From NCBI GenBank assembly GCA_964448115.1, contig CAYUVA010000042.1:1-42224 (forward strand): 42,224 bases of DNA, in the 5' to 3' direction. The first letter of the stretch is position 1; each line of letters opens with the position of its first letter. Of the stretch, positions 1 to 42,224 are shown one piece after another. The position numbers and the translations under genes were made by a program. The notes under the pieces were generated by a model. That model was not told the origin of the DNA, searched no databases, and was given only the letters and a program-made list of their open reading frames with translations. The DNA comes from an uncultured bacterium. GTDB lineage: Bacteria; CAYUVA01.

Positions 1-1
1 C

Positions 2-985
2 TCGCCATTCATCGATGAACTGGATATTCATTACTACTCCGATTACACGGCGACCCCGACCACAACCCCGACTTTAACCCCGACCTCAACCCCCTCCTGT
101 ACGCCAACAGAGACGCCAACAGGCATTCCATCCAGCACACCGACCCGCACGCCGACTCGAACACCGACAAGTACCCCATCGACCACCCCGACCGAGACAC
201 CATCAACAACGCCTACCACCACACCAACCCTAACCCCAACCGCCACCAATACACCGACAAATACTCCTGATTGTCGAATGCCTAGCGGTCCAGAATGCGT
301 AATAGTCGGTCAAGATAACCATAAGTGCATCGTAATGTGGTCTGGGGTGGATCATGTCAACCTTGCCGGATACAATGTTTATCGCAGTTATACTCTGGTC
401 GGTAAATATACCAAACTGAATAGCAGCATCATTACCGATACCTGGTATGTGGATGATGGTATCACAAATGGTGTCCTCTTTTATTATCTAGTAACCGCCA
501 AGAACAACTGCGGTGTGGAAAGCACACATAACTACACCCATACCGGCGTGGCTCATTTGAGCGGTCCGGTAGGTGATTTGGATCACGACAGCCTGCCGGA
601 TGATTGGGAGGTTTGCTTCTTCGGCAATACCTGGAGCGAGGACTTCCAGGGGGATAGAGATCACGATAACCTGATCAATCTGCAAGAATATCTACGAGGC
701 GAGACGCACAATCCATGCCCGGATATAAACCTGGTAGTAGTCAACCGGGCACTGGGGACAAATAATAAGGATCGCACCTATGTGTTAGCCGGCTGCGAAC
801 CCAACAACGCCGACACAGATAGGGATGGCGAATCCGATTATTTAGATTCAAACCCAACAGAACCGGTGTTCCTGCACGGCGTCTATAACATACCGACAAT
901 GACCGAGTGGGGCGTGATATTTACCATAATAGCCATCAGCTTTTTCATGATCTTAGCTTTGAGAAAGCGGAAGGTTAGTTTGTAA
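2..985 (+). CDS. 5'-truncated secreted/surface protein: Pro/Thr linker, fibronectin-III-like domain, Asp-rich Ca-binding (DxDxDG-type) repeats, C-terminal IPTL-CTERM sorting signal
   Basis: The frame of ORF 278..985 is open back to base 2 ([24 protein letters not shown]...[13 protein letters not shown]). FnIII-like GYNVYRS...YVDDG...[24 protein letters not shown] and DTDRDGESD repeats; ends IPTMTEWG + hydrophobic helix + RKRK. Confidence 0.85.
47..268 (+). repeat. Pro/Thr-rich low-complexity linker (T-P-T-x repeats) within the CDS
   Basis: Translates [74 protein letters not shown]. Confidence 0.9.
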
Positions 986-996
986 TAAAGACAAAA

Positions 997-1070
997 GACA
1001 GCCTTGGATAATCAGGCTGTCCGAAGATTACAGGTATTAAGGGGATGTAACCACCAGGTTCCATCCCCTT
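997..1070 (+). terminator. Two tandem stem-loops downstream of the IPTL-CTERM gene (probable terminator region)
   Basis: GACAGCCT/AGGCTGTC (997-1021) and AAGGGGATG/CATCCCCTT (1039-1070, followed by cattgttgt). Confidence 0.5.
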
Positions 1071-1169
1071 CATTGTTGTAATCATATTGCCAGAGCCATC
1101 TCGACCTGATCGAGGTCGGAAAATGAGCGTTGTTTGTAAGCGAAAGTTAGAAAGACTCTGGTATGTAAT

Positions 1170-1197
1170 TTGACAACTGCTATGCTAGATATATTAT
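1170..1197 (+). promoter_or_regulatory. sigma70-type promoter for the infB operon
   Basis: TTGACA (1170-1175), 16 nt spacer, TATTAT (1192-1197), upstream of the infB start. Confidence 0.6.
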
Positions 1198-1240
1198 TAA
1201 GTATTGCTTGATGAAAATTAAAAATAAAGGGGCTAAGAAC

Positions 1241-3490
1241 TTGGCGGATAATAAGAGAATCTGGGAATTATATAAAGAACTAGGTATATCAAAGGACGAT
1301 TGTCTCGATATCCTTAACAAGCTGGGTATCGAATACAAGAATAATTTAAGCACCATTTCTTCCGAAGATATCAAAAGGGTAAAAGAGAAGCTAAAAAAAG
1401 ATAAAGAAAAGAAAAAAGCATCATTAGCCGGAACTGAAAAACAGGTTATCAAGAAAAAGAAGTCGGATGAGGTAGTCTCTAAGCATAAGCCTAAAAAAGG
1501 TAGTAAACCTCGAACACAAGAGGGGAAAAAACCTCCCGAAGAAGAGAAAATAGAAAAAGAGGCAGAGAAACCAGAAATTATTATCGCTGGTGAGATAACA
1601 GTGGATACGCTCGAAAAGGTGAAACCGAAAAAGAAAAAGAAGCGTGGAGCAAAACAAAAAAAGAAGTTAAAAAAACGAACCGGAGATAGACAGACAGAAA
1701 AAACCGAGAAAACAGAAGCTATGAAACCTTCATTTGAGGAATCAGATGGAGTCATCAAGATCCCCGAAGCGGTTACGGTGCGCGATCTGGCTGAAATACT
1801 TGGCTTAGCCCCCTCTGATATATTGGGTGAATTTCTGCGCATGGGATTGGTCTATACGATAAACCAGGTTGTAGATATCGAGCACTGCAAGATAATCGGC
1901 GAAAAGCTGGGGGTTAATATCGAGGTGCAGGATCTGGAGGAAACATTCCTTGAGGTCGATGAAAAGACCCAGGCAAAGGAGTACCCGAGAGCGCCGGTCA
2001 TTACCGTCATGGGGCATGTTGATCACGGAAAGACCACCCTTCTCGATGCGATCCGCAAGACCAATATAGTTGCTAAAGAAAAAGGTGAAATTACCCAGCA
2101 TATAGGCGCTTCTGAATACTACCATGATGGCTTCAAGATGGTATTTTTAGATACACCAGGACACAAAGCCTTCACCACCATGAGAGCCAGGGGTGCAAGG
2201 GTAACCGATATCGTTATCCTTGTCGTGGCTGCCGATGATGGCGTCATGCCACAAACAATCGAGGCGATCAACCATGCCAAGGCTGCTGAAGCACCGATTA
2301 TTGTGGCTATCAACAAGATCGACCTGCCCGGCGCCGATCCGATGAGGGTTAAAAGAGAGTTGATGCAACACGACCTGGTCTCCAGCGAGTTCGGTGGGGA
2401 TACGACCTTTGTCGAGGTCTCGGCTAAAAAAGGCACCAACATGGAAGAGCTGCTTGAGATGATTAAACTGCAAGCTGAGCTTATGGAGCTGAAGGCGACC
2501 AGGGAATCGAAGGCAAAAGGCACTATAATCGAAGCTAAAATGGATTCCAAGAGGGGTGCTGTGGCTACATTCCTTGTTCAATCTGGAATCCTTAAGGTGG
2601 GAGATCCCTTTGTAACCGGCATATACAGCGGAAAGGTTCGTGCCATGTTCGATGTAAACGGCAAGTCGGTAAAGGAGGCGGTTCCGGTAACCGCCGTTGA
2701 GGTGCTTGGTCTCAGCGGAGTTCCCCAAGCCGGCGATTCCTTCATCGTGGTTGACTCGGAACGCCGAGCCAGGGAAATCAGCACGCAACGCCGGGAGAGA
2801 GAACACGATGAGAGCCTTGCTACAACAGCTCGCGTTTCCTTGCGCGACTTTTTAAGCAAGATGGATAAAGGGGAGGTTACCGAGCTGAACCTGGTGTTAA
2901 AGACAGATGTTCAAGGCTCTGCCGAGGCTCTCGCCAAGTCATTCCTGGAGCTTGCCACGGAGAAAGCCAAAGTCAAGATAGTCCACAGCAGCGCTGGAAG
3001 TATAAATGAAAGTGATGTTTTGCTTGCCAGCGCGACCAATGCTGTGATCATCGGTTTCAATACAACCATTATGCCGGCTGCACAGGAGCTTGCCGAGCGG
3101 GAAGGGGTCGATGTAAGGCAGTATGATGTGATCTACGAGGCTATTGATGATGTAAAGGCTGCCCTGCAAGGACTGCTTAAACCGGAGCTGGTGGAAGAAG
3201 AGATCGGACATGCCGAGATCAGACAGGTCTTCAACATGGCAAAAGGTAACCGCATAGCCGGATGCATGGTCGTTACCGGCAAGATAGTACGCAATGCTCA
3301 GGCAAAGCTGCTTAGAGACGGCGAGGTTATCTGGAAGGGACAGATATCATCGCTGCGCAGGTTTAAAGATGATGTAAAAGAGGTGCAGACAAACTACGAG
3401 TGCGGGATTAGCCTGGATGATTTCAATGATATACAGACCGGAGATATAATAATCGCCTATCAGGTCAAAGAGGTGCCCCAAAGCCTGTAA
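1241..3490 (+). CDS. infB: Translation initiation factor IF-2
   Basis: GHVDHGKTT, DTPGH and NKID GTPase motifs; IF2 C-terminal ...YECGI. Likely start is TTG at 1241 (MADNKRIWELYKELG) after AAGGGG, rather than 1208. Confidence 0.98.
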   Translation: MADNKRIWELYKELGISKDDCLDILNKLGIEYKNNLSTISSEDIKRVKEKLKKDKEKKKASLAGTEKQVIKKKKSDEVVSKHKPKKGSKPRTQEGKKPPEEEKIEKEAEKPEIIIAGEITVDTLEKVKPKKKKKRGAKQKKKLKKRTGDRQTEKTEKTEAMKPSFEESDGVIKIPEAVTVRDLAEILGLAPSDILGEFLRMGLVYTINQVVDIEHCKIIGEKLGVNIEVQDLEETFLEVDEKTQAKEYPRAPVITVMGHVDHGKTTLLDAIRKTNIVAKEKGEITQHIGASEYYHDGFKMVFLDTPGHKAFTTMRARGARVTDIVILVVAADDGVMPQTIEAINHAKAAEAPIIVAINKIDLPGADPMRVKRELMQHDLVSSEFGGDTTFVEVSAKKGTNMEELLEMIKLQAELMELKATRESKAKGTIIEAKMDSKRGAVATFLVQSGILKVGDPFVTGIYSGKVRAMFDVNGKSVKEAVPVTAVEVLGLSGVPQAGDSFIVVDSERRAREISTQRREREHDESLATTARVSLRDFLSKMDKGEVTELNLVLKTDVQGSAEALAKSFLELATEKAKVKIVHSSAGSINESDVLLASATNAVIIGFNTTIMPAAQELAEREGVDVRQYDVIYEAIDDVKAALQGLLKPELVEEEIGHAEIRQVFNMAKGNRIAGCMVVTGKIVRNAQAKLLRDGEVIWKGQISSLRRFKDDVKEVQTNYECGISLDDFNDIQTGDIIIAYQVKEVPQSL

Positions 3491-3566
3491 GCTTCGGGTA
3501 GAACAGGCACCAGGCGCTATTACGCGGGAGATAAAACAGGTTCGACTTCGGAAGGTTGTTGGTCTT

Positions 3567-3848
3567 ATGTATATCGCCGGAATAAGGTTGGAGCTATTCA
3601 TACCCGGTGCCTTTAATCTCAAGGATAAACGGAGGGTTTTAAGCAAGCTCAAGGATCGCCTGAAGAATAAATTCAACATAAGCGTCTGCGAGGTGGACTT
3701 CAACGAACAATGGCAAAGAGCAGCCCTGGGGGTCGCTTTGGTATCAAATGATAACCTGCATCTAAGACACATGATCGATGCAATACTAAGGTTCATGGAG
3801 TCCTTCCATGACTTCGAGGTTGTAAAAAAAGACCTGGAGATATTTTGA
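3567..3848 (+). CDS. DUF503 (YlxP-like) family protein
   Basis: NLKDKRRVL...KNKFNISVCEV...WQRAALG signature; conserved position between infB and rbfA. Confidence 0.9.
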   Translation: MYIAGIRLELFIPGAFNLKDKRRVLSKLKDRLKNKFNISVCEVDFNEQWQRAALGVALVSNDNLHLRHMIDAILRFMESFHDFEVVKKDLEIF

Positions 3849-3934
3849 CAGATAGAACATTCAGCTTGGGCAGGGAATAGATCTCGCCTCGATTTTGTTG
3901 TAATAAGGCTCAAGTGAAGGAGGCGATCATAAAA

Positions 3935-4306
3935 ATGGTGAAAAACCGAGTGAGCAGAGTTCAGGAGCTGGTAAAAAGAGGTATCTCGGATATACTGCTC
4001 GCAGAGATGAATGATCCCCAAATGAAAGATGTAACCGTCTTTGAAGTTCAAATGTCAAAGGATCTCAAGCACGCAAAGGTATTCATCAGCATACTTGGCG
4101 AAATGAGGCATCGACTTAAGGTCATAGACAAGATAAATAACCGAAGTGGATATATCCAGTACCTGCTAGGCAAGAATGTCAGACTAAAGTATGTTCCGGA
4201 GCTGATGTTTTTACTGGATCAACGAATAGATCACTACCAGCGGATAGAAAGGATACTGCAAGAGGTTAGCTCAGAAGATGACCATCCCGACCAGGAAGAT
4301 TTATAG
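3935..4306 (+). CDS. rbfA: 30S ribosome-binding factor A
   Basis: DP...VTV..V.MSKDLKHAKVFIS...LKYVPELMF; AAGGAGG upstream of ATG 3935; synteny. Confidence 0.95.
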   Translation: MVKNRVSRVQELVKRGISDILLAEMNDPQMKDVTVFEVQMSKDLKHAKVFISILGEMRHRLKVIDKINNRSGYIQYLLGKNVRLKYVPELMFLLDQRIDHYQRIERILQEVSSEDDHPDQEDL

Positions 4307-5267
4307 CCAGATAACAGAGATCATCAATAAATATCAGCGCTTCTGCATTGCCAGCCACGAGAATCCAGACGGCGACTGTATAGGTTGCAGCCTGGCGCTG
4401 GCTGAGTTGCTTGAGGGACTAGGTAAGCAGGTTATCGTCTTATCCAAAAAAGGAGTCCCTCATTCGCTAGGTTTTTTGCCTGGAAAAGAGAAGGTCATGG
4501 CTTTTTTGGCAGAGGATACCTTCCCCAGCCAGATGCTCGTGGTGCTCGATTCATCGAATCTGGAACGCGCTGCCCTGAAACGAGAGGCTTTCCCCGAGCT
4601 TAAGCAGATAATAAATATAGATCACCACCAGAGCAACGAGTTCTTTGGGGATATAAACTTGGTCGATGCGAAAGCCTCATCGGTCGGGGAGATGGTCTAT
4701 CCGCTGATCAAGCTCATCCAGCCCGATATCAGTCGATCCATGGCATCTAACCTGTTTGTATCCATATCAAGCGATACCGGCTCCTTCAGGTACTCGAATA
4801 CTACACCGTGCAGCCTGCGCATAGCGAGCGAACTCATTGAATATGGCGCCGATCCCGAGTACCTGGGAAGGATGTTGTACGAATCCAAGAGGTTGGAGAA
4901 GGTAAGAATAACCGGCTACGCTGCCGTGGGACTGCGGCTCGCAGAGAATGGAAGGATAACCTACTCGATCATAACCCAGCAGGATATCAATTCCTTTGGC
5001 TGCAAATGGGAGGATACGGATGAGATCATCAACATGCTGACCGAGGTACAAGGTAGCGAGGTGGCTGTACTGTTCAGGGAAGGCAAGGACTTCGGGATCA
5101 GAGTCTCACTTCGATCACGAAATCATATCAATGTAGCAGAAATCGCGAGCCGCTTCGGCGGCGGGGGACATGCCAAGGCTGCTGGGGTCAGGATGCCTGC
5201 TGGTGTCACCCTAGATGAAACAGTTACAGATATTCTCGGTGCGTTAAGGGATGAGCTGAAGGCATGA
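4278..5267 (+). CDS. nrnA: DHH/DHHA1 bifunctional oligoribonuclease/PAP phosphatase
   Basis: HENPDGD, IDHH, SDTGSF, SLRS and GGGGHAKAAG motifs; rbfA-nrnA-truB synteny. Confidence 0.92.
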   Translation: MTIPTRKIYSQITEIINKYQRFCIASHENPDGDCIGCSLALAELLEGLGKQVIVLSKKGVPHSLGFLPGKEKVMAFLAEDTFPSQMLVVLDSSNLERAALKREAFPELKQIINIDHHQSNEFFGDINLVDAKASSVGEMVYPLIKLIQPDISRSMASNLFVSISSDTGSFRYSNTTPCSLRIASELIEYGADPEYLGRMLYESKRLEKVRITGYAAVGLRLAENGRITYSIITQQDINSFGCKWEDTDEIINMLTEVQGSEVAVLFREGKDFGIRVSLRSRNHINVAEIASRFGGGGHAKAAGVRMPAGVTLDETVTDILGALRDELKA

Positions 5268-6247
5268 TGAACGCGGCTTTACTGCTGAATAAGCCAGTGG
5301 GAATCACCTCACGCAAGGCGATTGATCTGGTCGCCAATCTCTTAAAGACAAAGAAGATCGGACATGGGGGCACATTGGATCCTCTGGCACATGGACTGCT
5401 TATCGCACTGATCGGCAAGGGAACCAAGATATTCCCCTATCTCCAGCTTGCTGCTAAGACATACAAGGCAAGGATCGCCCTGGGAGTGGGTACCGATACA
5501 TTGGATCTAGAGGGCAATGTTATCCAAACTATGCCTGTGCCCTCTCTGGGCAGGGAGGAGTTAAGGAATATTCTGGCTGGATTCGAGGGTGATATCATAC
5601 AGGAAGCGCCGATTTACTCAGCTTTGAAGGTAGGCGGTAAGCCGATGCACAAGCTGGCAAGGCGCGGTGAGAAGGTGGTTCCCAGAAGGCGAAAAGTGCA
5701 TATAGACAAGATTGAATTGATAGGTTATAATAAAGAGTTCATGGAAATAAGTGTAACCTGCTCGGCTGGGGCTTATATAAGGTCTTTAGCCAGGGACATT
5801 GCCCATAACATGGGTACCTGCGGACACCTCGCCGAGCTTGAAAGAACCAAGATAGGCTCTTTAACAATCGAGCGATCGTATAAACTAGATGATCTCCCGG
5901 AGATCGTCGCATCTGGAAGTCTGCGGCTGACCAGCTTATCCCGTGTTCTCGACTTTCTCGAGAGCATAGTATTGGATGAGAGCCAAGCCGCCAACCTGGT
6001 GGATGGGAAAATGATAAAGGTGAGATCGACTTTCCTGCTGCAAGATGCTAATCAGGATAAGCCGGTTAGAATGCTGGCGCCTGATGGTAGTTTGCTGGCT
6101 TTGGGAAGGGTAAGCGGCTGTGAGGATGAAAAGCAGTTGATTTCTCCAAGCCGTGTCCTAGTGAACAAGCAAGATATTCGATCCATCTACCATCTCAACT
6201 TAGGGGAAACTCCAAATGCGCCACCCTCCGACTGGGGCTTTTTTTAG
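5264..6247 (+). CDS. truB: tRNA pseudouridine(55) synthase
   Basis: NKPVGITS, KIGHGGTLDPLA, PIYSALKVGG, CSAGAYIRSLARD. Confidence 0.96.
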   Translation: MMNAALLLNKPVGITSRKAIDLVANLLKTKKIGHGGTLDPLAHGLLIALIGKGTKIFPYLQLAAKTYKARIALGVGTDTLDLEGNVIQTMPVPSLGREELRNILAGFEGDIIQEAPIYSALKVGGKPMHKLARRGEKVVPRRRKVHIDKIELIGYNKEFMEISVTCSAGAYIRSLARDIAHNMGTCGHLAELERTKIGSLTIERSYKLDDLPEIVASGSLRLTSLSRVLDFLESIVLDESQAANLVDGKMIKVRSTFLLQDANQDKPVRMLAPDGSLLALGRVSGCEDEKQLISPSRVLVNKQDIRSIYHLNLGETPNAPPSDWGFF

Positions 6248-6285
6248 ATGCCAACGATTAAACTACCAAACTGGGAGAGAAGGAA

Positions 6286-6555
6286 ATGTCAGTAAAATTT
6301 GAAGGAAAGGCTGATATTGTAAAGAAGTATCAGCTACACGATGGAGATACCGGTTCCCCGGAGGTACAGGTCGCCATTTTGACAGCCAAGATAAAACACC
6401 TCACGGAACATTTTAAGGTACACAAGAAGGATCATCATTCACGCCTTGGTCTTCTAAAGATGGTAGGCAAGCGTAGAAGACTGCTTGACTACCTGAAGCA
6501 AAAAGATATCGAGCGGTATAGAGCGCTGATCAAGAGACTTGAATTAAGAAGATAG
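6286..6555 (+). CDS. rpsO: 30S ribosomal protein S15
   Basis: [13 protein letters not shown]...[25 protein letters not shown]. Confidence 0.99.
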
Positions 6556-6578
6556 TAAGGCTTTAGGAGAGAACAACA

Positions 6579-8831
6579 ATGTTAAGTAGAACAGCAATAT
6601 CCTGTGGCGGACGCACCCTTAGCTTCGAGACAGGTAAGGTGGCAAAACAAGCAAATGGCGCTGTATGGGTGCAGTATGGAGAGACCGTAGTGCTTTCAAC
6701 AGCCACAGTGGGACAAGAACCACGCAAGGGAATATATGATGAATTCGTCCCCTTGACGGTGGATTATCGAGAGAAATCTTATGCTGCCGGGCGCATACCC
6801 GGTGGATATTTCAAAAGGGAGGGAAAGCCAGGCGACACCGAGACATTGAATGCCCGATTGGTTGACAGGCCCCTAAGACCCCTTTTTCCCTGGGGCTTTC
6901 ACTTTGATATTCACAATGTTAACCTGGTCATCTCGGCAGATCAACAAAACGACCCCGGATTGCTTGCCATTAACGGTGCTTCGGCTGCCCTGATGGTCTC
7001 CGACATACCGTTTGATGGACCGGTCTCTGCGGTGAAGATAGGGCTTATCGGCGATGAGCTGGTTATCAATCCAACTAGCGACCAGCTTATTGAGAGCCTT
7101 CTCGACATCGTGGTCGCCGGCACCGATGATGCCATTATGATGGTCGAGGGCTCCGCGCTGGAGGTTGATAATGAGACCATGATCAAGGCAATCAGCCTGG
7201 CACACGAGGAGATCAAGCGAATCAACGCCATTCAGCACGAGCTGCGGGAGACCGCTGGCAAGCCAAAGAGGGAGTTCCCCTTGTTTTCGGTACAGCCTGA
7301 TATAATCGACAAGGTGCTTGAGAACTATGGCTCTGGCATCCGAGAGTCCCTGGAGATCGAAGGGAAGCTGAATAGATATGCCTACCTGGAGAATGTGAAG
7401 GCTCAGATGATCGAGGATCTCGGACAGGAGCCAGATGATGAGCAACTTCGTCAGCACCTAGGCGCCTTCGAGCAGATCTATAGAAGATTAGTCCGCCAGA
7501 AGATATACGAGGAACGAACTCGGGTGGATAAAAGAGGCTTCGAGGATATCAGACCGATCACCTGTGAGGTGGGAGTGCTGCCTCGGGCACACGGCTCTGC
7601 GCTCTTTACCCGTGGCGAGACGCAGGCGCTGGCTGCGGTTACCCTGGGAACATCATCCGATGAGCAGATGATTGAGGAGCTTGAGGGGGACACCATAAAG
7701 ACCTTCATGCTGCACTACAACTTCCCGCCTTTCTGTGTCGGCGAGGCGAGCATCATTCGCGGTCCAGGAAGAAGAGAGGTCGGACATGGCGCTCTGGCGG
7801 AAAGGGCTTTGCAATCGATTATCCCAGAGGATGAATCATTTCCTTATGTAGTGCGAGTAGTCTCGGAGATACTCGAGTCCAACGGCTCCTCCTCGATGGC
7901 AACCGTCTGCGCCGGAACCCTCGCCCTGATGGACGCTGGAATTCAAATCCACACACCAATAGCTGGCATCGCTATGGGATTGATCAAGGCGGAAGATGAC
8001 TTCATCATACTATCCGATATCGAGGGAAGCGAAGATCATACCGGGGATATGGACTTCAAGGTGGCTGGAAGCGAGCGAGGCATCACAGCCATCCAGATGG
8101 ATATCAAGATCTCCGGCATCACCGAGGATATTATGCACAAAGCGCTCGAGCAGGCTTATCGTGGAAGGCAGTTCATCCTGCAAAAGATGCTTGAAACATT
8201 GCCGCAGCCGAGAAAGACGATCAGCCCTTATGCACCCCGAGTCATCCGCTTCCAGATCAATCCAGAAAAGATACGAACCATCATCGGTCCCGGGGGCAAG
8301 ATGATACGACAGTTGACCGATGAGACCGGCACCAAGATCGATGTGGAGCAAGACGGCACCGTCGTGATCGCCTCCCCAGACGAGGAAGCCTGCATGAACG
8401 CCAAGCGGATGATCGAGGAGCTAATCGCAGAACCTGAGATAGGACGCATTTATAAGGGTAAGGTCGTGCGCATCGAGGATTACGGCGCCTTTATACAGAT
8501 ACTGCCCAATACTGATGGCCTGCTGCACATCTCCGAGTTCGCCTGGCGACATGTACCCAATGTAAGGGATATGCTGAACGAGGGTGATGAGGTCGAGGTC
8601 AAGATCATAGATATCGATGCTATGGGCAAAATCAGGCTGAGCATGAAGGCATTGACTCCGCCTCCTGATGGTTACTCTCCCCATTCCGATGACAGGGAAA
8701 GACGCCCCAGAGGGAATCGCGACCGCAGAGATAGTAGAGACAGTCGAGGAAGGGGCAGGGATTTTCAATCACGACCCGATCGCGGAAAACCGAGAAGATC
8801 CCGAGACGATAGGTATAACAAAAACAAGTAA
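6579..8831 (+). CDS. pnp: Polyribonucleotide nucleotidyltransferase with Arg/Asp-rich C-terminal tail
   Basis: ETGKVAKQANG, HGSALFTRGETQ, ESNGSSSMA, GDMDFKVAG, KH (IIGPGGK) and S1 domains. Confidence 0.99.
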   Translation: MLSRTAISCGGRTLSFETGKVAKQANGAVWVQYGETVVLSTATVGQEPRKGIYDEFVPLTVDYREKSYAAGRIPGGYFKREGKPGDTETLNARLVDRPLRPLFPWGFHFDIHNVNLVISADQQNDPGLLAINGASAALMVSDIPFDGPVSAVKIGLIGDELVINPTSDQLIESLLDIVVAGTDDAIMMVEGSALEVDNETMIKAISLAHEEIKRINAIQHELRETAGKPKREFPLFSVQPDIIDKVLENYGSGIRESLEIEGKLNRYAYLENVKAQMIEDLGQEPDDEQLRQHLGAFEQIYRRLVRQKIYEERTRVDKRGFEDIRPITCEVGVLPRAHGSALFTRGETQALAAVTLGTSSDEQMIEELEGDTIKTFMLHYNFPPFCVGEASIIRGPGRREVGHGALAERALQSIIPEDESFPYVVRVVSEILESNGSSSMATVCAGTLALMDAGIQIHTPIAGIAMGLIKAEDDFIILSDIEGSEDHTGDMDFKVAGSERGITAIQMDIKISGITEDIMHKALEQAYRGRQFILQKMLETLPQPRKTISPYAPRVIRFQINPEKIRTIIGPGGKMIRQLTDETGTKIDVEQDGTVVIASPDEEACMNAKRMIEELIAEPEIGRIYKGKVVRIEDYGAFIQILPNTDGLLHISEFAWRHVPNVRDMLNEGDEVEVKIIDIDAMGKIRLSMKALTPPPDGYSPHSDDRERRPRGNRDRRDSRDSRGRGRDFQSRPDRGKPRRSRDDRYNKNK

Positions 8832-8851
8832 GAGAATGCTGTGAATAGCCA

Positions 8852-9371
8852 GCCCGACCGTTTTCGCACCGGGATCGCTTCAGCGCATCCATTGTATCCG
8901 TTATCCTGGGCGCAGGGATGGCATCGCGGTTATTCTCCCGCATCCGGCAGGAGCTAGGTTTGGCTTATAAATATCTATTGCTCGCCGGAGGTCTTCTCCG
9001 ATTGCGCCCTGTTTTATGTTTACTCGGCGACCACCGCCGAGAACCTGAATAAACTGATTAGGGAGATACGTACGGTGCTGAGAGAGATAAGCTCGACCAA
9101 ACCGCCGACCAAAGAGGGGGTCGAGCGCGCCAAGGATCAGCTCAAGGCGAGCCTGGTTTTCGGCGTCGAGAGCAGCCACAAGGTAATGATAGCACTGGCG
9201 CGGTACGAGATAATGCTCGAAGAGCCATTCAGCCTGGATAATATCATCGCCCAGATAGATGCGGTCAGTTACGATGATATAGTAAGGGTAGCTGGAGAGC
9301 TATTCGATCATAACTGTTACTCGATAGGTGTTATCGGCAATATCGAGCCAGAACAAGTCGAGGAACACTAG
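8852..9371 (+). pseudogene. Remnant of an M16 (pitrilysin-like) zinc peptidase: C-terminal part only, with a frameshift
   Basis: One frame reads PFSHRDRFSASIVSVILGAGMASRLFSRIRQELGLAY (to 8968). After one extra A (AAA 8969-8971) the next frame reads NIYCSPEVFSDCALFYVYSAT...ERAKDQLKASL...IDAVS. No HxxEH N-terminal domain. Usual pnp-M16-dut position. Confidence 0.85.
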
Positions 9372-9390
9372 GTAAAACGCTCTGCAAGCC

Positions 9391-9858
9391 ATGGAAGAGG
9401 TCATCAGAGTAAAGGTAGCTCGAACCGGGGAGGGTTTATCGCTTCCGCTACCCAAGCGGATGTCTGAGGGAGCAGCTGGCTTCGATCTTATGGCTGCGAT
9501 AAAGGAGACCGTGATGCTTGAGCCGGGCAGGTTCATGCTTATCCCGACCGGGATACGAATCGCACTGCCTCGCTTCTACGAAGCCCAGATCAGGCCACGC
9601 AGCGGGCTGGCTGCTAAATATGGCGTAACCTGCCTGAACACACCGGGGACTATAGATTCTGATTATCGCGGTGAGATCAAGGTGGTACTGGTGAATCTGG
9701 GCCAAAAGCCTTTTTATATCAAACAAGGCGACCGCATAGCGCAACTTGTGATAAACAGGATACCTGATGTGGAGCTTGTGGAGGTCGCCGAGTTGGATGA
9801 GACCCCTCGCAATCAGGGAGGCTTCGGACACACCGGCATCAGAGACGATGAGCAGTGA
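9391..9858 (+). CDS. dut: dUTP diphosphatase
   Basis: [44 protein letters not shown]. Confidence 0.98.
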
Positions 9859-9892
9859 TATAATATAGCTAGTTATAAAATGGAGTTTTTTA

Positions 9893-11191
9893 ATGATTCC
9901 AAGATACACAGATCCCAGGCTTGGAGAGATCTTCAGCGACCACTCCAAGTTCTCCAAGTGGCTTGAGATCGAGATCCTTGCCTGCGAGGCGCAAGCACAG
10001 CTTGGGTTGATCCCTCAAGAAGCTGCCAGGCGCATCAGGGAAAAGGCGAGTTTCGATATCGAGCGCATCGAGGAGATCGAGCAGGTTACTCGCCATGATG
10101 TGGTCGCATTTACGACTGCGGTAGCTGATTACATCGGAGAGGATTCGCGATACTTTCATCGCGGGCTGACTTCATCGGATCTGCTCGACACGACCCTTGC
10201 CTTGCAGATGCGAGAGGCGGGAATGATCCTGCTCCAAGACCTCGACAGCCTGGCAAGGCTAGTGGGGCAAAGAGCGGTGCAGTATAAGGATACTCCGATC
10301 ATTGGTAGGACGCACGGGGTTCATGCAGAGCCGACCTCATTGGGGCTGAAGTTCGCCTTGTGGTACGATGAGCTTACTCGACACCGCAGGCGACTGGAGT
10401 CAGCCGTCGAGGAGATCAGTTATGGAAAGCTCTCCGGCGCGGTGGGGACCTATGCATACCTTGCTCCGGAGGTCGAGCAGTATGTGATGGATCATCTCGA
10501 CCTGAAACCTGCTCCCATCTCGAACCAGGTCATTCAGCGGGATCGCCATGCTGTTTATCTAAGCGCTCTTGCACTGGTCGGTTGCTCGCTGGAGCAGTTC
10601 GCCACCGAGATTAGGGCGCTTCAGAAGACCGAGGTTTCCGAGGTCATGGAGGGCTTCAGCAAGGGACAGAAAGGGTCATCAGCCATGCCGCACAAGAAGA
10701 ACCCGATAACCTGCGAGCGCATAGCCGGCATGGCACGGCTGCTTAGGGGCAATGCGCTGGCTGCTATGGAGAATGTAGCCCTATGGCACGAGCGCGATAT
10801 AAGCCACTCCTCGGTGGAGCGAGTTATCATACCCGATAGCTGCATCATCCTCCATTACATGCTTCAGACCTTTGAGGATATCATCAAAAACCTGGTAGTC
10901 GATGAGGAGCGAATGCTGCGCAACATAGGCATCACCAAGGGGAGCATTTTCAGCCAGGGGGTGCTGATCGCCCTGGTCGATAAGGGCTTGAGCCGCGAGC
11001 AAGCCTATCGAATGGTGCAGGAAACATCCTTCAGGGCAAATCGACAAGATAGGGAGTTCAAGGATGTTCTGATGGAGGATAAGGAGATCTCCAAGTACCT
11101 TGCAGCCGATGAGATTGCACAGATCTTCTCCCTGCCTCATCATCTGGCTTATGCAGATCAAATCTTGCATCGTCTGGGACTTTTAGACTAG
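9893..11191 (+). CDS. purB: Adenylosuccinate lyase
   Basis: MIPRY, HDVVAF, GLTSSD, GRTHGVHAEP, GSSAMPHKKNP, LWHERDISHSSVER. Confidence 0.98.
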   Translation: MIPRYTDPRLGEIFSDHSKFSKWLEIEILACEAQAQLGLIPQEAARRIREKASFDIERIEEIEQVTRHDVVAFTTAVADYIGEDSRYFHRGLTSSDLLDTTLALQMREAGMILLQDLDSLARLVGQRAVQYKDTPIIGRTHGVHAEPTSLGLKFALWYDELTRHRRRLESAVEEISYGKLSGAVGTYAYLAPEVEQYVMDHLDLKPAPISNQVIQRDRHAVYLSALALVGCSLEQFATEIRALQKTEVSEVMEGFSKGQKGSSAMPHKKNPITCERIAGMARLLRGNALAAMENVALWHERDISHSSVERVIIPDSCIILHYMLQTFEDIIKNLVVDEERMLRNIGITKGSIFSQGVLIALVDKGLSREQAYRMVQETSFRANRQDREFKDVLMEDKEISKYLAADEIAQIFSLPHHLAYADQILHRLGLLD

Positions 11192-11295
11192 ACTTTAGGT
11201 AGCAATCAAGGTGATTATGAAAACAAGCGACCGGCTGATCTTTTCTTTTCAACGAAGATATAATACATCCATTGTCAAGGCGGAAGGTGTCCCCA

Positions 11296-12705
11296 ATGGA
11301 TGATAAGTTCCATGATCGATGCGGAATCTTCGGAATCTTTAATCATCGCGATGCGGTGAAACTGACCCGCTATGGCTTGTTTGCTTTGCAGCATCGTGGC
11401 CAGGAGAGCGCGGGTATCGTATCCTCGAACGGCACCAAGCTCTTCCAGGCGATCCACATGGGGCTTGTTTCTGAAGCGCTAAGCGATGAGCATCTCAAAG
11501 GGCTTCAAGGCTCCTCAGCCATCGGGCATGTGCGCTACTCGACTTCGGGAATAAGCAGCATAAAGGAAGCGCAGCCCATCATGGTCAAGTGCAGCAAGGG
11601 GAGGATAGGTATTGCTCACAACGGCAATATTCGAAACTACAAGGAAATCAAGGATATGCTTTGGAAGGCTGGCTCCATTTTCACCTCCACCGCCGACAGC
11701 GAGATCATACTTCACCTGATGGCTCGCTCAAGAAGGCAAAACCTGATCGAGGCGCTTGTCGATTCACTGATAAACCTTCAGGGCGCGTATTCATTGGTGA
11801 TCCTTACGCCAAGACGACTGATCGGTGTTAGGGATCCTTGGGGTGTAAGACCTTTATCTCTGGGGATCTTAGATAACAGTTATGTTCTTTCCTCCGAGAC
11901 GGATGCTTTCGATCTCATCGGTGCTAAATTCGAAAGAGACATCGAGCCGGGTGAGATCGTCAGTATCGGCTACAAGGGGATCGAGTCGTTCTATCCATTT
12001 CGCGATGTTAAGCCGGCGCAATGCATCTTCGAGCTGATCTATTTCGCCCGTCCGGACAGCACCATCTTCGGAAGAAATGTGCATAATACAAGGATGGAGT
12101 TCGGCAAGCGACTGGCGATCGAATATCCCACTGAGCAGGCTGATATTGTTGTCCCGGTGCCAGATTCGGGAATGAGCGCTGCCTTGGGATATGCGATCCA
12201 GAGCAAGAAGCCCTTCGAACTGGCTATAGTACGCAATCACTATGTTGGAAGAACATTTATTTCACCAGAGGAGGTAGTAAGACACCTGAAGGTCAAGCAG
12301 AAGCTCAACCCGATAAAGGATATCTTGAAGGGAAAATCGATTGTTCTTGTCGATGACTCGATAGTGCGCGGCAATACATCGCGGATACTGGTGGATCACC
12401 TGCGCCAGGCAGGCGCCAAGGAGATCCACTTCAGAATCAGCTCACCCCCTATCGTTAGCCCTTGTTATTACGGTATTGATACACCTACCGAGGAGGAATT
12501 GCTCGCCTCATATAGAAGCGTAAAGGAAATTAAAGAATACCTGAATGTAGATTCATTAGGATACCTGAGCCTGGAGGGGATGCTCAAGACGGTAGGGAGC
12601 AATCCAAAAGGCGAATTCTGCACCGGTTGCTTCGATAAACTCTATCGTGTAGAAAAAGCCAGAGAAAAAAAGATAAATATACTCGATGCCAGCGAAATAG
12701 AATGA
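11296..12705 (+). CDS. purF: Amidophosphoribosyltransferase (propeptide and 4Fe-4S type)
   Basis: MDDKFHDR|CGIFG, LQHRGQESAG, GHVRYST, CIFELIYFARPDS, VDDSIVRG, PCYYGID, FCTGCF. ATG 11296 follows AAGGTG. Confidence 0.97.
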   Translation: MDDKFHDRCGIFGIFNHRDAVKLTRYGLFALQHRGQESAGIVSSNGTKLFQAIHMGLVSEALSDEHLKGLQGSSAIGHVRYSTSGISSIKEAQPIMVKCSKGRIGIAHNGNIRNYKEIKDMLWKAGSIFTSTADSEIILHLMARSRRQNLIEALVDSLINLQGAYSLVILTPRRLIGVRDPWGVRPLSLGILDNSYVLSSETDAFDLIGAKFERDIEPGEIVSIGYKGIESFYPFRDVKPAQCIFELIYFARPDSTIFGRNVHNTRMEFGKRLAIEYPTEQADIVVPVPDSGMSAALGYAIQSKKPFELAIVRNHYVGRTFISPEEVVRHLKVKQKLNPIKDILKGKSIVLVDDSIVRGNTSRILVDHLRQAGAKEIHFRISSPPIVSPCYYGIDTPTEEELLASYRSVKEIKEYLNVDSLGYLSLEGMLKTVGSNPKGEFCTGCFDKLYRVEKAREKKINILDASEIE

Positions 12706-12716
12706 AAGGAAAGGAT

Positions 12717-13196
12717 ATGGAGATACCAGCCTTGAAGATACTTCGCCAGAAGTTGAAACTGGTGGAACATGAGCTTAATGTGGAGATCCCTAAGGAATTG
12801 AACAAGGCAGCGGCTTATGGAGACCTGACCGATTCTGCCGAGTACGAGATGACCAAGCATCGCCGGGATATACTCCAAAGACAGGCTGCCGATCTTATGC
12901 AACGCATAGAGGCGCTCTCCAAGATAGACCTGAGAAAGCAGCCAAGCGATCGCGTTGGTTTATATAGCAGGGTTACCATCTACGACATGGACAAGGATGA
13001 GGAAAGGATTTATGAAATCGCCACTGCAGAGGAAGCCTCCTCGAAGGATAATATAATCTCCTATACATCGGTAATAGGTCGTGCATTGATGGGCAAACAA
13101 GTGGAGGAAGAGGTCAACTTCGAGCTGCCCAGCGGCGAGTGCAACTGGGTTATCATCAAGCTGGAGACCGTGCATGACCGCAAGGATGAGCTGTAG
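12717..13196 (+). CDS. GreA/GreB family transcription elongation factor
   Basis: AAAYGDLTDSAEY (cf. GDLSENAEY); IS..S.IGRALMGK...V....PSG C-terminal domain. Confidence 0.88.
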   Translation: MEIPALKILRQKLKLVEHELNVEIPKELNKAAAYGDLTDSAEYEMTKHRRDILQRQAADLMQRIEALSKIDLRKQPSDRVGLYSRVTIYDMDKDEERIYEIATAEEASSKDNIISYTSVIGRALMGKQVEEEVNFELPSGECNWVIIKLETVHDRKDEL

Positions 13197-13214
13197 GAGA
13201 GAAGCTAGTTTACA

Positions 13215-13976
13215 ATGGATGATAACAAGGAAAAGGAGCAAGGGGAGGCTACTAAGGATTATATAAAGGAAGCCATAGACTATTTCATTGCCAAACGGGG
13301 GTCTTCGCTCGCCGTCTCCGCAAAGGACTGGGCGCTTCTTGATTTATGGGAACGAGCAAGGGTGCCCCTTGAGATAATCAAGCAGGGAATAGATCGCCTA
13401 ATAGAGCAACGAACCAGACTCCCCATGCAAAAATCTTCTGATGTCCACTCCATCTCCCAGGGTGAAAGGATCATCTGGGAGCTTTGGATGGAGCATAAAC
13501 TGAAATGTAAAGTGAAAAAAGAGACGCTCATTCAACAACAGGTGGATAATAAAAGCGCCTGGGATATCGTATTCGAGAACTTTGAGTCGATCGAGAAGCG
13601 ATGGCTTGAGGCGGTAAAAAAGAATCGTCGTTTATTCGAGAATAAAGGCTTCGATGCCTTTATCGAGGGATTGGAGGCTAGATTTACTAGGCTGCACGAT
13701 CAACTATCGACCCAGAAGATCGCACAATACCATCAGATAGACAGCGCCCTGAGAGAGATCGACAATTTCATCTTTGATTATGTCAAAACCAACCTCCCAT
13801 CCAAGGTGAGGGAGAATCTCAAGATCGATGCTGCGGTCGAGCTTAAGAGATCGAACCTTGAATTCAGCAGCCAAGATGCCTATGAAATAGCCCTGAAGGC
13901 AGCCTATCAGCAGAAGATAAGGGATCTGCTGGAGATTGAAAAACTATCCTTAGCCAATATAATTCAGCCAGGTTGA
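13215..13976 (+). CDS. Hypothetical protein with DnaD/DnaB_C-like N-terminal region; probable partner of the downstream ATPase
   Basis: RBS AGGAG; F...RG....S.KDWALLDLW....VPLEIIKQGID resembles the DnaD-like pattern; 4 nt gap to the DnaC-like gene. Confidence 0.55.
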   Translation: MDDNKEKEQGEATKDYIKEAIDYFIAKRGSSLAVSAKDWALLDLWERARVPLEIIKQGIDRLIEQRTRLPMQKSSDVHSISQGERIIWELWMEHKLKCKVKKETLIQQQVDNKSAWDIVFENFESIEKRWLEAVKKNRRLFENKGFDAFIEGLEARFTRLHDQLSTQKIAQYHQIDSALREIDNFIFDYVKTNLPSKVRENLKIDAAVELKRSNLEFSSQDAYEIALKAAYQQKIRDLLEIEKLSLANIIQPG

Positions 13977-13980
13977 TGAG

Positions 13981-14754
13981 ATGAGCAGTATGGATGAGAC
14001 ATGTCCGATATGCGGTGGAGTGGGATATAGGCTCAAGGATTCAAAGCGATCTACCGTGATGATCCCCTGCGAATGCCAGCATCTTCAGTATATCCGCTAC
14101 CTCCATGAGAGCGCTAATATTCCACCAAAGTATCGCGAGTGCAACTTCTCCACCTTCAAAAAAGAAGACCGCCATCCGAGCCAGTTGGCTTGCCTAGACA
14201 AGGTTTTCCATTACTTCACCAACTTCGCGGTCAAAAAAAAGGGTCTGCTGCTTATGGGTCCCTGCGGGGTTGGCAAGACGCACCTTGCGGTATCATTGAT
14301 CCACGCATTGATAGCTGAGGATGGCGTGCAGTGTCTTTTCGTCGATTTTCGAAGGCTGCTGCAGAATATCAGGAACTCCTATGACCACGAGTCGCAGGTA
14401 ACCGAGGAAGACATCATGGAGCCGATCTTCAATGCTCAGGTGCTGCTGTTAGATGAGCTGGGAGCTGAAAAGGTTACTGGATTCGTAAGAGAGAAGATTC
14501 ATGCCATTATCGACTATCGTTACTGCCACGAGAAAAAGACCATCATAACAACCAACTACATGGATGATCTCTCTAAAGTCAAGTCTCTCTCCATATCCTT
14601 GACCGCTGATGAGCTTAAGATATACGAGCAGTTTTTCAAGGATGACGAGACGCTCGAAGACAGGATCGGGCCAAGGATACGCTCCCGCCTTTATGAGATG
14701 TGCGAGAACCTGGTCATGATGGGTAACGATTACAGGCGATTGCGAAAAAAATAG
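13981..14754 (+). CDS. DnaC/DnaI/IstB-family AAA+ ATPase with N-terminal Zn ribbon (probable helicase loader)
   Basis: CPICGG...PCEC; Walker A GPCGVGKTHLA; Walker B LLLDELGAE; TIITTN; RIRSRLYEM; GNDYR. Confidence 0.88.
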   Translation: MSSMDETCPICGGVGYRLKDSKRSTVMIPCECQHLQYIRYLHESANIPPKYRECNFSTFKKEDRHPSQLACLDKVFHYFTNFAVKKKGLLLMGPCGVGKTHLAVSLIHALIAEDGVQCLFVDFRRLLQNIRNSYDHESQVTEEDIMEPIFNAQVLLLDELGAEKVTGFVREKIHAIIDYRYCHEKKTIITTNYMDDLSKVKSLSISLTADELKIYEQFFKDDETLEDRIGPRIRSRLYEMCENLVMMGNDYRRLRKK

Positions 14755-14775
14755 CAGCCATCATCGGCAAATAGC

Positions 14776-15204
14776 CTATTCCCTTCTTATCGTAAAGTAG
14801 CCGGTGAACTTTTCATCATCCAGATCCTGGTAGAATCCCTCCAGCTTGTCGCTGGACTCATAGTAGGCAGCATCAAGCTCGCCGTGGATATAGTTGCCCT
14901 GATTACCGCACTTGTTCAGCGTCGCCTGGAAGTGGTCCCTCTCCAGGGTATATTTTCCGCAGCCATAATGAGTGGGCGACATGGCGAAGTTCATCTCGAT
15001 ATGTCCATCATCGGTCATAATAGCAACCACGTTGTAGCGATACACGGTGGGATCTCCCTGCCAACTGAGGTCTATGGTTCCAATCCAATTGCCCCCCAAT
15101 CCGTAGTTCGCGTGGCTGCTCCCCTTCCAGTCGCAAGCGCTGATAAACGCTGTCATGACCAAGATCATGCTATATACGATAAGTTGTCTTCTCATTGTTT
15201 TCAT
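14776..15204 (-). CDS. Hypothetical lipoprotein
   Basis: Basic N-terminus, hydrophobic stretch and lipobox ISA|C; beta-rich mature part. Confidence 0.7.
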   Translation of the reverse strand: MKTMRRQLIVYSMILVMTAFISACDWKGSSHANYGLGGNWIGTIDLSWQGDPTVYRYNVVAIMTDDGHIEMNFAMSPTHYGCGKYTLERDHFQATLNKCGNQGNYIHGELDAAYYESSDKLEGFYQDLDDEKFTGYFTIRRE

Positions 15205-15343
15205 CCTTTATTAACAGTCATTTTCTAAACCCATTTGTTTAGATCATATCATCTTTCTCATACTGGATCATTTCCCTTGGGGTGTCAGTCAGTAGCTTTT
15301 GGAAATAATCACCATCCGCTCATTCCGACCAGGTATAGTGCAA

Positions 15344-17815
15344 CTATTCGACTGTGATGTAGGGCCAGATCTGGCTGTGGTTGCGCTCGAAGTCAACCGC
15401 CTCCAGCTCCAGCAAGTACTCACCTTCCCTGCCGATTACATCCACCGGGTAAAGGTCTATCTGCATAGCATAAACTCCATCACCAGGAGCAAAGTCCCCT
15501 GATGCGCCGTTATCCATTAGGTAAATGGTTGTGGGCATGCCACTGACCAGCACGCGGACATAGATGATGTTATCCAAGCCCTGGGGGTCGTACAGAACTG
15601 CCATCAGGGTCATCTTGCTTATCTGATCGGGAAGGATATTGGTATCATAATATCCGGCAGCCAGTATAACCGGAGCGTCCGGGTTGCCCCGCATTGTGCC
15701 ATCGGATGCCTTGGTATGTTCTAACTCCCAGGAGAGGTTGTATGGCATATAAGCATCAGTGCCAAAGCCGTGGATTGTCAGATATGGCCACCTATCCCCG
15801 AGTTGCCCCAGTTCATTCTTAGCCTGAAGAGTTAGCAGGTATCGCCCGGGGGACACCTCGCCAGGAGCTATGCTTAAGCCTTGCAACCAGAATAATCCTA
15901 GATCGAGATCATATACCGGCAAAAAGCTGATCTCCGAGACCTTGACCCCACTGGGATCGGTCGCCCATGCGATGATATCGAGGGTTCCACCAGCGCTTGA
16001 GCTGATGCTGCTGGTCATATAGCCGGCAAGGTTGATTATAGGACGGCTGCGCGGGGTGGCAGTCGGCGTTGAGGTTGGCGTCGGCGTCGGTATCTGATCC
16101 ACATAATGGATTATAGTCCCGTTTTGTCCTACCGCCCAAACATGGTGCCTTGAGAGCGCACTTACTCCGTTGAGCTGATAGTTGGTGCCCGAAGCTAGCT
16201 TGTTCCACTTGGCGCCATCGTAGTATAGCCGTGCGCCCCTCTCTCCGACCGCATAAGCGCTGCTTCCATCCAGCGCCCAAATATCCATCAGATTGTCTAT
16301 AGTGCCGCTCGTGGTTGCAGTCCAGACATCGCCATTGTACCTGATAGCCATCCCGCCATCTCCAACTGCATAAGCGCTATCGGCAGTAGGGCAGCTTATT
16401 CCGTGGAGATCGCTGCTGGTGGGGCTGGCGAAGATTATCCACTGCCCCATGGACCCTTTTAGGATTGCCCCATTTTGCCCGACAGCCCAGGCATTGTTCA
16501 TCCCCTGTCCGTTGACATCGTTGAGGTTGACCCCTATTGGGCTACTCTCCTTTGTCCAATAGCCTCCCGACCACCTCAGGATGGTGCCGTCATTGCCCAC
16601 CACATAAGCGCTTTGATTGGAGGGCATTACCGCGCCGTTAAGATTATTGGTTACCCCGGCATCCTCGAAGCACCATCCGGAGCCCTGGTTAAACAAGATA
16701 GTGCCCTGTTCGCCCGAGATTATCGCCTGGGTCTTCGAGTATGCGTGAACATCGACCAAATCTGCCAGCACGCCTGAGGGCTGCTTGCTCCAGGAGACGC
16801 CGTCATAATGCAGAATGAGACCCTTGTCCCCCACCGCCCAGACATCGCTATTGCTTAATGCGTAAACGCCAAGCAGGTCATCCCTGAATCCGCTGCTTTC
16901 TTCCTGCCAGGTTCCGCCTTGATTAGCCAAGATAAGCCCCTTGGCGCCTACAGCATGGTAACCGCCCTGCTCATCGATGGTCATGCCGGTTACATCGAGG
17001 TTATGCGGCGCCACCGCCGATGCCCAGCCAATGCCATCGAAGTGCTGCAATACACCACCTTGTCCCCCAGCCCACACATCGCTAGAGGATGTCGCGCAGA
17101 TACTCATCAGCCGGTTATTGGTCTCGGTCTGCAGAGCCGTCCACTGGTTTGCCGAGTAATATATAACCTTACCAGAATCACCAGCTCCCAGGAGACTGCT
17201 GCCATAAGCCCATAATGCGTTGATATCTACACCGCTTTGGCTGTCAAGCATAGTCCAGCTTCCCTGGCTATAATGAAGCAGTATGCCGCCCTGCCCCGCT
17301 GCCCAGATATCGCTTATTCCAAGGGCGGCGAGATCGCTCAAATCGCCCGTGTAACCGGTATCGATAGTCGAGAAGTTCAAGCCGTTGTAATGAACCAGGG
17401 TGCCCTGTTCTCCGCAAGCATAGACATGAGCATTGTTGAATGCGATAACGCCGTATAGATCGTTGGTTATGCTGGTCGGTACGATCTCCCAGGCTATGCC
17501 ATTGTAGTTGAGCACCAATCCCTTCTCGCCAACCACCCAGATGTCATCGGCACCAGAAGCATCGATATCATACAGTACTTCCTTTACTCCGCTTTGATGG
17601 ATCTTCCATTGTTCACCATCATAGTGGAGCACGGTACCGTAGTCGCCGCATGCCCAGATATCGCTTGAGCTAACCGCGTGGATATCATGCAGATGATGCC
17701 CCTGGGGGAGAGGATTCTGCCAGGTAACCACCACGGCAAGAGCTTGTGAATACAGAAATATAACTATCAGGATGATGAAAACAGAAAACGATTTGAGATT
17801 AGGATATCCATGCAT
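15344..17815 (-). CDS. Secreted double beta-propeller protein (14 YCF48-like repeats), Pro/Thr linker and two copies of a C-terminal AGY...WP module
   Basis: Signal peptide ending SQALA; 14 repeats of about 40 aa (WAVGxxGxILHYDGxxW); PTPTPTSTPTATP linker; RPIINLAGYM...WPYLTI and APVILAAGYY...WPYITVE. Confidence 0.88.
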   Translation of the reverse strand: MHGYPNLKSFSVFIILIVIFLYSQALAVVVTWQNPLPQGHHLHDIHAVSSSDIWACGDYGTVLHYDGEQWKIHQSGVKEVLYDIDASGADDIWVVGEKGLVLNYNGIAWEIVPTSITNDLYGVIAFNNAHVYACGEQGTLVHYNGLNFSTIDTGYTGDLSDLAALGISDIWAAGQGGILLHYSQGSWTMLDSQSGVDINALWAYGSSLLGAGDSGKVIYYSANQWTALQTETNNRLMSICATSSSDVWAGGQGGVLQHFDGIGWASAVAPHNLDVTGMTIDEQGGYHAVGAKGLILANQGGTWQEESSGFRDDLLGVYALSNSDVWAVGDKGLILHYDGVSWSKQPSGVLADLVDVHAYSKTQAIISGEQGTILFNQGSGWCFEDAGVTNNLNGAVMPSNQSAYVVGNDGTILRWSGGYWTKESSPIGVNLNDVNGQGMNNAWAVGQNGAILKGSMGQWIIFASPTSSDLHGISCPTADSAYAVGDGGMAIRYNGDVWTATTSGTIDNLMDIWALDGSSAYAVGERGARLYYDGAKWNKLASGTNYQLNGVSALSRHHVWAVGQNGTIIHYVDQIPTPTPTSTPTATPRSRPIINLAGYMTSSISSSAGGTLDIIAWATDPSGVKVSEISFLPVYDLDLGLFWLQGLSIAPGEVSPGRYLLTLQAKNELGQLGDRWPYLTIHGFGTDAYMPYNLSWELEHTKASDGTMRGNPDAPVILAAGYYDTNILPDQISKMTLMAVLYDPQGLDNIIYVRVLVSGMPTTIYLMDNGASGDFAPGDGVYAMQIDLYPVDVIGREGEYLLELEAVDFERNHSQIWPYITVE

Positions 17816-17826
17816 AACATCAATTG

Positions 17827-17855
17827 ATTATATTGACGGTTACCCTTTATGGCAA
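17827..17855 (-). promoter_or_regulatory. sigma70-type promoter of the beta-propeller gene
   Basis: Minus strand TTGCCA-17 nt-TATAAT, ending 11 nt before the ATG at 17815. Confidence 0.65.
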
Positions 17856-17933
17856 ATGATATTTCCTTGAGGGCAGCTCGATCTTACCGATTCTTTGCAA
17901 ACCTCGATGCACTATCGGAAGCAAAGGAAGGAG

Positions 17934-17961
17934 AAGCCCCTGCGGTGTCTCGCAGGGGCTT
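17934..17961 (-). terminator. Intrinsic terminator of the tRNA operon
   Basis: 11-bp perfect stem AAGCCCCTGCG/CGCAGGGGCTT, followed on the minus strand by pyrimidine-rich ctccttcctttg. Confidence 0.7.
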
Positions 17962-17995
17962 GAAAGGAGAGAGGAGAGAGATTTGGAGGATGGAA

Positions 17996-18070
17996 CGGAG
18001 CCGACGAGGATCGAACTCGCGACCTCCGGCGTGACAGGCCGGCGTTCTAACCTAGCTGAACTACGGCTCC
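17996..18070 (-). tRNA. tRNA-Asp (GTC), CCA not encoded
   Basis: GGAGCCG TAGTTCAGCTAGGTTAGAACG CCGGC CT-GTC-AC GCCGG AGGTC GCGAG TTCGATC CTCGT CGGCTCC G; full cloverleaf. Confidence 0.97.
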
Positions 18071-18158
18071 ATAGCATTGCATTTCAAAGAGGCGCCTATG
18101 ATTTCATCTGAACAACCAGGGGATCATCTCCCCCCGTTGTCCATCCCTGTCGCCATAA

Positions 18159-18231
18159 TGGGCGGAACAGGGCTTGAACCTGCGACCTCCGGCTTGTAAG
18201 GCCGATGCTCTCCCAACTGAGCTATCCGCCC
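18159..18231 (-). tRNA. tRNA-Val (TAC), CCA not encoded
   Basis: GGGCGGA TAGCTCAGTTGGGAGAGCA TCGGC CT-TAC-AA GCCGG AGGTC GCAGG TTCAAGC CCTGT TCCGCCC A. Confidence 0.97.
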
Positions 18232-18243
18232 AAGCAAGTATAT

Positions 18244-18272
18244 AATATAATATCTTTCAGATCGCTTGTCAA
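18244..18272 (-). promoter_or_regulatory. sigma70 promoter of the tRNA-Val/tRNA-Asp operon
   Basis: Minus strand TTGACA-17 nt-TATATT, ending 12 nt before tRNA-Val. Confidence 0.75.
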
Positions 18273-18351
18273 TAGCAAACCGAACCAGGCAGTTTTGAAG
18301 GTTTATTCATCTTTTCCAACCGATCCTTCAGATTAAGGTCAGCTATTTTCA

Positions 18352-18397
18352 AGCCGGCGGGGGGAGTTGAACCCCCGACCTACTGGCTACGAATCGG
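18352..18397 (-). pseudogene. 3' half of a tRNA-Thr(CGT)-like gene (tRNA fragment or att scar)
   Basis: Minus strand CCGATT-CGT-AGCCAGT AGGTC GGGGG TTCAACT CCCCC CGCCGGC T: intact T-arm and 3' acceptor strand, mispaired anticodon stem, no recognisable D-arm. Confidence 0.75.
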
Positions 18398-18556
18398 ATT
18401 CACGCTAGTATGGATTGGCAACTGGCACGGCATTAGGCAAGTTGCGTAATGTGTGCAAGAATCGATATGCAAAACTAGATCACCGGTGATCCAGTTGTTC
18501 AGATAAGAATTCATGTCGCCACTTCGTGGCTAACAGACTTCGATTCCCGTCTTTAC

Positions 18557-19927
18557 TCAAAGTCCCTTGATAAGTTCTAGTATCTGGGGATCGGTCTGGA
18601 ACAAGCGGGGAAACCTGGGATGCGTGTTTTCGAGCCAATCCTTCAATGAGTTTTCTAATATGTTCAGATGCCCGTTCATAGGCTTATTGAATGGGCGCTG
18701 TTCGCTGGGATCGCTGGACAGGTCGTATATTGCCTTGGATAGTTTCTTGAGCGAGGTGGGGAGCAAATAGCCCCCTTGATTATCATACGAGTAGATGATC
18801 TTGTAACCATGTCCTCTTACGCAAAGCATTCCGGCACCGCTGTCAGAGATGATTACCCTGTCCTTGCCTTGAGCCTTGGGGGCTTTAAGGTTGAGGCTTT
18901 GAGCAGTGCTCGTACGGGATTCTATGCCCAGCATATCCAGAATGGTTGGCATTATATCCATAATACTTACAGTGAACCTGCTCACCAGGCACGGTTGCAG
19001 CCGTTTTGGATAGTAGAAAATGAGCGGTATCTTGAGCACTTCATCAAATAGGTTATTGTTATGACCCAAAGCTTGTCTCTCACCTAAACTCTCTCCGTGG
19101 TTGGCGGTTACTACTATAAGCGTGTTATCAACCATCCCTTGCGTATCAAGCTCTCGAAGCAGCCTCGCCAGGTTATGATCAAGATATGCCACATCACTAG
19201 CATAAGAGCACCTAACATCATCATAGTCGCTGCATGAGTTTATCCTGGCAGCATAAGGCTGATGGGGATCGAAGTAGTGAAGCCATAGGAAAAACGGCTT
19301 ATCTGTGTTCTTTGACTGGTATCGGTTCAGCCATCTAATCGCATTGTCGGTTACCTGGGCGGCGTTCTTTATCTTGCGGGGATCGATCCCCTCCTTGGGC
19401 TGGTTAAGCATAAGGTGCCGATTCGAATTTTTACTGGCATTGAGATGGATATTTTGCTTTTCTATTGCTTTCTTTACAGGTTTACTTATCGGTTGGTTGT
19501 AGAAATCGAAGCCCTGATTAAGTCCGTTATTGCACCTCAAGGTAAATATTGCAGTGGTTATTGCAGCAGTAGCGTATCCGTATTCATGGAGCAGCTCTGC
19601 AAGGGTGGTTGCCCGGGTATGAAGGATGCCTTTGTCCGTGGTAACCGTACTTTGTGCCGGGTAAAGCGAGGTGAAAAGCGAGACCATGGACGGCAGGGAC
19701 TGGCAGGAGGTAGTCATAGCCTCAGCATATACCACTCCGCCAACAGCTAGCTTATCCAGGGTTGGCGTCAAAGACTGGTGGCTCCCATAAGTCCCTATGA
19801 AATCAGCTCGCAAGGACTCGACGGTTACAAGGATGATATTGGGTTGCTGTTCAACTCCAATTGCTGGTGCGGCAAGGCTGAATACTGCAAAAAAGATCAT
19901 GCAACAAAGCCCCATCAGAGGCTTCAT
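18557..19927 (-). CDS. Secreted sulfatase-like hydrolase (alkaline phosphatase superfamily), non-canonical active site
   Basis: Signal peptide; PNIILVTVESLRAD, SLPSMVSLFTS, PFFLWLHYFDPHQPY, ANHGE, YDLSSDPSE. Start overlaps the stop of the upstream regulator (TAATG). Confidence 0.85.
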   Translation of the reverse strand: MKPLMGLCCMIFFAVFSLAAPAIGVEQQPNIILVTVESLRADFIGTYGSHQSLTPTLDKLAVGGVVYAEAMTTSCQSLPSMVSLFTSLYPAQSTVTTDKGILHTRATTLAELLHEYGYATAAITTAIFTLRCNNGLNQGFDFYNQPISKPVKKAIEKQNIHLNASKNSNRHLMLNQPKEGIDPRKIKNAAQVTDNAIRWLNRYQSKNTDKPFFLWLHYFDPHQPYAARINSCSDYDDVRCSYASDVAYLDHNLARLLRELDTQGMVDNTLIVVTANHGESLGERQALGHNNNLFDEVLKIPLIFYYPKRLQPCLVSRFTVSIMDIMPTILDMLGIESRTSTAQSLNLKAPKAQGKDRVIISDSGAGMLCVRGHGYKIIYSYDNQGGYLLPTSLKKLSKAIYDLSSDPSEQRPFNKPMNGHLNILENSLKDWLENTHPRFPRLFQTDPQILELIKGL

Positions 19928-21300
19928 TACTCGCTCTCCTTATATTTGTATTCGCCCAGGCGGCGGAAAAGGGTTCTAAGACTGATTCCAAGCTCCCTTG
20001 CGGTCTCATTTCTATTATTGGCGTTTCGAGCCAAGGTTGTTAGTATCGCTTGTCTTTCCAGCTCTTTTAGGCTCATGCCCTTCGGAAAGGGGAGATACTC
20101 GGTATCAGCTCCCTCCATGCGAATGTAGGAGGGCAGATCATCGAGCTTGATATCCTTCCTTGTGCTCATCACCACCAAGCCCTCCAGGAAATTCTTTAGC
20201 TCCCTGACATTCCCCGGCCAGGGATAGCGAACCAGGGCATCCAGGGCATCTTGTTCAAGATTCATCGGTCTTTTATTGTTAGCCTTGCATAGCTCATTCA
20301 GGAAATGGTCGATGAGCAAGGGGATATCCTCCTTGCGCTCCCTAAGCGGTGGCACTTGGATGGAGACCACCTTGAGGCGATAGTAAAGATCCTCCCGGAA
20401 TGTTGCGTCCTTGACTCTATCAGCCAATTCTGAGTTGGTGGCTGCAATTACCCTGGCATCGATGCGGTGAGTTCTAGTTCCTCCCACACGCTCGAACTCT
20501 TGAGCCTCAAGAAATCTCAACAGCTTGACCTGCATAGACAAGGGAAGCTCTCCGATCTCATCGAGGAACAGTGTCCCCTTGTCTGCCAGCTCGAACTTGC
20601 CCTTCTTGGCAGCGATGGCGCCGGTAAAGGCTCCCTTCTCGTGTCCAAAAAGCTCGCTTTCCACCAGTGATTCCGGTATGGCTCCGCAGTTGATGCGCAC
20701 AAACGGACCCCGCTTGCGTGGGCTTAGATTGTGGATGGCGTGTGCCACCAGTTCCTTACCGACTCCGCTCTCACCGGTTACAAGAACGCTAGCCCTTGCC
20801 GGAGCCACCTGGCGGATCTGTTGAATCACGCGCTGGATGCCATAAGAGTTGCCGATGATGTTGCCGATTCCATATCGCTGATCGAGTTGCTGTTGTAAAG
20901 CCAAGTTCTTCAGCACAAGCAATCGATGCTTGGTCAGCTTATCAATAAGGGAGCGGATCTTCTCCTTAGAGATGGGATGTTCCAGGAAATCGAAGGCACC
21001 GTTCTTTATTGCTTTTACAACTACATCGGGCGCGCCAGGCTCGGCGGTTATAACTACCTCTGTGTTAGGGTGGTTTTGCCTTATGATCTCAAGCAAGGAG
21101 AATCCGCTCATATCCTGAAGCGACACCTCGCTGAGCACCAGTTGTGCATCCTCCCTGCCAAGGTAATTCAAGGCATGTTTACCAAGAGAGAAAAGGTTAG
21201 ACTCTATGCCTAGCTCAGCAAGATACTGGCATATCCGCCTCCCATAAGTGGAGTCCTTGCTAACGATAAGAACCGTATCCACTATCTCTTGATTATGCAT
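19927..21300 (-). CDS. sigma54-dependent NtrC/AtoC-family enhancer-binding protein with atypical receiver domain
   Basis: GESGVGKE, ESELFGHEKGAFTGA, LFLDEIGE, FREDLYYRL, WPGNVREL, Fis-type HTH (TARELGISLRTLFRRL). Confidence 0.95.
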   Translation of the reverse strand: MHNQEIVDTVLIVSKDSTYGRRICQYLAELGIESNLFSLGKHALNYLGREDAQLVLSEVSLQDMSGFSLLEIIRQNHPNTEVVITAEPGAPDVVVKAIKNGAFDFLEHPISKEKIRSLIDKLTKHRLLVLKNLALQQQLDQRYGIGNIIGNSYGIQRVIQQIRQVAPARASVLVTGESGVGKELVAHAIHNLSPRKRGPFVRINCGAIPESLVESELFGHEKGAFTGAIAAKKGKFELADKGTLFLDEIGELPLSMQVKLLRFLEAQEFERVGGTRTHRIDARVIAATNSELADRVKDATFREDLYYRLKVVSIQVPPLRERKEDIPLLIDHFLNELCKANNKRPMNLEQDALDALVRYPWPGNVRELKNFLEGLVVMSTRKDIKLDDLPSYIRMEGADTEYLPFPKGMSLKELERQAILTTLARNANNRNETARELGISLRTLFRRLGEYKYKESE

Positions 21301-21415
21301 AGATATCCTTTCTTAGCATAAGAGGGGCATTCCCATCAAGGATGACTTAACTGGCAGCGGGTTGATTAAACCGAAAACTTTTATTATAGGATCGAGCAAC
21401 AAGGACGGTGATGAA

Positions 21416-21607
21416 ATGAAAGAACTGCTCATAATCATAGCTGTAATCGCCCTTTGGTTCTTAATGAACTACTTTGTGCTCCCCAAGCTGGGGATAAACA
21501 CCTGAATGCGAAACTCCTGCCGGATCGAGGCTCGATCCGATAACGAAAATCACCAGTCAAGCTCTATTAATCCACGAGATTCTTCCAAAGAAAAGGGAGA
21601 CAAGTAA
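21416..21607 (+). CDS. Small single-pass membrane protein; candidate selenoprotein (63 aa with TGA30=Sec, or 29 aa ending at 21505)
   Basis: MKELLIIIAVIALWFLMNYFVLPKLGINT-TGA-MRNSCRIEARSD...KEKGDK-TAA; AAGGA/GGTGA upstream; hairpin at 21521-21539. Confidence 0.6.
21521..21539 (+). promoter_or_regulatory. Candidate bacterial SECIS stem-loop
   Basis: Perfect inverted repeat CGGATCGA-GGC-TCGATCCG starting 15 nt after the in-frame TGA; G-containing apical loop 23 nt after the TGA. Confidence 0.5.
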
Positions 21608-21645
21608 ACATATCAAGAATAGGTTTTTAATGTCATTATTATTGA

Positions 21646-23205
21646 CTAGGGCTGTATGACAGAAAAGGATGTACCGCTGTCCAATGAGACGAGCAGCTCC
21701 TTGTCCCCGCCTAGTGCGATCATGTCTGGATGGACTGGATGGCGGATCATCACATTCTTGTCCTTGAAGATGCGAAAGGTGAAATTATCAGAGTCGAAAC
21801 GCCGGGTTATCTTGCGCTTCCTGAAGGTCTCAGCAGCCAACGAGATAAGGATAGTTCTTTGCCTTGGCAAAACGAGAAAGCCTTGTATTGGCAAAGAAAG
21901 CATCGGATGTTGGAACAACCTTGGCTGCAAGGTATCGCCGCTTCTATGATATAAGCCAGCTCCCGATGCTATGAAGGTCATGTTAAGCTCGGAAACTACG
22001 CTTATCTTGGAAACCAATCCTTGTATCCTGGGACGGGCATAGGTCAATCCCATGTCCTTGCTTTCCAAGATCCCTAGTCCGAATACTCCGAGCAGAATAT
22101 GACTGCAATCATATTCATCAACCTCAAAGGCACTGGGGATGAGATCGGGGAGGTCTGGATCGTGGTTAGTGCCTTGTGCTTTTGAACCCAAGAAGCGCCA
22201 GGGAACGGCGGAGAATAGCGGTTTATATATGATACCCTTTTCAGTTGCTGCCATGATTTTAGGGCTTTGATTATCTTTGCATAACCTCAAGCCGATTATG
22301 AAAGAGCAGTTTGTGTCCTCAAGGATAGTTCCCTTGTCTGCTAAGCTAAGTCGGTAAAGCCCGGCTCCGCTGGTGGCAACTAGTTGATGCTCGGCATCCA
22401 TGGATAGAAGATCGCTCAGCGGCGCAGGAAAGCTGATCGGACTATCTTGCTGCCAGTTTTGCTCACCGATGTTGTATTGATGAAGCTCCCCTGCCCCGGT
22501 GCCGATCAATAGCCGATCGCTATCATAAGGGATAAATGCCATCGATGTTATCTTGGTTTGGGAGATCGCCCTTTGCATCTTTATCTGCTTGGTGCCGAAG
22601 ATTATCCCCACCGATATCACGGTTAGCCCAAGCCCATACAGGGCTATCTTGCGCGCCGGCCACCAGGGGGTCATAAAACCGAACCCGAATCGGGCTGCTA
22701 AAAAGGGGCTTAACAGAAAAAGAGCTAAGAATCCGAGTTTACCAGACCAGGCAGCAACCAGGAATGTTGCCAGCAAGGCTAGAATGGAGCCGAACAAGGT
22801 TCGCCAGAAGGAGCCAACATAGCCGAGCTTTCGAGCTTTGATGTACATGGAGACACTCGAACCAAGGGCAAAAAGAGCCGGTCCCACTCGCCAGACGAAT
22901 ACTGAAAAAAGTATCGAAAATGAGCTATCCACCGACCAGTTGGTCCGAGCTGCGAAGTATGCCCCGATGCGAGAGGTGATTAAGGTCAACAGAACGCCTA
23001 TTACACCGCCAATGACGCTAGCCTTGAACAGCTTGGCTACATCAACATTTACCAGGCGATCGCTTCCCGGCGGCAGCATAAGCTCAAGACCGATGCCACA
23101 CTTGGAGCAGAAATAGGCATAAGGACTATTAGTGGCACCACAGCTTTGGCAGATGACCTCCTCGGGCTCGGTTTCCTGGCTGTTTATTTTTTCATTCTCA
23201 CCCAT
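21646..23205 (-). CDS. Membrane protein: N-terminal zinc ribbon, about 5 TM helices, C-terminal BNR/beta-propeller-like domain
   Basis: CQSCG...CSKCG; hydrophobic segments; SKDMGLTY and SLDSGTSF Asp-box-like motifs. Likely start ATG 23205. Confidence 0.75.
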   Translation of the reverse strand: MGENEKINSQETEPEEVICQSCGATNSPYAYFCSKCGIGLELMLPPGSDRLVNVDVAKLFKASVIGGVIGVLLTLITSRIGAYFAARTNWSVDSSFSILFSVFVWRVGPALFALGSSVSMYIKARKLGYVGSFWRTLFGSILALLATFLVAAWSGKLGFLALFLLSPFLAARFGFGFMTPWWPARKIALYGLGLTVISVGIIFGTKQIKMQRAISQTKITSMAFIPYDSDRLLIGTGAGELHQYNIGEQNWQQDSPISFPAPLSDLLSMDAEHQLVATSGAGLYRLSLADKGTILEDTNCSFIIGLRLCKDNQSPKIMAATEKGIIYKPLFSAVPWRFLGSKAQGTNHDPDLPDLIPSAFEVDEYDCSHILLGVFGLGILESKDMGLTYARPRIQGLVSKISVVSELNMTFIASGAGLYHRSGDTLQPRLFQHPMLSLPIQGFLVLPRQRTILISLAAETFRKRKITRRFDSDNFTFRIFKDKNVMIRHPVHPDMIALGGDKELLVSLDSGTSFSVIQP

Positions 23206-23333
23206 GTGCAAACCAAGTTTAAACTACTATATGAGCACTAAATAAGCCAACCCGGACGATGAATTCATTCGTGTTTCCTTTTTTACAACTAGACTTTGCT
23301 TTAGCCTGATGATAATATAATTGGTGGAAGGAG

Positions 23334-25652
23334 ATGGCTGAAATGAGATTTCGGAATGTGCTTATTGTGGATGATGATAAGGCAGCCCTCAAGCTGTATC
23401 GATATCATCTCAGTAAGAAAGGCTATAAGCTAAAGACAGCCGAGGATAGCCTTGAGGCGATCGAGTTACTCAAGAGCTTTGCGCCGGATATAATTATCTC
23501 TGATATCGTCATGCCTAAAATGGATGGCTATCAACTAGTTAAATATCTAAGGCAGCACGATCAGTATGCTCATATACCGGTGATCTTTGTCTCTTCCTCT
23601 ATCATCGATGAGAGTGAAGCCAGGCGCATCGAAGAAGCCGGGGTTGCTGGAGCCATCTCCAAGATAGACCTACAGCAGGCAAACCTTCCAGAACGCTTGA
23701 TCCAAACAATGGAGAGAGTGGAGAAGAAGAGCGATTTCTTCAGGGTATCCATCAACAAGGAAGAAATACCAGAGCAGTCAAATGAGGCATTAAAGACCCT
23801 GATCAGGGAGTTACTCGATATCAAGCTCTGGCACGAAGGGATACTGGAACAACTAGACAAAGGACTAGTTCTCATAGATGAGCATCGTCGCATATTCTTT
23901 GTCAATAAAAAGGCAGAGCATATTCTTAATATGATCAGAAGTGAACTCTTTGGAAAGGATATCCTGGATTTTGTATCCCCCAAGTACCTTGAGCGGCTAA
24001 AGGTCATCTCCGATAGCGATGCAGCCGGTGATTATCGTACCTGGCGATTCTTTTTGCCATTTGTGGATCAGATACTTAAGATCAACGCCACTCCGATCAT
24101 TAGTTCGCAGGGGAAATATCTTGGCAAGATACTTATTTTTAGTCGTTATAGCTTAACTCCCGAGATAAATCGTTTTTTGGCAGAGTTGCACACGGATATC
24201 CTTTATCGATTGCAGGATAGATACTCTCAGTTGATGGAAAAGCTCGATATCATACATCAGCTTATCCCCGCAGACAGCGAGATCGACGGTGCTGAGTTAC
24301 TTGATTCTCTTAAAAATACTGCAAAAAAGTTCGATGTTGTTATCTCGGATCTAAGGAACATGGCTCGATTCGTAAGCCCGGAACATAGAATAGAGCCTAA
24401 GATGACAGATATTAGCCAGTTATTGAAAGAGCTGGCGAGGACACTTTATTATCCGGCTGCCAACAGGGGAATAACCATCGAGACCGATTTACTGCCTCAC
24501 CCTCCAAGCATAAAGGTTGATCACCGTCGCTTCCAGCAGGTGCTACACACGATCACACAATTGGGTATCAAGAATGCCGAACCTCTGAGCACACTTGAGA
24601 TAAATCTGCAAAAGCAATCATCGCACCTGGTGGTTAAGATCTATTTTTATGTTCACTCCGACTCTCCGTTGCTGGAAAGGCAGCCCTTCATGCCCTCGGA
24701 TTATAGCCTTGAAGGATCGGACAACCTGTATAGATTGCTCGCCCTGATGCGCGACCTGGTTTTAATGATGCAGGGTGATCTATCTTTTGAGATACTCAAG
24801 GAAGGTAGAGCCTGTTTCATGCTTAAATTCCCCATAGCGAAGAAAACAGAGGAAATAAGGAAATTCGAGTTGGTCGCCAGAGCAAAGCTGCCTGAAACGA
24901 CCAAAGAGAAGCTAATTGTCTCTATAATGGATGATGAGAATCAGTTTTACAGGAAGCTAGGCGAGCTTGCTGCAAGCCAAGGCATAGAGATCAGGCTGCA
25001 AAGCGGAAAGATAGATATTTTGCAAAGCACATCCTTGGCAACGCTGAGATATATCCTTATAAACACCAACACAAAGGGGGTAGATCACTACTCAATAACT
25101 CGAAACCTGTTCTCCTTTCCCTATACAAGGGGATCTACCATAGTTCTTAGCCACTTAATATTCACAGGTCATGATTCCAGCAAGGCGATCCTGGGAGTGG
25201 ATGATTACCTGCCATCGCCCATCCATTATTCGCGATTGGTCGAGATACTGCAACATTACCTTGGCGAGAAAGAGACCATATCCAAGACGGTTCATATTAT
25301 CTCTCCGGAGGAACAGTCGGTTCATTCCCTGGAGAGCTTCATCGTAAATAACGGTTACAAATATCAGTTTTTTTATGATCTGGGGCATTCCGTTAAAGGG
25401 CTTGAGAGTGGATTACCCGATCTTATCATGTTGGATAATATCCTTTTGGAAGATGGAGGCTACGAGTTCATCGAGTTCATCAAGCAGGAGGCTGCAACCA
25501 GCAAGATTCCGCTCATCCTTTTCTTTGCATACTCTGAACAATGGGATGTATGGCCGCAATTCTTGATCCCTCGCACCGCCAGGAGGCTTACATTAACACC
25601 AAAAGGGCTATTGCACTGCCTTAAATCGATCATCCAAAAGGAACGGTGTTGA
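23334..25652 (+). CDS. Multidomain signalling protein: receiver - PAS - degenerate HisKA/HATPase - two degenerate receiver-like domains
   Basis: RBS AAGGAG; REC VDDD...SDIVMPKMDG; PAS GLVLID...VNKKAE; kinase-like VDHRRFQQVL...LMMQGDL...FMLKFP; C-terminal PDLIMLD...TSKIPLI. Confidence 0.85.
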   Translation: MAEMRFRNVLIVDDDKAALKLYRYHLSKKGYKLKTAEDSLEAIELLKSFAPDIIISDIVMPKMDGYQLVKYLRQHDQYAHIPVIFVSSSIIDESEARRIEEAGVAGAISKIDLQQANLPERLIQTMERVEKKSDFFRVSINKEEIPEQSNEALKTLIRELLDIKLWHEGILEQLDKGLVLIDEHRRIFFVNKKAEHILNMIRSELFGKDILDFVSPKYLERLKVISDSDAAGDYRTWRFFLPFVDQILKINATPIISSQGKYLGKILIFSRYSLTPEINRFLAELHTDILYRLQDRYSQLMEKLDIIHQLIPADSEIDGAELLDSLKNTAKKFDVVISDLRNMARFVSPEHRIEPKMTDISQLLKELARTLYYPAANRGITIETDLLPHPPSIKVDHRRFQQVLHTITQLGIKNAEPLSTLEINLQKQSSHLVVKIYFYVHSDSPLLERQPFMPSDYSLEGSDNLYRLLALMRDLVLMMQGDLSFEILKEGRACFMLKFPIAKKTEEIRKFELVARAKLPETTKEKLIVSIMDDENQFYRKLGELAASQGIEIRLQSGKIDILQSTSLATLRYILINTNTKGVDHYSITRNLFSFPYTRGSTIVLSHLIFTGHDSSKAILGVDDYLPSPIHYSRLVEILQHYLGEKETISKTVHIISPEEQSVHSLESFIVNNGYKYQFFYDLGHSVKGLESGLPDLIMLDNILLEDGGYEFIEFIKQEAATSKIPLILFFAYSEQWDVWPQFLIPRTARRLTLTPKGLLHCLKSIIQKERC

Positions 25653-26311
25653 AGTCCAGCAAGCGATTGACATTGTATGAACGATTGGAGGTCTCTCCGC
25701 AGGCTTCTATTAACGAGATTCGTAGAGCCTACCATAAACTTGTGAAAAAGTATCACAAGAAGACCGACAATGTTAATACAAAAGAGTTCAATGACCAACT
25801 GATGCAGATAAACATAGCTTACAATGTGCTTAAAGATCCTGTGAAAAGAAAGCAATACGATCAGCTCCTTGCCGAGGAGGCTGCCCAACAGCGGCAAAAG
25901 ACTCCGACCCCGCCGAGTATTAGAATCGACCTTTTTAAGGAAGCCAAGGAGGCTATCGCCGAGTCAAACTTCGTCACCGCCTTGAAGCATATTCGATTGG
26001 CGCTGGAGAAGAAAAACAGTGATCCAGAGCTTCTTAGCTTGCTTTGCTTTGTGCTAACAAACCTGGATCGAGACCTGGGTGAGGCAAAACATGCGATAAG
26101 GAAGGCGATTCGGCTAGATCCAGAAGAGCCTATGCATTACTACCATCTCGGCTTCTTGTATGAGAAAGCCAACCAGAAGGATAAGGCAAGCGAACAATAT
26201 CAGATGGCGCTGAAGAAGGATGCTGGATTCCAGAAGGCAAGAAAAGCGCTGGAGAGGATCAATATGAAAGGCTCGTTCCTTGATAGCCTCAAGGGAATGT
26301 TCAAGAAGTAG
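25646..26311 (+). CDS. J-domain-like + TPR protein (HPD motif replaced by HKK)
   Basis: LYERLEVSPQAS..EIRRAYHKL.KKYHKK...INIAYNVLKDPVKRKQYD; TPR AIRLDP...YYHLG.LY. Confidence 0.88.
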   Translation: MLKSSKRLTLYERLEVSPQASINEIRRAYHKLVKKYHKKTDNVNTKEFNDQLMQINIAYNVLKDPVKRKQYDQLLAEEAAQQRQKTPTPPSIRIDLFKEAKEAIAESNFVTALKHIRLALEKKNSDPELLSLLCFVLTNLDRDLGEAKHAIRKAIRLDPEEPMHYYHLGFLYEKANQKDKASEQYQMALKKDAGFQKARKALERINMKGSFLDSLKGMFKK

Positions 26312-26318
26312 GTTCGAT

Positions 26319-27203
26319 ATGGCTGGAATACAAAGCATGACCGGTTACGGAAGGTCTGAATACTCGGAGGATGACTTCAGTCTCCAAGTAGAGGTAAAAT
26401 CAGTAAACCACCGATTCATGGATATCCGCATCCGCTTTGATGGAGCGCCAGAGGGGTGGGAGCAGATTATCACTCGGCAGATAAAAAAGGTGTTCTCCAG
26501 GGGGTCTTTTTTTATAACCATCAGGTTCAAGCCCTTGTCGGTGAAATACCTGCGACCACAGTTTAATCGGAACATTGCCGAGAAATATCTCCAAGATTTT
26601 GATGAGCTGAGACATTACTATGGCGATTCAGTTGTGATCTCTTACACCGACCTTTTATCATTGCCCGGGGTCAGCACGGTCGAGAATGAGAGCATTGAGG
26701 ATGCTTATCTTATTGAGCAACTGGAGGGTACACTTGCTGGTGCACTGGAGGCTTTACATAAGATGCGACTTAAAGAGGGCGAGGCGATCAAGTTGGACAT
26801 GAGGAGACAATTGGAGCGCCTGGCTTATATTTGCGAGGATATAAGTAAACTGGCAGAGAAGAATGTAATTGTGCACAAGAAGCGCTTAATGGATAACCTC
26901 ACCGAGCTTCTTTCTGGCATCGACCATGATCAGGGGCGACTTGAGACCGAGCTGGCAATACTTGCCGAAAGGCTGGATATAAATGAGGAGCTGGTCAGGC
27001 TCGGCTCACACATCAGCCAGTTCCAGGAATTATTGGATAAATGGGAACCAGTGGGAAGACGACTCGATTTCTTTTGCCAGGAGATGCATAGAGAAATAAC
27101 CACCTTGGGCAATAAAGCCGCCGATGCCGGCATCTCCAACCTGGCGGTCGAGGCAAAGGATTGCATTGAGAAACTAAGGGAACATGCACAAAATGTCGAA
27201 TGA
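26319..27203 (+). CDS. yicC: YicC/YloC family endoribonuclease
   Basis: SMTGYGR, KSVNHRF, DINEELVRL.SH, GRRLDF..QEMHRE..T.GNK, EKLREHAQNVE. Confidence 0.93.
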   Translation: MAGIQSMTGYGRSEYSEDDFSLQVEVKSVNHRFMDIRIRFDGAPEGWEQIITRQIKKVFSRGSFFITIRFKPLSVKYLRPQFNRNIAEKYLQDFDELRHYYGDSVVISYTDLLSLPGVSTVENESIEDAYLIEQLEGTLAGALEALHKMRLKEGEAIKLDMRRQLERLAYICEDISKLAEKNVIVHKKRLMDNLTELLSGIDHDQGRLETELAILAERLDINEELVRLGSHISQFQELLDKWEPVGRRLDFFCQEMHREITTLGNKAADAGISNLAVEAKDCIEKLREHAQNVE

Positions 27204-28392
27204 AGATAGCAGAAATATAATCCTGGGCGTAAGCGGAGGTATAGCTGCCTACAAGTCAGTGTTTTTGGCTCGAATGCTCGTCCAGAGGGGCTACAAGGTT
27301 CGGACGGTTATGACCGCTCACGCCACCGAGTTCATCAAGCCCCTGACCTTTAGCGCCATCACCGGTAACAGAACACTTGTCGAGCAATTCGACTGTGCAA
27401 CCGAGTACTCTATGGAGCATATTGCACTGGCAGACTGGGGAGATATACTTGTAATAGCGCCGGCTACAGCGAATATAATCGGCAAAATGGCAGCCGGCAT
27501 AGCCGATGATCTACTGAGCACCACGGCTCTTGCGGTCGATGTTCCGATTATCATCGCTCCGTCCATGAATACCCGCATGTACCTCAAGGATGTTGTGCAA
27601 GAGAATCTTCATCGGCTGCGCGGTCGCCGGGTAGAGATCATCGAGCCAGGCAGCGGTGAGCTTGCCTGCGGCATGGAAGGAAAGGGGAGAATGGCGGAAC
27701 CGGCTCGAATAATGGAGGTTATAGAGGTCCTCCTTTATCCTAAAAAAGACCTTACAGGTCAGAGGATAATCATTACCGCTGGTGCCACCAGGGAATACCT
27801 TGATCCCTTTCGCTTCATCAGCAATCCAGCAAGCGGAAAGATGGGCTTCGCACTCGCCGAGGCAGCCATTGCTCGCGGCGCAGAGGTGATACTCATTGCG
27901 GGACATACCGAGATCGATCCGCCGACCACCGCGCAGTTTGAGCGTATCTCAAGCTCAGAGCAGATGCTGAACGCCATAAAAAAGCATTACGAGCATTCAA
28001 ATGGCGTGATCATGGCAGCCGCGGTCTGCGATTTCAAGCCCTTGACAATATCCCAACACAAGATAAAGAAAAGCTCGGCATCAAAATCATTTCAACTCGA
28101 ATATACATCGGATATCCTAGCAATACTTGGCAAAGATAAAGGCTCGCGGGTGCTAGTAGGCTTCGCCGCCGAAAGCCAAGACCTGATCGAGAATGCGATA
28201 AAAAAGATGCAACAAAAAAACCTGGATTTCATTGTGGCAAACGATATCACCAGGAGCGACTCCGGCTTCAGGGTTGACACCAATAGGGCGATTATTATAA
28301 GGAGAAATGGCTCCATGCAGGAGCTTCCCACCTTGAGCAAGCGACAGTTGGCTCACCACATACTGGACGAGTATGTGGCGGTTAGATCTTGA
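27193..28392 (+). CDS. coaBC: Bifunctional phosphopantothenoylcysteine decarboxylase/synthase
   Basis: GGIAAYKS, APATAN, APSMN, LACG..G.GRM, TREYLDPFRFISNPASGKMG, AAVCDF, GFAAE. Confidence 0.97.
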   Translation: MSNEDSRNIILGVSGGIAAYKSVFLARMLVQRGYKVRTVMTAHATEFIKPLTFSAITGNRTLVEQFDCATEYSMEHIALADWGDILVIAPATANIIGKMAAGIADDLLSTTALAVDVPIIIAPSMNTRMYLKDVVQENLHRLRGRRVEIIEPGSGELACGMEGKGRMAEPARIMEVIEVLLYPKKDLTGQRIIITAGATREYLDPFRFISNPASGKMGFALAEAAIARGAEVILIAGHTEIDPPTTAQFERISSSEQMLNAIKKHYEHSNGVIMAAAVCDFKPLTISQHKIKKSSASKSFQLEYTSDILAILGKDKGSRVLVGFAAESQDLIENAIKKMQQKNLDFIVANDITRSDSGFRVDTNRAIIIRRNGSMQELPTLSKRQLAHHILDEYVAVRS

Positions 28393-28396
28393 TAAG

Positions 28397-29863
28397 ATGA
28401 AAATCCGTTCCAGATATTGCCTGGCAATCCTTATTATGTCTGGATTGTTTTTCTCACTGCCAGCCTATGCAGTGGATGACTGGGATGCAATGGTGGCGGA
28501 CATACTTCAAGAGACCAAGGCAACCGGGACATCAAGCAACTTCTCATTCATCCCCACCTTCTATAGCAAGTTCTGCTTTGACACCAATAATGACAGCGAC
28601 CTGGAGGACGCAATAGAGAGCCGCAATCGGCTCGACCTCGAAGCGAGCTATAAGCAAAAGGACGGCTTCAAGGCTTTCATGTCTGCCTATATAGATTACA
28701 CGGCGCTCGACTCGGGGATCTCTACTCGATATATTTATGATAGCGAACTATACGAGGCATACCTTTTCTGGCGCCGAGGAAGCTGGGACCTCAAGATAGG
28801 CGAACAGGTCGTAACCTGGGGCAGCGCGGATCTGCTCAATCCAACAGATACTATGAATCCAAGAGATCTGAGGGAATTCGTATTCACCGACTTTGGCAAG
28901 GAGAAGGTGCCCAATTTCATCACCGAGCTAGCCTGGTACGGCAAGAGTTTAAGCATAAAGGGCTACTTTATCCCCTTTTTCAAACCGATGCGCTTTTATT
29001 CTATCGGATCCGACTGGGCATTGTTTCCTTATGGGGATATCATACTCGATCTCTTCGGTGATCCAACACAAGCAAGAACACTCGAAGAGCTGATCAGGGA
29101 GCTAGATCCCGATATGGCTGAGCAATTGAACGACCTGGTTTGCTCCATGGATGTGCCAGATCGCACTATGGAGAGCTCAAGTGGTGGTCTTCGGTTCACT
29201 ATAACGCAACCGGGCTTAACCGTGAACCTGGATTATCTTTATACCTGGGATACCATCCCGGTATTGCGTCCTGGCGAGGAGTTCAAGGATATCTTGTCCG
29301 ATGGGGTGATAACTAAGTTGGAGCTTCTAGGATTGTTTAACAATGATCTGAGTTTTTTCAGCAGTTACTATCATCGTATGCAGATGGCTGGCTTGGATTT
29401 CTCGAGCACTTTAGGCTCGTTCGGATTATGGGGCGAGGCAGCGTACTTTGACAGTCAGACGCACTTTACCATGGAGATGGAGTCGGTTCTGCACCCGACA
29501 TACATGGCGGTTTTCGGCTTGGATCGCCTCTTTAAGCATGATATCTACTTCAATGTGCAGTACCTGCGCTACCAGGTGTTGAACAATAACAGTGAGCTAA
29601 CATTCCTTGGCGAATGCAATGATATTATTGCCTTTTACTTCCGCAAGCATAGCCTCAGCCAGAAGCTGACCACCGAGCTGCGTTGCCTGAGCGCGGTCGA
29701 TGGCGACAGGCAATACCTAATCGCACCGCGCATCGGTTACAAGTTCACCGATGATCTCGAGGCGACTATCGGAGTGCAGATCTTAGGCGGCGACAAGCAG
29801 ACGGTGATGGGCACTTTTACTGAGAATGACCATCTGTTCCTGCTTATCAAGTGGATAATCTGA
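28397..29863 (+). CDS. Outer-membrane beta-barrel protein (DUF1302-like)
   Basis: Signal peptide ending AYA; LYEAY..W....WDLKIGEQVVTWG.AD..NPTD..NP.D; alternating beta-strand pattern at the C-terminus. Confidence 0.7.
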   Translation: MKIRSRYCLAILIMSGLFFSLPAYAVDDWDAMVADILQETKATGTSSNFSFIPTFYSKFCFDTNNDSDLEDAIESRNRLDLEASYKQKDGFKAFMSAYIDYTALDSGISTRYIYDSELYEAYLFWRRGSWDLKIGEQVVTWGSADLLNPTDTMNPRDLREFVFTDFGKEKVPNFITELAWYGKSLSIKGYFIPFFKPMRFYSIGSDWALFPYGDIILDLFGDPTQARTLEELIRELDPDMAEQLNDLVCSMDVPDRTMESSSGGLRFTITQPGLTVNLDYLYTWDTIPVLRPGEEFKDILSDGVITKLELLGLFNNDLSFFSSYYHRMQMAGLDFSSTLGSFGLWGEAAYFDSQTHFTMEMESVLHPTYMAVFGLDRLFKHDIYFNVQYLRYQVLNNNSELTFLGECNDIIAFYFRKHSLSQKLTTELRCLSAVDGDRQYLIAPRIGYKFTDDLEATIGVQILGGDKQTVMGTFTENDHLFLLIKWII

Positions 29864-29958
29864 CCCTCCTGGTTACATAAGGAAGGTATAGTATTAGGCT
29901 AAAAACTTGGGGCTAAAACCTATAGAATGAAGACTATTAAAATCCTGGGAGTTTTTCG

Positions 29959-32655
29959 ATGGCTAAGACATTTACTGTAGTTGACGGGCATAACCTTGTA
30001 TATAAGGCATATTATGCCCTCAAGGACCGACCGCTGACGACCAGCAAGGGGGAAAATGTCTCTGCGCCTTATGTTTTTGTTCGGATGCTGCGCAAGGTGC
30101 TTGAGGACTTCAAGCCCGACTATGCTGCCGTGGTCTTCGATACCGGCAAGAAGACCTTTCGCAACCAGCTTTATAGCGATTACAAGGCAAATCGTCCACC
30201 TATGCCTCAAGATCTGCGTAACCAGATTGAGGCAATCAAGGAGATAGCACGGGCAATGGGGCTACAGGTTGTTATGCGTGGGGGCTACGAGGCGGATGAT
30301 GTCATCGGGGCATTGGCCAAAAGATTCGCCGCCAGCGATACTAAAATCAAGATAATCTCCAATGACAAGGATATCAATCAGTTGGTTAGCGATGATGTCA
30401 AGATATACTCGATAACCAGGGGATTGAACGATATCGAGGAGATCACGCCTGAGACAGTTACTAAAAAGTATGGAGTCTCCCAGGAGAAGCTGATCGATCT
30501 GTTTGCCCTGATGGGAGACAGCTCTGATAATATCCCTGGCGTCTCTGGCATCGGGCAAAAGACTGCGCTGCGCTTATTGAAGCAATTCGGCTCCTTGGAG
30601 GGTATCTACGAAAACCTCGATAAGATAGAATCACCGAAGCTAAAGGAAAAGTTGTTGCGAGGCAAGGACAATGCCTACTTGTCCAGGGAGCTTTTTTCGA
30701 TAAAGACCGATATTGAGCTTGAGCAGCGTCTTGCCGATTTTGAGATAAGCGAGCCAGATACGGATAAGCTTAGTAAACTTTTCACCCGCTTCGAGTTCAA
30801 GGAATTCCTGAAGGAGCTTGGCGGCGTAGATGAAAAGGAGCCAGAGCACAGGTTCATTCTAATAAAGACACTCGAAGAGCTGGATATGATGCTAGATACG
30901 GTTAAGAAGGCAGGCATAATTGGCATTGCATTGCTGCCTTGGGGTGATGATAGTTACATTCATAGCCAGCCGGCAGGCATAGCGGTTTCAGTATATCCCC
31001 AAGCCTACTTTGTTCCGCTGATTAAGGCGCCGGATATCAAGCTGGATGTCGAGCAGGCTGTGGAGCGCATGAGGGAGATGCTGCAAAGCCCCAAGGTAAA
31101 GAAAGTTGGTCATTGCCTGAAGAAAGACTGGGTGATGGCGGCAAATAGGGACATAAGGCTAAATGGTATCGATTTCGATGCTGAGCTGGCTGCCTATACG
31201 ATAGATCCTACCCGCAGCAATTATGGGCTGGAGACCCTGGCACTGAACTACCTGAAGCGCAATGTCTCTTTGCCGACCGTAGTATATCCCATAAGCAACG
31301 GTCTTTATAACCTGGCTGATTCGCTTGAGAACTACCATAGGGTCATCTGCCAGCGTGCTCTTCTGGCGCTCATGTTGAAAGAGCCATTGATGGCGGAGCT
31401 TGAGGCGCAGGGATTGAGCGAGCTTTACCGTAAGGTAGAGCTTTTGCTCATTGAGGTTCTAGGCACCATGGAGCGTGGCGGCATCAAGCTCAACAGCACT
31501 GTATTATCAAAGCTCAGCTCGAGCCTGGGATCCGAACTTAAGGAAATAGCCGAGGCGGTTTACGAGCTGGCAGGGGAGCGCTTCAACCTGAACTCGCCAA
31601 AGCAGCTTGCGAATATTCTGTTCGATAAGCTCTCCTTTTCCACCAAAGGGATAAAAAGAACCAAGAGCGGGTTTTCGACCAACGAGGAGTCGCTATTGAT
31701 GTTGATAAGCAATGAGCCTGACCGCAAGCAGCTTCCTGAGCTTATCTTGAGGCATCGCAACCTGAGCAAGCTCAAATCGACCTATGTAGAGGGTCTGCTC
31801 AAGGCGGTGAATCCGATAACCGGCAAGGTTCACACCCAGTTCAACCAGACAGTGGCATCGACCGGCAGGCTCTCCTCGAGCAATCCAAACCTACAGAATA
31901 TCCCCATAAGGGACGAGTTCGGCAAGCAGATACGCAAAGCCTTTATCCCAGATAACGATGGAGATCTCATCCTCTCTGCCGACTACTCGCAGATAGAGCT
32001 TCGCATCCTGGCGGAGATAGCCGACGAGGAGGCGATGAAACAGGCTTTCAGGGAGGGGAAAGACATCCACGCACAGACCGCCAGCCTCCTGTTTGACTGT
32101 AAGCTAGAGGATGTTACCCAAGATATGCGCCGGGTGGCAAAAACGGTCAACTTCGGCATCGACTATGGCATGGGCGAGTACGGCTTGGCGCAAAGGCTTG
32201 GCATCTCCAACCCAAAGGCGCGCAGGTTCATTGAGACCTACTTCAAGCGCTTTCCCAACATAAAAAAATATATAGACCGCACTATAAAGTTGGCAAAAGA
32301 ACAGGGATATGTAACTACCCTGATGGGGCGAAGAGGATACCTGCACCAGATAAACGCACCCTCGGCTCCGGTCAGGCAAGCCGAACAGAGAAGGGCGATA
32401 AACTTCCCAATACAGGGCACGGCAGCCGAGATGATAAAAAAGGCGATGATAGATATCCATCAACGGATGCGAAAGCAGGGATTCAAGAGCAGGATGGTGC
32501 TACAGATTCATGATGAGCTTATCTTCAATATCGTCCCCGGTGAGTTGGATGGAATGATCGAACTGGTTCGTGAAGAGATGATAGGTGCCCTGAAACTCTC
32601 CATGCCGATAGTTGTGAACATCAGCTATGGCAAAAGTTGGTACGAGGCGCACTGA
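29959..32655 (+). CDS. polA: DNA polymerase I
   Basis: YKANR, YEADD, GDSSDNIPGV (5' nuclease); TGRLSS.NPNLQNIP, DYSQIELR, AKTVNFG..YG, QGTAA, QIHDEL. Confidence 0.99.
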   Translation: MAKTFTVVDGHNLVYKAYYALKDRPLTTSKGENVSAPYVFVRMLRKVLEDFKPDYAAVVFDTGKKTFRNQLYSDYKANRPPMPQDLRNQIEAIKEIARAMGLQVVMRGGYEADDVIGALAKRFAASDTKIKIISNDKDINQLVSDDVKIYSITRGLNDIEEITPETVTKKYGVSQEKLIDLFALMGDSSDNIPGVSGIGQKTALRLLKQFGSLEGIYENLDKIESPKLKEKLLRGKDNAYLSRELFSIKTDIELEQRLADFEISEPDTDKLSKLFTRFEFKEFLKELGGVDEKEPEHRFILIKTLEELDMMLDTVKKAGIIGIALLPWGDDSYIHSQPAGIAVSVYPQAYFVPLIKAPDIKLDVEQAVERMREMLQSPKVKKVGHCLKKDWVMAANRDIRLNGIDFDAELAAYTIDPTRSNYGLETLALNYLKRNVSLPTVVYPISNGLYNLADSLENYHRVICQRALLALMLKEPLMAELEAQGLSELYRKVELLLIEVLGTMERGGIKLNSTVLSKLSSSLGSELKEIAEAVYELAGERFNLNSPKQLANILFDKLSFSTKGIKRTKSGFSTNEESLLMLISNEPDRKQLPELILRHRNLSKLKSTYVEGLLKAVNPITGKVHTQFNQTVASTGRLSSSNPNLQNIPIRDEFGKQIRKAFIPDNDGDLILSADYSQIELRILAEIADEEAMKQAFREGKDIHAQTASLLFDCKLEDVTQDMRRVAKTVNFGIDYGMGEYGLAQRLGISNPKARRFIETYFKRFPNIKKYIDRTIKLAKEQGYVTTLMGRRGYLHQINAPSAPVRQAEQRRAINFPIQGTAAEMIKKAMIDIHQRMRKQGFKSRMVLQIHDELIFNIVPGELDGMIELVREEMIGALKLSMPIVVNISYGKSWYEAH

Positions 32656-32683
32656 GGGGCTTAAGGCATAAAAGCTATTTAAT

Positions 32684-32725
32684 CACAAAGACACAAAGAG
32701 AAAAGGTTATTTTTGTGTCCTTGTG
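32684..32725. terminator. Inverted repeat between convergent polA and holB (bidirectional terminator or REP-like element)
   Basis: CACAAAGACACAAAG ... TTTTGTGTCCTTGTG imperfect palindrome. Confidence 0.5.
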
Positions 32726-32752
32726 TCCTGTTTGCCTAAGAACGCTCTAGCC

Positions 32753-34120
32753 TCAAGTCTCGTGCCTTCTTGATAAAAGTATATCGCGCAGGATATCTAT
32801 CGATATTATGTCAACCGTTAACTGGGGGTTTGCATAGGAACTTAGATCTTTAATACCCTTATGAATATTCTCAATCCAGCCGGCAATAATAAGATCGCTA
32901 ATGGTCATATCAAGATTCTTTATCTTCCCCAAAAGATCATAATTAGCGAGTAGTTTCCTATTATCCAGGTATCTGGCGTGAAGTATATCTGCGATAAGAT
33001 AAGCCAGCACCACCAGGTTTCTTACCGTATCAGAGGCTGGTGCACCGGGGATCTTATCAATACCCGTTCCTTTTAGCTTATGGCTCAGGGTAAAGATATT
33101 CTTCATCCCTAAAGATGAATGGCTGGCAAATACCTCGAAGAGTTCATCGCGCTTTTTCATATAGGCATCGTAATCCCAATATAGGGCTTGTCCGATTGAT
33201 CCCCCAGACAACCTTGCGAGATGGGCGATGGTGTCATCATCCAGGCTGGTCAGGTCTTTTAAGCCTTCCACAACCTGCTCGAGGCTAAGACATTGAAAGT
33301 AAATAATTTGGCTTCGGGATCTTATAGTGGGTAACAGGGCGTGCGGCTTGGCGGTCAGGAGTATAAAGACCGTTTTAGGGGGGGGCTCCTCGAGTATCTT
33401 AAGCAGGCTGTTTTGTGCCTCGGTAGTCATTTTATGTGCCTCATCGAGTATAATGAACCGGTAGCCTTGGTCGCCAGCCTCGAATTGTAGCTGCCTGCGT
33501 ACCTGGTTTCGTACCAGGTCAATTTTGATAGCGCCCTGATAGAACAGGTATGGTTGATTCATGATGATAAGCTCAGCGAGCCTTCGAGCCAGGGGATCCT
33601 TTTTATGCATAGATTCCATTATGTCTTCCATTGCCTTTCCCCCCTCGGCAGCACCTCCCTTTCCGACATATAGGCTCGGTTCATATCGTATCATGTCGAT
33701 CTTGAGGTCATACTCTTTTTTGCTCAACTGGCAGATCTCAATATATCCCATGTCCTTTAGCTCGGCTAGTGCTTTGAGATATAGTTCAAGCTCATTCTCA
33801 TGCCGTTGCTCCCTGAATAGTCGCTCCAGCACCGGCTCGCGATGAATTATAACTGGATTGTTTATATCACGGATATAGGTCAGGTACTGCGGTTGGCTTA
33901 CCGGGCTGAATGATCGCAGACAATCCTGGCACTTCAGGCAGGGTTTTACCCCCTTGGCCGAGCAGTGCAGCATAGCGCAAAGATATCGAGCTACCAGTCC
34001 CTTGCCGATGCCGTCTGTACCGGCAAATAGATAGCAATGACTTATTCTGCCATCCTTGAAGGCATTAGCCAGGAACCTTAACTGAGCGCTATGCCCGTAA
34101 ATGTACGCATGTTCGCTCAT
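32753..34120 (-). CDS. holB: DNA polymerase III delta' subunit with large insertion
   Basis: SHCYLFAGTDGIGK, Zn cysteines, IKIDLVR, ILDEAHKMT.EAQNSLLKILEEPP, LLPTIRSR. Start ATG 34120 directly follows the holA stop. Confidence 0.9.
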   Translation of the reverse strand: MSEHAYIYGHSAQLRFLANAFKDGRISHCYLFAGTDGIGKGLVARYLCAMLHCSAKGVKPCLKCQDCLRSFSPVSQPQYLTYIRDINNPVIIHREPVLERLFREQRHENELELYLKALAELKDMGYIEICQLSKKEYDLKIDMIRYEPSLYVGKGGAAEGGKAMEDIMESMHKKDPLARRLAELIIMNQPYLFYQGAIKIDLVRNQVRRQLQFEAGDQGYRFIILDEAHKMTTEAQNSLLKILEEPPPKTVFILLTAKPHALLPTIRSRSQIIYFQCLSLEQVVEGLKDLTSLDDDTIAHLARLSGGSIGQALYWDYDAYMKKRDELFEVFASHSSLGMKNIFTLSHKLKGTGIDKIPGAPASDTVRNLVVLAYLIADILHARYLDNRKLLANYDLLGKIKNLDMTISDLIIAGWIENIHKGIKDLSSYANPQLTVDIISIDILRDILLSRRHET

Positions 34121-34121
34121 A

Positions 34122-35240
34122 TCAGCGGCAAAGCTCCAAGATGAGTTCTTCAAGTAAAATTCGGGGATCCTTTGAGGAGCTTTTCAGCTCCATATCTATC
34201 TTTCGCAGCCTGGATAAGCCGGCAACCAGCTTTCTGACCGTAAACTTCCCCGCCTGGGAGACCATCTGGTAAAAGGCATAAGGATGACTTGCCAGGTTCT
34301 CGGTAAGCTCTTCTGGAATCTGCTTTAGTACCTCTGTCAACCTGCCATAAACATCCCTTTTGAAAGTGAAATAGGGCATCCGAGGGTTAATCGGATCATC
34401 TTTAAGGTACTCTGCTGAGATTATCTGCCATGCCAACAGTTTGTGCATCTGTAAGCTCAGAATGGATACTATGGCGATTGGGCTTTCCCCCATAGTGAGC
34501 ATATTTTGTAGGGTAGCTAATCCCTGTGTTCTTTGCCTTTGGCTTATATGATTTATAAGATCGAAGATGATGCTACCACGGTTTTTATAAACCACTTTTT
34601 TTACATCCTGGCTGGTAATTGTCTTTCTATCGCCTGTATAGGCTATGAGTTTATCTAGCTCGCCACTTAGCGACCAGAGATCTCCCTCGACCAAGGTTCG
34701 CAGCATCTCAAAGGCATCCGGTTCTATTTTTTTACCTGCCTGGTCGAGCATCTCTTTGACATAAGGATAAGCCCTGTCCTTTCTTACATCTCCGAGATCA
34801 TATTCAGTTATTGCTGGAAAGCTAATGATCACGCCCTGCTCCTTGATGCGCTTATAGAGGATCAGTTTGGTAGAAACCTTCTCGGAAACGGTGAGAAGAA
34901 GCATGAAGCCAGGAGCAAATCCGTTTTTTATTGCATTTTCCAGCATCCTTCTGTTGCTTGCGATTCTACTTTTCGATGCCAAGAGATCGCAATGACGAAC
35001 CGTAACCAGAAGACGGGTGGATAGCAAAGATGGGCTGGTAAGCTCGGCGATGACCCTTTGATAATCAACATCATCCCCATGGTATTGCTTAAGCACCAGT
35101 TGCGGTTCATCGGACCCCACGAACCATTCGATTATCTTTCGGTATGCCCGAAAGACCAGGTAGTCTTCCTTACCGTGGATAAGGGTAACCGATGGCGGTG
35201 CCTGCGGCTTGTATGTGTTAATAAACTCGTTCAGATCCAT
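34122..35240 (-). CDS. holA: DNA polymerase III delta subunit
   Basis: LIHGKEDYL, TSPSL...LV.V, ELDKL..Y.G...IT..DV, IFDL, L..ID.ELKSS..DP..LLE.LI. Confidence 0.88.
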   Translation of the reverse strand: MDLNEFINTYKPQAPPSVTLIHGKEDYLVFRAYRKIIEWFVGSDEPQLVLKQYHGDDVDYQRVIAELTSPSLLSTRLLVTVRHCDLLASKSRIASNRRMLENAIKNGFAPGFMLLLTVSEKVSTKLILYKRIKEQGVIISFPAITEYDLGDVRKDRAYPYVKEMLDQAGKKIEPDAFEMLRTLVEGDLWSLSGELDKLIAYTGDRKTITSQDVKKVVYKNRGSIIFDLINHISQRQRTQGLATLQNMLTMGESPIAIVSILSLQMHKLLAWQIISAEYLKDDPINPRMPYFTFKRDVYGRLTEVLKQIPEELTENLASHPYAFYQMVSQAGKFTVRKLVAGLSRLRKIDMELKSSSKDPRILLEELILELCR

Positions 35241-35379
35241 TGAGGGACAATTCTACTAGCTCACGGTCAATATGCAACATGCGGGTATTAGGGCTTGAAG
35301 TTTAGGTAGTGAGGTCAGGAAATTCTTAAGGATCAATCTATTCATCAAGTGGCGATAAATTATTGCAGAAAATTTCATG

Positions 35380-35408
35380 TTGACTTTGATTCGTACTTTT
35401 ATTACATT
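35380..35408 (+). promoter_or_regulatory. sigma70-type promoter upstream of the secreted multidomain protein
   Basis: TTGACT-17 nt-TACATT. Confidence 0.45.
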
Positions 35409-35499
35409 ATGTTATGAATGCAAAGTAGTTCTTTATAACCTTGTAATTACCAGGTCCTTGACTAGAGGATTTGCTAAATAACAAGAGAGGTAAGAAGAG

Positions 35500-37842
35500 A
35501 TGAAAAAGAAGTATCAGGTATTAACCCTTATTATCCTCCTAATAGGCGCCACCGCGGCCGGGGCAATACAAAAGGATCTACCGCCACCGCAAGATCTGAA
35601 CCTCAAGAAATCATTCACGGTTCCGGGGACATCGCCCAACGATATCGCCTATGACGATGAGCGCTCTAGTATATGGATAAGTGATGTTGGGGAGAATAAG
35701 ATCTACGAGGTTGATACCAATGGAACCCTGTTAGGGAGCTTCAATTATGGCGGCACCGGTCATCCAAATGGTGTTACAGCTGTCAGTGAAAGGTTATTCA
35801 TTGGCTCTTCCACGGGTGTAATCCATCAGTACACCAAGGCAGGGGTTCATGTTAAACAGTTCGATGTTCCAGAGAATCCGGTGATTATAGCCCTAATGGC
35901 AATGCGTGGTACCGGGCTTAATGCTATAGTAGCTTTGTTAAATGATGATACTATCAAGATGGTTGACTTTAACGGAACGCTTCTCTTGGAGCAAGATATT
36001 TCCTATAACGCTACTGGTCATGTTGGCGCATGCATGCAACTAGACGAGCAGGGAACCTTTTTCTGGGCAGCTATTAGGGCGAATCCAGATCTAGTTTACA
36101 AGATGGATGAATTTACTCAGGAGCCATTGATTGCATATTACACACCAAACAACAGCTCAAATACGGTTGGTGGCATCGATTACATGTCAAGCCACCTTTG
36201 GAGCCTGGATACAGTGGAGAAAAAGATCTACAAGTCATCCACCCTCGATCCAGGAGCGCCTAATCCGCCCCAGAACTTCATCTGCTTTTTGGAGGGAATA
36301 CCTAATACCATATGGTTTATATGGGATGATCCAGAGGCTGATCCTCCCTATGATAGACTTCGTCTTTATCGAGATGGAGAGCTATTAGTCAGCATTGATC
36401 CTGGCGTTGAGGAGTATATAGATGAAACGGTGGAGGACTTTGTCAAGTACACCTACTATATGACTAGCTATAACAGCGTGAACGGCAAGGAGAGCGATCC
36501 CAGCCAGATTGTATATAACTGGGGTGGCTTCAAACCGCAGGTCTTAATTGCTGATATAGATGATGACAGCAAGGGTAATGAGCAATACTACCAAGAAATA
36601 CTCGATGATCTGGGATTGATATACTATACCTCCCCGTCGAATACTACTCCCCAACTGGTCGGACAATATGCTGCCTTTGACTTCAAGCATTCGATAATAG
36701 CTCTAGGTAATGAGAATCTCAACGGAATAACCGAGAACTTCCTGATGATGGCTTATGATATGGAAAATGTTGTAACCCTTATCGGGGATGGGTTCCTCAA
36801 CAATCTAACTTTCGAGCCTGGCACGGTAGCTGGCACCTATTTCAAGATCAATGGCGTTGGTGCAGCAACCGGCGAAGAAACGGTAAGCGGAGAATTAGGT
36901 ACTGTCGGCGAGGTCGACGGTTCACCCCTACAGCTAAACCTTTCCGGCGGAACCGGGGCGGATAATCAGCAGTACGGCTATCCGATTTCTGGTTTAGATC
37001 CTCCAGCGCAAGCCTGTTACAAGTATCCAGGTAATAAGATCGCCGGAGTGCAGATTGTAGGTGATTACTGGCGAGGAGTCCTGTTATCCTTTGCGCTGGA
37101 GGCAGCTAACAACTATGGTGATAGAAAACAAGCGTTACAAAACATTCTCGGATTCATGGACGGAGAAGCACCGGTTGTCGAGCTTGAATATCCACCTGAT
37201 GGGATCGAGATAGTCGATCAAGAGACCCTCATGTTCAAGGCAAATGCGAACGATGAGGGATTAGGACTGAGCAAATTAGAGTTCTCCACTGATGGCGGCG
37301 GCACCTGGGTGGAGGCTGATCAGCTAACCGGCACCTACCCGTTCGATCTCCATGTCGATTTCAATTACACCTGGAGCGTCCCGGAAGTACAGGCTGATTA
37401 CACAATACTAGCCAGAGCGATCGATCGCGGAGGCTTGACTGGCGAGTCTGACTCCATAACCGTACATGTCAGGAGATCTTCTTTTACACCTACTCCAACC
37501 AATACGCCAACTAAGACCCCTACCCCAACCCCGATCCCACCAAAGCCGGTTATTGCGCTTGCTGGATACATGGATACTCGCATTACCGAAGCAGGTGGCG
37601 GAGAGATGCTGCAATTATTAGCTTACTGCAGCACACCCGCAACCGTGGATAACATAGAGATATATTTCATGGGAAGCCCGACCGGCATCGAGCTAGATCT
37701 GGTTGATCCAGTAGGGGTTTATCTACTGGCTATAGCTCCGATTGCTCCAGGAATACCAGCTGGATACTATCCATTGGACTTAAAGGTTACATCTACTGCA
37801 GGGCGCATAGGATGGTGGCCTGCACTAAGTGTCGAGGAATAG
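35500..37842 (+). CDS. Secreted multidomain protein: beta-propeller-like repeats, FnIII, alpha/beta domain, Ig-like domain, Pro/Thr linker, C-terminal AGY...WP module
   Basis: RBS GAGG; signal peptide ending AGA; PNDIAYD...IWISD...KIYEV repeats; LYRDG...YIDE...YTYY; TPTPTNTPTKTPTPTP; KPVIALAGYMDT...WWPALSVEE. Confidence 0.85.
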   Translation: MKKKYQVLTLIILLIGATAAGAIQKDLPPPQDLNLKKSFTVPGTSPNDIAYDDERSSIWISDVGENKIYEVDTNGTLLGSFNYGGTGHPNGVTAVSERLFIGSSTGVIHQYTKAGVHVKQFDVPENPVIIALMAMRGTGLNAIVALLNDDTIKMVDFNGTLLLEQDISYNATGHVGACMQLDEQGTFFWAAIRANPDLVYKMDEFTQEPLIAYYTPNNSSNTVGGIDYMSSHLWSLDTVEKKIYKSSTLDPGAPNPPQNFICFLEGIPNTIWFIWDDPEADPPYDRLRLYRDGELLVSIDPGVEEYIDETVEDFVKYTYYMTSYNSVNGKESDPSQIVYNWGGFKPQVLIADIDDDSKGNEQYYQEILDDLGLIYYTSPSNTTPQLVGQYAAFDFKHSIIALGNENLNGITENFLMMAYDMENVVTLIGDGFLNNLTFEPGTVAGTYFKINGVGAATGEETVSGELGTVGEVDGSPLQLNLSGGTGADNQQYGYPISGLDPPAQACYKYPGNKIAGVQIVGDYWRGVLLSFALEAANNYGDRKQALQNILGFMDGEAPVVELEYPPDGIEIVDQETLMFKANANDEGLGLSKLEFSTDGGGTWVEADQLTGTYPFDLHVDFNYTWSVPEVQADYTILARAIDRGGLTGESDSITVHVRRSSFTPTPTNTPTKTPTPTPIPPKPVIALAGYMDTRITEAGGGEMLQLLAYCSTPATVDNIEIYFMGSPTGIELDLVDPVGVYLLAIAPIAPGIPAGYYPLDLKVTSTAGRIGWWPALSVEE

Positions 37843-37874
37843 ATTAGCTTTAATCATAAATTAAGGAGACATAG

Positions 37875-38438
37875 ATGAGAACGAATATATCACTTATTTT
37901 TATCATTATCGGCTTGCATGCACTAGGACTCTATGCCCAGGAGACCCCCTCCACACTGGGAGAGTACTTCAAGCAGATGTTCCCTAAAGCCAAACCTGGC
38001 ACATCGGTAACCCTGAAGACAACCGATGGTAATATTACTCGTCAGTTCAAGTTCCTTGGCATCGAGAACGGTGATGTATGGCTAGAGGATACCATTAAAG
38101 TAAAATTGGAAGACCTCACAATATATCAAAAGATGTTGGTCTCGCCTGATCTGTCAAAGGTAAAACTCATCTCCAGGAAAGAGAATGGCAAGACGGTGGT
38201 GCCACCAGATGACCTCGATGCCATTGGATTAGGAAACGCTTCATCGATGAAATTCTCCAAAAGGACGAAAATCAAAGTTGGAGACAAAGAAATGGAGGCG
38301 CTGGAGTTCGTTGCTGATGGTTCTGGAATCGGAAGAAAAGCGATACTGATTCCTGAATTACCGTTTAGTATTTATTCTATAGAGGCACTAACACCAGAAA
38401 ACAAGATATTGGTATTTAAAAGAATTATCGAAAAATAA
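37875..38438 (+). CDS. Secreted hypothetical protein
   Basis: RBS AAGGAG; signal peptide ending LYA|Q; no recognisable family motif. Confidence 0.75.
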   Translation: MRTNISLIFIIIGLHALGLYAQETPSTLGEYFKQMFPKAKPGTSVTLKTTDGNITRQFKFLGIENGDVWLEDTIKVKLEDLTIYQKMLVSPDLSKVKLISRKENGKTVVPPDDLDAIGLGNASSMKFSKRTKIKVGDKEMEALEFVADGSGIGRKAILIPELPFSIYSIEALTPENKILVFKRIIEK

Positions 38439-38474
38439 ACAACGAAAAACAGCAAAATTTATTAAAATACAAAA

Positions 38475-39500
38475 GTGAATAAGATTTCATTTTCTATCGT
38501 AGTACCTTTTTATAATCCCGGCCCTCTTTTTAGCATTGTATTAGATTCTCTAGCCCAATCGATTACAGATAGATACGAGGTAATTCTAATTAACGATAAT
38601 TCAGACGATGGATCAGAAAACCTGGCTAATAAGTATGGTTTCCAGGTTTTCTCTAATTCTAAAAGGAGTGGCGCAGCTCAGGCAAGAAACCATGGAGCAA
38701 AGCTCGCCTCTGGTGATTATATTATTTTCATGGATTCTGATGTAGTAATTACAAAAAATATTTTACAACGAGTAGAGAAAAGAATAATCGAAAACAGAGA
38801 AATCGATATCCTACAGGGATTTTATGGCCCATACACCAGAAGAAAGAATTATATATCTTTATATAAACATTTATGGATAAATTATACTTATAAAATCCTT
38901 CCAGAAACAATATATTGGGTTTTTGGATGTTTCTTTGTAATAAAAAGAAGAGTATTTATTCAATCTGGGGGTTTCGATCCTCAGATGGATAGTTATTGCG
39001 CGACTGATGACATTGAGTTTGGGAAAAGATTAAACAAGCTTGGTTACAAAATAGTACTGGATAAGGAGCTTCAAGTTGAACATCTAAGATACTATAATTT
39101 ATTATCTTTGCTTTCTAATGATTTTAAAAGGGGAAGAGCGTGGAGCGAGATGTTTCTAAGTGGAAATAACTCGATATTATGGCTTTTAAAACGGGGTTTT
39201 CTTAATATTTCACCTAGTTTCTTAATAAGCATTCCTTTAAGTTGGCTTATTATTGTATCATCTCTAGTATCACCATTTTTCAAGTTATTTATAATGACAG
39301 TTTTGTTATTTATAATATATTGTGGCATCCAGGCTAAATTTATAATTTATTTAATAACTAAAATGAATATATTATTTGGTATTATAGGCTTGTTTGTCGG
39401 TTTTGTGGATCATTTTGTGTGTGGTATGGCAGTCATTGTTGCAATGACAAGAAAGTTGTACTATAAAGTTACCGATGATTCACCTGAGGAAAAGGACTAG
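38475..39500 (+). CDS. Glycosyltransferase family 2 with C-terminal TM helices
   Basis: SIVVPFYN, INDNSDD, GAAQARN.G, FMDSD, GGFD...DDIEFG.RL. Confidence 0.92.
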   Translation: MNKISFSIVVPFYNPGPLFSIVLDSLAQSITDRYEVILINDNSDDGSENLANKYGFQVFSNSKRSGAAQARNHGAKLASGDYIIFMDSDVVITKNILQRVEKRIIENREIDILQGFYGPYTRRKNYISLYKHLWINYTYKILPETIYWVFGCFFVIKRRVFIQSGGFDPQMDSYCATDDIEFGKRLNKLGYKIVLDKELQVEHLRYYNLLSLLSNDFKRGRAWSEMFLSGNNSILWLLKRGFLNISPSFLISIPLSWLIIVSSLVSPFFKLFIMTVLLFIIYCGIQAKFIIYLITKMNILFGIIGLFVGFVDHFVCGMAVIVAMTRKLYYKVTDDSPEEKD

Positions 39501-40599
39501 AATCTTATCATCCATTTTGTTTACCAGACCAGTATTTTGCCTTTTCAGACCTAGCATCAAATGCAATTATGATTGTGTGATGTGCAATGTACCTGATTAT
39601 AATAAGAAATTACAACCGACCTCCTTAAATGATCTTCGGGATATGATACCGAGATTGTATAAGCTTGGAGTAGGTATTGTTAATATCGGAGGTGGGGAGC
39701 CAATGTTACTTGATAACTTACCTGATATAATAGCGCTTCTGAACACCCGATTCTCTGTAAGGTTACAAACCAATGGCTCCCATCCAGATCCCAAGTTTAT
39801 CAAAGAGCTTGTATTGTCAGGTCTTGATGGTGTCTCTGTAACCTTTAACTCGCTAAATGAAGAGCTGCAAAGAAAGATTACAGGAAACGAGAATGCCTGG
39901 ATTTCATCACTAGAATCCCTATATTGGTTCTCAAAACTGATGCCACGAAGAGGAAAATTGATGATAATGAATGCAATTGTTACAAGAAATAATGTTTTAG
40001 AGCTTCCCGGCTTGATTCAATTAGCAGCACATCTTGGTTTTAAGGCTGCTTTTATACCCCTCCTAAGTTCAAACAATAGCCAAGACAATCATCCCTTCCA
40101 TAAAAAGGTAGATAATTTACTTCCGGATAAAAACCAAATTAACGAATTATTTCAGATATATAATGAAATAAAAAATAGTAAATATAGGAAACATCTAGCC
40201 ACAAGCAAATTGTTTTTAAAAGAAAGCATTGAATTCCATAAAACCCGAAAAAATGCTTGGAAGTGTTATGCTGGAGACCTATTTTTTGTGATAAATCCCG
40301 AAGGGGAACTATCTATATGCACAGAGTATCCCCCCATCGGCAATCTATTTAATGATGATTTCTATAATAATTTCTGTGATTTTCGTAGAAAGTTCGATCT
40401 AACAAGGTTGATAGGCTCATGCAGCGGTTGCATGCACCCCTGTTTTTATGAGATATCCATGATGAAAAAGCCAAGTGTTTTAATGAAACGCATGGTGGAG
40501 GAATTTCATTCGATGATACACCCTAGGCCTACCCCTAAATCGTTTGAAGAGGTTTATATGTTTGCTGAAAGACTCAAACGAAGATACTCGGGATCATGA
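39475..40599 (+). CDS. Radical SAM protein with SPASM/Twitch-type C-terminal domain
   Basis: CNYDCVMC, GGGEPM, QTNG; CYAG...INPEG..SIC...CSGCMHPC. Confidence 0.92.
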   Translation: MIHLRKRTRILSSILFTRPVFCLFRPSIKCNYDCVMCNVPDYNKKLQPTSLNDLRDMIPRLYKLGVGIVNIGGGEPMLLDNLPDIIALLNTRFSVRLQTNGSHPDPKFIKELVLSGLDGVSVTFNSLNEELQRKITGNENAWISSLESLYWFSKLMPRRGKLMIMNAIVTRNNVLELPGLIQLAAHLGFKAAFIPLLSSNNSQDNHPFHKKVDNLLPDKNQINELFQIYNEIKNSKYRKHLATSKLFLKESIEFHKTRKNAWKCYAGDLFFVINPEGELSICTEYPPIGNLFNDDFYNNFCDFRRKFDLTRLIGSCSGCMHPCFYEISMMKKPSVLMKRMVEEFHSMIHPRPTPKSFEEVYMFAERLKRRYSGS

Positions 40600-41699
40600 T
40601 AAAATCTTTAGATTACATGCGCAGTTTCACTAGAATTTTTATTAAGAAAGGCTTACCTTTATATTTAATTTTTTTTATAACTAGAAGGTGCGTCTGTCGA
40701 TGCAAACACTGTTTTGTGAAGTGGGAAGGAGAGTCCACAGATGAACTTGATATCAATGAGATACGGATGATAACTAAGAGATTTGGGAGACTCCTCTTTC
40801 TTTTCCTGACCGGCGGTGAACCGTTTCTAAGAGATGATCTTCCCCTGATCGCACAATCCTTTTCAAGCAACTGCCAGGTTAGGAAAATGCAAATTCCCTC
40901 CAATGGTGCATTGGGGGATAGGGTTGTTGAAATGGCTAAAGAGATTGCTGTATCATGCCCTGAAACCCATATCGGAGTAACTATTTCGCTGGATGCCTTG
41001 GGTAAAATGCATGATGAAATCAGAGGTTTTCCTGGCCTTTTCGATAAAGCTGTCAATACATTAACTGGTCTTATGGAGCTGGAAAGGAGATATCCCAATT
41101 TCAATACCAATGTCAATATAACTATTTCAGCATTAAATCAGGATCACCTGGATGAGCTTTATAACTATCTTTCCAATGAATTAAAGGTGAAAAACATTAT
41201 CTATACAATAACGCGCGGGAGACCTAGAAATATGTCAGCTTTGGATATCGATATCAATAAAGCATTAAAATTTAACATGCTCGTGGAAAAAGATATTATT
41301 GAAAATAACAAAGGCTATCACCGATTTCCCTTTAGTGATCTTATTAATGCGAAAAACATTTATTCAAGATATATTGTGTTCAAGATTTTAAGGGAAAATC
41401 GTTATCAAATACCTTGCTATGCAGGTAATCTTGCTGGAGTTTTAGATGATGAGGGGAATATCCGTCCATGTGAATTGAGGAATGAGATTATTGGAAATAT
41501 TAGGGAAGCTGACTATGATTTTTCCAAGATATGGTTCAGCCCGTATGCTGATACGATAAGGAATGAAATCAGAAATAAGCATTGCTTTTGTACACATGAA
41601 TGCTTTCTTAGCACAAATCTGATATATAACCCGAATAATCTATTATCTATTTTTCCTGTTTGGTTTAGAATGATGGTAGAAAAAGTTTTCAAAAAATGA
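40596..41699 (+). CDS. Radical SAM protein with SPASM/Twitch-type C-terminal domain
   Basis: CVCRCKHC, TGGEPFLR, PSNG, ISLD..G..HD.IRG; CYAG...G.IRPCE...CFCTHEC. ATGA overlap with the previous gene. Confidence 0.93.
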   Translation: MIKSLDYMRSFTRIFIKKGLPLYLIFFITRRCVCRCKHCFVKWEGESTDELDINEIRMITKRFGRLLFLFLTGGEPFLRDDLPLIAQSFSSNCQVRKMQIPSNGALGDRVVEMAKEIAVSCPETHIGVTISLDALGKMHDEIRGFPGLFDKAVNTLTGLMELERRYPNFNTNVNITISALNQDHLDELYNYLSNELKVKNIIYTITRGRPRNMSALDIDINKALKFNMLVEKDIIENNKGYHRFPFSDLINAKNIYSRYIVFKILRENRYQIPCYAGNLAGVLDDEGNIRPCELRNEIIGNIREADYDFSKIWFSPYADTIRNEIRNKHCFCTHECFLSTNLIYNPNNLLSIFPVWFRMMVEKVFKK

Positions 41700-42224
41700 A
41701 GCTTTTTAGCAATAAATTGTCTTTTTCTTTTGAAGTGATAACCTTTTTTCTTTGTATTATTATCTATTTTATACAAGTGGTTACGTATAATGATAAAATT
41801 GAACTTAAAGCAGAGGAAGTTATTTGGTCAGGCAAAGTAATGTATCCTAAAATATTAAGAAATATAAATATTAGGGATAATTCAATAGAGCGGTATTATT
41901 CTTATCATTATACTCAGGAAGATGCAATTAATAAAGTATTTAAGTTCGGACCATTTATATCATTTATAAATGAGTATGATCCTGTTTGGGAATTATGTAT
42001 AGGTGATTTGCATATCCCTTTAATGATGAAGGACTATATGGGAGGATTATTTTTTTTATATAACTATTTTTTTAGCAATTTCTTAGGATCATCTATTTGG
42101 TCAGTAAGGATACCAAATATTATACTAGGTTTATTAAATATAATGATCATGTATTATTGGATTCGCCGTTTTTTGGGACCTAAATACTCGTTATTGTTTT
42201 TATTTTTTTATGTTATTGATATTA
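41696..42224 (+). CDS. 3'-truncated integral membrane protein, probable GT-C fold (ArnT/PMT-like) glycosyltransferase
   Basis: ATGA overlap with the previous gene; open to the window end: MKLFSNK...TM...IPLMMKDYMGGLF...FLGSSIWSVRIPNIILGLL...IRRFLG. Not in the supplied ORF track. Confidence 0.65.
   Translation, partial: MKLFSNKLSFSFEVITFFLCIIIYFIQVVTYNDKIELKAEEVIWSGKVMYPKILRNINIRDNSIERYYSYHYTQEDAINKVFKFGPFISFINEYDPVWELCIGDLHIPLMMKDYMGGLFFLYNYFFSNFLGSSIWSVRIPNIILGLLNIMIMYYWIRRFLGPKYSLLFLFFYVIDI

Follow-up and report, generated by a model that had tools for sequence, protein, structure and literature searches.

The window, as we call the whole 42,224-nt stretch of DNA analysed here, holds a short plus-strand reading frame that raises a single question: does the TGA at 21503-21505 end a 29-residue membrane peptide, or does it encode selenocysteine (Sec) in a longer protein? 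The frame opens at an ATG (21416-21418), reads MKELLIIIAVIALWFLMNYFVLPKLGINT as far as the TGA, and then stays open for 33 further codons (MRNSCRIE...KEKGDK) before reaching a TAA at 21605-21607. A preliminary description of the locus had put forward a selenoprotein, and its coordinates for the ATG, the transmembrane helix, the TGA, the reopened frame and the TAA were all borne out in the sequence, where a hairpin is also present at 21521-21539. Judging from comparison with relatives, the UGA at 21503-21505 very probably encodes selenocysteine. We also hold, with good confidence, that the locus as a whole is best explained as a genuine monocistronic gene whose product is a selenoprotein of 63 residues with a single membrane pass.

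The full ORF (21416-21607, + strand) comprises 63 codons, with Sec as codon 30, plus the TAA, which its sequence and translation identify as the true stop codon. A profile of the family described below matches the window at 21416-21571 (E = 3.7e-20, with one TGA inside the match), and the window genome carries a single copy of the gene. A putative ribosome-binding region at 21401-21411 contains AAGGA (21401-21405) and GGTGA (21407-21411), and a GGAG- or AGGAG-type sequence stands 5′ of the start codon in most homologous loci. The ATG-AAA-TGA minicistron (21411-21419) that had been described as part of the feature is present, yet a similar arrangement was seen in one of 105 loci, the window itself; we therefore treated it as chance and dropped it. 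Upstream lies the gene of a sigma-54 response regulator (19927-21300, − strand), its start facing the selenoprotein gene. Downstream, a convergent gene (21646-23211, − strand), its end facing the selenoprotein gene, encodes a 521-aa membrane protein that carries a zinc ribbon at its N-terminus and has several hydrophobic stretches; for it, no Pfam family was found at E ≤ 1e-5 and NCBIfam gave a chance-level match alone (E 6e-4). Neither an intrinsic terminator nor a sigma-70 promoter was found on the + strand between 21200 and 21750. Upstream of the gene, no sigma-54 promoter (GG-N10-GC, at least 9 of 11 consensus matches) was found in any of 27 loci checked, and a TGGCAG...TTGA in the window is spaced one base short for such a promoter.

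Homologues that keep TGA, and never show TAA or TAG, had been named as support for a Sec codon. A read-through search of 60 unrelated genomes yielded four relatives, each with TGA at the corresponding column. Scanning one genome per species gave 22 family loci and scanning metagenomes gave 54, and a family-profile search of 400 other genomes gave 47 matches. TGA followed directly after ...LPxxGxxT in 105 of the 105 loci read and TAA or TAG never did (27 + 54 + 24 more loci, giving 99 distinct products and 97 complete distinct products), with the caveat that the loci are kin to one another and such counts overstate independence. Since the peptide patterns used in the collection scans end before the Sec codon, the type of stop could not have been selected for. 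We ruled out an altered genetic code as the cause of the in-frame TGA: the 24 long ORFs of the window stop at TGA (13), TAG (7) or TAA (4), so TGA is an ordinary stop in this genome too.

To judge by how it changes among close relatives, the stretch 3′ of the UGA is evolving as coding sequence. Across 14 close pairs, substitutions at the three codon positions numbered 52/41/77 on the 3′ side of the UGA, compared with 73/32/145 on its 5′ side; in the four closest gapped pairs the gaps were multiples of three, and the DNA past the second stop diverged faster, with gaps of arbitrary length. The downstream Cys was likewise conserved as proposed, being kept in 95 of the 97 complete distinct products: 87 have U-x4-C and in eight the Cys is spaced differently, whereas the other two lack it. 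In a 32-sequence alignment (A5), the column of Cys35 (codon TGC, 21518-21520), the partner of Sec30 in U-x4-C, is invariant and the Sec/Cys column nearly so. The two products without Cys (L096:2588 and L107:2588) come from the window's own subgroup; both loci keep the UGA and the hairpin, and Asn or Glu replaces the partner Cys. The U/C pair is thus not obligatory, and the putative Sec of these two proteins must act alone or pair between chains.

Cysteine at codon 30 in homologues, another form of support anticipated at the outset, was found in 106 of 209 database proteins, all reading on past the column and 98 of them as C-x4-C; these Cys forms are known here from protein entries. One of them (P0003) is recorded in one source as a gene of 225 nt, complete from start codon to stop codon. 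The same column holds W in 34 entries, G in three, R in three, S in two and L in one, and a further 51 of the 209 proteins stop at the T before the UGA, as gene calls cut at the stop. We rejected W and G as real substitutions on the comparison of P0063 with its close relatives L048 and L103: P0063 has W wherever their DNA has TGA, including at two positions in a spurious N-terminal extension, and the W and G entries are therefore gene-calling artefacts, produced by decoding TGA as Trp or Gly. More widely, a profile search returned 1863 clusters at 50% identity (E ≤ 0.001), and a query of the ESM Atlas with the Cys form P0003 gave as its best cluster (0.87) an unnamed 56-aa one, which we take as a lead only. 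Another protein hit by the profile, P0180 (592 aa), consists of eight tandem units of about 70 residues that contain VVLPKMGVRTK, and in each copy the match spans 10 residues; this looks like chance, and we do not count it as a relative.

A Sec codon calls for the machinery to read it, and the absence of selABCD from the genome had been named as grounds for refuting the proposal. The window genome contains selB (388 bits), selA (515 bits), selD (326 bits) and tRNA-Sec (79 bits), all over their cut-offs. Its selD (G000:C10:54678, locus L060) itself has an in-frame TGA, in ...SRAAG-U-ASK..., so that selenophosphate synthetase is itself a selenoprotein here. Among the 47 profile matches in the 400 other genomes, 44 have the TGA inside, two cover residues 1-29 alone and one is a weak 16-residue match; the last lies in a genome without selB (G162), ends in TAA and was taken as false. 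All 46 credible holders of the family have selB at E ≤ 1e-86, compared with 176 of 401 genomes overall with selB over the cut-off, a contrast that overstates independence, as the sampled genomes are related to varying degrees. Conversely, the family was found in 46 of the 175 other genomes of the 400-genome sample that have selB over the cut-off.

The remaining requirement for Sec insertion is a SECIS element, and the hairpin at 21521-21539 is our candidate, on its sequence, its fold and the same hairpin position in the window's subgroup. Its 8-bp stem is formed by CGGATCGA (21521-21528) and TCGATCCG (21532-21539) around a GGC loop (21529-21531); as had been reported, it starts 15 nt past the TGA and its loop starts 23 nt past it. 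The 76-nt fold of the window is no better than that of shuffled sequence (z = −0.80), and the significance of the hairpin consequently comes from its conservation in relatives, not from its own fold. By criteria set after the first sequences had been seen (a stem of 5 bp or more and a GG/GU loop 12-24 nt past the UGA), a hairpin was present in 26 of 27 loci, compared with 4.5% of 5885 other TGA sites in the same loci. In the majority form, the stem begins about 10 nt past the UGA and the loop, AGGU, GGGU or AGUUG, lies 16 nt past it. A covariance model of this form (12 sequences) gave hits in 46 of 80 sources; every hit fell at the UGA, with none at any other place in 404 kb, and the window was not hit.

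Covariation also points to a conserved structure. In the model alignment, 89.8% of cells pair compared with 80.0% in shuffles and 34-64% in slid controls, and double-change cells number 28 against 8.6 in shuffles (0 of 500 shuffles reach 28), with compensatory changes in four of the seven stem pairs; this alignment was fitted to the model, which favours the structure. The conservation of the hairpin that the preliminary description had looked for is thus present, with a G-rich loop and with covariation. The window's subgroup (L040, L072, L092, L096, L107) has a conserved hairpin of its own, with a GGA loop 23 nt past the UGA (GGC in the window), and L092 shows a G:C to U:A compensatory change. 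The hairpin persists in loci where no same-strand gene follows, and no T-run terminator was found. An Rfam search returned noise alone (snoRNA models at E 0.36-1.5). In the same genome, the best hairpin of selD lies further from its UGA than that of the window gene and looks different.

What kind of protein would read-through produce? Family products are 50-63 residues long. AlphaFold2, given the 32-sequence alignment, models a helix over residues 2-24, with mean pLDDT of 94 for residues 1-10 and 91 for residues 11-20; this helix is the one confident element, and the remainder is low-confidence coil. In the window, the predicted transmembrane helix is encoded by 21419-21487. A conserved interfacial motif, LPKLGINT (residues 22-29, 21479-21502), comes next, and its L22, P23, G26 and T29 are invariant in A5. 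The Sec/Cys pair sits just after the helix, and the tail beyond it is weakly constrained and predicted to be disordered. Lys and Arg together average 2.6 over the 20 residues counted from the LP motif, compared with 0.5 over the first five residues, a charge balance that suggests, as a leaning rather than decisively, that the Sec/Cys tail lies on the cytoplasmic face.

No thioredoxin, peroxiredoxin or ECF sigma gene adjoins the selenoprotein gene in the window, whose neighbours give no functional clue; our functional reading is borrowed from relatives. Overall, the neighbourhood of the family is heterogeneous, with thioredoxin recurring. In L011 and L121, the frame past the UGA runs into a thioredoxin domain whose first ATG, GTG or TTG is codon 35, already inside the fold, so that this domain can only arise by reading the UGA; L141 also has a thioredoxin domain in frame, and P0202 is a Cys form fused to PF00085. 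A word-indexed search for fused or longer forms returned P0202 itself and one N-terminally over-extended call, and nothing else. Counting genes fused in frame or lying within about 1.4 kb on the same strand, thioredoxin accompanies the family in 9 of 28 diverse genomes. Five of those nine genomes have one to four PF00085 genes each, and the adjacent one is the best-scoring in four of the five and the sole one in G297. An AhpC/TSA-redoxin gene adjoins in L125 and L137, and rubrerythrin in L146.

Of 81 loci, 28 have an ECF sigma gene directly behind the selenoprotein gene, and 22 have an RsrA-like zf-HC2 anti-sigma gene there. One clade has a fixed order of HybA-like iron-sulfur protein, 157-aa membrane protein, selenoprotein, ECF sigma and RsrA-like anti-sigma; in 20-21 of the 81 loci, the genes of a HybA/HmcB/DsrO-like 4x[4Fe-4S] protein and of the 157-aa four-helix membrane protein stand directly upstream on the same strand. 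In L037 (2398-3265) and 27 other loci, the ECF sigma gene starts 34 nt past the Sec codon, right behind the hairpin, and overlaps the tail in another frame; in this clade about 9 nt separate the AGGU of the SECIS loop from the sigma ATG. The 157-aa protein (pair at L037:768-2244) has no Pfam or NCBIfam match and carries the motif GFGQMPIFKRYYIADIPG; used as a query, it was not found in the window genome. Upstream of the iron-sulfur/157-aa pair there is an FdhD gene in L038, and in L037 an FdhD ORF is cut by the locus edge. In 12 loci (e.g., L044:3650-3865), the gene directly upstream on the same strand encodes a zinc-ribbon protein of the FmdB family (TIGR02605); it has about 72 residues, and its tail, rich in Ser, Gly and Cys, ends in GGF[ST].

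These observations can be assembled into a model. Translation would start at ATG 21416; at UGA 21503, the hairpin at 21521-21539 would recruit SelB carrying Sec-tRNA(Sec), selenocysteine would be inserted, and translation would end at TAA 21605. The predicted product would consist of an N-terminal transmembrane helix (residues 2-24), an LPKLGxxT interfacial motif, Sec30-x4-Cys35 and a disordered hydrophilic tail. Sec30 and Cys35 would form a redox couple, passing from selenol/thiol to selenenylsulfide and held at the membrane surface, and thioredoxin would re-reduce it. The redox or metal-binding nature of the protein is something we infer; the fusions and neighbours favour thiol/selenol redox with thioredoxin. 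It is from the thioredoxin fusions and adjacency, together with the ECF sigma and RsrA-like neighbours, that we read Sec30/Cys35 as a thioredoxin-recycled selenol/thiol couple, an assignment towards which we lean. A specific role in oxidative stress is a more tentative proposal: the protein might serve in defence against thiol-oxidative or peroxide stress, or in redox sensing, at the membrane.

The main rival to this redox model concerns function and leaves the selenoprotein in place: at the membrane surface, the Sec/Cys pair might be a site that binds or senses soft metals or metalloids (Hg, Cu, Cd, Zn, As), for handover to transporters or as a tethered sensor, with no redox cycling. PMC13188914 lists several metal-handling selenoproteins with Sec/Cys motifs. 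Among the family's neighbours are ArsR-family HTH genes directly upstream in L131, L132, L136 and L140, a CopZ-like HMA protein directly upstream and an outer-membrane efflux gene downstream of L049, two Metal_resist genes near L040, a P-type ATPase and a DtxR/FeoB block near L037, L038 and L042, and ZnuA following L147. Each such neighbour, however, occurs in few loci and the metals differ, whereas thioredoxin fusion or adjacency is more frequent (9 of 28 diverse genomes) and includes in-frame fusions; ArsR-family regulators and RsrA-like anti-sigma factors, moreover, also respond to thiol oxidation. We judge metal binding unlikely. In another reading, the protein might assist a membrane redox complex as a small accessory subunit, or might modulate a signalling protein such as the adjacent sigma-54 response regulator system or an ECF sigma/anti-sigma pair, with Sec as the sensing residue. 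The gene follows the HybA/HmcB/DsrO-like and 157-aa proteins in 20-21 of 81 loci, precedes the ECF sigma gene in 28, and adjoins sigma-54 response regulators in seven, the window included. Yet each of these contexts belongs to a single clade, the query with the 157-aa partner found nothing in the window genome, the 27 loci checked have no upstream sigma-54 promoter, and the window's regulator is divergently transcribed, so that its proximity is just that; this role appears quite unlikely.

Two further alternatives bear on the UGA itself. If it were an ordinary stop, the 29-residue membrane peptide would be the functional product and the hairpin a stabiliser, a terminator or a translational element for the neighbours. 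Bacterial membrane peptides of about 30 residues are common (e.g., one of 27 residues described in PMC7549839), the tail is weakly conserved and disordered, the AGGU loop about 9 nt before the ECF sigma ATG in 28 loci could be the ribosome-binding site of that gene, and TGA ends more of the window's 24 long ORFs (13) than any other stop. Set against this are the TGA of all 105 loci, with TAA and TAG never seen, the 106 database relatives with Cys in the column that read on through C-x4-C, and the invariance in A5 of the Cys five residues past Sec. The confinement of the family to selB-positive genomes (46 of 46), the L011 thioredoxin domain that has no start codon of its own, and the persistence of the hairpin where no same-strand gene follows and no T-run terminator was found likewise argue for read-through, and we regard a functional 29-residue peptide as exceedingly improbable. 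Alternatively, the UGA could be a selenium- or redox-dependent switch, with read-through to a 50-63-residue selenoprotein where there is Sec-tRNA(Sec) and release of a 29-residue membrane peptide where there is none, a choice that in the ECF clade would also set translation of the sigma factor. We find such a switch very doubtful; were it real, a thiol-stress regulon would be coupled to selenium status in the ECF sigma clade.

Does a membrane selenoprotein of this kind correspond to anything already described? The preliminary description could not name the family, and indeed no Pfam or NCBIfam model matches it: the window protein hit no Pfam family at E ≤ 10, and with NCBIfam 20.0 the window protein and 34 family members gave weak membrane-helix noise alone (best E 0.014). 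Table 1 of the May 2026 review PMC13188914, with its 119 families, does not include it and holds no single-pass micro-protein and no U-x4-C motif. The parts of PMC1976440 and of the Haft and Gwadz preprint within the literature surveyed contain no description of the family, and a full-text literature search found none; the family may be named in Haft and Tolstoy 2025 or in supplementary lists, which lie outside the reach of that search. We regard it as a genuine, widespread selenoprotein family, uncatalogued in the sources searched. The mechanism of Sec insertion is the known one; what is new is the kind of protein it serves. As in SelB/SECIS genes of the E. coli fdhF type, there is an in-frame UGA followed by a short hairpin within the ORF with a G in the apical loop, along with Cys homologues at the Sec column, a nearby Cys partner and selA, selB, selD and tRNA-Sec in the genome. 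The hairpin of most relatives (stem about 10 nt and AGGU-type loop 16 nt past the UGA) is close to the minimal fdhF element, whereas the window loop lies 23 nt past the UGA.

The nearest motif in print is that of TsoA (NF045695, LULAxC), where Sec is likewise followed by Leu and, a few residues on, by Cys (U-L-A-x-C compared with U-[LM]-x-x-x-C). The spacing is off by one residue, the TsoA model spans 144 positions, and NF045695 (cut-off 170 bits) found no match in the window genome at E ≤ 10 and none among the 34 members at E ≤ 1, so we do not identify the family with TsoA. TsoA and other new families are reportedly described by Haft and Tolstoy. In architecture alone, the protein resembles SELENOK and SELENOS, small proteins whose single membrane helix is N-terminal and whose Sec lies in a disordered hydrophilic tail; their reduction by the thioredoxin system has been reported. 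Their Sec, however, is near the C-terminus and not directly after the helix, they reside in the eukaryotic ER membrane and use a 3′-UTR SECIS, and P0001 has no Pfam match at E ≤ 10 that would indicate homology. Sec peroxiredoxins and thioredoxin-fold thiol peroxidases share the proposed thioredoxin-recycled selenol/thiol couple, and trxA, AhpC/TSA-redoxin and rubrerythrin are neighbours of the family in some genomes; unlike these enzymes, the family lacks both the thioredoxin and the peroxiredoxin fold, and a six-residue loop is all the active-site architecture it has, so that peroxidase activity would be purely hypothetical. It also differs from the redox selenoprotein families with UxxC or CxxU (PMC13188914, Table 1) in its U-x4-C motif, its lack of a thioredoxin fold and its 50-63-residue single-pass form.

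If confirmed, the family would add a very small and very common member to the known selenoproteins, and a bacterial counterpart, in architecture alone, of the eukaryotic membrane selenoproteins, one in which a very reactive selenol would sit right at the surface of the membrane. That the main thioredoxin gene is repeatedly fused to the family's gene or lies beside it suggests a membrane client of thioredoxin that has gone unrecognised. Gene callers stop at codon 29 or skip the gene, and some pipelines read the UGA as Trp or Gly, so the selenoproteomes of anaerobes are undercounted. In public protein collections, TGA has been read as Trp, with W at the Sec column, in P0063, P0080, P0083 and P0152, and the long N-terminal extensions of the last three resemble that of P0063, judged from the protein alone. 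Three further entries (P0002, P0088 and P0170) carry G at the Sec column, as they would under a code in which TGA is Gly.
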